Made by a program: the position numbers and the translations under genes. Source: Octopus sinensis (lineage: Eukaryota). Taken from it: DNA of 64,000 nucleotides. Below, piece by piece: positions 1 to 64,000 of this stretch; the stretch's first letter is position 1; the number at the start of each line of letters is the position of its first letter. Location: positions 14,570,001 to 14,634,000 of the forward strand of contig NC_043025.1 of assembly GCF_006345805.1 (NCBI RefSeq), given 5' to 3'. The notes beneath the pieces were generated by a model. It did not search any database, had not been told where the DNA came from, and saw only the letters and a list, made by a program, of their open reading frames with translations.

Positions 1-300
1 AACCATTTTGTTGCACAATGCGTCTCCATCTTTCCTTTAACTTGAAAATACCCTCTTCCCAGAATTGAGGTGGTTTCACGGCAAAGAATTCATCAAGGTA
101 TCTTTTTACTTCATCCAAGGAATTGAAATTTTTACCATTAAGACTATTCTGCAGAGACTTGAATAAGTGGAAATCCGAAGGAGTAATAATATCTGGTGAA
201 TATGGAGGGTGGGGTAACACATCCCGGCCGAGCTGCAGCAATTTTTGTCTGGTTCCCAAAGCATCAAGTGCTGAAAATGAATTTCCTTTTCTTCCATTTT
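1..300 (-). mobile_element. Internally deleted mariner transposase remnant (N-terminal start fused to C-terminal region)
   Basis: Minus strand reads MEEKEIHFQHLML (mariner N-terminus-like). It then shifts frame into ...QKLLQLGRDVLPHPPYSPDIITPSDFHLFKSLQNSLNGKNFNSLDEVKRYLDEFF...WEEGIFKLKERWRRIVQQNG, containing the mariner YSPD(L)APSD motif region. It runs off the window start. Confidence 0.85.
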
Positions 301-445
301 AAAGGGTTACAGAATTAACACAGGTTATAGGAAGATAAACCTTCTTTCACGAAAAGATAGCTTAAACTGTGCTCTAAATGGAGGTGTAGTCAAATCCTAT
401 TTTAGGGACTCAACCATGTTCTAAAATAAGTCGAAAGGTAAGCTA

Positions 446-803
<358 letters not shown>

Positions 804-829
804 TATATATATATATATATATACACTCA

Positions 830-1002
830 TGGAGTGGTTGGTGTTAGGAAAGGCATCCAGCTGTAGAAACACTGCCAGATCAAGATTGGAGCCTGGCGCA
901 GCCTCCTGGCTTCCCAGACACCGGTCGAACCGTCCAACTCATGCTAGCATGGAAAACGGATGTTAAACGATGATGATGATGAAGATGATGATGATATATA
1001 TA
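830..1002 (+). mobile_element. SINE/LINE-tail family D ending in (GAT)n; representative copy
   Basis: GTGGTTGGTGTTAGGAAAGGCATCCAGCTGTAGAAACACTGCC...CATGCTAGCATGGAAAACGGATGTTAAACGATGATGAT. Related copies at ~1880-2040, 2040-2190, 4740-4890, 18040-18240(-), 21200-21365, 24790-25170(-), 26200-26400(-), 32980-33070(-), 48190-48290, 54850-55000(-). A (GAT)n tail suggests RTE-type mobilisation (inference). Confidence 0.75.
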
Positions 1003-2337
1003 TTTATATGTATGTACGAGCAAAACACCCCCTGTCCAATGGACAGTGCTGAGTTGTCAAACATTTAAACCAAATTTTCTTAAAACAACTTGTCCGACCG
1101 TCCCATAGGCTTCCCCTTTGAGAAACACTGATTTAACCTAAATTTGAGACACCAGCAAAAGAAGAAATAAAGATAGACTTCTTTTCTATTCCAAAGAAAA
1201 ACGATTTTATTGCGTGTACAAATGCACGTTGCCACGGCTTTATCGATCGCATCCTCACCTGGAATCGATTTTTGTAATTTTTTCAAGACTTATACACACC
1301 CTGATACAGTCGGTATCTACATATCAATTTTGAGCGCAATCGGATGGAGGATGCCCAAGATCCTAGAAGACACACGCACAGACAGACAGAACGGATTTTA
1401 TATGAGATATATACGATGGGCTTCTTCCTGTTTCCACCTACCAAATCCACCCACAAGGATTTAGTTGGTCCAGAAGGTAAAGTAGTAGAATCATGTGTGA
1501 CACCTTGGGCAAGTGTCTTTCTCTATAGCCTTGGAGGTGGTGGATGGAAACTGAAAGAAGCTTGTCATCTATGTGTGTGTGTGGTGTTTACTTGACGTCG
1601 TGTGATAGTTGTAAACAAGTGTCTCTGTTGCACAAGCACTGTTGTTTATTTCTTCGGACCTCACAGAGGCAAGGCTGAGTTCCTTTCGAGCATTGGGCCT
1701 CATGGATGTAAAGTGGCTGAGCTCCTTTTGAGTGTTGGGCCTCATGGAGGCAGTGACCAAGACCTTTGGCATTATGTCATGCTTGAGAAGAAGACCCGGC
1801 AAGCTGAGCAAAATTGCAGTCATGGCAGAGACCGGTGTCACGCAAATGGTACCCGCAGCAGTGGCATGTAAAAGCACCCATTACATTCTCGAGGTGGTTG
1901 GCATTAAGAAGGGCATCCAGTCATAGAAAATCATACCAAATCAGACAGGAATTTGGTGCAGCCTTCCGGCATGCCAGCCCAGTCAAACCGTCCAACCCAT
2001 GCCAGCATGGACAACAGATGTTAAATGATGATGATGATGATTCTGTAAGAGCATGTCTGGAAACAGGTAAGGGCTGGGCATAGGAAGGGCTCCCGTCTGA
2101 CCATAGGAAATCTGCTGCCATTAATAATTCCATCTGACCCATGCCAGCATGGAAAAGCAGATGTTGATGATGATGATGATCATGATGATGTGTGTAAACG
2201 TCTCTAAAGGACTCAGACAGTGGCGTGACGTGGAATGTGTGGAGGGCACAGAGTGGCACATCGTTTGTCTCTGTTTGGTGGGGTCAGAGATATTTCCAAT
2301 TTGCTCCTTTAGCATTCAGATTTTTTTTTAGCCCTTT

Positions 2338-2640
2338 TCAAGCCTAGCCAGGCTCATGGGCCCAGTTTCTCGGTTTCTGTGGCGTATGTGTTCCCCCCAG
2401 CTGGACTGGATGCCAGTCCATCGCAGCGTTACTCAAGGAACAGGAAGAAAGAGTGAGAGAAAGTTTTGGGGCATAAGAGTACAACAGGGGTCGCCACCCC
2501 CACCCCACCTGCTGGAACCTCGTGGATCTTTTAGGTGTTTTCGCTCAATAACCACACACAACGCCTGGTCTGGGAATTGAAACTGCGATCCTCCGACCAC
2601 AAGTCTGCTGCCCTAACTACTGAGCCATTGCGTCTCCACA
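2338..2640 (-). mobile_element. tRNA-derived SINE family C
   Basis: The reverse complement starts GTGGAGACGCAATGGCTCAGTAGTTAGGGCAGC...GTTTCAATTCCC (pol III A and B boxes). A second near-identical copy lies at ~41188-41479. Confidence 0.8.
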
Positions 2641-4276
2641 ACATTCAGATTACTCTGTCAAATGTAATACTTAGCCGTTCACAGTTTTCAATTAATCCTG
2701 AGGTGTGGCTGTGTGGTAAGAAGTTTGCTTCCCAACTATGTGGTTCAGGGTTCAGTCCCACAGCGTGGCACCTTGTGTGAGTGTCTTCTATGGCCTCAGG
2801 TCAACCAAAGCCAATTGAGTAGATTTGGTAGATGGAAATTGGAAGAAGCCTGTTGTATATATATATATATATTCTTTTATTCTTTTACTTGTTTCAGTCA
2901 TTTGGCTGTGGTCATGCTGGAGCACCACCTTTCAGTCGAACAAATCGACCCCAAAACGTATTCTTTGTAAGCCTTGTACTTATTCTATCAGTCTCTTTTG
3001 TTGAACTGCTAAGTTATAGGGATGTAAACACGCTAACATCAGTTATCAAGCAATGGTGAGTGGGACAAACACAGACACACAAATACATACATGTGTGTAC
3101 ACACACACACACACACATATATATACGACGGGCTTCTTTCAGTTTCCATCTACCATATCCACTCACAAGGCTTTGGTCGACCTGGGGCTATGTTAGAAGG
3201 CACTTGCCCAAGATGCCATGCAGTGGGACTGAACCTGGAACCACGTGGTTGGGAAGCAAGCTTCTTACCACATGGCCACACCTGCACCTCTGTATATATG
3301 TGTGTGTGTCTTTGTGTCTGTGTTTGTACCCCACCATCACTTGACAACCAGTGTTGGTGTATTTACATCCCTATAACTGAGCAGTTCAGTCAAAGGATAT
3401 TGAGAAAATGAGTACTAGGCTTTAAACAATAAGTCCTGGATTCGATTTGGTTTGCTAAAAATCCTTTTGGGAGTACTCCAGCATGGCCGCAGTCACATGA
3501 GTGAAACAAGTAAAAAAAATACAAGAATATATAATGTATAATGTGTGTGTGTTCGTTTGTTTATTGCCGACCCCTGCTTGGCAACCGGTGTTGGTGTGTT
3601 TGCATCTCTGTAACATAGGAGTCTGGCAAAGAGATCAATAGAATAATCATTGGGCTTAACAAAAGAAATAGTCACTGGGGTTGATTTGTTTGACTAAAAA
3701 AAACTTCAAGGTGTTGCTCCAGCATGGCCACAGTCTAATGACAGAAACAAGTTAAATGTTGTGTAGATCTGAGGTTTCAGTGACATGTTGTTTATTTTCA
3801 GAAGCATGTTGCTGGGTAAGCGCAAGAGGCCAGACCTGGCTTGTTTGAGTTGAGTGTAAAGTAAACAGAATATCTGGGCCCCGAGTGTGGCCCAGTTTTT
3901 AAATGCTGTAGGGTTTTAAATGCAAGTATATTACTAAATGGCAGGGTTGAAACCTGTCTAATGCAAGATCTGGCTTTGGAATTGGGAGAAAGGAGAGAGG
4001 GGGGAAGGGGCCAGAAGTGGATGACCTGAACTCAGGTTTTTGGAGGTCATCTGTCAGATACTTTCCTGTATAATGAATGAGAGAGACCAATCCGCTATAT
4101 ACATATATATATTATATATACACATACACTATATATATATTTATATATACATACATATACAGACACTGTATATAGTTCTTTGTCCATTTATACACTACAT
4201 ATACTCCTTTATCTATACACATATCACACATATATACATGTATATATTATATATTATATATTATATATTATATATG

Positions 4277-4376
4277 NNNNNNNNNNNNNNNNNNNNNNNN
4301 NNNNNNNNNNNNNNNNNNNNNNNNNNNNNNNNNNNNNNNNNNNNNNNNNNNNNNNNNNNNNNNNNNNNNNNNNNNN
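4277..4376. other. Assembly gap (100 N)
   Basis: Run of N next to a (TA)-rich microsatellite. Confidence 0.99.
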
Positions 4377-4913
4377 CAGCCAGGGCTGGGAGTTGAACTC
4401 ACTACATCATGATTGTGATCCCGATGATCTAACCACTGAGCCATGCACCTTCACATTAAAATGGATTAAGTAAACCATATTTCCCATTTGTCTAATTTCT
4501 CCTTAATTACTCTCATCTACTCCCCCTCCTCATCCTCCTGTCTTTGTGGTCCTTTCTCACTGTGTTGCTTTCTTTTACTCATTACCTGCCACCAAGCCTA
4601 GTGTGTCTGTATGTGTGTGTGTGCATTCATCTTGCACCTCTTATGTTATGTACCTCTCTACTTATGATGATGTGTGTCTGTGTGTCTTTGTCATGGCGTC
4701 GTGTGGCAGGTCGTAAATGAGAGCCACCGTCATATACGTAGTGCCCTTCCTTGAAAACCATGTCATGCCTTGGGGAAATATTACCTTGCCTGGAAATTGA
4801 TGAGGGCCAGTGATGGGAAGGGCGTCCACCTCAACGAATTCCATCTGATCCATGCAAGCATGGAAAAGAGGATTTTGAAATGATGGTGACGATGCTATAC
4901 ACACATGTATATA

Positions 4914-4966
<53 letters not shown>

Positions 4967-5534
4967 CTGTATGCACTCACTCACTTTCATATATATATAT
5001 ATATATACACACAACACACAAACACATATACACATATGTATATTTTGATATATATATACACCCACCCATATACCCATGTGTGTGTGTATAATACACACAC
5101 ACACACACACATACTTATGCTTTTATACACACTTGCACACACATTCATATATATATACATACACACATATATGCACAGATATGCACACACACACACACTG
5201 CCTACTCCATAGTCACTGGTAATTTCTTTTTCATCTTGCATTGGCACAAAGCCACCATTTTCTCTTTGTTAAACGTTTCGTGCGAGGAGGGAAGCTGCTG
5301 TAACCTTGAACTTGCCCATGGTGCAGCCACCACAGATAGAGGTAGGCAGTATGGCCTTGACCTTCACAGCTCACCCACTCTTCCGACCCCACGGTGAGGC
5401 AGTTTTGAGGGTTGGGCCTTGTGCAGGACTTACGTCTGGTCAATTTGATCATAAAATAGATAGAATATTTGGGCCAGATATGGTCAGTTTAAATGGTGAA
5501 GGGCCAAAGCCAAACCCTGGACACATTGTGTAAT

Positions 5535-6790
5535 CTGTGAATGACCCTTTCAGAGGCAGTTCCATGGCCCAAAGCTGAAACCACAACACATGCTACCATT
5601 CTGGGTCAGAGTAAACTTGTGGCTAAAAGATGTTTCCACACTTTTCAAAACCCTGGATCTCCTGTGTCAAGGCCTCACTATCAGATGCAGTTTAAAATCA
5701 TAACCAGGACATATTGGCGGGGGGGGGGGGGAGCTGGCAGAAGCGTTAGAACGCTTTGCTGTATTTCATCTGTCTTTGTGTTCTGAGTCCAAATTCTGCC
5801 GAGATCGACTTTCCCTTTCATGCTTTTGGGGTTGTTAAATTAAGTACCAGTTGCATACTGGGGTTGATCTAATTGACTGGCCCTCTCCTCTAAAATTTCA
5901 GGCCTTGTGCCTAGAGTAGGAAAGAATGAAATTTTAAAAGCAATTCCATAATATGCTATCTAACCTGTTGGTGGGGTCCTGACAAGTGCTGCTACTCTGT
6001 TAGAGTTCTCCTCGGAATAATAAGGGATAAGAGGTGATCCCAGACCTCTATATGATGCAGTTTAAAGTTATACCCAGGATATACTGGGGTAGTTTATGAG
6101 TAACCTTTCAGAAGCAATTTTAAGGGATGCTAATTAAAGCTGGGACCCTGGCAAGTGCTACTCCAGAGCAAGGTAGACCTGGCAACAATACTAAGTAAGA
6201 GGTGGTTCCACACACACCAAAATCCTGGGTCTCTCAATTGAAGGCCCCAATACTGGATGCAGTAGAATCTACAAATAAAACAGTGGCTCAGGGGTGGGTC
6301 CATACTCCTCAAACTCTTGTGCTAGGGCCCCAATACCAGATGCAGTCTGTGACTGACCTTTTGGAAGCAGTTCCAAGAGATGCTAATTAACTCAAAGTTG
6401 AGACCCTGACAGGTGATACTATGCTAGGTCAGAGTAAACTTGAGGTGGTTTGACATTCCTTAAAATCCTGGATCTCTCTAATGAGGGCCTTTATACCAGA
6501 TGCAGCTCAAAGTCATACCCAGGACAAATTAGGGGTCAATGAGTGACCTTCTTTTGGAAGCAATTCCATTAACCCTGACAAGTGATACCATCTGGAGCAC
6601 TGGAGGCTGAGGAGTGGTTCCACTCTCCTTAAAACCCTAGATCTCTCCAATGAGGGCCCCGGTACTGGGTACAGTACAATCTGCAATCAAGACAGTGGCT
6701 AAGGAGTGGTTCTGCATTCCTCAAAACCCTGAAACTCCTGAACTAGGGCTTCACCATAAGATGCAATACCCAAGACACTGAAGTTACACT
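5535..6790. repeat. Degenerate tandem array of ~200-bp units, interrupted by a SINE at ~5735-5930
   Basis: Recurring blocks GACCTTTTGGAAGCARTTCC, GACCCTGACAAGTGCTAC, GGTGGTTCCAC...AAAATCCTGG, GGGCCCCAATACCAGATGCAG and CATACCCAGGAC occur 4-5 times. Confidence 0.7.
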
Positions 6791-6919
6791 GCATTTAAGT
6801 GCACATGGCACTGAATTGGTACAGCACTCTGCTAAACCAGCATCATGTTGCACAGTGCATCAAACTGCACTATGGCTGTAGTGTGAACACCACCACCACC
6901 ATCCCTAGGGTCTGTTTCA

Positions 6920-7600
6920 GCCTGTTAGAAATAGCAGCTAAATGTCCCTCAAATCCCATACTGCTGTCTTTAACCAAAACCAAGATTGGATGGTCACGGC
7001 TGGTATACACCAACAGCAACTATAGCTCAAAAGCATCTTCTTCATGCTTGGCTCGGTCTGGCTAGAAACAGCAGCCAAATTCCCTCCGTGTTTATAATAG
7101 GAAGGACACATAAGATAAGGATGTACTAGATATACTGTTTAGAAAAAAATCAGCTTGATGGTCATGGCTGGGTTACTTCTGGTTATTATATTTATATATA
7201 TCCGTTTAGTGTGACTGACCAGCTTCTATATAGTGCTAGAAATAGCAGCCAAATCTCTTTCGAATTGTCTTGTGTGTTTATAATAGGAAGAACACGTAAG
7301 ATAACGATGTGCTAATGCTGCCTAGAAAAAATAAGCGTGGTGGTCATGGCTGGGATATTTTTGGCTATATGTCTCTCCGGTGTGCACTGAGCCTAGGGTT
7401 AAGTGACAATAATGGCTCAAACCTGCTTCTATACGGTCGTCTAGGTCTGCTGGAAACAGCAGCCAAATTCCATCCAAATTGTCTTCTGTGTTTATAATAG
7501 GAAGGACACGTTAGATAAGAACGTTCTAAATATGCTGTGTGTATGTGGAAAAAAATCGATGTGATGGTCACGGCTAGGATAACATTGACCAAGTCTGTCT
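6920..7600. repeat. Degenerate ~190-bp tandem units related to the 126-bp minisatellite
   Basis: GCTAGAAAYAGCAGCCAAAT...GGAAGGACACRTAAGATAA...GATGGTCAYGGCTGG repeats at ~7060, ~7235 and ~7445, plus a partial unit at ~6920. Confidence 0.7.
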
Positions 7601-7839
7601 TGGCTGCCCTATCAAGTTGGCGATCCGGAGCTGCATGTCACCCCCACCACCATCACTGTATCGACAGTCACCTCCACCACCACCATCATCATCTCTACTA
7701 TTGTAACTCCCACCATCACCACTTACAGTCACCGTCGCCACCATCATAACTTCGTCACCACCGCCACCACCGCTTCGACTGCTACAGCCAGCATCAACTG
7801 CCAGTGGCGAGTGGAAGTAGCAGTGTTGGTAGTAGTGGG

Positions 7840-8482
7840 AGGAGGGAGAGAGAGAGAGGGAGGTGGATTGAGAAAGATGTGGATCTGTCTGTCTGTCTAT
7901 GTATAGATAGAGATATCGATTGAGAGAGAGGGGGGGAGAGTAGATCTATCTGTCGCCCTGTTTATAGATAGAGACATGGAAAGCGAGGGGAGACAGAGAC
8001 GGATAGATTAATAGAGAGAGAGAGAGAGAGAGCCATGGATTCATATAGAAAGTGAAGAGGTACCAGCATCCATAGTGAAATATAAGATACCCTGGGATAG
8101 AAGAGAAAGATAAAATATAAATAATAATGGGGAAGAAAGAAAGAAAGATAGATAGATAGATATATAAAGAGAGAGAGAAAGAGGGGGAGAAAAGCAGTAA
8201 GATATATAGTATAGCAAAGTAGGAAGATAGAGTAAGAGATGGTGGTGGTGAGAGTAGCAGTGGTAAGAGAGATATAGACAAAGACTGAGAGAGGAAGAGG
8301 AAAACGGTATAAAGATGAGAGAGAGAAAAACCATGGGATAGTGAGAGAGTTAATGGCGAGGAGGAAGAGTTAAAGAGAATGTAGACAGATAGATGCATAG
8401 AAATAGAGAGAGAGAGAGATAGTTGAGGAGGAGGAAGAGATGACAAAAGGTGTAGAGAGAAGAAAGCAGTAACAGTCTGTCT

Positions 8483-8513
<31 letters not shown>

Positions 8514-8558
8514 TACAGGGAGGGAGAGAATGAGGACGGTTTAATAAGAATGTTAAGA

Positions 8559-8593
<35 letters not shown>

Positions 8594-9170
8594 GAGAGAG
8601 AGAGAGGGGGGAAAGAGAAAGGGAGAGAAAAAGAAGAAATAGGACAAGTGTAGAAAGACAGAGAGAGAGTGGATGGAAAACTAATAATACATATATATGG
8701 AGAGAGAGAGAGAGAGAGAAAGATATACACACACACACGTATGTATAGAGAGAAAAAGATAAGTGTGTGGAAAGAGAGAGAGATAGAGTGGAAGAGAGTA
8801 TGTCATTACAGAGCGAGAGGGAGGAAAAGAGTTAAGAGAAGTGCAGAGAGAGAGAGGGAGAGAGGTACAGGCAGACAGAGAGAAGGAAGGAGGAACATGT
8901 GAAAAGATGAGTAGAGAGAGAGAGAGAGAGAGAGATTGAGAGAGAAGGGGAAGGTAGAAGTAAGAAACGGATTGGAGTGAGGAAGAGAGAGAAGAGGGAG
9001 ATAAAGGCTTATGTAGAGAAAGACAAAGAGAGGGAGATAGAGAGGGAATAGCGAGAGAGGGACTCATACTGACAGAGGAGGAGGAAAAACTAACAAAAGA
9101 AGCGGAGAGAGAGAAAGTGATAGAGGAAGAGGAAGAGTTTAACAAGCAGAGTGAAGAGAGAGAGTGTGAG
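7840..9170. repeat. Long purine-rich (GA/AG) low-complexity tract
   Basis: Mosaic of (GA)n, (GATA)n and (GAA)n with strong strand asymmetry. Confidence 0.9.
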
Positions 9171-9393
9171 AGCGATGGACGAAGTGGCAGAGTGGGAGGC
9201 GACATCGCCACCGTCTCCGCCCCCACCACCGTCATCATAATTAACATTAACAACAACAACAGCAGCAGCAGCAGCCACTTCCTCTTCGGGAGTAAAAAAA
9301 AACAAAAATAAGCAAAAAGCAAAAAAATCTCTTTTCAGGGGAAATGTTCAGAATCAAGCTCTGACTGAAGGAGCTGGGATATATACACAGGCG

Positions 9394-9425
<32 letters not shown>

Positions 9426-10553
9426 TATATATATATACTAGATCACTACTGGACATCGTCTACATCACCCCTATTATTACCAAGGAACAAGAGGGATCTA
9501 TATATACACACACACATATATATAGACTTGTCATACAAATCATTCTATACATACGCGCATATATACATTTGTGTTATATTACATACACACGCAGTAATAA
9601 TAATAATATACACAGTTGATATACATACGGTCAAATACTCGATTCTACACACACACATATATATATACACACACAGTTAATATACTTCCATATATTTATG
9701 TATACACACGCGATTATATGTAATATATAACACAATTGATAAACATACTGTCGTATATTATATATAATATATACAGAATTGTTATAGACGTACACATGAT
9801 CTATAGCAGCATTATATAGTTATATATATATATATATATATATATACGTATACTGTTTACAATCATTTTTACACACACAAACAGTTATGATATATGCAGG
9901 TTTAATATATACATGCGATCGTATATAATTTATACGCGTACACACATGCAGTACTAAGTAGTTATAAATATATATACACAAACTTATAGTATATATTTAT
10001 ACATATATATACACACACGCAATTACTTATCTACTTAGACACACGATCCTTTATCATACGTGTATATATACAAACGATGATCTACACACACACACATTTA
10101 TAAACACACTCACATCCGCGTACATTTACACACACACCGTTAATGTATGTGTGTGTTTGCGTGTGTCATTCAACACACACACACGCACATGTCTTTGACT
10201 TCTTGCAAGGAATCCTGCCAAAGCCAGAGAAAAGAGGAAGAATATCAAATATTATTATCACTCTAGTGGCCAGCGGCCGTTTCTCTGCTACCATTCCTGC
10301 CATATCATTATATATGCATCCTATACACACATGATCGTGTCTATATAAACACATATGCCTATATATAATTAACTATATACATACACACACACATATATAA
10401 GGCAATGAAACGGTCCATAAAACATCTTTAGAAATAAATTATTTTTTTCTCCTTCCTTCTTCGTAATTAAATAACATTTTTTGATTAGCGATCTTTATTA
10501 ATAATTGTCTGTTTCTATATTCTGAGATCAAGGAACTCATTAACAGGACGCGC

Positions 10554-10602
<49 letters not shown>

Positions 10603-11788
10603 TATAACATACGCCTCTTATTTTTAAATATACATATATTATATATTTTTAATGTACACATATATTATGAAATCTACACATACACTCACGTTTGTATGTA
10701 TATGTATACATTGATTGATTATACACATAAAAAATATACATAAAGACGTACATATACACACGCCTAGCTACACGCACTTCGTACATATATATATATATAC
10801 ACACACTTTTTGTCAAACTACACACATAAAAAATTATCTACATCAATACGTTGTACATACATATACACACAAATACGTGTATATATATACATATATACAC
10901 GCATACTGTATCAAGCTACGAAAAAAATATATACGTATACATTTTACACACACACACATACCCTTATATATTCATTCTATACACAAACACATGTATGTAT
11001 ACATTCACTCGCTGTGTGATTAGTGTGTGTTTAACGGATTATCACTGATCATTACCGGAAATTTTACGTTTACCAAAAATCGTGGATATCTTAAACGAAA
11101 TCATATATATATATATATAGCGATTCTATATTGCATATGTGTGTATATATTCATATACACATATATTGAATACCAACGGAAACGTCAACATTAAACATAC
11201 ACCCATAATATATATATATATCATTAATGCTTGTTAATATATATATATATATTAACGATGGCGTAACTGGCCAAAACTTCGAAGTCATTGTCAATAATAT
11301 TCTTGTTTAATATAATATTTATATATATATATATATATATATAGCGTTGAGTATTGGCATTTGTGAAGCCGGGAGGAGCGAGCACCTGCTGCAAAAAGTA
11401 GTACTCAATACTTATGTTTATTTGTGTGCCGCTGTTTTAGTTGCGTGTGTGTGTATATACGACGCCTGTGGCTTTTTGAAACCCTGGAGATTATTTTAAA
11501 CATTTCAAACGTAACGGATGACACACACACACACACATATACACACACTCGCGCGCGCGCGCAGACACCAGGATTATTTCTTGTGCGATTTCCGTCTTCA
11601 TGTCTTGTTACCAAATTCTTCAAACACACACACACACACAGTCACAGACGCATGCTTCTTCCCCAAACGAAGTCCTTGTAGTTCTTCTTTGTTCTGATGA
11701 TTGTCATAATTAAATTAAATCTAATTGCTGATTAAAAATATATATATATATTTATTTATAAAACAAAAAAAACAAACTGTCCAAAACC

Positions 11789-11825
11789 ATGACTGGGAAT
11801 ATGTTAAAATTTGGTCGTCCTGTAG
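11789..11825 (+). CDS. CBFA2T1: Candidate first coding exon of the MTG/ETO/nervy gene (MTGNMLKFGRPV + G, phase 1)
   Basis: AAAACC-ATG context (A at -3), 12 open codons plus 1 nt, then a consensus donor AG|GTGAGT at 11826. The phase 1 end fits the phase 1 start of exon 55355 (G|GT = Gly). There is no homology support, so the link to the gene is inference. Confidence 0.5.
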
Positions 11826-11954
11826 GTGAGTATATATAAATACGTGTGTGTGTATATAAATATATATACATTTTTGTTCATTTTTATTTTATAGTAATTA
11901 TATATTTGTTTTATTGTCTATCAGTTTATTTTATTTATTATTGTTGTTGTTGTT

Positions 11955-12170
11955 AAGGCGGTGAGCTGGCAGAATCGTTAGCACAGTGGGCAAAAAAGTG
12001 TTTTATCCATCTTGACATTCTGAGTTCAAATTCTACTGAGGTCAACTTTACCTTTCATCCTTTCGGGGGTCGTTAAATTAAGTACCATTTACATACTTGG
12101 GCCAATCTAATCGACTGCTCCAGCTACCTCCCCCAAAATTTCGGACCTTGTTTCTAGAGTAGAAAAGATT
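11955..12170 (+). mobile_element. tRNA-derived SINE family B (central domain resembling the MetaSINE domain); representative copy
   Basis: AAGGCGGTGAGCTGGCAGAATCGTTAGC (A box), GAGTTCAAATTC (B box), GGTCAACTTTACCTTTCATCCTTTCGGGGGTCGTTAAATTAAGTACC. Further copies at ~5735, 12195, 12555, 13710, 13885, 16870, 17090, 17520, 25195(-), 27450(-), 28465, 39490(-), 45560, 55165, 56390(-), 56963, 61100, 61300. The Meta-domain assignment is from recall and unverified. Confidence 0.8.
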
Positions 12171-13048
12171 ATTATTATTATTATTATTGTGCAAGCTGGC
12201 AGAATCGGTAGCACGCCAGGCAAAATGCTTACCGGTAGTTTGTCTGTTATGTTCTGAGTTCAAATTCTGCCGAGGTCAACTTTGTTTTTCATATTTCGGG
12301 GTTGATTAAATAAGTACCTATTTCTTTACTGCCCTCAAGGGGCTAAACACAGAGGGGACAAACAAGGACAGACAGAATGATTAAGTCGATTACATCGACC
12401 CAGTGCATAGCTGGTACTTATTTAATCAACCCCGAAAGGATGAAAGGATTAAATAAGTACCAGTTATGCACTGGGGTCATTGTGATCCACCTAATCCCTT
12501 CCCCCAAATTTGAGGCCTTGTGCTTCTAGTAGAAAGGATTATTATTATTATTGCTGTGAACTGGCAGAATCATTAGCACGCCGGACAGAATGCTTGGCAG
12601 TTCTTCAGACTTTACATCCTGAGTTCAAATTCCCCTAAGGCCGACTCTGTCTTTCGTCCTTTCAGGACTCAATAAACTAAGAACCAATTGAGCACTGGGC
12701 TGGTCAATGTAATCGACTTACTCTCTTGCTGGCCTTCTGCCAAAAATGTGAAATCATCAGCATTAAGGAGAAGGGCTCTTTCCCTGTTCTTCAGGGATCT
12801 GCGGCTTTTGTGGGGTTTTTCCATGAGGACCTTAAAGCACCTCCCCCTATACTCTTTTACTTGTTTCAGTCATTTGACTGCAGCCATGCTGGAGCACCGC
12901 CTTTAGTCGAGCAAATCGACCCCAGGACTTATTCTCTGTAAGCCTAGTACTTATTCTATCAGTCTCTTTTGCCGAACCGCTAAGTTACAGGGACGTAAAC
13001 ACACCACCATCGGTTGTCAAGCGATGTTGGAGGGACAAACACTGATAA

Positions 13049-13095
<47 letters not shown>

Positions 13096-15432
13096 GGGCT
13101 TCTTTTCAGCTTCCGCCTACCAAATCCACTTACATGGTTTTGGTCGGCCCGAGGCTATAGTAGAAGACACTTGCCCAAGATGCCACACAGTGGGACTGAA
13201 CCTGGAACCATGTGGTTGGTAAGCAAGCTACTTACCACACAGCCACTCCTGTGATTATAGAGAGTTTTAATTTGTTTTAGTTTTGATTATATTGTTTACA
13301 CGATGTAAAGCCCATTGTATTGTCCTGTCTTTGTCTTTTATGTTGTTGAATGTCTTAATGTTTTTTATATGTGAGCCCTTGTGGCCAATAAAAGAATTAT
13401 TATTATTATGGGGATGAGGTTATAGAATTGTTAGTGCGTCAGACAAAATGCTGTCCAAATGTGGCTCTGCATTTTGCCTGCCTTTATAAAGTTGTGATTC
13501 CAAATTTAGCCAAGGTTGATTTAGCCATTCATCTTTTTGGGGGTTGACAAAATCAGTAACAATCGAGTATTGGGGATCAGTGTAATCTACTAGCACCATC
13601 GCACCCCCCAAAAAATTTCAGGCCTTGTGCCTATAGTAGAAGCTATTATTATTATTATTATTATTATGCCGATGGGTTGGAAGAATTGTTGGTATGAGCA
13701 GCCTATTTTCATTCATTTTTATGTTCTGAGTTCAAATTCCGCTGAGGTCGACTTTACCTCTCATTATTTTGGGGTCGATGAATTAAGTAGCAGCTTAACA
13801 CTGAGGTTACTGTAATTGACAGAAATTCAGACCTTGTGCCTTTAGTAGAAAGGACTGTTGTTGTTGTTGTTATTATTATTATTATAAGGCGGCATCTGTC
13901 GTCACGTTCTGAGTTCAAATTCTGTTAAGGTTGACTTTGCCTTTCATCCTTTTGGGGTCGATAAAATAAGTACCAGTTGAACACTGGGGTCGATATCACC
14001 AATTTGTCCGCTCGACTGGTACTTATTTTATGTCGACCCTGAAAGGATGAAAGGCAAAGTCGACCTCAGCGGAATTTGAACTCAAAACGTAAAGACAGAT
14101 GAAACACCACTAAGCAAAATTGGAAAGACCCTATTGTTGTTCCTAGTTCCTTGTTGAACATTTTGGGACATTTTGGAGTTGAAACCCTGTTAAGTTTAAA
14201 AAATTTTTGATAATTCTTCCTAGGGTTGGTTCTCAGTAAATGAACCAGTCAAGTTCTTGTTGTTTAATCTCCGTATCCTGTTCACCGATTTGATTTTTTT
14301 TCTTGGTATATATTTTATTCAAAATAGTATCTGTGTGAGTATGTATATGCAAACACATTTATACACACACACACGTATATGTGTGTGTTTGTGTATGTAT
14401 GTACATAAAGATACATGTATACCTATAGTGTGTGTATATATGCATTTGTAATTCTAGTACGTTTATAGTGTGTTGTGTGTGTGTATACACACATATATAT
14501 CTATAGTGAGTGTGTGTGTATGTGTATATATACACACACACACACCTGCACATATACACAAATTATAGATGTGTGTGTGTGTATATATGTATATATAGAC
14601 TTGTCTGTATTGATATTAAATATACATTTATATAAATATATATGCATACATTTTATGTATACACCCACACATACATACACACACATGCACGCATTTACAT
14701 ACGCACATACATGCACGCACTTACATACACACATACGTACATACACACACATACATATATACATACACATACATACACACACAATTGCTTTTATAAGGTT
14801 TTCTATCACTATAGTGTACACATATATGCATGTCTATACACACACACACACACACACATTGCAAGCTGGTATTGTATGTTCTAAAATAGGGGTACACAGT
14901 CTGCCTGTGTCATTAGGGGTGTCAAAGAGACAAAGGAAGGAATTTGTAGAGGAACCAGGGAAGGATTTCCTGTTGGAAAACATTACCTGAAAAAAACAAA
15001 CTCCTGCATCCGAACGAAGTCTTAGAGCAGGATGATGGAATGGATCTCAAGAAAGAGGCGAGGAAACAATGACAGTGGGTGTGTGTGTGTTGCAGGGGGG
15101 GAGGTTGCTTCCTTAAGAAGGATAAAGCTTGAAGGATTGGCTCTGTCACAGTTAAAAGGCACAGAAGCTTCATGTGAAAAACGTTCCGAGTTCTTGGTGT
15201 TGGCTGGAAGGTGTAAGAAGACTCCAAGGAGAGAAGCTATGGGCATGCATGTGTGTGTGTGTGTGTGTGTGTATATATACATATATACATACATGGACAT
15301 GTGTATCAATGGATGTATGCATGTCATGTTTGTGTATGTATAAGGTGTGTGCATATGTATATGCACATGTGTATGTGTATGTGTGTGTACGTGTATATGC
15401 ATATGTGCTTATGTATATATATATATATATAG

Positions 15433-15660
15433 ACCGGAGTAAACACATAAATGTGAAACAAGGTGGAAAAAAGAGTACTCAAATACCAGTGCTAGAGTAA
15501 TATGCTTTATTTTAAGCAGCAGAAAATTCAACAAAATCTGTTTCTCTGAGTTTCTCGTTGCCGTTCGTCGGACAGTTTTTCTAGCAAAAACTGTCTGATG
15601 AACGGCAACGAGAAACTCAGAGAAACAGATTTTGTTGAATTTTCTGCTGCTTAAAATAAA

Positions 15661-15666
<6 letters not shown>
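15433..15666. mobile_element. Penelope-like element terminus duplicated as an inverted repeat (76-bp arms)
   Basis: 15505-15580 pairs with 15586-15661 around CTAGC, with 2 mismatches. Each arm carries a hammerhead-like motif. A single-arm copy of the same element lies at ~53923-54085. Confidence 0.75.
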
Positions 15667-15707
<41 letters not shown>

Positions 15708-15725
15708 AATATACATATATCTCTG

Positions 15726-15768
<43 letters not shown>

Positions 15769-16573
15769 TCATATATCTCTATGTGTGTATATATACATAT
15801 ATCTGTGTATGTATATATATATATACATATAGATATATATGTATATATGTACATGTATGTGTAAGTATATGTGAATGTATATGTACGTGTATATATGTAT
15901 CTGTGTGTGCCTACTTGTTTCTGTATATATAATATATATATATAATATATATATATATAATATATATATATATATGTATGTATGTATGAGTTTGTGTGTA
16001 TGTTCTCAGTCACAAGACCCATGTATACTCCACAGCGTTAATCAGGATTACTCTTAGACAAGTGTTTGTTTTTCCTTGTTTCATTGCTAAAAGTGCTCAA
16101 CAAGCTTCCACAAATTATCTGGGGCTATGATACAGGGTCTTTACAATTGAAGGCAATTTCGTCAACGTCCCATACAAAATATATAGATATGCATGACTTT
16201 AACTTAGTGGTTTGGCAAAATACATCGATAGAATTAGTTAGCAAGCTTAAAAAGAAAGGGTCCTGGGGTCAATTCATTTGATTAAAATCTTTCAAGAAGG
16301 TGCCCCAGCATGGCCACAGTCTAATGATATATCTATAGTAAGAAGCTTGCTTTTCAACCACGTGGCTCCAGGTTCAGTCCCGCTGTGTGACACCTTGGCC
16401 AAGTGGCTTCTACTATAGCCTCAGGCTGACTAAAGCCTTATGAGTGGATTTGGTAGGTGGAAACTGAAAGAAGCCCATTTTGTGTGTCTGTATGTATGTA
16501 TGTGTATATATGTGTTTACACACACATGTCTTTGTTCCCCATCACCATTTGATACTGATAGAAGCCTATCGTG

Positions 16574-16624
<51 letters not shown>

Positions 16625-17894
16625 ATATGTATATAAAAATCTATGTGTGTGTGTGTATGCTTGTGTTAGCAACAAACAAGATGAGGACAAATATCTGTCA
16701 AATGTAAATAATGTACATAATGAAAATATATACCTGTTGAGCAATGGGGTCGATAAAGTAATTACCTGTCGAGTATTGGGGTCAATAAAATAAATACCTG
16801 TTGAGCACTGGAGTTGATGTAATTGGTTTATCCCATCCCCTGAAATTCCTGGCCTTGTGCCAAAATTTGAAAGCAGGCAGCGAGCTGGCAGATTCATAGG
16901 CATGTTGGGCAAAATGCTTCTGTGACACTTCATATGTCTTTGTGTTCTGAGTTCAAATTCTGCTGCGGCCGACTTTGCCTTGGTTGATGAAATAAGCACC
17001 AGTTAAGCACTAATGCTTAAAATTTCAGACCTTGTGCTTATAGTGGAAAGGATTATTGTTGTTATCGTTATTTTGACAAGCAGCTTATATGGCAGTGAGC
17101 TGGCAGAATTGTTAGTACACCAGGTGAAATGCTTAGTGGTATTTCATCTGTCTTTATGTTCTGAGTTCAAATTCCATCGAGGTCAACTTTGCCTTTCATC
17201 CTGTCGGGGATCAATAAGTTAAGTACCAGTTGCATACTGGAGTTAATCTAATTGATTGGCCCCTCCCCCAAAATTACAGGCCTTGTGCCTAGAGTAGGAA
17301 AGATTATCAACATCATAATAGTTCGGGTGATGAGCTGCCTGAATCATAGAACACTGGATGTTTACATTGTGGGTTTACATTCTGCTGAGGTGAATGTTGT
17401 TTCATCGTATCAGGGGTGGGTAGGAGTCAATTAAATACCAGTCAAGCACCACGATGGACTATTCCTCCTCCCCTCAAAATTTCAGGCCTTGTGCCTATAG
17501 TAAAAAGGATTGTTATTATTATTGGCAGAATCCTTAGCATGCTGGACCAAATGCTTTGTGGCATTTCATCTAACTGTTTATATTCTGTTCCAAGTTCAAT
17601 TCCCAGCTGAAGTCAGCTTTGCTTTTTGTCCTTTCTGAGTCGATGAAGTAAATACCAGTCATGTACTGGGGTTGATATAATTGACTACTTCGCTCAAAAT
17701 TTCCAGTCCTCATACTTAAAGCAGAAAGGATTATTATAAGGGTGGCTGATTGGTAGAATCAGTAGAGCATCAGTCAAAAATGTCTTGTGGCATTCTGGTT
17801 CCTTGCTCAGAACCATGTGATTGGGTAGCAAGTCACTTACCACACAACCACTCCTGTGCCTATATATACATATATACATACCTTTATACATACT

Positions 17895-17926
<32 letters not shown>

Positions 17927-20366
17927 CACACATACATTTATATGTACTTATACATACATACACACACACAGTCACCCTGTCTTGTTCCTGGATCTACATG
18001 TGGTACCAGGCTAGATTTGAACTAGTTATCTTGCACGCTTCATCATCATCATCATCATCGTTTAACATCCGCTTTCCATGCTAGCATGGGTTGGACGGTT
18101 CAACTGGGGTCTGGCAAGCCCGAAGGCTGCACCAGGCCAGTCAGATCTGGTAGTGTTTCTACAGCTGGATGCCCTTCCTAACACCAACCACTCCGAGAGT
18201 GTAGTGGGTGATTTTATGTGCCACCGACACAGGTGCCATATAATAATTATATGTACAGCATCCTTGTTTTAATGTCCAGTTTTTCCTTGGATCAGGCAAT
18301 CCTTCAAGGTAAATTTCTTACAGCCAGATACCCTTCCGGTTACCGACAATCACCTGTGTCCAAACCAGGTAATAACTTCCCCATGACCAGACGTGATTTT
18401 CATGGAAGATTGGAAACAAATGCCCCCTCCTGTAACATACACACACACGCGCGCATTCTCTCTCCTGTATATAGGATTGGCTTCTTTCAATTTCCATCTA
18501 CCAAATCCACTCACAAAGCTTTGGGTGGCCCAGACCCAAAGTAGAAGACACTTGCCCAAGATGCCACACGGTGGGACTGAACCTGGAACCATGTGGTTGG
18601 GAAGCAAACTTCTTGACCATGCAGCTATTTGTCTTTTCTCACACATAGATATATATATGTAATTATGTGTGTATATATATGTATATAATTGTGGGCATGG
18701 CTGTGTGGTACGAAGCTTGCTTCTTAACCAAATGGTTCTGGGTTCAGTCCCACTGCATGGCACCTTGGGCAGGTGTCTTTTACTGTAGCCTCGGGCTGAC
18801 CAATCTTGTGAGTGGATTTCATAGGTGGAAACTGGAAGAAGCCCATCATTATATATATGTATATGTTTGTGTGCCTTTGTGTCTGCTGTTACCCCTCCCC
18901 CTCGCATGACAACCAGTGTTGGTGTGTTTGCATCCCCATAACTTAGCAGTTTAGCAAAACAGACTGATAAAATAAGTACCAGGTTTAAAAAATAAGTATT
19001 GGTGTCGATTTATTCAATTAAAAATTCAAGGCTGTGCTCCAGTATGGCCACAATCTAATGACTGACACAAGTCAGAGATAAAAGATATATATATATATAT
19101 ATAACTTTGTGTGTGTGTGTGTGTGTATGTGTATATATATATGTGTGTGTGTATACATACATAGGCATTGGAGTGGCCATGTGGTAAGAAGCTTGCTTCC
19201 CAACCACATGGTTCCGGGTTCAGTCCCACTGTGTGGCACCTTGAGTAAGTATCTTCTACTATAGCCTCGGACCAACCAAAGTCTTGTGTGTATATATGTA
19301 TGTATGTGTGTGTGTGTATGCATATATGTAATTGTATTTGTGTAGAATTCAAGTGGCACAACTATACCATTGAGATACAGGTATTTTCCACTTGGCAGGC
19401 TTCTATACAGTTTCCATTTAATGGACTTCACTCACAAGGTGTGGGTTGACTAAAAGTTTCTGATTGAAAACATTCCCCTCAGTCTGTGTACCTACCACAT
19501 GGTGGGGTTGAAACCAGGGCCTTTGTGTTGGTGAAGTGAAGGTTTTAACCATTGTGCCACAGGGAGAGAGAGAGAGAAAACAAGGGTTAGGTCAGTTGCT
19601 CCTGCCTGCCCTGCTTCCCCCCCCACCTGCCTTCTACTGACAGATGGACAGGGACAGACCCACCCACATGCAGATGGACATGGTGAAGAAGACACGCACA
19701 CATGCATAGATGTATGTATCACATACACAGCTGTACACACATGCACACGCACACACATACGTACATACACATGCACATACACGCACACATGCATCTACAC
19801 ATACATGCACAAATGCCTCATACGTACACATTCACGACACACACACACACACACACACACACAATGCACACACACAGATGCATATTCATACATACAATGT
19901 ATACACACACACACACAATGTACACACACACACATGTATGCACACAGACAGATGGACAGAGACCCACACAGACAGACGGTTAGTCAATCAGTCACTGACA
20001 GATGGTGGACAGGCTTGGAAATTGTCAAGATCTCCGTGTAATCTTCTTGATTGGTGGTGGTGGGTGAGGATGGAGGTGATAGTTTCGAGGGTTGGTGGTG
20101 GTGGTGGTGGGCGATGGCACTGCTGCTGGTGAAGCTGGTGGTGACATTGTCTCAATATTGTGTGTGTAAGCCACACATGCTTAGAAGCATGTTTAGAAAC
20201 ATATTCTCTCTCATATATAAATGTATGTGTGTGAGTGTTTATATATATATATATAAAACAAGACTAAAAAATTTGGTATATTGTGTGTGTGTGTGTGTAA
20301 GCCGCACATGCTTAGAAACACACTCTTGCATATAAATGTATATATATATATATACATATATATATA

Positions 20367-20751
20367 GGTGCAGGAGTGGCTGTGTTGTAAGTAGCTTGCT
20401 TACCAACCACATGGTTCCGAGTTCAGTCCCACTGTGTGACACCTTGGGCAAGTGTCTTCTACTATAACCTCGGGCCGACCAAAGCCTTGTGAGTGGATTT
20501 GGTGGATGGAAACTGAAAGAAGCCCGTCGTATGTATGTATATATGTATGTATGTGTGTGTGTCTGTGTTTGTCCCCCAACATCGCTTGACAACTGATGCT
20601 GGTGTGTTTACATCCCTGTAACTTAGCGGTTCGGCAAAAGAGACCTATAGAATAAGTACTGGGCTTACAGAGAATAAGTTCTGGGTCGATTTGCTCGACT
20701 AAAGGTGGTGCTCCAGCATGGCCACAGTCAAATGACTGAAACAAGTAAAAG
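20367..20751 (+). mobile_element. tRNA-derived CORE-like SINE family A with internal microsatellite; representative copy
   Basis: Head GGAGTGGCTGTGT(G)GTAAG...GTTCAGTCCCACTG, CORE-like CACCTTGGGCAAGTGTCTT, internal (TA)/(TG) repeat, tail ...GGTGCTCCAGCATGGCCACAGTCAAATGACTGAAACAAGTAAAAG. More than 20 full or partial copies, e.g. 2880-3285(-), 12850-13250(-), 18690-19080, 29034-29428, 30668-31040, 34820-35195, 36975-37305, 40761-41158, 43105-43490(-), 47520-47835, 48745-49100, 54130-54475(-), 55850-56275(-), 57560-57895(-), 59330-59750(-). Confidence 0.85.
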
Positions 20752-21609
20752 ACACATATATTAACATGCACTACACTCATACACACACACACACACTCAT
20801 ATAAACACACACACACACACATGAAAAACAAGGGTGGAAGATTCGGAATATTTTTAATTCAATGTTAGATGTGTTTATTGCAAATAATAATCATACTAAT
20901 AATAAAAGGCACAAGGCCGGAAATTTTGTGGGGAGGGTTAGAAACTGAAAGAAGCCTGTCATAACTGTGCGTACATATGCATGTGTGTGTGTGTATATAT
21001 ATATATAAAATGTTTGTGTCTGTTGTCTACCACCATTTCACAACTGGTGTTGGTGTGTTTATATCCCCCATAACTTAGCAGTTTGGCAAAAGAGACTGTT
21101 ATAATAAATACCAGACAAAATAGATGCTGGAATTCATTCATTTGGCTGCCCCAGCATGGCCACAGTCTAAAGAGGGAAACAAGTAAAAGCTAAAAGGCAC
21201 CCAGAACACTGTGGAATGGTTGGCGTTAGGAAGAGCATCCAGCCGTAAAAACCATGCTGAAACAGACTGGAGCCTGGCGCAGCTCTCTTGCTTCCCAATT
21301 CCGGTCCAACCCATGCCAGCACAGAAAAACGGACGTTAACTGATGATGATGATGATGATGATGACTACATTGACCAATGTGTCCTTCAGTATAGTTTTCA
21401 ATGCTGTGTAATATATGGGAGATTTGGTTGCTATTTCTAGCAGATTAAGTTGACGAGGTGACTGGTCAGTTTGTCCATTTCCGAATCACCTCCAGCTACA
21501 GGGGAAAACTCTTGTGGTCGTTTGGTGTGCGAGAAATAACAGCTAAATAACCTTCAAATTACACATATTAAAATTGAATGCGTAGATTATTATCTTTGTT
21601 ATTTGTATA

Positions 21610-21820
21610 TTGGGAAAAGATGGGAGGGTCACAGCTGGAACGTCTTTGATCATAAGTCTGTCTGGATCAGAACTAACCTGGGGTTTAATAACAGCAAGGA
21701 AGGGCACATTAGATAATGTAGTCCTAGATACACTATGCCTGAATAAAAGACAGGATGGTCACAGCTGGAACATCTTTGATCCTAGGTCTGCTGGATCAGG
21801 ACTGACCTGGGGCTAAACAA
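21610..21820 (-). repeat. 126-bp minisatellite family, inverted ~1.5 units
   Basis: Reverse complement of the unit in 22150-22932, ending ...CTGGGGCTAAACAACAACAG. Confidence 0.9.
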
Positions 21821-22149
21821 CAACAGCAGCAGCGGGGGGGGGGTGACTTTCCACCCCCAGTATGTGCGGGTGGCATCTCCAGTGAGGTGTGTGAGGTGCT
21901 TGGACAGAGGTTGATAATATCTGGGTCCTGTGCCGCCACCACTGCCGTCCCCTTTTTAGCACCAGGCAGGGGACATGAGCGAGGGGGCGGCAAAAGATAG
22001 TGGCACAGTGCCCCCCCAACCCCCCTCACCTGCTTCTATGAGCCTCATTCATGAAAGCTGTCACACAACTGCTCAACCCACCCCTGCCCACCCCCTTTCC
22101 AAAACAACCTCTTAATGTGACTCCTCCCCCTCCCATCTGTTGTCAGCTG

Positions 22150-22932
22150 TTGTTGTTTAGCCCCAGGTCAGTCCTGATCTAGACAGACCTATGATCAAAG
22201 ATGTTCCAGCTGTGACCATCCCGTCTTATATTCAGACATAGTGTATCTAGGACTACATTATCTAATGTGTCCTTCTTTGTTGTTTAGCCCCAGGTCAGTC
22301 CTGATCCAGCAGACCTGTGATCAAAGATGTTCCAGCTGTGACCATCCCGTCTTATATTCAGACATAGTGTATCTAGGACTACATTATCTAATGTGACCTT
22401 CCCTGTTGTTTAGCCCCAGGTCAGTCCTGATCCAGCAGACCTGTGATCAAAGATGTTCCAGCTGTGACCATCCCGTCTTATATTCAGACATAGTGTATCT
22501 AGGACTACATTATCTAATGTGACCTTCCCTGTTGTTTAGCCCCAGGTCAGTCCTGATCCAGCAGACCTGTGATCAAAGATGTTCCAGCTGTGACCATCCC
22601 GTCTTATATTCAGACATAGTGTATCTAGGACTACATTATCTAATGTGACCTTCCCTGTTGTTTAGCCCCAGGTCAGTCCTGATCCAGTAGACTTATGATC
22701 AAAGATGTTCCAGCTGTGACCATCCCGTCTTATATTCAGACATAGTGTATCTAGGACTACATTATCTAACGTGTCCTTCCTTGTTGTTTAGCCCCAGGTC
22801 AGTCCTGATCCATCAGACATATGATCAAAGATGTTCCAGCTGTGACCATCCTGTCTTTTATTCAGGCATGGTGTATCTAGGACTACATTATCTAATGTGT
22901 CCTTCCTTGTTTAGCCCCAGGTCAGTCCTGAC
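22150..22932 (+). repeat. 126-bp minisatellite, 6 full units plus a partial unit
   Basis: TAGCCCCAGG recurs at 22158, 22285, 22411, 22537, 22663, 22789 and 22912 (periods 127,126,126,126,126,123). Each full unit contains CAGCTG. Confidence 0.97.
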
Positions 22933-23285
22933 CTGTAAGTGGTAGAAGAAACCAAGCTTGAAGTAATGGCTACAATCCCCAAAAGACGTTTGTAAAGCCG
23001 GATTCTTAACGATAGCCATGTGTGTGTGTGTGTGTGTGGTTCCTGCGTGTTATAATTGTTTGTATATGTACGAGTATGTGTGCATGTGTAGTTGTGTGTG
23101 TGTGTGGTTATGTGTATATATATGCGTTTCCGTTCGTACGTAAATGTATATCTGTGTATATTGTTGTTGTAATTGCGTGTGTGTGTGTTTTCTGTTTTCG
23201 TATATTAGTGTGTGTTTGTGTGTGTATATATATATATATATACATATACGTTTGTTGTGTATGTGTTTGTGCATGTATGTGTGTG

Positions 23286-23324
<39 letters not shown>

Positions 23325-23652
23325 TTATTTATTATATGTAGAAAAATACAAACTGGGACAAGAACGTAAAACATTTAGAAGACGATACAAAAAACACGGA
23401 CGGGACATTCGAAGCCTTCAATCTTCAGTCAAGAACCGGATCATCCTCGCAATTTCGGCTGATTAATCTTGAGATCGCTCCGATCCGGCCAGCCCCAAGG
23501 AAAAACTAAGCTACGAGCATTAGATTTCTTGGAAGAAGGATCGAATGTATACGAAACAAGGACAGAAAAACGGACGATGCCACACGAATATAAATACAAT
23601 ACACACACACACACACGTATATATATATATAGACACAAGTAATTTTAACTCA

Positions 23653-23694
<42 letters not shown>

Positions 23695-25775
23695 CTCTCT
23701 CTGTCTCTCTTACACACATGCTCTGTCACTCACGCACCGCCGCCACACCATCTGTTGTTGGTGTTAAAACTGGATTTCGTTGCCATCTGTTTGGAATATA
23801 CAGTTTAGCACCTATTGTAGAGTGAGTGATGATGATGATGATGATGATGATGGTAGTGGTTGGGGTGGAGGTGGTGCCGGCGACGGCGCATACTGCTGGT
23901 GGTGGTGATGGTGGTGGTGCTGGTCGTTGAGGACCAGCTGTTTGCTCGCTGTAGTTTAGCACCTAACCATGATGGTGGTGAGAACGGCACCGACTACGAC
24001 GACGATGGTGGTGGTGGTGGTGGTGGTCATAGTTGTGATGGTGATGGAGGTGGTGTTGGTGGGGCAGCAATGATGGTGGTGGTAGTGGTTATGATGGTGT
24101 GGTGGAGGTAGCAATGATTATGGTGATGGTGGTTGTGGTAGTGGAGATGATGGTGGTGGTGTTGGTGATGAGGTAGTAATGATTATGGTGGCGGTGGTTG
24201 TGGTAGTGGTAGTGGATGTAGCAATGATTATGGTGGTGGTGGTGGTAGCGGCGAGGTTTATGATGTGGTGGTAATGATGATGATGGTGATAGTGAAGGTG
24301 ATAGTGAAGGTGGTGGTGGTGACTTGTGACAATGATGGTATTATTGGTAAGAACGGTTCGTGGTGGTGGTATCGGTTCTGCTGGTGACGCACCATCTGTT
24401 GTAGTATACCACTTATCTGCAATAATCTTCTTGATGATGATGATGATAGTATTGGTCGTGGTTGGAGTGGTGGAACACAATCCGTCAGCTAGTTATAGCA
24501 TCTATGTGGTTGATGGTTACCTCTGGTGGTTGTTGTGACAATGGCATTGGTGGAGGTGGTTATTTTCTGGACTATGGTTAGGCACTCCATCCGTGACCAT
24601 TCTGTCTTTGTCCTATGTACGGGGAAGCTAGGGAACCTTATTAACCAATGTGTCTGTAATAAGTTACCAGGGGGCGTGTTGTAAGAGAGGTTTGGCTGTT
24701 ATTTCTAGCAGTTCGTCCAGTATGTTAACAATTCTGCCAGCTCACTGCCTTAATAATAATAATAATAATAATAATGATAATAATTATTCATCATCATTGT
24801 TTAACGTCCGCTTTCCATGCTAGCATGGGTTGGACGATGTGACTGAGATCTGGGGAACCAGATGGTTGCACCAGGCTCCAATCTGATCTGGCAGTGTTTC
24901 TACAGCTGGATGCCCTTCCTAACGCCAACCACTCCGAGAGTCTAGTGGGTGCTTTTATGTGCCACCGGCATGAGGTATTGGCAACGACCATGCTCAAATG
25001 GTGTTTTTTACGTGCCACTTGCACAGGAGCCAGTCTAGCGGCACTGGCAACGATCACGCTCGAATGTTTTTTCATGTGCCAGTAAGGCGACGCTGGTAAC
25101 GATCCCATTCGAATGGTGCTTTTTACGTGCCACCAGCACGGAAGCCAGTTAACTGCTCTGGCAACGATGACACTCGGATGATTATTATTTCTTATTTCTT
25201 TACTACCCACAAGGGGCTAAACATAGAGGGGACAAACAAGGACAGACAAAGAGATTAAGTCAATTACATCGACCCCAGTGCATAACTGGCACTTAATTTA
25301 TCGATCTCGAATGGATGAAAGGCAAAGTTGACCAGGGCCTTTTACGTGGCACCATCACCAGTGCTGTCTATGTGGCACCATCACATCATCATTGCTTTTC
25401 ACATGGCACCAACACCGACAGGGACACCCAAGTACCTTGCAGGACTAAAAGACTAAAATCCCTTCAAGTGGAAGGGAGGGGAGTAGTATTAATGGTGGGG
25501 GATGGCTTTGTGCCAGTTGAAAGATTTAAGAATTAGGGGAGACAGATATAGCTGTCCTGCTGTTGAGTCGATACACAGATACCCTATATTATTATTATTG
25601 GCTCTTGGTCTATGTATTTGTGTGTTTTGTATGCAATATCATCTTCATATAACGTCTGTTCCATGGTCTGTGTACATGTGTGTGTATATATATATATATA
25701 CTTGTAGATAGAATTATGTTGATATCCTTGGCATGCATGCAAAATACATACATACACACATACATGCATATATAA

Positions 25776-25819
<44 letters not shown>

Positions 25820-25872
25820 ATGTGTATATACATATATATGTGTCGATACAAACATATATACATATATGTGTA

Positions 25873-25925
<53 letters not shown>

Positions 25926-26593
25926 TTATATAGTTTTCAGTCTGTGTGTCCTTGACACCAGTAAACACACCTACTCATTCACATATGCCTATATATAAAC
26001 ACACATGTGCACACACACATATACATCAACATATATATACTCACACATGCATGCATCACATTTATATACACATCTTATACAAACTCACATAAACACACAC
26101 ACACCTACACTCAAACCAATACATGCCATATTTATTTTTTCTGGACAGAATGCAAAATACACAAAATTACATATTTACTACACACACACACATATTGTCA
26201 TCATCCTCATTATCCTAATAACTATTTTCCAAGCTGGCATGGGTCGGAGAGGTCGACAAGAGATGGAAAGGCAGAGGACTACGCTAAAGTCTATCAGCTT
26301 TCACATGGTTTCTGCAACCAGATGCCCCCTTTGTAACAGCAGCAGCTTTACAGAGTGTGACTGGGTGCTTTCTATGTGGCACCGGCACCAGTGAGGCCCC
26401 CTGTATCTTGCAAAACAAAGATGCCTTGACTGGGTAGTGGTGGTATGCTGTGTTGAGGGCGCTGGCTTTGTTCCAGGTGATGAGAGGTTACAGTGCGAAG
26501 AGAGGGACAGAAAAAGGTTTTACAGTTCTATATTTAAGAGATGAGGAATTATTTACATTTGATGGATATTTGTCCTTATCTTCTTTGTTGTTA

Positions 26594-26643
26594 ACACAAC
26601 GTTTCAACTGATACACCCCCCACCCCCAGCCTGCTTCAGGTGT
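26594..26643 (-). ncRNA. Degenerate minimal hammerhead motif (GGCTG family) in a PLE-like terminus
   Basis: Reverse complement: ACAC-CTGAAGC-A-GGCTG...CAGTT-GAAA-CG-TT-GTGT. Stem I is ACAC/GTGT; the core has A9C. Confidence 0.55.
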
Positions 26644-26819
26644 CTTGGGGAAATTTCGAACCTGGGTTCTCATTCCTAAGGTATTTTTCGATGTTATTAT
26701 TATTATTGTTGTTGTTGTTGTTAGTATTATTGTATGCCCATGGGAATATGGCGTAGTGGTTAAGAGCATGGGCTACTAACCCCAAGATTCCGAGTTTGAT
26801 TCCAAGCAGTGACCTGAAC

Positions 26820-26862
<43 letters not shown>

Positions 26863-26885
26863 GGAATAATAATAATAATTATAAT

Positions 26886-26928
<43 letters not shown>

Positions 26929-26961
26929 GGAATGAGAACCCAGGTTCGAAATTTCCCCAAG

Positions 26962-27005
26962 ACACCTGATAAAGGCTGGAGGGTATATCAGCTGAAAAGT
27001 TGTGT
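26962..27005 (+). ncRNA. Degenerate minimal hammerhead motif (GGCTG family) in a PLE-like terminus
   Basis: ACAC-CTGATAA-A-GGCTG-gagggtatat-CAGCT-GAAA-AG-TT-GTGT, with G8A and a stem III mutation. Confidence 0.55.
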
Positions 27006-28680
27006 TAACAACAAACATGATGAGGACAAATATCCGTCGAATGTAAATAATGTAAATAAGAAGCAGGTTTCTTAGAACAAATTATCTCTATCCATCACTC
27101 TACCAATCTGTCTCTCCCTCTCTCTCTATCTCTCTACGTATCTGTCTATCTTCCAGTCTCTCTCTTTCTCTCTCTATATATCTGTCCATCTATCCATTTA
27201 TTTGTCCATCCATCCATCAATCCATCCCTCTATCTGAGTCTTGGAATTTACCCCCCATGGACAATAACCCCTCAAGGATAATACCCCTATGGACAACAGA
27301 TAATGATTTAAAATTTCTTAATATATTAGACAGGGAGTAATTGTTGTTGTCCCTAGGGGAAGAATTGTCCTCGGCGGGTAATTGTCCCAATACGTTATTA
27401 TACTATATATATATATATATATATATATATTGTAAAAATACATCCTATTATTTCTTTATTGCCCACAAGGGGCTAAACATAGAGGGGACAAACAAGGACA
27501 GACAAAGGGATTAAGTCGATTATATTGACTCCAGTGTGTAACTGGTACTTATTTAATCGACCCCGAAAGGATGAAAGGCAAAGTCAACCTTGGTGGAATT
27601 TGAACTCAGAACGTAACGGCAGACGAAATACAGTTAAGCATTTTGCCCGACATGCTAAGTTTCTTATTTCTTTATTGCCCACAATGAGCTAATCATGGAG
27701 GGGACAAACAAGGACAGACAGTGGGCGGTGCTGCCCCTATGGGGGTGATGAAAAGATGCAAGAGGAGGGGGGGCCGTTGAAGAAAAATGGGGCAATAATG
27801 GGTTGACCAAAACGGGACAATGGATATAAAAACAAAAAACACAAACAAAATAACGCGTTAATTAGGTTAAGTTTTATTAATGAAATACTGTTTTGAATTT
27901 GCTGCAGAAAATGGTGAGTGGGGGATGGGAGGAGCACTAAGAATGTGGCCTTAGAACCAAGGGGGTGGAACTGGTCTAACCCATGCTGGCATGGAAGATG
28001 GATGTTGATGATTGTGTGCAACAATATTGCAAACAAAAAAAACAAACTACCAAACTTGATTTTTAGAAATTTTTTCTCAACCATCAACTCTAATTTTTGA
28101 TTACTGTGGTCGTCACATGGTTAGAATCTGTCACACACACACCTGCATATATACCTGTATGTATACACACACACACATCTGTACAGCTGTCAGTCAATGA
28201 CCTCGCAAGAGTCCTGTCTCGCTCTGCAAAGCAAGACACAACATGTCTGTCCGTCCGTCCGATGCTAATCTGGGATATTTTTATTTAACAAATCCCCAGC
28301 AGGACAGATTATGTCCCTCCCTCCCCTCCACCACACACATACACTCACACACACACACACACGCAGGTGTATGAAGACATTCTTCTTCCTTCCTCTCTTC
28401 TCCTTCCTCTCCCTCCTTCCTCCTCATCCTTCACAGAAAACACACTAAATCATTATTATTATGGTGGGGAGCTATCAGAATCATTAGCCAGCTGGATGAA
28501 ATGCTTAGCGGTAATTCACCGGTTGCTACATTCTGAGTTCAAATTCTGCCATGGTTAGCTTTGCCTTTCATCCTTTCGGGGGTCAATAAATTAAGTACCA
28601 GTTGCATATTGGGGCTGATGTAATCGACTGGCCCTGCCTCCCCATCCACATTTCAGGCTTTGTGCCTATAGTAGAGAGGA

Positions 28681-28716
<36 letters not shown>

Positions 28717-28937
28717 AGCAGTGTTTTACAACTGGATGTCCTTCCTGTTGCTAACTCCCTCCTCTAGGTCTTTTATGGTGCGGTGGGCTGTATGTACCTG
28801 TATTAAAACGAGAAATACTTATACAAACACACACACACACACATATACATACATATATAGTAAGAAATTACAAAAAGACAAAAGACGAAGACAGGTGTAT
28901 AAACAACAAACAGATGTATTTGTTCAGGTGAGAAAGT

Positions 28938-28973
28938 CTTTAACGTTTCGAGCCTACGCTCTTCGACAGAAAG
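28938..28973 (-). ncRNA. Minimal type I hammerhead-like motif with A6U core (GAGC family)
   Basis: Reverse complement: CTTT-CTGTCGA-A-GAGC-gtag-GCTC-GAAA-CG-TT-AAAG. Stems I and II are 4 bp each, and ACGT is palindromic. Confidence 0.6.
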
Positions 28974-30039
28974 GAACACAGAAATAAGCAGGGAGAGAAA
29001 ATAAAAAAGGTTTGAGAAATACATACACACGTAGGCGTAGGAGTGGCTGTGTGGTAAGTAGCTTGTTTACGAACCACATGATTCTGGGTTCAGCCCCACT
29101 GCGTGGCACCTTGGGCAAGTGTCTGCTACTATAGCCTTGGGCCAATCAAAGCCTTGTGAGTGGATTTGGTAGACGGAAACTGAAAGAAGCCGTCGTATAT
29201 ATGTATATGTATATATATGTGTGTGTGTTTGTGTGTCTGTGTTTGTCCCCCCAACATCGCTTGACAACCGATGCTGGTGTGTTTACGTCCCCGTAACTTA
29301 GCGGTTCGGCAAAAGATACCAATAGAATAAGTAATAGGCTTACAAAGAATAAGTCGTGGGCTCGATGTGCTCGACTAAAGGCGGTGCTCCAGCATGGCCA
29401 CAGTCAAATGACTGAAACAAGTAAAAGAGAATAAAGAGTATATAAATAGCTTGTAGAGTTAGGGGTTGGAGTAACCGTCTGAAGGATAAAAGTATCCGTT
29501 CTAGATGGGACACAATCTGTTTGTTTTGAATTAAAAACTAATAATTGATGCTCAGTCAACTGTTGTTGATCAACAGTTCTCCACTTTCTGTTTACTTTCA
29601 ATTATATATATATATACACACAAACACGCATATTCAGTTGTGTATTCACAAACATATTTTCAAAAGGAGTGTGTGCATGTATATGTATGTCTATACACAC
29701 ATACACACACACGTGCATGCACTTATATTTTACGTGTCTCGGTCAGAAAACTGGTATGGTATTCAATGTTTTATAAACATGCATTTCAGCAAAATGCCAA
29801 AATAATTATATAACAGTTGTAGAAACGTTATCCAGTCTTGGACCACTCCTCATCCTGTGTGTGCAGTATTGTTGCTATTTTGGCTCATAATCCATACACT
29901 CAACTATCGCGAGGTTAATGCTTCATGCTGTAGTGCAGTGGATATTTGGAGTGGAGTGTGGAACACACTTCTCAATTAGGTTTTTGGTTATATGTTGGTC
30001 TTCACACTGCTTTTGCTTTTCCAGTTTGTATGCACATGT

Positions 30040-30600
30040 TTGTATTCCTTACAGCTAAATGCAGGCCTCAGAGATAGTTTATGGAAACCATAGCAAAAAG
30101 CTGAACTGCTTCCACATGAACTGCATGAGAAAGCTGTTGAAAATCGCCTGGCAAGACAGGGTCCCAGACACGGAGGGTCTCTCTCAAGCTGAGGAGAGTG
30201 CAAGTCAGGTGGGTAGGCAATCTTGTTTGAATGCCTGACATGCGACTACCCAAGCGACTGTTTTACTGGGAACTGGCTGAAGGCAAGGGCACACCGAGTG
30301 TGTAGAAAAAACGCTTCAATGGGACACTCAAAGCTTAAATGAACAGCTCCGAGATCAACCCTGACACCTACAAAATGTAAGCACAAGTGCACCCTCCCTG
30401 ATGAAGCTGCACTAATACAGGTACCACCCCTACAAACAGTAGGATTGTAGGTGTACAAAGAAACTGCAACCTGTGCAAGCCCAGAGCCTACACCTTGCCT
30501 TTTGTCCCAGCTGACCACCAGTGCACGACCTGTGACAGAGCCTTCTGAGCACGCAACAGACTGCTTGGCCACAGCTGGACACACCATGCCTTGTCTTGTT
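30040..30600 (+). mobile_element. RTE-clade LINE 3' fragment (post-RT region and C2H2-like finger), decayed
   Basis: Translates to HSKKLNCFHMNCMRKLLKIAWQDRVPDTE, RWVGNLV*MPDMRLPKRLFYWELAEGK...KKRFNGTLKA and HQCTTCDRAF*ARNRLLGHSWTH, all typical of RTE ORF C-termini. Stops and frameshifts are present. Confidence 0.85.
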
Positions 30601-31715
30601 CTTTTATCTGATGTCCTTGGTTGTCATCGACAACAACAGACGAATGAATCAATATATATATATACTATAGGCGCCTGCGTGGCTGTGTCGTAAGAAGCTT
30701 GCTTCTTAACCACATGGTTCTGGGTTCAGTCCCACTGCATGGCGCCTTGGGCAAGTATCTTCTATAGCCTTAGGCCAACCAAAGCCATTTGAGTGGGTTT
30801 GGCAGACAGATACTGAAAGAAGCCCGTCGTACATATGTGTGTGTATGTGTTTGTCCCACCACCATTGCTTGACAACTGATGATGTTGTGCTTACATCCTT
30901 GTAACTTAGCATTTCAACAAAAAGAGACTGATAAAATAAGTGCTAGACTTACAAAGAATAAGTCTTGGGGTTTCTTTGGCTAAAGCCCTTTAAGGTGATG
31001 CCCCAGCATGGCCACAGTCAAATGACTGAAACAAGTATATAACTTCATTTAGTTAGATCCCTTGGATGAAAATAATCGGTGGAGCGCTTGCATGCTGTAT
31101 ATGTCTTTGTCATTATTCGTGCTGTGACATGTCAAAATTCGCAACCGTGAAGCCAACTTCTAACACAGTGTCACGCTTTGCCGAGTAATGTGATTGACCA
31201 AAGGAAAGCAACAGTTTGTTGGTCGGTTGAAGCCAGCAGTGTGACGCAGCCGTGACGACAAACACGTCGCAACTTGTGTGCAGTCATGCTTCACTTTGGA
31301 TGCATTGTTTTCATTTCTGTCCCCCCCACCTCGGCCACTCCCCCTCCCCCCATTGATATTGACTTATCACGCCTCCTGTCATGTATGAACGAGATAACTC
31401 ATCAGCTTTCCTCCCTAACACTAACCTTCGTCATACATGTCTAAGTGCATGAGCCAGACCCTGCCTCCCCACACCTTTTATCTTCAGTGTTTACCGCTGT
31501 CTATCTACCTTGTATATTGATTCCTCCATCTACCTATTTCTCTCTCTATCTATATCTCTCTCTATCTATCTACTTAACTCTCTATTTACTTATCTCTCTA
31601 TCTACCTACCTATCTATCTCTCTATTTACCTACCTACCTATCTTTCTTTCTATCTCTCTATCATCTCTCTACCTATCTACCTGCCTTTCTTTCTACTTAC
31701 CTACTTATCTCTCTC

Positions 31716-31754
<39 letters not shown>

Positions 31755-32289
31755 AAGGGGTTTGTATGATTGTGTAAAGAGGGATATATATTATTCAAAG
31801 GAATTCCCACTTTGTCTGTTTTTAATGTTTTGTTTATATTCTTTATAATATTAATGTAGAATATAGAATATATAGTATAAATAATATATGTAGTGTAAAA
31901 TGAAATGAAGTATTGATTGTCTTATTGAATAGATGAAATATTGAGTATCAAATATTAAGGGACTAGTATACTTTCTTGCATTTAAGCAGTCTTCAAGGTC
32001 CCAGGTTGTGACAGGAGTGTTTCAACTGTGTTATTCGGATTCAGTTAGGAATTTAAACACCAATTGCTGCAAACAGAAAGCAAAATCAATTGATGTTGGA
32101 ATATTCACATTCTTTGCTTCGGTATTCCATGCAATGGTAAACCTCTTTCTCCTATATTGATTGCGTTCCCAATGTGTATTTTAATGGTGAGTTAGTGGTG
32201 GTTTTAGAGTGATGACTCTGTACATTGCAAGTGGTATTTAAATATCCTACTGAATCTACATACATATATATATATGTGCTGAGACCCCC

Positions 32290-32580
32290 TACGGTCCTGA
32301 CTGACCGTGGGATTGCACCTAGAAAGTTACCCTCCCAGGTATAAGTCCGGGCAAGGTTGTTTATGGAAGACCAGCAGCCGCCCATGCATACTGGCCTCGC
32401 CTCTCCAAGCCACCATTGTTATCCAAGGGAAAGGGCAAAGGGGCCGATACAGCTTGGCACCTGTGACGTCGCAACTCATTTCTACAGCTGAGTGTCTTGG
32501 TCAAGAACACAACACGCATCCCGGTCCGGTATTCGAACTCACAACCTCATGGTCGTAAGTTCGACGCTCTAACCACTAAC
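32290..32580 (-). mobile_element. tRNA-derived SINE (further family)
   Basis: The reverse complement starts TAGTGGTTAGAGCGTCGAACTTACGACCATGAGGTTGTGAGTTCGAATACC (A and B boxes). Related heads occur at ~60745-61065(-) and ~46730. Confidence 0.7.
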
Positions 32581-32804
32581 CTATATACATTCATATATAT
32601 AGTTTTCATTATATGCCCTGTATCAGCTAATATGTAATGCTATGAATAATGTACATCATAGCATTGTGTGTGTGTGTATTAATATTTAGAAACATGAGTG
32701 ACTCAGGAACCAGGAGTTTCAATTGTTAGTACTTAAAAAGACTTTTATTTTTCCTGTTTGTCACTAAACCTATATGTTCACAGACACAAACATATCGTAC
32801 ATGC

Positions 32805-32851
<47 letters not shown>

Positions 32852-33404
32852 CCTGTTATTTTTATATTGTCTATGAAAAATGCACTTCACATAACAATGC
32901 ATACTACAGTTCGTTATGTATGTTTGTGTGTGTATATATGTGAGTATATTGCTTAAATCTGTATTTATGTGTGTATGTATCATCATCATCATCATTTAAT
33001 TCCGTTGTCCATGCTGGGAGGCTGCATCAGGATCCAGTCTGATTTCATTGGCTCAGGTGCCATTTGCGTGATACCAGTTATCTGCCATGGATGCGATTTT
33101 GCTCGGCTTGATGGACCTTCTTCTCAAGCATGACATAATGCCAAAGGTCTTGGTCATTGCCTCCTCGAGGCCCAACACTCAAAAGGAGATTAGCCACTAT
33201 ATATACATACATATATATATATAACCTTATAGGCGTAGGAGTAGCTGTGTGGTACGTAGCTTGCTTACCAACCACATGGTTCTGGGTTCAGTCCCACTGC
33301 GTGGCACCTTGGGCAAGTGTCTTCTACTATAGCCTCAGGCCGACCAAAGCCTTGTGAGCGGATTTGATAGAGGGAAACTGAAAGAAGCCTGTCGTATATA
33401 TGTG

Positions 33405-33453
<49 letters not shown>

Positions 33454-33462
33454 GACAGGCAT

Positions 33463-33493
<31 letters not shown>

Positions 33494-33496
33494 CAT

Positions 33497-33549
<53 letters not shown>

Positions 33550-34312
33550 TAGTTAAGGATGGTCTTTTATCCTTTTTTGCCAATTCAACACATACAGCAT
33601 TCATTTGCTCTTCATTCTTGCTTTTATTTCTATTATTTTTAGTGTATTTGTCAAAGCTGTTTCGTTACACCCTCTGTGACCTCATCTGGGACTCTTTGTC
33701 CTACGTGTCTCCTCTTGTCCTGCTTATTGCATTTTGTCCTTGTATGGATTGTATCTCTATCTGTGCTGGACTTTAAATCTGTGTGTTTCGTTCATGTGTC
33801 CTGAAGAGAAAATGCATTAAACAACATTCTTTACATCAATTCACTACAATTGGTGAAATGACATAATTAACATATTGTGTAACCATCATCAATCCCAGGT
33901 GAAAGGTGCACTTTCTCAGGTGATTCTTTTAAATAGCATACTACAAGGTTTTCATCTGAATCTTTTTTAACCAGATAAATTTTGCTTACATGTGATGTGG
34001 GTTCAAACCCCACAGCCTGCCTTCAACTTTTGCTATCCAGGTTTTTTTTTTTTGGCAATTCAAGATTAAGTCCAAACCGTTAACAATTAATTATATGTGT
34101 ATTCTTTTATTCTTTTACTTGTTTGTCATTTGACTGTGTCCTTGCTGGAGCACTGCCTTAAAGGGTTTCTTAATTGAAGAAATCGACCCCAGAACTTAGT
34201 CTTTGTAGGCTTAGTAGTTATCCTGTTGAACAGCAAAGTTACAGGGACATAAACACACTAACACCTGTTGTCAAACGATGATGGTGGGAACAGACAGACA
34301 AACATTTATATA

Positions 34313-34468
34313 TATATAAATTAGAAAAAGACATCTTTTACCAATTCAATAATGAAAAATTACATTTTATAGAAAGAAATCTTTCTATAATATGTAATTT
34401 TTCTAAATAGTATAAGTTAATTTTTCATTATTGTATTGATAAAAGGTGGGTTTTTTTCTAATTTATAT
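34313..34468. mobile_element. AT-rich foldback/MITE-like element
   Basis: AAATTAGAAAAA..CATCTTTTACCAATTCAATAATGAAAAATTA is inverted at the right end. There is an inner hairpin AAAAATTACAT-TATAGAAAGA/TCTTTCTATA-ATGTAATTTTT. Confidence 0.7.
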
Positions 34469-34959
34469 ATATATATATAATATTTTGTGAAATTTGATTT
34501 AGTATTTCTAAATTGAATTTTTCCCTGTAAGTTTGGAATAATATTCCCTCATATTATATATATATATGCACACATGATAGGCTTCTTTCAGTTTCTGTCT
34601 ACCAAATCCATTCACAAGGCTTTGGTTGGCTTGAGGCTATAGCAGGAGACACTTGCCCAAGGTGCCATACAGTGGGACTGAACCTGGAACCATGTGGTTG
34701 GGAAACGAGTTTCTTACCACACAGTCAAAAGTATAGAGTAACCTATCAGATTAATGTAAATTGTTTTTATCATAACAGAACATAAAAACAAACGTTTGTG
34801 TGTGTGTGTGTGTGTGTTGTAAGAAGCTTGCTTAGCAGCCACATGGTTCCGGGTTCAGTCCCACTGTATGGCACCTTGGGCAAGTGTCTTCTGCTATAGC
34901 CTCAAAGCCAACCAAAGCCTTGTGAGTGGATTTGGTAGACAGAAACTGAAAGAAGCCCG

Positions 34960-35007
<48 letters not shown>

Positions 35008-35242
35008 ATGTTTGTGTGTCTGTGTTTGTCCCCTTGTCCCCCTAACATCACTTGACAACCTATGTTGATGTGTTCACATCTCCGTAACCTAGTAGTTCGG
35101 CAAAAGACCCCGATAGAATAAGTTCTGGGGTAGATATGTTCGACTAAAGGCCGTGCTCCAGCACAGCCACAGTCAAATGACTGAAACAAGTAACAGGGTG
35201 TATATATGTGTATGTGTGTGTGTGTATATATATATATTCATT

Positions 35243-35405
35243 CTATATTTTAATGTGTCTAAGGAACCCTTTTTTGTCAAAAATTAGGTTAAAAAATGTG
35301 GGAGTTTCTTATACATGGATAGTATAATAATCCCTTATAAAACGGTTTTTCCGAATTTTAAGCCCCCCAAATTAGGGGGTTCCTTATACACATTAAAATA
35401 CAGTA
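35243..35405. mobile_element. MITE with ~24-bp TIRs
   Basis: TATTTTAATGTGTCTAAGGAACCC ... GGGTTCCTTATACACATTAAAATA. A second copy at ~50830-50990 is interrupted by a Helitron. Confidence 0.75.
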
Positions 35406-35923
35406 TATATATAGATAGATATATATATACACAAACACACACACACATGTATACAGGTTTCAAATGTGTAACACATATTTGAAATACTCATGTGCATATA
35501 TATATACACACACACAACAGGTACGTGAATATACATGAGTACATATTTGTGCATATCAATGCACTTTATATATATCTACACACACACACACTATATGTAT
35601 ATGTGTGTGTGTGTGTGTAGTGAAATTGCAAAACCAAACTTGTGTACAACTTTGAACTGGTAGCTATAAATATTGCTTAATATATAAACCACTTGATATC
35701 TGCATTTACCATACACACACACACACACACACATGTGCGTGAATGTTTTAATGTAATTCAAGGCCAGGAAGCAATGAGGAAGGTAAGACAGAATGTTAAA
35801 TAGAATCTCAGCCTCTCTATGCGCGCGCGCGTGTGTGTATGTGTATGTGTGTATAGTTACGTACGGGTATGTCTTCTCTCTCTCGGCATTGTGTTACCTC
35901 TTTGGAAATGAGCCACAAGTGCA

Positions 35924-35989
<66 letters not shown>

Positions 35990-36404
35990 TATATATATAC
36001 ACGCACACAAAATCAACTACATTGAAATCTACTTTCCTTCAATGTTTTTATAGTGTGTATTTGTGTGTGAATGTATATAAATTACTGCGTACTTCTTTGT
36101 ATATGTGTGTGGTATAATATATATATATGTATGTACATACACACACAACATATATATATATATACCTACAACATACATTCACACACGTAGTATTCTCTCA
36201 AGACACACATTGTTGTAGTCAACCTGATTGCAAGGGTCAATGACCAAGCTATGTCTGCCTACATACAATTCCGTGCGTGTCTTTATTGAAATGTTTTAAA
36301 TGGATGTATATACCTTATAAACATATATATATGTGTGTGTGTGTGTGTATATATATATAATATATATATATATATTTGTTTAAAATGGTAATGTTTGCTT
36401 ACAC

Positions 36405-36459
<55 letters not shown>

Positions 36460-36735
36460 ATCTTTGTGTTGCTCGTCATGTATTCGTTAGTTTTTACAAA
36501 TACATTATTCCTTTATTTTTCCATAATTAGTTCTCTGCCCCCCCCCACGCACCGTTAATGTTTTTTTTCCCCTTTCTTCTGTTTTATAATAGAAACAATT
36601 TTTACGATAATGTGAACGGGTTAACTCCATACTTTGTCTCGAGTACAAATTTCTTGACTTATGACGATTGACTTGACTGGCTGGAACTTCAGTCAACAAT
36701 ATTGTGTAAGAACTATATGTACATATTTATATATA

Positions 36736-36766
<31 letters not shown>

Positions 36767-37324
36767 AATGGCACAAAGAATGACCCTTCATCAGTTGTCG
36801 GCTAATTACACCTCTTAATGAATAAATCACAATTATTCATTACTATATAAACACTCTTCTCTTATGTAATTTAATGATTGCATGTTTGGCCATTGATATT
36901 CATAAATAATAATTTCTTTTGTTTACGATATATCCTTCATGATGTACTTTTACACTCCTTTTTAATTTTATATATATAGGCACAGGAGTGGCTGTGTGAG
37001 CTTGCTTACGAACCACATGGTTCCGGGTTCAGTCCCACTGTGTGGCACCTTGGGCAAGTGTCTCTTACTATAGCCTCAGGTCGACCAAAGCCTTGTCAGT
37101 GGATTTGGTAGACGGAAACTGAAAGAAGCCGTCGTATATATGTATATATGTTTGTCCCCCCAACATCGCTGGACAACCGATGCTGGTCCCCGTAAACCGA
37201 TAGAAATAAGTACTGGGCTTACAAAAAATAAGTCCTGGGGTCGATTTGCTCGACTAAAATCGGTGCTCCAGCATGGCCACAGTCAAATGACTGAAACAAA
37301 CAAAAGAGTATATAGATATATATA

Positions 37325-37565
37325 CAGGGTGTTCAAAACGTCTCTCCGCAGTATTTTATTGCAAAATAAATATAGGATGGTATAAGACCACAAAATAATG
37401 TATACACACAGACAGACACACGCATAGAGAGTTAAAAAAAAAACTTTATAAGAGATGTCGTCCCTCATTTTCAATACATAAAATTCATTTTCGTTTTTTT
37501 CCTTTGCTGCCGTGTAAGGATTTCTGAAGCTGAATTCAATGAGGGGAGACTTTTTGAACACCCTT
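37325..37565. mobile_element. Tc1/mariner-type MITE with TA TSD
   Basis: TA-CAGGGTGTTCAAAACGTCTCTCC ... GGGGAGACTTTTTGAACACCCTT-TA. Confidence 0.85.
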
Positions 37566-39391
37566 TATATATATCATCTGTAAAAAATAAAAATAAAAAG
37601 GAAAAAGAAATATAAATTCAAGAAAAGCTGTAGAGCATCATATATTAAACAATGGGGAAGGCCGGTTTATAGATGGACCTTAGGTTTCCCATCCATGAAG
37701 GGTTTAGCTTATCGTCAGATCTCAAAACCTGTTGGCCCAAGGCTAGAAATAGGTGTCAAATACCTACAATCCACTCTATACCTCAAGATTTCACAGTTTA
37801 CAAAAAAATTGCTTTGCAAAATATATATTTGTCTATGTATATACATATATACTTGTAAATAGATCTATTGTAAAATGCTCTCTCTCTCTCTCTCTCTGTA
37901 TATATATATATATATATATATATTTGTATATTTATGTAGATGTGCATATAATTATATTCGTTTATGTACATAGTGTTCATTCGTATATGTATTTGTGTGT
38001 GTATACAAGTGTATGCATACACACATGTATTTTCAAGGGACTATAGATGAAATCTCTGTCTCTCCACACACTCACACACACGTGTGTGTGAGTGTGTGTG
38101 TATAGAATATACTTGTGTATTTTTGTGATGTGCTGTGTATGTTGTCAGTGGTGATTATGTGTGTATATAAAGTATATATATGAATACATATATGAATATA
38201 TATATATGTATATATATGTATGTACATATATATTATATATATATTATATATATATATATATAATATATATGTATATATATATGTGTATATGTATGTATAT
38301 ATATGTATGTGTATACATGTGTGTGTGTATACATATGAGCTTATATGTATATTGACAGTGTTGAATGTTTGTGTCTATGTATCTCTCTATATGTATACAT
38401 GTCACACACTCATATATACAAACATACACACACGATGACTGCTTTTCTATTTGCAAAACAGACTTGTGTTTGTGTGTGTGTGTGATATATATATATACAT
38501 ATATATATATATATTATATATATATATATATATATAAAGTATAGTTATATACATATACCACATTAAAACGCGTGCACACACACACACATAACACTGTGTG
38601 TGTGTGTATAGGTGTGCGTCTGTTTATACAGGAGGTAGGTATATACAGCTGTGTTCACCAGGTGTTCAGTCCAGGTGGGCCACCTTTAGACTTGGTAAAC
38701 GCTCTCCTGACACTTCCAGTACGTTCTATGCGAACGCCAGTGTGTGTGTGTGTGTGTGTGTTTTATTCATCACAGTCAGGCCCTTACTGGGGCAGTGACT
38801 CTGTGTGTGTATATACACACACACACACAGGTGTTGTATATTGAGAGAAAGAGAGAGACATCGTTAGGTGTGTGTATGTATGTATATATATATATATACA
38901 CATACATATATATACACACACACACACACATATATATACACACACATACACGTTTTGTGTTTATTCCGCGGTGTAGCCGTCTTGGCAAATGCCTTTTATT
39001 ACAAAAACTGGGGATTTTCAGAAATACCTTTTTTGTATTTGGGAGCCGGGCATTCTGTGGAAGACCGTCTTGTGTGTGTGTGTGTATAAGCTGTTCGCTA
39101 CGTATATTGTGTATGCGTGTGCATGTAGAGAGAGTGGGAAAGAGAGAAGTGGAGATTGTGTATTTTGTCCTATTATTTCTTTTGTGGGTGCAGTGAGAGA
39201 CAGACAGACAGAAATAGCCAACGTACACAACGATAAATGCACACACACACAGTGTTTAACCACTGCTACCCCCCTCTGTCTTGTCAGGTGACAGCTCACG
39301 TGTATTTTTCTGTGTATCTATCTACCCATCTATTTAGATCTCTATCTATATATCTGTCTGTCTATCCGTCCGTCAGACTGTCATCTATCTA

Positions 39392-39429
<38 letters not shown>

Positions 39430-39774
39430 CGTCCGTCGTCCGTCTGTCTTATATCGATATTATAGATGTTTGTATAATGATAATAAATCCCTTCTACTCT
39501 AGGCACAAGGCCTGAGATTCGGAGAAGAGGGCTAAGTGCAGACCTGGTACTTAATTTATCGACCCCCGAAAGGTTGAAAGGCAAAGTCAACCTCGGCAGA
39601 ATTTGAACTCACAACATAAGTACGGACGAAATGCCGCTAAGCAAATTTGTCCGGCGTGCTAACGATTCTGCCATCTCACTGCCTTAATAATAATAATAAT
39701 AACAATGGAGAGAATTACATTTCTGTACTTTCGGGATGTGTATACACACACACACACACACACACACGGTATTG

Positions 39775-40305
39775 TAGCAGCTGTGTGGACAGGTGCGAAT
39801 TAACATATTCGGTTAATGTGTGGGGGCGTACTCACAGGTGTCTTGTGTGTGTGTGTGCGGATCTCATTAACATAATGTAGTGTTGTGGCGATGACAGCAA
39901 CATTTCACTACCACAGAGGCGGCGGCGGCGTGTTGGTGGGTCATGCTGCTGACGGCGATGATGATGATGGAAGCGATGGATGTAGCAGCGGTCGTTGTTT
40001 CTGCCGGTGGTGGTGGTGGTGGTGGTGGTGGTAGTTGCCCTTGTAGTGTCAGTGGTGGTGGTGTCGCTGATGGTCGCGGTAGTAGTAGTAGCAGCAGAAG
40101 CGATGGTGGTGGTGGTGGTGGTGATGGCGGCAGTAACGGTGGTGGTGGTGGTAGTCCTGGTAGAGGCACTATTAGTGACGGCGGCGGTGCACAGGTGTTT
40201 TGATTAACGCAAGCCCTGAATACACACAGGTGTTGCCCGTGTCGGTTAATTAGCATATTTGCCGTTGCCAATTAGCATATTGGTTGGGTAATTAGCATAT
40301 TGGCT
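39775..40305. promoter_or_regulatory. Candidate neural enhancer: E-box cluster plus POU/octamer-like sites
   Basis: CAGCTG at 39778; CAGGTG at 39790, 39835, 40192 and 40227; AATTAGCATATT x3 at 40248, 40270 and 40290; variant AATTAACATATT at 39798. Function is inferred. Confidence 0.5.
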
Positions 40306-41749
40306 GCTATATGACATTAGCCACGTCAGCACTTTTATGGCTCAACGTTATTGGACTACTACCACCACCACCACTACATCTATTTTTACTACTGCTGCTA
40401 CTACTAAAACTACTAAACGAATTTTCGCTACTACTACTACTACTTCAGCTGTTGCTACCACAACTATTTCTACTACCACCAAGACACCACTACCACCTCC
40501 AAAATACTGGCGGTACCACATGTAATTCTAGTGCTCGTACTGCAACATGTACGCGACTTTTACCAGCACCACCACCCAAAATAGTGCTAGTACTACATAT
40601 TCTATTACTACCACTACAACTACTACCGCTACTGCAACAATTATTACTACTAATACTACTATTAGTTTCACCTATACTATTGTTACTAGTCTCCTAGCAT
40701 GTACACTGTTGTACTTGTGCCTATACTGCTGCGAAACTTAGCACAATATTACCACTTATAGGCATACGAGTGGCTGTGTGATAAGTAGCTTGCTTACGAA
40801 CCACATGGTTCCAGGTTCAGTCCCACTGCTTGGCACCTTGGGCAAGTGTCTTTTACTATAGCCTCGGGCCGACCAAGCCTTGTGAGTGGATTTGGTAGAT
40901 AGGAACTGAAAGAAGCCCGTCGTATATATATATATATATGTGTGTGTATATGTTTGTGTGTCTGTGTTTGTCCCCCCCCCCACCATAGCTTGACAACCAA
41001 TGTTGGTGTGTTTACGTCTCCGTAACTTAGCAGTTCAGCAAAAGACCCAAATAGAATGAGTACAAGGCTTACAAAGAATAAGTCCTGGGAGTGGATTTGT
41101 TTGACTAAAGGCGGTGCTCCAGCATGGCTGCAGCCATATGTCTGAGACAAATAAAAGAATATATATATAAACAATAAATGTCACCCTTTTCAAGCCTAGC
41201 CAAGCTCATGGGCCTGGTTTCCCGGTTTCTGTGGCATATGTGTTCCCCCCAGCTGGATGGGACGCCAGTCCATCGCAGCGTCACCCAAGAAACAGGAAGA
41301 GTGAGAGAAAGTTGGGGCAAAAGAGTACTAGAGGGGTTGCCACCACACCCTGCCGGAGCCACGTGGGGCTTTTAGGTGTTTTCGCGCAATAAACACACAC
41401 AACGCTCAGTCTGGGAATCGAAACTGCGATCCTCCGACCGCGAGTCCGCTGCCCTAACCACTGGGCCATTACACCTCCATATATATATATATCATATATA
41501 CATACACACGTCCAGACCTCTCATACGCACTAATACTCTCTCATACACACACACACACTCTTCTCATACACTCACACACACTCTTATGTTGGAGCGAGGT
41601 CATTTAACCCTATTATCTCCCCTAATTTTGCTCTTGCGTCTCACGTTTGATCTTTGACTTCTGGCCGAAATCAGATCGCCATGTTGATTCGCTAGCCTCT
41701 GCACGCATATCTTTTTCTCTCCTTCTTTCTGTGTTTTTTCTCTGTGTAT

Positions 41750-41785
41750 CTTTCTGTTGAAGAGCGTAGGCTCGAAATGTTAAAG
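41750..41785 (+). ncRNA. Minimal hammerhead-like motif, GAGC family, degenerate
   Basis: CTTT-CTGTTGA-A-GAGC-gtag-GCTC-GAAA-TG-TT-AAAG (A6U; CG changed to TG in stem III). Confidence 0.55.
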
Positions 41786-41920
41786 ACTTGTTTTATTTAT
41801 ATTTCCTGAGCGCCATACTAATACAATTGTTTGTTTGTATTCCACCTGCCTTCGTCTTTTGTTTATTTCCGTAAACCTGCCTTCGTCTTTTGTCTATTTT
41901 CATAAAGCTTCCCGTTATAT

Positions 41921-41963
41921 TAGTCCGATGATGGGTTAACAGGCTGAAATTTCGAAGTCACTG
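41921..41963 (+). ncRNA. Minimal hammerhead motif, TTCGAA family, degenerate
   Basis: TAGT-CCGATGA-T-GGGTTAACAGGCT-GAAA-T-TTCGAA-G-TC-ACTG (U4C). A sister copy lies at ~11255-11290. Confidence 0.55.
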
Positions 41964-42527
41964 TCAGTAATGTCCTTGTTTAAGAATAATAAATTTGTAC
42001 TCTGCTTAAGAATAGAGAAAGTCATCAGATTAATGTAAAAGTGTTTTCATTCTAGGTGCAGGAGTGGCTGTGTGGTAAGGAGCTTGCTTCTCAGTCACAT
42101 GGTTATGGGTTCAATACCACTGTGTGGCATCTTGGGCAAGTACTAGAAGGAAACTGAAAAAAGCTCTTGGCGTGTGTGTGTGTATATATATATATATATA
42201 TCGCTTAACAACCGATGTCGGTGTGTTTACGTCCCCATAACTTAGTGGTTCGGCAAAAGAGACTGATAGAATAAGTTCTAGGCTTACAAAGAATAAGTCC
42301 TGGGGTTGATTTGCTCGACTAAAGGTGGTGCTCCAGCATGGTCACAGTTAAGTGACTGAAATCAATTAAAGAATATGTGTTTGTGTGTATATATGTATAA
42401 ATGTATGGTGTGGCTTTGTGGTAAGAAGCTTGCTTGCCAACCACATGGTTCCAGGTTCAGTTCCACTGCATGACACCTTCAGCAAGTGTCTTCTACTGTA
42501 TTGCAATACACACACACACACACATAT

Positions 42528-42581
<54 letters not shown>

Positions 42582-42696
42582 TATATATATATTATATATA
42601 TATATATACTATATAGATATATATATATACTATATATATATATATATATATAATGTCTTCTATTTTTTTTCCTCTGCCTTCCTTTTCTCTCTCTCC

Positions 42697-42733
42697 TGTT
42701 TCTGAAGAAGAGCTTTGCTCAAAACATAAAACA
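42697..42733 (+). ncRNA. Minimal hammerhead motif, GAGC-like family, inactivated by CpG decay
   Basis: TGTTT-CTGAAGA-A-GAGC-ttt-GCTC-AAAA-CA-TA-AAACA. Reverting two CpG transitions restores GAAA-CG-TA. Confidence 0.55.
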
Positions 42734-42825
42734 CCCTTTCTTTCCTTCCCTGAGCGTCTTATTAATACTTTGCATGCAACATGTTCTCGCATTTTGTGTT
42801 TTTTCTTTGTTTTTTGGGGATTAAT

Positions 42826-42884
<59 letters not shown>

Positions 42885-43925
42885 CAGAATGTATAAGCAC
42901 AGGGCATATACTGTTATAGACCTTTGATTTGTGTGTTGAGTGTTTTGATGTGAAGATATGTATGAATGGATCTGTATCAGTAGTGCGTGTGGCTGGTTAT
43001 AGTAGCAAGCGTTAAAGGTTGTGGCAGTTAGTATTGGCACTTGTAGCACTTAGTAATACTGATAATAGTAGCTACAAAATAGTCATACAGTAATCAGATA
43101 CCTTTTTTCATGTGTTTCAGTCATTGGACTGCAGTCATGCTGGAGCACCACCTTGAAGGGATTAAAGTGATTGACACCAGTACTTAGGGGTTTTTTTAAA
43201 GTTTTGTACTTACTTGTATCAGTCTCTTTGACAAACGGTGAAGTTATGTGCACTTTTATATGAACCAACACTGGTTGTCAGCTGGTGAGGTGGAGGAACA
43301 AACATCACGAAGACACACACATGATGGGCTTCCACATAGTTTCTACCTGCCAAATTCACTCATAGGACATTGATCTACCTTGAGTTATAGTAAGACACTT
43401 GATCAAAATGTTGTGCAGTGGGATTGAACACAGGGCCACATGGTTGCAAAGTGAGCTTCCCAACCACATAGCTATACCTACGCTTATGTCAATGTAACAG
43501 TGAACACTACTCTATCCTAGTCTTAAATGATTAAAAAAAAACAGTAAAACTGAATTAATCTCACACTGCTAAAACTTGACTAAATTCATCCTCAAGAATG
43601 TCAATGTTGACCCACTCCTGTCCCTGCAGCTCCTGTCTCCACACATGATAGGTGACAGTCAGTGATTTTTACTCCTCTGACACTGCTAAGAGTCATTCCT
43701 TCTGCTTCTGACCCCACTGACATGGGTGGGAGGCTGGGAGCCTGTCAAACCAAACCGCAGAATGAGGCTCAGATGCTTAATCTGTGTTTATCTCCCACGT
43801 AAATTAACCTTCATCACATTCTGTACTCAGCCAATAAAAGAGTGTATTGAAAAGTTATTGGTTTCTGTACCACAAAATATATAAAAATTCTCTTTCTCTC
43901 ACATATACATGAACTCTGTGGCTTT

Positions 43926-43990
<65 letters not shown>

Positions 43991-45510
43991 TGTGTGTATA
44001 TATATATATAGTGTGTGTGTATATATATATATATATGTGTATGTATATAGTGTGTTTATATTATAGATTCACATGGTATATATATGCACACATGTGGCTA
44101 TACCTATTCACACAGTCGTCTGTGTATATTTGTATATACATATATATCTGTATATACACACACACACACATATATATATAAATACATTCACATTTACAAT
44201 TATGCAAACATTTATATAGATACATGTATGCCTTTATATATATATATATATATACACACACATGTACGTATATCGGCATATACGTATATATAAACGTGTG
44301 TGTGTGTGTGTGTAAAATGGATTTTACTGCTTTAAATCTCCAATTATCTTAGAGAGAGTTTTGGTGATGGTGGTGGGGGAGGGGGTCGTCGGGATGCTGA
44401 TTTCGGTAAGGATGATGTTGATTTGAGGGCGATGGTTATTGTCGTTGTTGTTGTTGTTTGTTGCCAGGATTGAATGTTAAGTGGTGAACGTGATGGGATG
44501 TATGCAAATGAGATGGCTTTCCACCTCTCTCTCTCCTCCTCCCCTCTTTCTCTCCTTTCTTCACTGTTTCTTTCACTCTCTCACTCTTTATCTCTCTCCC
44601 CCACTCCCTCATTCTCATATCCTTTCTCTCTCACACACTTCCCACTCTCTCCTGTCTCCTTCTCTCCATCCTTTCCCTTTCGTCTTCCTTCTCTTTCACT
44701 CTCATCAACACCCACCACCACTCCCCCCACTATCACCATCACTACCACTACACTGCACCACACCATTATTCGCACCACCACCTCTTACTATCAAGCATCA
44801 CCATCATTCATACCACCACCGCCTATACAACTCCATTTCGTCAATTAAGATAACGATCCACGTTGTACATTTCAACCTAAGCTGTGATTTGTGACTTCAT
44901 TACAAACTACAGCTTAAACAGCTTTATTATATATACCACATTACCGTTTACTACTGTTACTACTACTACTACCGCTTATACTGTACTACTGTAACGCCAC
45001 AACACTACACCACTACCACCACCACCAACACTATCGATGCCGCCACCACCATTGACTACGCTACAACCATTTACTACCATATATGTATATGGGTGTATAT
45101 ATACACATGCATATATACATGCGTGATCACACGCACACACACATGTATCAATCAATGAAGATTCAGTCGTTTGACCTCCACTGAATTATCTGCTCCTGAA
45201 CTAGCATATAATTGGCTGAGCATTCCACAGACAGCTGCCCTTAATATGACACTGTCTTGACAAGATTGTACCATTTTGCATTTATAAGTACAACCCACAT
45301 AATAGGCTTCAGTACAGTTTCTAATTACTCAGTCTCACAAGTTATGGTTTCACCTGAGGAGATTGAAAATGACATTTGGTCAGGATGCCAAACAGTGAGA
45401 TTGAACCTTGCATCTCATGGCTTTAAAGGAAAACTTCTTAATCACTTAGCCAATATATCGTACCTCAGCACAATTATTGCCAACACTACTACTACTACTA
45501 ACACAATCAC

Positions 45511-45546
<36 letters not shown>

Positions 45547-45944
45547 CATTATTATTATTAAGGCGGCGAGCTGACAGAAACGTTAGCACACCAGGTGAAA
45601 TGCTTAGAGGTATTTCGTCTGCCGCTACGTTCTGAGTTCAAATTCCGCTGAGGTCGACTTTGCTTTCATGGTCAATAAATTAAGTACCAGTTACGCACTA
45701 GGGTCGATGTTCCATTTTATATATATAGATGGAGATATAAACAGTGAGTACCTCTCTCTCTCTGCCAGTCTAAAATGAAAATAAGAACTGAGGTCATTTG
45801 AAACTGCCAACACAGGACCTAATTTATCCTCTACCATCCCACAAGCATAAGAGACAACAGCTGGTGAACTACACCTCTTACACTGTTAATAGGCACATTT
45901 TCTTTTGTTTCTAATCTTGATCAAACAAAACCACAAGGTGCAGT

Positions 45945-46416
45945 TTAAATATATATGTATATATATATATATATGTATATATACATACATATATATATAC
46001 ATACATATATATGTATATATACATACATATATATATGTATATATACATACATATATATATATATGTATATATACATATATATATGTATATATACATACAT
46101 ATATGTACATATATGTATATATACATACATATATATATATATATGTATATATACATACATATATATATATATATGTATATATACATACATATATATATAT
46201 GTATATATACATACATACATATATACATACATACATATATATATATGTATATATACATACATATATATATGTATATATACATACATATATATATGTATAT
46301 ATACATACATATATATATATACATACATATATATGTATATATACATACATATATATATGTATATATACATACATATATATATATGTATATATACTACATA
46401 TATATAATATGTATAT

Positions 46417-46483
<67 letters not shown>

Positions 46484-46485
46484 AT
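45945..46485. repeat. Compound (TA)n/(CATA)n/(TATG) satellite
   Basis: About 540 bp of higher-order TA/CATA repeats; it is the source of several spurious Ile/Tyr ORFs. Confidence 0.95.
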
Positions 46486-49271
46486 ATCTGTTTATATCGT
46501 ACTTAATCTAATGTTCGTCATGCTCTATACACTTCCAATACAAGGTTGTATTGAATATGTTTTTGTGCCACAAAATATACAAAACCCCACACACCATTGT
46601 CAGTCACATTTCTTTCAATCATTTTATATTTTTAGGGTACAGGTAGGGCTCTGGATGAGTAGTTAAGAACTTTGCTTTCCAGCCAGTTGGTTTTATGTTC
46701 GGCCCCTTTGGTTATTGCCTTTCATTGTAGCCCCAGGTCTTGTGAAGTTGTGTGGCTTCGGGGTAAGAGTATACAGTTCACAATCATGATTTTGCAAGTT
46801 CGATTCCTGGAAGTACAGAGTGTCCTTGAGTAAGATCCTTTATTTTCATGTTGCTCCTGTCCACTTGCGTCATTCTGAATCTCCCCAAGAACTTCATTAA
46901 GGGTACGTGTCCCTGTCAAGTGCTCCACTGCCCTCACATTAATTTCATGAGCAGGCTGTTTCATTAATTAGATGAACTAGAACTCTCATTATCATAACCG
47001 ATGGAATGTCAGCCCCAGGCTAACCAAACCTTTGTGAGCGGTTTGGTGGAAATTGAAAGAATCCCATCATGTGTGAGGGTATGCGTTTGGGTGTGTTTAG
47101 ATTTGTGCCTCTGAAAAAATCCCAAGCCCCAAATATTGTTGTTGTTACCCCTGTTATTAAATTATTCGTGGCTTTGCTCTTTCAAAAGCATGTGGAATAA
47201 GGGATCCCTTCTTGAAAAAAAAAACAGGTAAGGGTTTGTAATAGAAAGGGAATCTGGTTATAAATCAATGCCTTAGTTATATATTCATCTAACCCATGCC
47301 AGCATGGAAAAATGGGTGTGGCTGTGTGGTAAGTAGCTTCCTTCCTAACCACATGGTTCCAAGTTCAGTCCCACTGCATGATACCTTGGGCAAGTGTCTT
47401 TTACTATAGCCTCAGGCTGACCAAAGCCTTGTGAGTGGATTTGGTTGACGGAAACTGAAAGAAGCCCATCAAGGTGCATGTGTGTGTGTATATATGTATA
47501 TATATATATATATGGGGGCAGGTGTAGCTGTGTGGTAAGAAGCTTGTTCCCCAACCATATGGTTCCAGGTTCAGTCCCACTGCGTAACACCTTGGGCAAG
47601 TGTCTTCTACTATAACCTCAGGCTGACCAGTCTTGCAAGTGGATTTGGTAGACGAAAACTGAGAGAAACCCATCGTGTATGTATTTGATAACCAGTGTTG
47701 GTGTGTTTACGTCCCTGTAACTTAGTTCAGTAAAAGAGAATGATGAAGTACCAGGCTTAGAAATAAAAAAAAAATCCTGGGGTCAATTCTTTCAACTGAA
47801 AGTTCTGTATGGCCACAGTCTAATGACTGAAACAAAAACGGCAACATGGTTCACAACATGGCAACACCCCATGTTCTCCATTCACATCTGTCTTTGTCTC
47901 AATCACCAATCTCCTTCCTTTCATCCTGCTTGTAAACCAACTTAGCTACCCAGCCACCCTTAATTCTCTCTCCCTATTCTCTCTCATATACACCCCTTAT
48001 ACATTGACAATATACTCTGACACCCCACCTCCACTGTCGTTTCTCCCTTTCTAGTATCTCCTCATCAGCAAGACCCTTTTTCCCTGTCCTCCTATCCTAC
48101 TTTTGTCAGCCTCTCAACACCTGACACAAAGCCCCGACTTCTCAATACGACACCCAAGCTTGAAATGTCTTCGTGTTCTGAGTAAATTACTGACCTCGCT
48201 AGTGCTGGTGCCACACGAAGGGCACAGAATACAGCCTGTAAAGTGGTTAGCGTCAGGAAGGGTTCCGGCTGAAGAAGCCAAGCCAAAACCAGACAACTGG
48301 AACTGGATGCAATCGTCTGGTTGATTGAATTCTGTCGGATAAGTTAGCCTATGGCAGCATAGAAGACTGACCTTGGTTGGCGTTAGGGAGCGCTTCCAGC
48401 TGAAGAAACCAAACCAGAAGCTGATGTTGCAGCACCACATGTCCTCTGGCTTAGCAGATTCTGTCGAACCATTTGGCTGATACCAGCATGGAAGAAGGAA
48501 GCACCATGAGAGAGGACGATGAATGAACACATTTGTAATCATTATTTCCTGATAAAGTATTTATCACACACTCACACGCACGTGTCTGTACATTTAGGTC
48601 ACAACAATCCTTTCTACTATGGGCACATGGCCTGAAATTTGGCCTTGGTGGGATTTGAACTCAGAAAGTAGAAATGGGTAAGATAGATATTTGTTACAAT
48701 GATGAAGTCAAACCAAATGATATTTTGAAGGCATTTAGGACATACAGGCGTGGCTGTGTGGTACGAAGCTTGCCTCCCAACCGTGTGGTTCCAGGTTCAG
48801 TCCCCCTGCATGGCATCTTGGCTAAATGTCTTCTACTATATCCTCAGGCCAACCAAATTCTTGTGAGTGGATTTGGTAGATGGAAACTGAAAGAAGCCTG
48901 TTCTGTGCTTGTCCCCCACCACTGCTTGACAACCGATGCTGGTGTGTTTATGTCTCTGTAACTTAGCGGTAAGGCAAAAGAGACCAATAGAATAAGTACA
49001 AGGCTTTTAGAAAATAAGTCCTGGAAGTCGATGCATTCGACTAAAAGTTCTTCAAGGCAGTGCCCCAGCATGGCCACAGTTTAATAACTTGAACAAGTAA
49101 AAAATATATATACACACACACATGCATACACATGTGTATATAAACCATAAAAAGTAAGGTGGTATGAGAGGTGAATATATTTAGTTAAGCATTTGATATT
49201 CTTAGGATTACAGCTATTTCGCAGCGTTCATCGTGTAATAATCTCAGTGTATAATAAATTGCTTACATGTC

Positions 49272-49368
49272 TGCACTAATACACATTATACACTAATACA
49301 CATTATACACATTATACACTAATATGCATTATACACTAATACACATTATACACTAATATGCATTATAC
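49272..49368. repeat. 17-bp minisatellite (TATACACTAATAYRCAT)n
   Basis: About 5 tandem units are visible directly. Confidence 0.85.
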
Positions 49369-50264
49369 AATTCTGTATCAACAAATCAAAGCAGATAAAG
49401 AAGGCCTGCTCATCAGATCATGAAAACCTCATGGTTACAACCAAAGCCTCAACTCCTGGATTTCAGTTGCATAGAACTTGGCATTATATGTGGTCTGATA
49501 GCCAGGTCCAGTAGAGGAGCTTTCTGTGATAGCCACAAGATTCTGTGAATCCGCATATTGCACTACAAATGAATATACAGTGAGATAGTTTGTGTATGTG
49601 TGTGTGTGTGTAGAAAGGATCTGTGACAGGGTATATAAACTAAACCGCCCTCTTCCCTTTGTACCACCACCACCACCTCTGGCTGCTTGGGACTAACTGG
49701 CTATGACACAGCTGTGAGTGTGTATATATGTATGTATAGTACAAACACACACGTGTGTATGTGTTTGTGTGTGTGGTGGGGGAGGGTGTATATACACCAT
49801 TATCACTCCACATCACAGCTGGTTCATGTAAACTTGTTTCACCTTCTGTATATTTATGTGCATGTATGTATGTGTGTGTGTGTGTGTGTGTATATATATT
49901 ATCATTGTAAATATATTGCATATATACAATAGAACAAACATTCAGATAGCTGTATACTATATGTGTGTGTGTGTATATGTATGTATGTATACACACACAT
50001 ACGTATAAATCAATATACATGCATTCACAGGCATAACATATACTCACTTCCACTTAAATTCACACACACACATTCACACACACATATATATATATATATA
50101 TATACACATACATATACACAGATGCACACCAATCGATATATATACACACACAGGCATACCATATGCTTCTACTGACATTGATACTCACACACATACCCAT
50201 ACATATACACACACACACATATACTCATGCATTTCTCTCTATATATACATTACACACACTTATT

Positions 50265-50314
<50 letters not shown>

Positions 50315-50990
50315 CACCTCTCTTTTGATATATTTAGACACACACATAGTTACAGCTGGTCTGCTGGTAAATATTGTCAGGATAAGTGGTAAACTACTTA
50401 ATCCAGCTGTGACCACTCCATTGACCAGATGTTATGGTGGTGGTGGTGGTGGTGGTGGGCACACAACAAACAATGACTTTCATCCCTCCCTCCCCTTCTG
50501 TATTTCTCTCTCCCTCTCTCTCCCTACTTAACTGGGCAGCAATAATGCTCCCCTCCCCCTCACCTTGACTACTTTCACTTACATTTCTACACATTCACAC
50601 ACACCCAATACTACACACACAAGTGTGTGTTTAAATGCTAAAGTAGACAGGCAAGGAGTGAGTGAGAGAGAGAGATTGTTTGGTGTGTGTTTGTCTGTGT
50701 TGAAACCACTACAAGAGTGTTATTAAATTATGTCTCTCTCTCTCTCTCTATCTTACTATCTGCCTCTCTATTTGGTTATTTGTATATGTCTACCTGTCTG
50801 TCTGTCTCTCTATCACTTTCCATCCATCTACTGTATTTTAATGTATATAAAGAACACTTGTCTATAAGGAACCACGTAATTTTGGGGCCTTAAAATTTGG
50901 AAAAAAGGTTGTGTAAGGGATTATAATATTATCCATGTATAAAACTCACATTTTTTAAACCTAATTTTTTGGACAAAAAAGGGTTCCTTA

Positions 50991-51391
50991 TCTCTCTATA
51001 TATAAAGCTGAAGTTGTCTGTGTGTGGCAGGTTTGGTAGCCTTCAACTAACACTATCTCCTCCGAGACCCTGCAGCGCAAGTTGACCAAAATTGAGAGTA
51101 TGATAGAAGAAGGCTTGCTCTTCATTTCCTTGAAGAAAAAATTCAAATTGGACCATGTTAACACCAAAAATTATTTACATCAAAAAGGTGCTTTTTTTCT
51201 CTGAAAATCCCTATTTTTTTACGATTTTCTGACTGCTGTATCGCCATTTTTCGGTGTATTTCAACCAGAAAAATGTTCACTTAAAGAGAATAACAAGCTA
51301 CATAATGCAAAATTATGTAGCTTTTCGAAAATTCCAATTCTAAAGGGTCGAAAAGAAAACAAGCCCGAGCAATGCTAGGCGATACTGCTAG
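50991..51391 (+). mobile_element. Non-autonomous Helitron-like element
   Basis: 5' TC(TC)TATATATAAAG; 3' hairpin GCCCGAGCAATGCTAGGC followed by CTAG (51388-51391); inserted between A and T with no TSD. Confidence 0.7.
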
Positions 51392-51583
51392 TACATGTTA
51401 CGGTATATATAGATAAATATCTATCTATCTTTTTTCCTTCCATCTATTTCACTTCTCATCTGTCTCTGTCCACTTCTCTATTTGTCCCTCTTGCTTTCTA
51501 TCTCTTTCCATCTACCTCTCTATTTGTCCAACTGTCTTTCCATCCATCCATCTATCTTCTCAGCTATCTATCTTTACATCTAT

Positions 51584-53785
51584 TGTAAAGGTGTTAGCCA
51601 AGTGGTTGGCGCTTGTCATCGAGAAACTGGTCGACAACGCACAAACGTGCGCCGTGCCAGGCCGGAGCATCCATGACAACCTCCATCTGATGCGCTACAT
51701 CATAGACAGGGTAGTTAACGAACCTGGCATGGGTGGGGCCCTGATCAACTTGGATCAATCGAAAGCCTTCGATAGGGTAGACCATCGATACTTGGAGGCA
51801 GTCCTGAGAGCGGCTGGTTTCGGTCCCGTCTTCCGCGGCTGGATAGCTGCCTTGTACAGAGGCATCCGCTTGGTAATTCGCATAAATGGACATCTATCGA
51901 GACCTTTCGACATTGCACGTTCGGTCCGTCAGGGATGCCCCCTCTCGGCGCTTCTATATGTATTGACTCTTGAGCCACTACTGCGGAAGCTGGCGACTCT
52001 GAGGGGTATCCCGCGAGAATTGGGATGCGGGACGAGCGTGTTTGCATACGCGGACGACGTCACCGTCATAGTGTCAAGCCACGAGCACATCGAGCGGGTC
52101 ACTGAAAGACTACGAAGCGGTGACAGGAGCAAAAATCAACTGGGAAAAGTCAGTGGGCTTGCGGCTCGGCACCTGGAGAAGCAAGCCCATGCCGTCCACC
52201 AGTACCTCCGTCGTGGGACGCTGGACAGACGGCCCGGTTGAGTTGCTCGGGATCTGGTTCGGTCCGGACCTCCAAATGGAGAAGAACTGGAACGAGATAA
52301 CGAGTAGGGTGGTCACTCTTGCCCAGCAATGGGCCAAGAGGAAACTGTCCCTAAAAGGTCGGGCGGAGGTGGCGAACGCGTACATCGCGTCCATCATCTA
52401 CTATCACCTGACCCATGTCCCGACCCTACCATCACCAAACTAGAACGCATCCTCTTCCGCTTCTTGTGGAAAGGATGCGTCCCAATGGTCAGGCGATCTA
52501 TTTGCTGTCAACAACCGTTAAAAGGAGGGCTGGGCATGCCGTGGTTGATGATGCGCAGACACGCGCTGAGACTGCGACATCTCCGGCTCTATGTAGACGA
52601 CGGTGAACAGGTGTGGTCGCCGTTTGTGAGGCACGCATTCCCGCAACTTGTCTCCATGACTGAACTACAGTTGTGGATCAAAAAGAGGCCGAGGAAGGGC
52701 GAATGGCACCGCGAGTGTCGCGTTGCTCTCAAGCAACTCTGCCGTCCCGGGTCGACCTTGAGTGACTTCAACACAACCAAAGCATTCTATAGGGGATTAG
52801 TGGAGGGGAGGTACGACGATGATCTCGGGCAAACCTGGGCGTCGACGAGGAATACCTGACCCGCCTGTTTCAAACAACTTTCGGCCCGGGACCTATGGAC
52901 AACTTCCAGAGATCCCTGGCCTGGCGGTTCTACCGAGAAGTGCTACCCGTTCGGGATAAGCTCTATAGGCATGGCTCAAGAAACACGGGGCCGACCTGCC
53001 CGAGATGCGGGCAGAGCGACGAAACCGCTCTGCACGCAATTGTGCAGTGTCCAGCAATTTCCGGCCTGTGGGCTTATGTCGAACGACTGCTGTCACGTGT
53101 GGGACGTGTCGGTTTATCAGCCGAGTCTATCGTTAATATCGTCACGCCTCCTTCCTTCAAACGGGAAGGAAGAGCTATTTTTATCATACTTGTGGCTATG
53201 GCGAAAGAATGTATCTGGTGGACGCGCCTGAAAGGATTAGAGACAAACACTTTCCTCTCTGGTCAATCTCTCATCAACTTCTTCAAGTATCACTTGAAGA
53301 GGAAAGTGAGAGTAGAGAGGCAAGTTTTGTCTAGGGAATGTTTTAAAAAAAGATGGGTGAATGTAGCAAGGATGGCACGTATGAATGACAAAGCCACCTT
53401 GACTATGATTCTATGAACTGTAAAAATTAATACAGAGAGTTGCTTATTTGCAAGAAAAAATAAAAGAAAGAAATATAACATGTGACTTCATTGACCGAGG
53501 TTACTGTGGTCTTTTCCGTAGGCTTTTCTTTCCACGGGTAAACCTCACCTGTCCTCCCCTTTACACTTCATATTGACATTTCTGTGATTACTATCCCTAT
53601 TGATCAACTTTTTTTCCTCTCCCCTTTCCTTTTTTTTTTCTCTCTTCCCCCTTTTTTTTAAAAATCCTCCCCTTTTTTTGTCCTCTTTCTTTCCTTTTAC
53701 GATCCCTTTTGATCCCCCAAAAGAAAAGCTCTACCTTGTAATTTGTTCTGTCTGTGTGCAGCCCTGTGTGGCTAATAAAGAAACA
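51584..53785 (+). mobile_element. 5'-truncated Tx1/L1-clade LINE (RT plus zf-RVT), frameshifted
   Basis: RT motifs LDQSKAFDRVDH, VRQGCPLS and YADD (52047-52058); C-terminal CPRCGQSDETALHAIVQC. ORF pieces 51591-52241, 52120-52443, 52329-52859 and 52895-53416. The 3' UTR ends AATAAAGAAACA. 15-bp TSD TATCTTTACATCTAT at 51569-51583 and 53786-53800. Confidence 0.93.
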
Positions 53786-53874
53786 TATCTTTACATCTAT
53801 CTATCCCAGTGGTTCCCAACCTGGATTCCATGGGTCCCTGGTGGTCGGTGAACTAAATTCAAAATTTCACATAC

Positions 53875-53925
<51 letters not shown>

Positions 53926-54028
53926 GGAGTAAACACATAAATGTGAAACAAGGTGGAAAAAAAGAGTACTCAAATACCAGTGGTAGAGTAATATGCTTTA
54001 TTTTAAGCAGCAGAAAATTCAACAAAAT

Positions 54029-54066
54029 CTGTTACTCTGAGTTTCTCGTTGCCGTTCATCAGACAG
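54029..54066 (-). ncRNA. Minimal type I hammerhead motif with intact core (GGCAAC family)
   Basis: Reverse complement: CTGT-CTGATGA-A-CG-GCAA-CG-A-GAAA-C-TCAGA-G-TA-ACAG. Stem I is 4 bp, stem II has a GNRA loop, and the cleavage triplet is GUA. Confidence 0.65.
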
Positions 54067-55354
54067 TTTTTGCTAGCAAAAACTAGAATTCCTCCAATAT
54101 TCCTTTAGCCATTACTATATATATATATTTTGTTTCAGTCATTTGACTACAAGCCATGCTGGAGCACCGCCTTTAGTCGAATAAATCGACTTATTCTTTG
54201 TAAGCCTAGTACTTATTCTGTTGGTAAACACACCAGCATCAGTTGTCAAGTGATGGTGGTGGACATACACTGATGCACAAACATACACACACACACATAT
54301 ATATGTATATATACATGACAGGCTACTTCCAGTTTCCGTCTACCAAATCCACTCACAAGGCTTTGGTCAGCCTGAGGCCATAGTAGAAGACACTTGCCCA
54401 ACGCGCCATGCAGTGGGACTGAACCCGGAACCATGTGGCTGGTAAGCAAGCTACTTACCACACCACCACTCCTGCACTTTATATATATATATACATACAC
54501 GAGAGAGAGAAGTATAGATTGTTTGAGGTTGTATACAGATTTTATATATTAAGAAAAAAGGAGCGTGTCAAGATTTGGGCAAAGACTATTTTTCCGTTCA
54601 TCCTATCAGGGTCGATTAAATATACCAGTTACGCACTGGTGTTGATGTAATCGATTTAATCCTGTTGTCTGTCCCCTCTATGTTCAGCCCCCTGTGAGCA
54701 ACGAAGAAGCAATTATCAGAAATTTTAACAAATTCTGGGGTCGATATAATCAACTTAATCCCTTTCTCTGTTCTTGTTTGTCCCCTCTATGTTTAGCCCC
54801 TTGTGGGCAATAAAGAAATAAGAAACTAGAACAAAACAGCACCCCTACTTGCCAGCTCTGCTCAAACTGCCCAAGCCATGCCAACATGGACAATGCACAT
54901 TAAATGATGATATGCACACACACATACATACACTATTGTTAGGAAGGGCATCTGGCCATAGAAACCAATGCCAAAGCAGACTAGAGGGAATAGGGACCAC
55001 TCACCACTGCCGACTCTATGCCAGGAAAATTGATTGATAAATAATTTATTCGTTTTATAACAGTATCAGAAATTTATTAAAAGATTAATCTTAATACATG
55101 GCTAGAATGAAAAAAAAAAAAAAATAAAGCTGAACTTTTAAAATTCGAAACATTATCAGAAATTTAAATTCTGCCGAGGTCGACTTTTCCGTTCATCTTT
55201 TCGGTGGTTGATAAATTAAGTACCAGTTATGCACTGGGGTTGATGTAATTGATTTAATCCCGTTGTCTATCCTTGTTTGTCCACTCTATGTTCAGACATT
55301 AAATGATGATGATGAAAATTGATGCTAACGATGTTTTTGTTTTGCATATTTCAG

Positions 55355-55572
55355 GTATGAATGGAACGCATTCACCTCTCGGTCTGAACGGCCGCACTCC
55401 ATCACCTCCTGGCTCAATGCCCAATGCAGTATCAACACAACAGCTGCCACCTGCGTGTGGCGCCCGGCAACTGAGCAAGTTAAAACGGTTCCTGACCACG
55501 CTACAGCAGTTTGGTTCAGACATCTCTCCCGACATCGGGGAGCGTGTACGGACGTTAGTCCTCGGTCTTGTG
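55355..55572 (+). CDS. CBFA2T1: MTG/ETO/nervy family corepressor, exon with start of TAFH (NHR1) domain
   Basis: ttcag| ... [73 protein letters not shown] |gtacgt. Near-identical to the ETO/RUNX1T1 [26 protein letters not shown] segment. Phase 1 to phase 0. Confidence 0.95.
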
Positions 55573-55764
55573 GTACGTATTGATTGACCGTCTGTCTTTT
55601 CTCTTAATTATTGTCGTGATTCTGGTGGTTGTTGCTGTTTCTTTTAACCCCAGGTCAGTGGTCTGTTGTAGTTGACCCATGATTGAAGCAGTTCAGGATG
55701 TTATCATCCCACCTTTTCTTTTTTCCATGAGATGCACAATTATGTATTATGTATACATTTCTTG

Positions 55765-55811
<47 letters not shown>

Positions 55812-56045
55812 TAGACAAATAGTGTTTGTGCATACATATATTTTTTTATTTGTTTGTCATTTGACTGCGGCCATGCCGGAGCACCACCTTTAGTTGAGCA
55901 AATCGACCCCATGACTTATTCTTTGTAAGCCTAGTGCTTATTCTATTGGTCTCTTTTGCCGAACTGCTAAGTTATGGGAACGTAAACACACTGACCTCAG
56001 TTGTCAGGTAATGTGGGGGCACAGATACACATACATACATACACG

Positions 56046-56112
<67 letters not shown>

Positions 56113-56742
56113 GACTGGCTTCTTTCAGTTTCCCTCTACCAAATCCACTCACAAGGCTTTGGTCAGTCTGAGGCTATAATAGAAGATACTCTGCTCAAGG
56201 CGCCCCACAGTGGGACTGAACCCGGAGCCATGTGGTTGGTAAGCAAGCTACTTACCACACAGCCACTCCAGCACCTATACATGCACCTGTATGGGTTTTG
56301 TAGCACGAAGCTAAGCCGGCCTTGCCGTCCACTCAAGAAAACCCATAGTAAATGATCCACAAGCAGGCCTCAAGAGACACATTTCTTTTCTACTCTAGGC
56401 ACAAAACCTGGAATTTGGAGGGAGGTGGCGCAATCGATTAGATTGACTCCAGTACACAACTGGTACTTAATTTATCGACCTCGACAGGATGAAAGGCAAA
56501 GTCGACCTTGGTGGAATTTAAACTCAGAACTGTTAAGCACTTCGCCCAGCATGCTTATGATTCTGCCAGCTTGCTGCCTTCTCAAGAAACACATTTGTGT
56601 CCATAGAACATGATTACATGGCAAAGGGAACAAGTTGAGCACTCAGTTTGCTTGAGGCCTGCTTTTGGATCATTTACTATGGGTTTTCTTGAGTGGTCGG
56701 TGAGGCCTCCTTTGCTTCGTGTGTGTGTGTGTATCTGTGTGC

Positions 56743-56793
<51 letters not shown>

Positions 56794-58404
56794 ATGTGAG
56801 GCTGTGTGATAAGAAGTTTGCCTCCCAACCCAAATGGCTCCAGGTTCAATCCCACTGTGTGGCACTTGGGCAAGTGTCTTCTATTATAGCCTCAGGCTGA
56901 TCAAAGCACTGTGAATGAATTTATTAAATGGAAACTGAGAGAAGCCTTTCTTATATGTATTAGGGTGGTGAGCTGGCAGAATTGTTGGCACGCCGGGCGA
57001 AATGCTTTGCGGTATTTCGTCTGCCGTTATGTTCTGAGTTGCCTTTCATCCTTTCGGGGTCGATAAATTAAGTACCAGTTACGCACTGAGGTCAATATAA
57101 TCAACTTAATCCATTTGTCCCCTCTATGTTTAGCCCCTTGTGGGCAATAAAGAAACAGGTATTTCATCTGCCGTTACATTCTGAGTTCAAACTCTGCCAA
57201 AGTCAACTTTGCCTTTCATGATAGATTAAATAAGTACCAGTTACGCACTGGGGTCGACATAATCGACTTAAACCCTTTGTTTGTCCCCTGTGGGCAATAA
57301 AGAAATATATATATGATCTAATGTGTGAGTGTGTGTCCCTCAGCACTGTTTGAAAACCAATGTTGGTTTCATTATGTCCCCATTAATTAGTGGTTCAACA
57401 AAAGAGAATGATATAATAAAAGGAAAAATAAGAAGTCCTGGGGTTGATTTGTTTCTAGTAAATCCTTTTAGGTGGTGCCCCAGCATGGCCACAGTCTAAT
57501 GACTGGAGCAAGCGTAATAATAAGATACATACATGCTGTATATCTTTTATCTTTTTGCTTCTTCCAGTCATCAGACTGCGGCCATGCTGGGGCACTGCCT
57601 TGAAATTTTGTCGAATGAATTCAGCTCAGGTCTCATTCTTTAAGCCTGGTGCTTATTCTATTGGACTCTTTTCCAAACTGCTAAGTTACGGGGATGCAAA
57701 CACACCAACATTGGTTGTCAAGTGGTGAGAGGGGGGACAAACATGCATTCATAGATACATGCGTATATGACAGGCTTTGGTTGGGTTGAGGCAATAGAAT
57801 AAGACACTTGCCCAAGGTGCCATGCAGTGGGACTGAACCCACAACCATGTGGTTGGGAAACAAACATCTTACCATACAGCCACGCCTGCACCTATATATA
57901 AATATATACATAGCATTCATTTTTACATCTGTTTTTCCATGGGTTAGATGAATACATTATTGAGGCAAATAGCAGTTTCCCCATTTCCAGTCAGGAGAAA
58001 ATATTCTGTTACTTGGAAACAGGTGAGGGGCGAAGTCAGGAATGGTATCTGGCCTCGGAAAGCAAATCTACCTCACCAAATTCCTTCTAAAAACAATGCC
58101 GATGTTGTCCGCAAAGCCTTGGATGACCAGTCATAATGGTCAGCATGGAATGAAAATAAACTTGTCCAAGGTTTTCCTTGCATTGGAATTGAACTTAGTA
58201 TCTTATGGTTACCGAGTGAACATCTTAACTGGACAGCCATGCTTTTAGGAATTTCAAAAATTACTTATTTTTTGTGGTGGGTTTGGTATAGGGTCCATAG
58301 AGTGATTGGTATTAATCAGGGCAGCTGAGGTCCAAGGGTAGATAATTATTTTTATGTTCTGCTTTCTGCATGACTTACCTGTTACCATGGTGATTGTTGG
58401 TCTG

Positions 58405-58806
58405 GTTTAGCCCTAAGTCAGTCTTGCCCTAACACACCTATGATCCATCCTTTTTTCCAGTCTGATAAGCCTCTGAGCTTATCAGATGTTCCAGCTGTGA
58501 CCATCCTGTCTTTTATTCAGACAGAGTGTATCTAAGACTACATTATCTAATGTGCCCTTCCTTATCGTTTAGCCCCAGGTCAGTCTTGATCCAGTAGACC
58601 TTTCATCAAAGATGTTCCAGCTGTGACCATCCTGTCTTTTATTCAGACATAGTGTACCTAGGACTACATTATCTAATGTGTCTTTCCTTGATGTTTAGCC
58701 CCAGGTCAGTCCTGATCCAGTAGACCTGTGATCAAAGATGTTCCAGCTGTGACCATCCTGTCTTTTATTCAGTCATAGTGTATCTAAGACTACATTATCT
58801 AATGTG
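58405..58806 (+). repeat. 126-bp minisatellite family, ~3 units (intronic)
   Basis: TAGCCCC at 58570 and 58696 (period 126); same unit as 22150-22932. Confidence 0.93.
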
Positions 58807-59505
58807 GACTAGTTTCCTTGTGGTGGCTGCTGATAGTGAAGAGGAAGGAGGAGGGGAGGCAGGTAGAGAAAGCAAAACCCCCAAAAAGAGGTAAAACAAC
58901 AAATAAATCAACTAAATACAAAGGCAGCACTCATTGGGGTGGTCAGGTGGAGGGGAGAGAGAGAGGGAGGGTGTTAGTGACAGATGTGGAACAGACACAG
59001 AACAGATGTAGTGGAGGAGAAATGACAGATGAAGCAGTAGTAGTAGCAGTGATGGTGGTGTTGGGAGAAGATCTGTCATTGTGGTGGGAGGTTGAGAGAG
59101 AGAGAGAGAGGGGAATGTTAATGGTGGTGGCAGCAGCGGTGTTGGGGTGGATTGCCGAAATCTTTTAGAATTTAAATTATGGATGTGGGTGAGTGTGTAT
59201 TATTTATATATATATGTGTATGTGTGCATATATATATATATATATAAGGGGAGATTTTTGTATGTATAAATATATATTTATGGGGAGATTTGTGTGTGCA
59301 TATATATATATACTCTCTCTTTTATTTGTTGAAGTCATTTGACTGCGGCCATTTTAATTGAGCAAATCAACCCCAGGACTTATTCTATCGGTCCCTTTTG
59401 CCGAACCACTAGGCTACGGGGAAGTAAACACACCAGCATTGGTTGTCAAGCGATGCTGGGGTGGGGTGGGGGGACAAACACAGACACACAAACATATACA
59501 TACAT

Positions 59506-59551
<46 letters not shown>

Positions 59552-59831
59552 CACATACACACACACACACACATACATATACCTATATACGACAGGCTTC
59601 TTTCAGTTTCCATCTACCAAATCCACTCACAAGGCTTTGGTCGGCCCGAGGCTATAGTAGAAGACACTTGCCCAAGGTGCCACGCAATGGGACTGAACCC
59701 GGAACCATGTGGCTGGTAAGCAAGCTACTTACCACACAGCCACTCCTACACCTATATATATATCAAATAACATGAGACAACAAAATTAAGACTATGTAGA
59801 ATTTATAAGACGTTTATAAAAAGAAAGTTAG

Positions 59832-59877
59832 TCTTACAGCTGTTTCTGGGATATTAGGGATGTCCCTTCATCAGAGA
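59832..59877 (-). ncRNA. Minimal type I hammerhead motif with intact core (CAGCTG family)
   Basis: Reverse complement: TCT-CTGATGA-A-GGGA-catccctaata-TCCC-A-GAAA-C-AGCT-G-TA-AGA. Stem III is palindromic and the cleavage triplet is GUA. Confidence 0.65.
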
Positions 59878-60302
59878 TGATGTGAGAGAGTTAACTAGAG
59901 GTAAATATTAGAGTTCAATATAAGGAGTTATTTTGGAAAAAGATGACAACAAATGATGGTGTGTTTACGTCCCCGTAACTTAACGGTTCAGCAAAAGAGA
60001 CTGATAGAAGAAGTACTAAGCCTACAAGGAATAAGTCCTGGGGTTGATTTGCTCGATTAAATGCGGTGCTCCAGCATGGCCACAGTCAAATGATTGGAAC
60101 AAGTAAAAGAGAGTATGTGTGTTTTTTTTTCTCTGAATAAAACTGTTGTTGTCTGAGAGATGCCTCAAAAGATACCCCTTCTGGTCCAAAACGAAACAAC
60201 AAAAAACATTGGTTATAAAATTTCTTTTTGTTTTCTTTCAATCAAAATCTTGTTTTGTTTGCTTTCTTTCTTTTTAACCGTTTTTTTTCCCCTCTTTTGT
60301 AG

Positions 60303-60392
60303 AATTCCCATTTGTCCATTGAAGAGTTCCATGCCAAACTGCAGGAGGCTACCAACTTCCCACTTCGACCATTCGTTATTCCATTTCTCAAG
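60303..60392 (+). CDS. CBFA2T1: MTG/ETO/nervy exon, TAFH domain middle
   Basis: tttgtag| [30 protein letters not shown] |gtcatt; 90 nt, phase 0-0. Missed by the ORF track. Confidence 0.96.
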
Positions 60393-61704
60393 GTCATTAT
60401 TATTATTATTATTACTAGCTGTCCCCGTGCCATCAAAAATGATGGCTATTTGTAGGATTTTATATAAAAATAAGGTACATAATAATCACACATGTACACT
60501 CAGAGTTGAAACGCTGTTTGATTTTTCTTTTCAGCGTTGATTGTTCACCATCCCATTTCCATTGTACACACACACAAACACTCACATACCCCCCTTTTAC
60601 ATACACACACATATACTCTCACAGATCTTTTTCACCCCTTCCTTTCTTGGTCAGAGTTATTACTATCACTACTTCTCCTTCATTGAATTACTATTTTCTC
60701 TCCTTCTCTGCGTCTGGCTTTAGTCTGGATGAATATATATACATAGGAGCTCTCTGTCGGTTACGACGACGAGGGTCCCAGCTGATACAATCAACAGAAC
60801 AGCTTGCTCGTGAAATTAACATGCAAGTGGCTGAGCACTCCACAGATACATGCACTCTTAACATAGTTCTCAGAAAGATTCAGCATGATACACAGAATGT
60901 GACAAGGCTGGCCCCTTTGAATTACTGGTACTACTCATTTTTGCCAGCTGAGTGGACTGAAGCAATGTGAAATAAAGTGTCTTGCTCAAGGACACAAGGC
61001 ATCGCCGGGAATCGAACTCACAACCTTACGATCATGAACCTGATGCCCTAACCACTAAGCCCTCACAATATAAATTTATATATATAACACTTCGCTCATT
61101 AAGTTGGTGAAATGGCAGAATCGTTAGCATGCTGGACGAAAGAGCTACATTCTGAGTTCAAATTCCACTGAGGTCGACTTTACCTTTCAGGGTCGATAAA
61201 TTAAGTACCAGTTGCGTACTGGGGTCAATGATGTAATCAATTAATTCCCCCCAATCCCCATAAGTTGCGACCTTGCGCTTCCAATGTAAAAAGATTATTA
61301 CTTACGTTCTGACTGCAAATTCTGTTGAGGTCGACTTTGCCTTTCCGTCCTTTTGCAGTCGCTAAAACAAGTACCAGTTGAATACTGGGGTCGATGTAAT
61401 CAACTTATGCTTCCCCGAAATTGCTGGCCTTGTGCCTATAATAGAAAGGCTCATTACACCCAGCACAAACCTCTAAACGTATACAAACGTCTAGTAAATA
61501 GGGACTGCCATCTCCCACCCCCCTCTTTCTCTCGGTTCTCCACTCACAAAATACAAAGCGAGCACAAACACACCTTTTCATGACAACAGATCAGGCCAAC
61601 AAGAGTAACCTCCCTTGGCACTCCAATACTTTCTCTCTTTCGAATGCCTTATCCGTTCATCTATCTATCTAACCATCTCCCATTCTGTATGTATATTATT
61701 ATTA

Positions 61705-62235
61705 TTATCATTATTGTTGAGTGAGAGAGCAGTGCATGCCATCAAAGTGACTCTGGGGTAAAATATACGAAGCCCAGTATACCCGTCTGATAAGGGTACA
61801 CCAGGCACATGCATCACAACCATATGTGCGCAACATGGTGATCTCATATCAAGATAAACAGCACATGACCTTGCAGGTGGGGCCCAGTTACAACCTTATT
61901 CTGGTTGAGTAAGCCATCCCACTCAAAAGGTCCCTGAATAAGGGTTGTTTAAGGATGTTGAACGAAACACCCATGTTTCCAGAGGTGAATTATCCAAACT
62001 CCAAAGAATCCCTCTCAACACATGGCTATGATGCTCCCCAACTACTTCTGCTCGTGATCAGAGATGCACATATCGTCAGCCACTAAGGGACATGCTCAAC
62101 TGGTTACGGTCAAACAACTGACAAGCAAATCTGTGGTATTGAGCGCAGAATATTTGCTGTAGGCCATCTTTTACACCAAGACAAAACAATGTACATGATA
62201 ACACTTCCAATCAGAAGCCATGAGAGCCACTGCAT
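61705..62235. mobile_element. Unclassified interspersed repeat (probable)
   Basis: Moderate-GC, non-coding block bounded by (ATT)n/(TTG)n tails. It resembles retroposon-derived sequence but is not classifiable without a library. Confidence 0.35.
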
Positions 62236-62527
62236 CAAGGCATGTTGTTATTATTATTTAGATAGGGTGAAGAGCCAAGCTGTGTCCTCTTAAAGCACCT
62301 CTACTTATTCCAATCCGTGTGTAGGTGTTATTATTTCTGTGAGGAGTGCATATAAGAGTTGAAAATGCGGGAAAATATTGTCTGCAGAGTAATTATACAC
62401 CTCTCTCGACCCACCTGTCTATCTAACCTTCTCTCTCCTTACCTGTATCCATTCTGTTTGTTTCTCTCGTTCTCGCTTTCTTTCACACCTGACATTAACA
62501 CTTTCTCTCTTTCCTATATTGTTCCAG

Positions 62528-62709
62528 GCCAACTTACCTCTGCTCCAAAGGGAACTCCTACACTGTGCCCGCATGGCCAAACAGACCCCCCAGCAGTACC
62601 TCGCACAGAACGAACACATCCTCTTCGATACGTCCAACTCCCCCGTTGAGTCACATGACTCACTGTCTTCAGAGTTCAACGAGAATGGCAAACGAAGATC
62701 ACCTGACAG
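62528..62709 (+). CDS. CBFA2T1: MTG/ETO/nervy exon, end of TAFH domain and NLS region
   Basis: ttccag| [60 protein letters not shown](R) |gtaagc; 182 nt, phase 0-2. Confidence 0.96.
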
Positions 62710-62749
62710 GTAAGCTACTTTCTCAGGCAATCACTGACCCTTTTGTATC

Positions 62750-63135
62750 TCGGACGACATCATCTAATATGTCCTTCCTTGTTTAGCCCCAGGTCAGTCC
62801 TGATCCAGTAGACCTATGATCAAAGATGTTCCAGCTGTGACCATCCTGTCTTTTATTCAGACACAGTGTATCTAGGACTGCATTTTCTAATGTGTCTTTC
62901 CTTGATGTTTAGCCCCAGGTCAGTCCTGAGCCAGTAGACCTATGATCAAAGATTCTCCAGCTGTGACCATCCTGTCTTTTATTCAGGCATAGTGTATCTA
63001 GGACTACATTATCTAATGTGTCCTTCCTTGTTGTTTAGCCCCAGGTCGACCCTGATCAAAGATGTTCCAACTGTGACCATCCTGTCTTTTATCCAGACAT
63101 AGTCTATCTAGGACTACATTATCCTGTGTGACCTT
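62750..63135 (+). repeat. 126-bp minisatellite family, ~3 units (intronic)
   Basis: TAGCCCC at 62784, 62910 and 63036 (period 126). Confidence 0.93.
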
Positions 63136-63336
63136 CATTGTGTAACCAACACCTGTACTTAACTGCTACTTATATAAACCGATGAGGGAGCCTCTAGGTA
63201 GTCTTCTAAGATCCATTCACAACTCGGATGGTTTATAGGACTGCCTAGGGGCTCCCTCATCGGTTTGCATAATTAGCAGTGAATATCAACATTCTTTATC
63301 CTTCATTTTATTCCACATTAAAATCTCTCTTTCCAG

Positions 63337-63599
63337 ACCAACGAAGGAGAACGGCAGCGACAGTCACATGGATACGCTCCACTCGGCAAAGCGCCACCCA
63401 AGCATGAGCCCCCTGGGCAACAACCGTATCAGTCCAAACGGCATGGTGAACCTGAACTCTGGTGGACCTATCCGCCTCGGAGACATCAGTCTGTCGAGGG
63501 AACTGCGAGAGCGTGAACGGTTGGAACAGGAAAGGATAGAAAGGGAACGAGCCGAGCGTGACAGGGAGCGAGATAGGGATCGACACTATCCAAGTTACA
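63337..63599 (+). CDS. CBFA2T1: MTG/ETO/nervy exon between NHR1 and NHR2
   Basis: ttccag| (R)PTKENGSDSHMDTLHSAKRHPSMSPLGNNRISPNG...RELRERERLEQERIERERAERDRERDRDRHYPSY |gtgagt; phase 2 to phase 1. TKENG, KR and SPNG match the ETO family. The gene continues beyond the window. Confidence 0.9.
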
Positions 63600-64000
63600 G
63601 TGAGTTATTTCCCCTTGACAATATTTGCGATGTTTCAGTTTGTGTACTTTTACTTGTTTCAGTCACTTGACTGCAGGCATGCTGGAGCACTGCTTTGAAG
63701 ATTTTTTTTTTAATTGAACATAGGCACAGGAGTGGCTGTGTAGCTTGCTTCCCAACCACATGGTTCCGGGTTCAGTCCCACTGTGTGACACCTTAGGCCT
63801 CCAGGTAGATTTAGTTCACAGCAACTGAAAGAAGCCTATTGTGTGTATTATGCCTGTCCAACAGTGAATTAATCATCCATACTCTCAACAATGCGCCCTT
63901 AAATATGGTTTCTGATTACTAATATCTTGGGTCATACATATCATCATCTGGAAAAGATTTTCTAACTAGAAAGGGTATGGCCTGGTCAGCCTGTAATGAC

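What the first reader, a model, noticed from the sequence alone, without database searches (positions are those of the whole stretch)
39775..40305. Triple AATTAGCATATT (POU/octamer-like) plus five E-boxes: putative proneural-POU enhancer of nervy/MTG
Seen: an exact 12-mer repeats three times at 22- and 20-bp spacing (about two helical turns) with different spacers, so it is not a simple tandem duplication. A fourth variant, AATTAACATATT (39798), sits next to CAGGTG (39790). Established (recalled): TATGC(A/T)AAT is a POU2/POU3 site; Ascl1 and Brn proteins co-activate neurogenic targets through E-box plus ATT(A/T)NCAT octamer sites; nervy/MTG genes are proneural targets. ACAGGTG also fits Snail/Scratch repressors. 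Inference: a cephalopod neurogenesis enhancer using the same bHLH-POU logic.
Basis: partly seen in the sequence, partly recalled or inferred. Interest (0 to 1): 0.75.

Follow-up and report, generated by a model that had tools for sequence, protein, structure and literature searches.

The report
Candidate POU/E-box regulatory module near MTG
Three exact copies of a consensus POU-factor binding site, with nearby E-boxes, sit in a single-copy DNA island about 15 kb upstream of a recognisable exon of an octopus-like MTG/nervy gene; this is a reasonable but untested candidate enhancer, not a demonstrated one.

Summary
AATTAGCATATT occurs exactly at 40248, 40270 and 40290. The variant AATTAACATATT is at 39798. 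Four CAGGTG boxes and one CAGCTG box lie in the interval. On the minus strand each 12-mer contains ATGCTAAT, the published POU octamer consensus. The gene call is also right: TAFH/NHR1 exons of an MTG/nervy gene lie on the + strand from 55.4 kb.

The motifs sit in a 933-bp island (39768-40700) that is single-copy in the window. It lies between two SINE copies that have 24 and 44 other matches in the window. ACAGGTG-N(3-5)-ATTAAC occurs twice in the window, both times here. CpG density is raised.

The claim that the array is not a tandem duplication is overstated. The spacers share a GTTG core, so an old triplication of about 21 bp fits. Neutral drift would leave a 12-nt block intact in about 1.5-3% of simulations, which is suggestive only.

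I could not test conservation, genome-wide copy number, chromatin state, the transcription start or the target gene. No octopod DNA was reachable.

Verdict: a plausible cis-regulatory module of a known kind. The bHLH-POU logic and the link to nervy remain inference. Interest is modest.

The parts
40248..40301 (-). Array of three exact 12-mers, AATTAGCATATT on the + strand and AAT-ATGCTAAT-T on the minus strand. Each holds a consensus POU octamer. Start-to-start spacing is 22 and 20 bp, about two helical turns.
   Evidence: octamer consensus from PMC5314778 and PMC11564870
40313..40328 (+). Degenerate fourth unit ACATTAGCCACG, overlapping the CRE/ATF-like sequence CCACGTCA (40321-40328).
   Evidence: ATTAGC occurs 4 times here against 0.15 expected
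40185..40345 (+). Block B. It reads CACAGGTGT (40190), ATTAAC (40203), CACAGGTGT (40225), GTTAAT (40245), then the octamer array with ATTGG (inverted CCAAT) at 40279 and 40299.
39775..39880 (+). Block A. It reads CAGCTG (39778), ACAGGTG (39789), CGA, then AATTAACATATT (39798; ATGTTAAT on the minus strand, one mismatch in the POU-specific half), GTTAAT (39812), CACAGGTGT (39833) and ATTAAC (39866).
39906..40184 (+). Imperfect trinucleotide tract rich in GGT, AGT and GGC. GC is 0.59 and CpG o/e is 0.98. It is weakly complementary to the right arm.
40346..40700 (+). Imperfect trinucleotide tract rich in ACC, ACT and GCT, the complement type of the left arm.
39768..40700 (.). The whole island. It is single-copy within the 64-kb window and lies between an (AC)12 run after a SINE tail on the left and a SINE copy on the right.
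   Evidence: the island matches only itself, the left flank has 24 other matches and the right flank has 44
55411..55572 (+). First recognisable exon of the MTG/nervy (CBFA2T-like) gene, at the start of the TAFH/NHR1 domain. Further exons are at 60303-60392, 62525-62707 and 63344-63553. This is the presumed but unproven target gene.

Best explanation
The 933-bp single-copy island at 39768-40700 is most likely a cis-regulatory module, either an enhancer or an alternative promoter. Its core is a same-strand array of three consensus POU octamers (ATGCTAAT), phased about two helical turns apart. A POU-class factor would bind each unit through its POU-specific domain on ATGC and its homeodomain on TAAT. 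The array sits beside ACAGGTG boxes that bHLH activators or Snail/Scratch/ZEB-type repressors could read, and beside ATTAAC/GTTAAT homeodomain-type half-sites. The same vocabulary recurs 400 bp upstream in block A.

Shown here: the motifs, their exactness, their phasing, their local enrichment, uniqueness within the window, and raised CpG content. Inferred: that proteins bind, which proteins they are, that the module acts in neurogenesis, and that the MTG/nervy gene 15 kb downstream is the target.
For: The three 12-mers are exact, and only those 12 nt are shared. Each contains ATGCTAAT, given in the literature as the POU consensus, with POU-specific on ATGC and POU-homeodomain on TAAT. The spacers differ in sequence and length, and about 8 mutational events all fall outside the 12-mer. 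A neutral model reproduces this in 1.5-3.4% of simulations. By contrast, all 24 metagenome loci that carry a pair of this 12-mer are tandem repeats whose spacers are identical or nearly so wherever they can be compared. CAGGTG occurs 4 times against about 0.45 expected, always on the same strand, and 3 of the window's 4 CACAGGTGT lie here. ACAGGTG-N(1-12)-ATTAAC occurs twice in the window, both times here, against 0.05 expected, and 0 of 100 shuffles reach 2. Blocks A and B are the top-scoring 300-bp windows for the three motif classes together. The island is single-copy in the window while both flanking SINEs are multi-copy. CpG o/e is 0.72-0.98 against 0.49 window-wide, and CpG density is the highest outside a LINE. 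The nearest recognisable gene is MTG/nervy on the + strand. Drosophila nervy has a reporter-tested E-box-rich neural precursor enhancer.
Against: There is no evidence of conservation, open chromatin, transcription or protein binding. The spacers share a GT(Y)G core, so the array can be an old tandem triplication, and the constraint statistic is only marginal and was chosen after seeing the data. The motif cluster was picked by eye from 64 kb, so its enrichment p-values are inflated. The E-boxes are mostly CAGGTG rather than the CAGCTG that is prominent in the Drosophila nervy enhancer. CANNTG as a class is not enriched. The region is embedded in trinucleotide microsatellite, where slippage and small duplications are frequent. 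CpG enrichment is partly produced by the GGC/GCG repeats themselves. The target gene is assumed from proximity alone, and upstream exons of the gene were not located.
Confidence: 0.45

Rival explanations
1. The array is a neutral relic: a decaying minisatellite of about 21 bp (three to four units) inside a microsatellite-rich stretch. On this reading the intact 12-mer matches a transcription-factor consensus only by chance, and blocks A and B are leftovers of a local duplication.
For: The pre-12-mer spacers align as GTCGGTT, GTTGCC and GTTGGGT, and units 1 and 3 are 86% identical over 22 nt (D13). A degenerate fourth unit follows. All motifs lie on one strand, as duplication would produce. The surrounding sequence is dense in simple repeats. 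The same 12-mer occurs as plain tandem repeats in unrelated metagenome DNA. A neutral model is not firmly rejected (p 0.015-0.035).
Against: TRF does not call an array here even at score 30. Identity stops exactly at the 12-mer edges in all three copies, whereas the window's true minisatellites yield 14-27 overlapping shared 12-mers. The spacers differ in length as well as sequence. The preserved block is an exact consensus octamer. The ACAGGTG-ATTAAC composite is independently enriched.
Confidence: 0.27
2. The island is a core promoter with a first, possibly non-coding, exon of MTG/nervy or of an unannotated transcript. The octamers and inverted CCAAT boxes (ATTGG at 40279 and 40299) would act as proximal promoter elements upstream of a weak TATA-like CTATATG (40306) and a CRE-like CCACGTCA (40321). 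This is a special case of the best explanation.
For: CCAAT/ATTGG occurs 4 times against 0.9 expected, a CCACGTCA is present, and the octamers lie within 100 bp of them. CpG density and GC are raised. The Drosophila nervy enhancer lies 90 bp from its start site. No N-terminal coding exon was found elsewhere in the 55 kb upstream of the TAFH exon.
Against: No transcript evidence is available. No conserved MPDSP-type N-terminal exon was found here or anywhere in the window. The ORFs in the island have no Pfam family and no database relatives. The TATA and CCAAT matches are weak, and their flanks fit the NF-Y consensus (recalled from memory) poorly.
Confidence: 0.13
3. The island is part of a low- or middle-copy transposable element, for example a foldback or MITE-like element whose inverted arms are the GGT-rich and ACC-rich tracts. 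The motif array would then be internal element sequence.
For: The left arm against the reverse complement of the right arm gives a local alignment score of 43, compared with 29 +/- 4.7 for triplet shuffles, and 4 of 300 shuffles reach it. The order (TAG)n, (CAG)2, (GTG)n is shared. The genome is rich in transposable elements.
Against: There is no second copy in the 64 kb, whereas the SINE families show 24-44 matches. Arm similarity is weak and could be a low-complexity effect. I saw no defined terminal repeats or target-site duplications. No transposase was found.
Confidence: 0.1

Closest known systems
Homotypic clusters of POU octamer sites (ATGCAAAT/ATGCTAAT) in enhancers and promoters bound by class II/III/V POU factors
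   Same: Each unit carries the exact ATGCTAAT consensus, with an ATGC half and a TAAT half. Several copies lie on the same strand at helical-turn spacing.
   Different: Binding was not tested. The conserved unit is 12 nt, longer than the octamer. No Sox site (CATTGT) adjoins any copy, so this is not a canonical Sox/Oct composite. Which cephalopod POU class would bind is unknown.
Drosophila nervy neural-precursor enhancer (Brody et al. 2008, PMC2529316)
   Same: It belongs to the same gene family (MTG/nervy). It is a cluster of E-boxes with homeodomain-type sites and a CATATTT element, which also occurs in the first 12-mer plus the next base here. It drives neuroblast and sensory organ precursor expression.
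   Different: The fly element lies 90 bp from the start site, relies on three conserved CAGCTG boxes, is conserved across the Drosophila test species compared, and was tested with a reporter. The octopus block has one CAGCTG and four CAGGTG, its position relative to the start site is unknown, its conservation is unknown, and no octamer is reported in the fly element.
Ascl1(Mash1)/Brn composite motif of vertebrate neurogenic targets (Castro et al. 2006, Dev Cell 11:831; its existence is cited, but the paper is not held, so motif details are recalled only)
   Same: An E-box of CAGSTG type lies close to an octamer-like ATT(A/T)NCAT. Block A reads CAGGTG-CGA-ATTAACAT.
   Different: Only block A has the close juxtaposition, and its octamer half is the mismatched variant. 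The exact triplet lies 15 nt from the nearest E-box. The spacing rule could not be verified, and neither cooperative binding nor conservation was tested.
Ordinary minisatellite or tandem repeat
   Same: It has three to four head-to-tail units of 20-25 bp on one strand, in a repeat-rich region. The same 12-mer forms plain tandem repeats in unrelated DNA.
   Different: The spacers differ in sequence and length while the 12-mer is exact. TRF does not call it. Only one 12-mer is shared, not a sliding series.

Membership tests
POU octamer binding-site cluster | Sequence matches the octamer consensus ATGC(A/T)AAT | tested here: met
   Each 12-mer reads AAT-ATGCTAAT-T on the minus strand, and ATGCTAAT is given as the consensus in PMC5314778 and PMC11564870. 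Of the 7 ATGCWAAT sites in the window, 3 are here.
POU octamer binding-site cluster | Bound by a POU-domain protein in vitro or in vivo | not testable with these tools
   This needs EMSA, DAP-seq or CUT&Tag with cephalopod POU factors.
Ascl1/Brn-type composite element | CAGSTG E-box directly next to an octamer-like site at a fixed short distance | tested here: inconclusive
   Block A has CAGGTG (39790) followed after 3 nt by ATTAACAT (39799). The exact triplet is 15 nt from CAGGTG at 40227. The published spacing rule could not be read because the paper is not held.
Ascl1/Brn-type composite element | Evolutionary conservation of the composite and cooperative binding | not testable with these tools
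   No octopod orthologous DNA was reachable.
Developmental enhancer (cis-regulatory module) | Local over-representation of several transcription-factor motif types in a few hundred bp of non-repetitive DNA | tested here: met
   CAGGTG occurs 4 times against 0.45 expected. The 12-mer and its variant occur 4 times against 0.05. ATTAAC/GTTAAT occurs 5 times against 0.29. The composite occurs twice against 0.05. These are the top clusters in the window, and the island is single-copy there. The region was selected after inspection, so this is supportive only.
Developmental enhancer (cis-regulatory module) | Sequence conservation, accessible chromatin and reporter activity | not testable with these tools
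Drosophila-type nervy neural precursor enhancer | At least three conserved CAGCTG boxes next to the transcription start | tested here: not met
   There is only one CAGCTG (39778), and the other four boxes are CAGGTG. The start-site position is unknown. Definition from PMC2529316.
Dispersed repeat or transposable element | Multiple similar copies elsewhere | tested here: not met
   The island matches only itself in the 64 kb, while the flanking SINEs have 24 and 44 other matches. Genome-wide copy number was not testable.
Simple tandem repeat or minisatellite | Head-to-tail units similar along their whole length | tested here: inconclusive
   TRF does not call it at score 30. The 12-mer is exact, but the spacers differ in length (10 and 8 nt) and share only a GT(Y)G core. 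A neutral model gives 1.5-3.4%.
CpG-island-like promoter | Raised GC and CpG o/e together with a transcription start | tested here: inconclusive
   CpG o/e is 0.72 for the island and 0.98 for the GGT arm, against 0.49 window-wide. GC is 0.47-0.59. No transcript data were available.

The most novel reading that the evidence does not exclude
The island could be a cephalopod regulatory element of MTG/nervy that reuses the bilaterian proneural-bHLH plus POU logic. It would be built as a helically phased array of three consensus octamers with ACAGGTG boxes read by activators or by Snail/Scratch repressors. If so, proneural control of MTG/nervy would be shared by flies, vertebrates and cephalopods despite independent brain elaboration. 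A more speculative addition is that the inverted (GGT)n and (ACC)n arms help keep the core nucleosome-free or form non-B DNA.
Probability: 0.15. Interest if true: 0.55.

Novelty: new member of a known kind. Interest (0 to 1): 0.3.

Why it matters
If the element is functional, it would be a compact and easily mutated candidate enhancer or promoter in a cephalopod, a group with very few characterised cis-regulatory elements. It would offer a direct test of whether the link between proneural or POU factors and MTG/nervy, seen in flies and vertebrates, also operates in octopus neurogenesis. As it stands it is a motif-based prediction, one of many that any large intron will yield, so its value lies in being cheap to test rather than in being surprising.

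Tried and rejected
1. Fetching orthologous or same-species DNA failed. Exact look-ups of four window ORFs found nothing on record (39867-40271 minus strand, 40311-40697 +, 55303-55587 +, 48114-48542 minus strand).

2. Two chimeric protein queries also found nothing. They were built from every open frame through the central block and the rest of the island, and the second included a 26-aa SINE piece as a positive control. The control also failed, so these negatives say nothing about conservation or copy number.

3. Logan contigs L001-L003, which carry a TAFH exon, come from a distant relative. Only the exon aligns, at 74%, so they are useless for non-coding comparison.

4. L004 is a chimeric transcript contig that joins the C-terminal part of an enzyme resembling an AMP-binding family member (my reading of the translation) to MTG. 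It located exons but no 5' exon.

5. A metagenome scan for paired 12-mers returned 24 unrelated tandem repeats and no orthologue.

6. A search for an MPDSP-type N-terminal exon in the window found none.

7. An RNA or structural reading is rejected. There were no Rfam hits, and the central block folds no better than shuffles (z = 0.31).

8. A coding reading of the Thr-, Gly- or Pro-rich ORFs across the island is rejected. They are trinucleotide-repeat translations, open in several frames, with no Pfam family.

9. The Castro et al. 2006 paper could not be read, so the exact Ascl1/Brn motif grammar is recalled, not verified.

10. Two octopus brain-development papers do not mention CBFA2T, nervy or POU3.

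Full report
**Observation.** AATTAGCATATT occurs exactly at 40248, 40270 and 40290 on the + strand. Start-to-start spacing is 22 and 20 bp, and the spacers are TGCCGTTGCC and GGTTGGGT. One-mismatch copies, AATTAACATATT, lie at 39798 and at 33865. At up to one mismatch the window holds 5 matches against 0.88 expected, and no shuffle out of 100 reaches 5. CAGCTG is at 39778, and CAGGTG is at 39790, 39835, 40192 and 40227, all on the + strand.

CAGGTG is enriched, with 4 seen against about 0.45 expected for the span. The extended form CACAGGTGT occurs four times in the window, three of them here. E-boxes as a class (CANNTG) are not enriched, with 5 seen against about 3.5 expected.

I listed all non-low-complexity exact 12-mers that occur three times within 100 bp. 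This locus is the only one in 64 kb apart from two true minisatellites (45973-46420 and 49274-49358). In those, 14-27 overlapping 12-mers are shared. Here exactly one is shared, so identity stops at the edges of the 12-mer.

**Context.** The window is eukaryotic and looks octopod. It is full of TA/CA microsatellites, SINE copies, a 100-N assembly gap (4277-4376) and a non-LTR retrotransposon (RVT_1 and zf-RVT at 51591-53416). Stop-free stretches at 55.3, 60.3 and 62.5 kb on the + strand encode the TAFH/NHR1 domain of an MTG/ETO/nervy protein. A tblastx with a Logan transcript places exons at 55411-55572, 60303-60392, 62525-62707 and 63344-63553.

The finding therefore lies about 15 kb 5' of the first recognisable exon, on the sense strand. 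I found no MPDSP-type N-terminal exon anywhere in the window. I cannot say whether the site is in a large intron or upstream of the gene.

**Anatomy.** The motifs sit in a 933-bp island (39768-40700) that matches only itself in the window. Its left flank (39545-39710, ending in (TAA)n and followed by (AC)12) has 24 other matches in the window. Its right flank (about 40760-41170) has 44. Both are SINE-like. The island has four parts:

- Block A (39775-39880) reads CAGCTG, ACAGGTG, then after 3 nt AATTAACATATT, then GTTAAT, CACAGGTGT and ATTAAC.
- A GGT/AGT/GGC-rich trinucleotide tract runs from 39906 to 40184.
- Block B (40185-40345) reads CACAGGTGT, ATTAAC, CACAGGTGT, GTTAAT, then the three exact 12-mers. 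A degenerate fourth unit (ATTAGCCACGT at 40316) follows and overlaps CCACGTCA.
- An ACC/ACT-rich tract, the complement type of the left tract, runs from 40346 to 40700.

ACAGGTG-N(1-12)-ATTAAC occurs twice in the window, once in each block, against 0.05 expected, and 0 of 100 shuffles reach 2. In a sliding 300-bp scan for ACAGGTG, octamer-like and ATTAAC/GTTAAT sites together, blocks A and B are the top windows of the whole 64 kb. CpG o/e is 0.72 over the island and 0.98 in the GGT tract, against 0.49 window-wide. CpG density is the highest outside the LINE. Part of that comes from the GGC/GCG repeats themselves.

**What the 12-mer is.** On the minus strand it reads AAT-ATGCTAAT-T. ATGCTAAT is given in the literature as the consensus POU octamer. 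The POU-specific domain contacts ATGC and the POU homeodomain contacts TAAT (PMC5314778, PMC11564870). The block-A variant, ATGTTAAT, has one mismatch in the POU-specific half. No Sox site adjoins any copy, so these are not canonical Sox/Oct composites. The second and third copies are followed by GG, which gives ATTGG (an inverted CCAAT). By my recollection of the NF-Y consensus, the flanks fit it poorly.

**Duplication or selection?** Three exact 12-mers within 54 bp cannot be chance, so they arose by duplication or were built by selection. That is too strong. The sequences before the 12-mers align as GTCGGTT, GTTGCC and GTTGGGT, and units 1 and 3 are 86% identical over 22 nt (D13). An old triplication or quadruplication of 21-23 bp is therefore plausible.

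On that model about 8 substitution or indel events have accumulated, and all lie outside the 12-mer. I simulated 8 random events on a unit of 21-23 columns, allowing any phase. An intact block of at least 12 columns survives in 1.5-3.4% of runs. This suggests constraint on the 12-mer, but it is not decisive and the statistic was chosen after seeing the data.

There is one external contrast. A scan of metagenome contigs for two copies of the 12-mer 6-12 nt apart gave 24 loci. All are unrelated AT-rich tandem repeats whose spacers are identical or nearly so wherever they can be compared. The octopus arrangement is not of that simple kind. TRF does not report an array here even at score 30.

**Other readings.**

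- RNA or structure: no Rfam family reaches threshold in the window. The central block folds no better than shuffles (z = 0.31).
- Coding: the Thr-, Gly- and Pro-rich ORFs across the island are translations of trinucleotide repeats, open in several frames. They have no Pfam family and no database relative.
- Foldback or transposable element: the two trinucleotide arms are weakly complementary. The local alignment score is 43, against 29 +/- 4.7 for triplet shuffles, and 4 of 300 shuffles reach it. They share the order (TAG)n, (CAG)2, (GTG)n. There is no second copy in the window, and I saw no terminal repeats or target-site duplication.
- Promoter: inverted CCAAT boxes, a weak TATA-like CTATATG, a CRE-like CCACGTCA and raised CpG content allow it. 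I have no transcript evidence.

**What could not be done.** None could be run. Exact look-ups of four window ORFs found nothing on record. Two protein searches with all open frames through the island found nothing. The second included a SINE piece as a positive control, and that also failed. Octopod genomic ORFs therefore appear to be absent from the collection, and the negatives carry no information. The TAFH-bearing Logan contigs I retrieved (L001-L003) align only in the exon, at 74%.

**Comparison with what is known.** The closest functional analogue in the same gene family is the Drosophila nervy neural-precursor enhancer. [quoted passage not shown] It also has a Pbx/Exd site, an Antp-class homeodomain site and a CATATTT element, and it is reporter-tested in neuroblasts and sensory organ precursors (PMC2529316). 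The octopus block shares the general vocabulary. It fails the defining CAGCTG-cluster feature, having one CAGCTG and four CAGGTG, and its position and conservation are unknown.

The Ascl1/Brn composite of Castro et al. 2006 is a fair analogy for block A (CAGGTG-CGA-ATTAACAT). It fits the exact triplet poorly, because that lies 15 nt from its nearest E-box. I could not read that paper, so its grammar is recalled only. From my own knowledge, ACAGGTG fits E-protein and Achaete-Scute/Daughterless sites (RCAGSTG) and also Snail, Scratch and ZEB repressor sites. Sequence alone cannot separate these.

**Verdict.** The most likely reading is a cis-regulatory module built on a phased array of consensus POU octamers with ACAGGTG boxes (confidence 0.45). 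A promoter version of the same idea is rated separately at 0.13. A neutral decaying minisatellite remains a serious rival (0.27), and a low-copy transposable element a minor one (0.10). The specific claims are unproven inference: an Ascl-POU neurogenic enhancer, MTG/nervy as the target, and logic conserved with vertebrates. This is a new candidate of a known kind. It is cheap to test and is not surprising in itself, so I rate interest at 0.3.

Noticed in passing
window 33865-33942: A third, smaller cluster with the same vocabulary lies 6 kb upstream. It holds AATTAACATATT (33865), two CAGGTG (about 33897 and 33918, read from the sequence) and AAATAGCATACT (33931), all on the + strand. All three places in the window that carry the 12-mer or its one-mismatch variant have a same-strand CAGGTG within about 35 bp.
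   Followed up: partly
window 39906-40184 and 40346-40700: The GGT/AGT-rich and ACC/ACT-rich trinucleotide tracts flank the motif core as weak inverted arms. The alignment score is 43 against 29 +/- 4.7 for triplet shuffles, and 4 of 300 shuffles reach it. The strand composition switches at the octamer array. The cause is unknown; it could be an old inverted duplication or a low-complexity coincidence.
   Followed up: partly
window 51591-53416: Non-LTR retrotransposon ORFs (RVT_1 and zf-RVT) on the + strand lie inside the presumed MTG intron. GC is 0.55-0.58 and CpG o/e is about 1.0, the most CpG-dense part of the window, which suggests a young insertion.
   Followed up: partly
window 39545-39710 and about 40760-41170: Two different SINE-like families bracket the island, with 24 and 44 other matches in the 64 kb. 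The window is heavily loaded with these elements.
   Followed up: partly
window 45973-46420 and 49274-49358: These are true minisatellites. The first is a TA/CA-rich array and the second is built on CACTAATACACA-type units. They were the only other places where a non-low-complexity 12-mer recurs three times within 100 bp.
   Followed up: no
window 4277-4376: A run of 100 N, which is an assembly gap.
   Followed up: no
window 2-298 (minus strand): A stop-free stretch (…PHPPYSPDIITPSDFHLFKSLQNSLNGKNF…) looks by eye like the C-terminus of a mariner/Tc1-type transposase. Pfam gave no hit at E <= 0.01.
   Followed up: partly
L004 (Logan SRR6750464 contig, 978 nt): This transcript contig looks chimeric. 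Its first 330 nt encode the C-terminal part of an unrelated enzyme that by eye resembles the AMP-binding family, and the rest encodes MTG from the TAFH domain onward (90% identical to the window's exons).
   Followed up: no
L005-L028 (metagenome contigs): The same 12-mer AATTAGCATATT recurs as the core of many unrelated AT-rich tandem repeats with periods of 16-24 in environmental DNA. Several are overlapping ATTAGCAT-type repeats.
   Followed up: partly
window 41400-42000: A second stretch with CpG o/e of about 1.06-1.09 lies just beyond the right-hand SINE. I did not examine it further.
   Followed up: no
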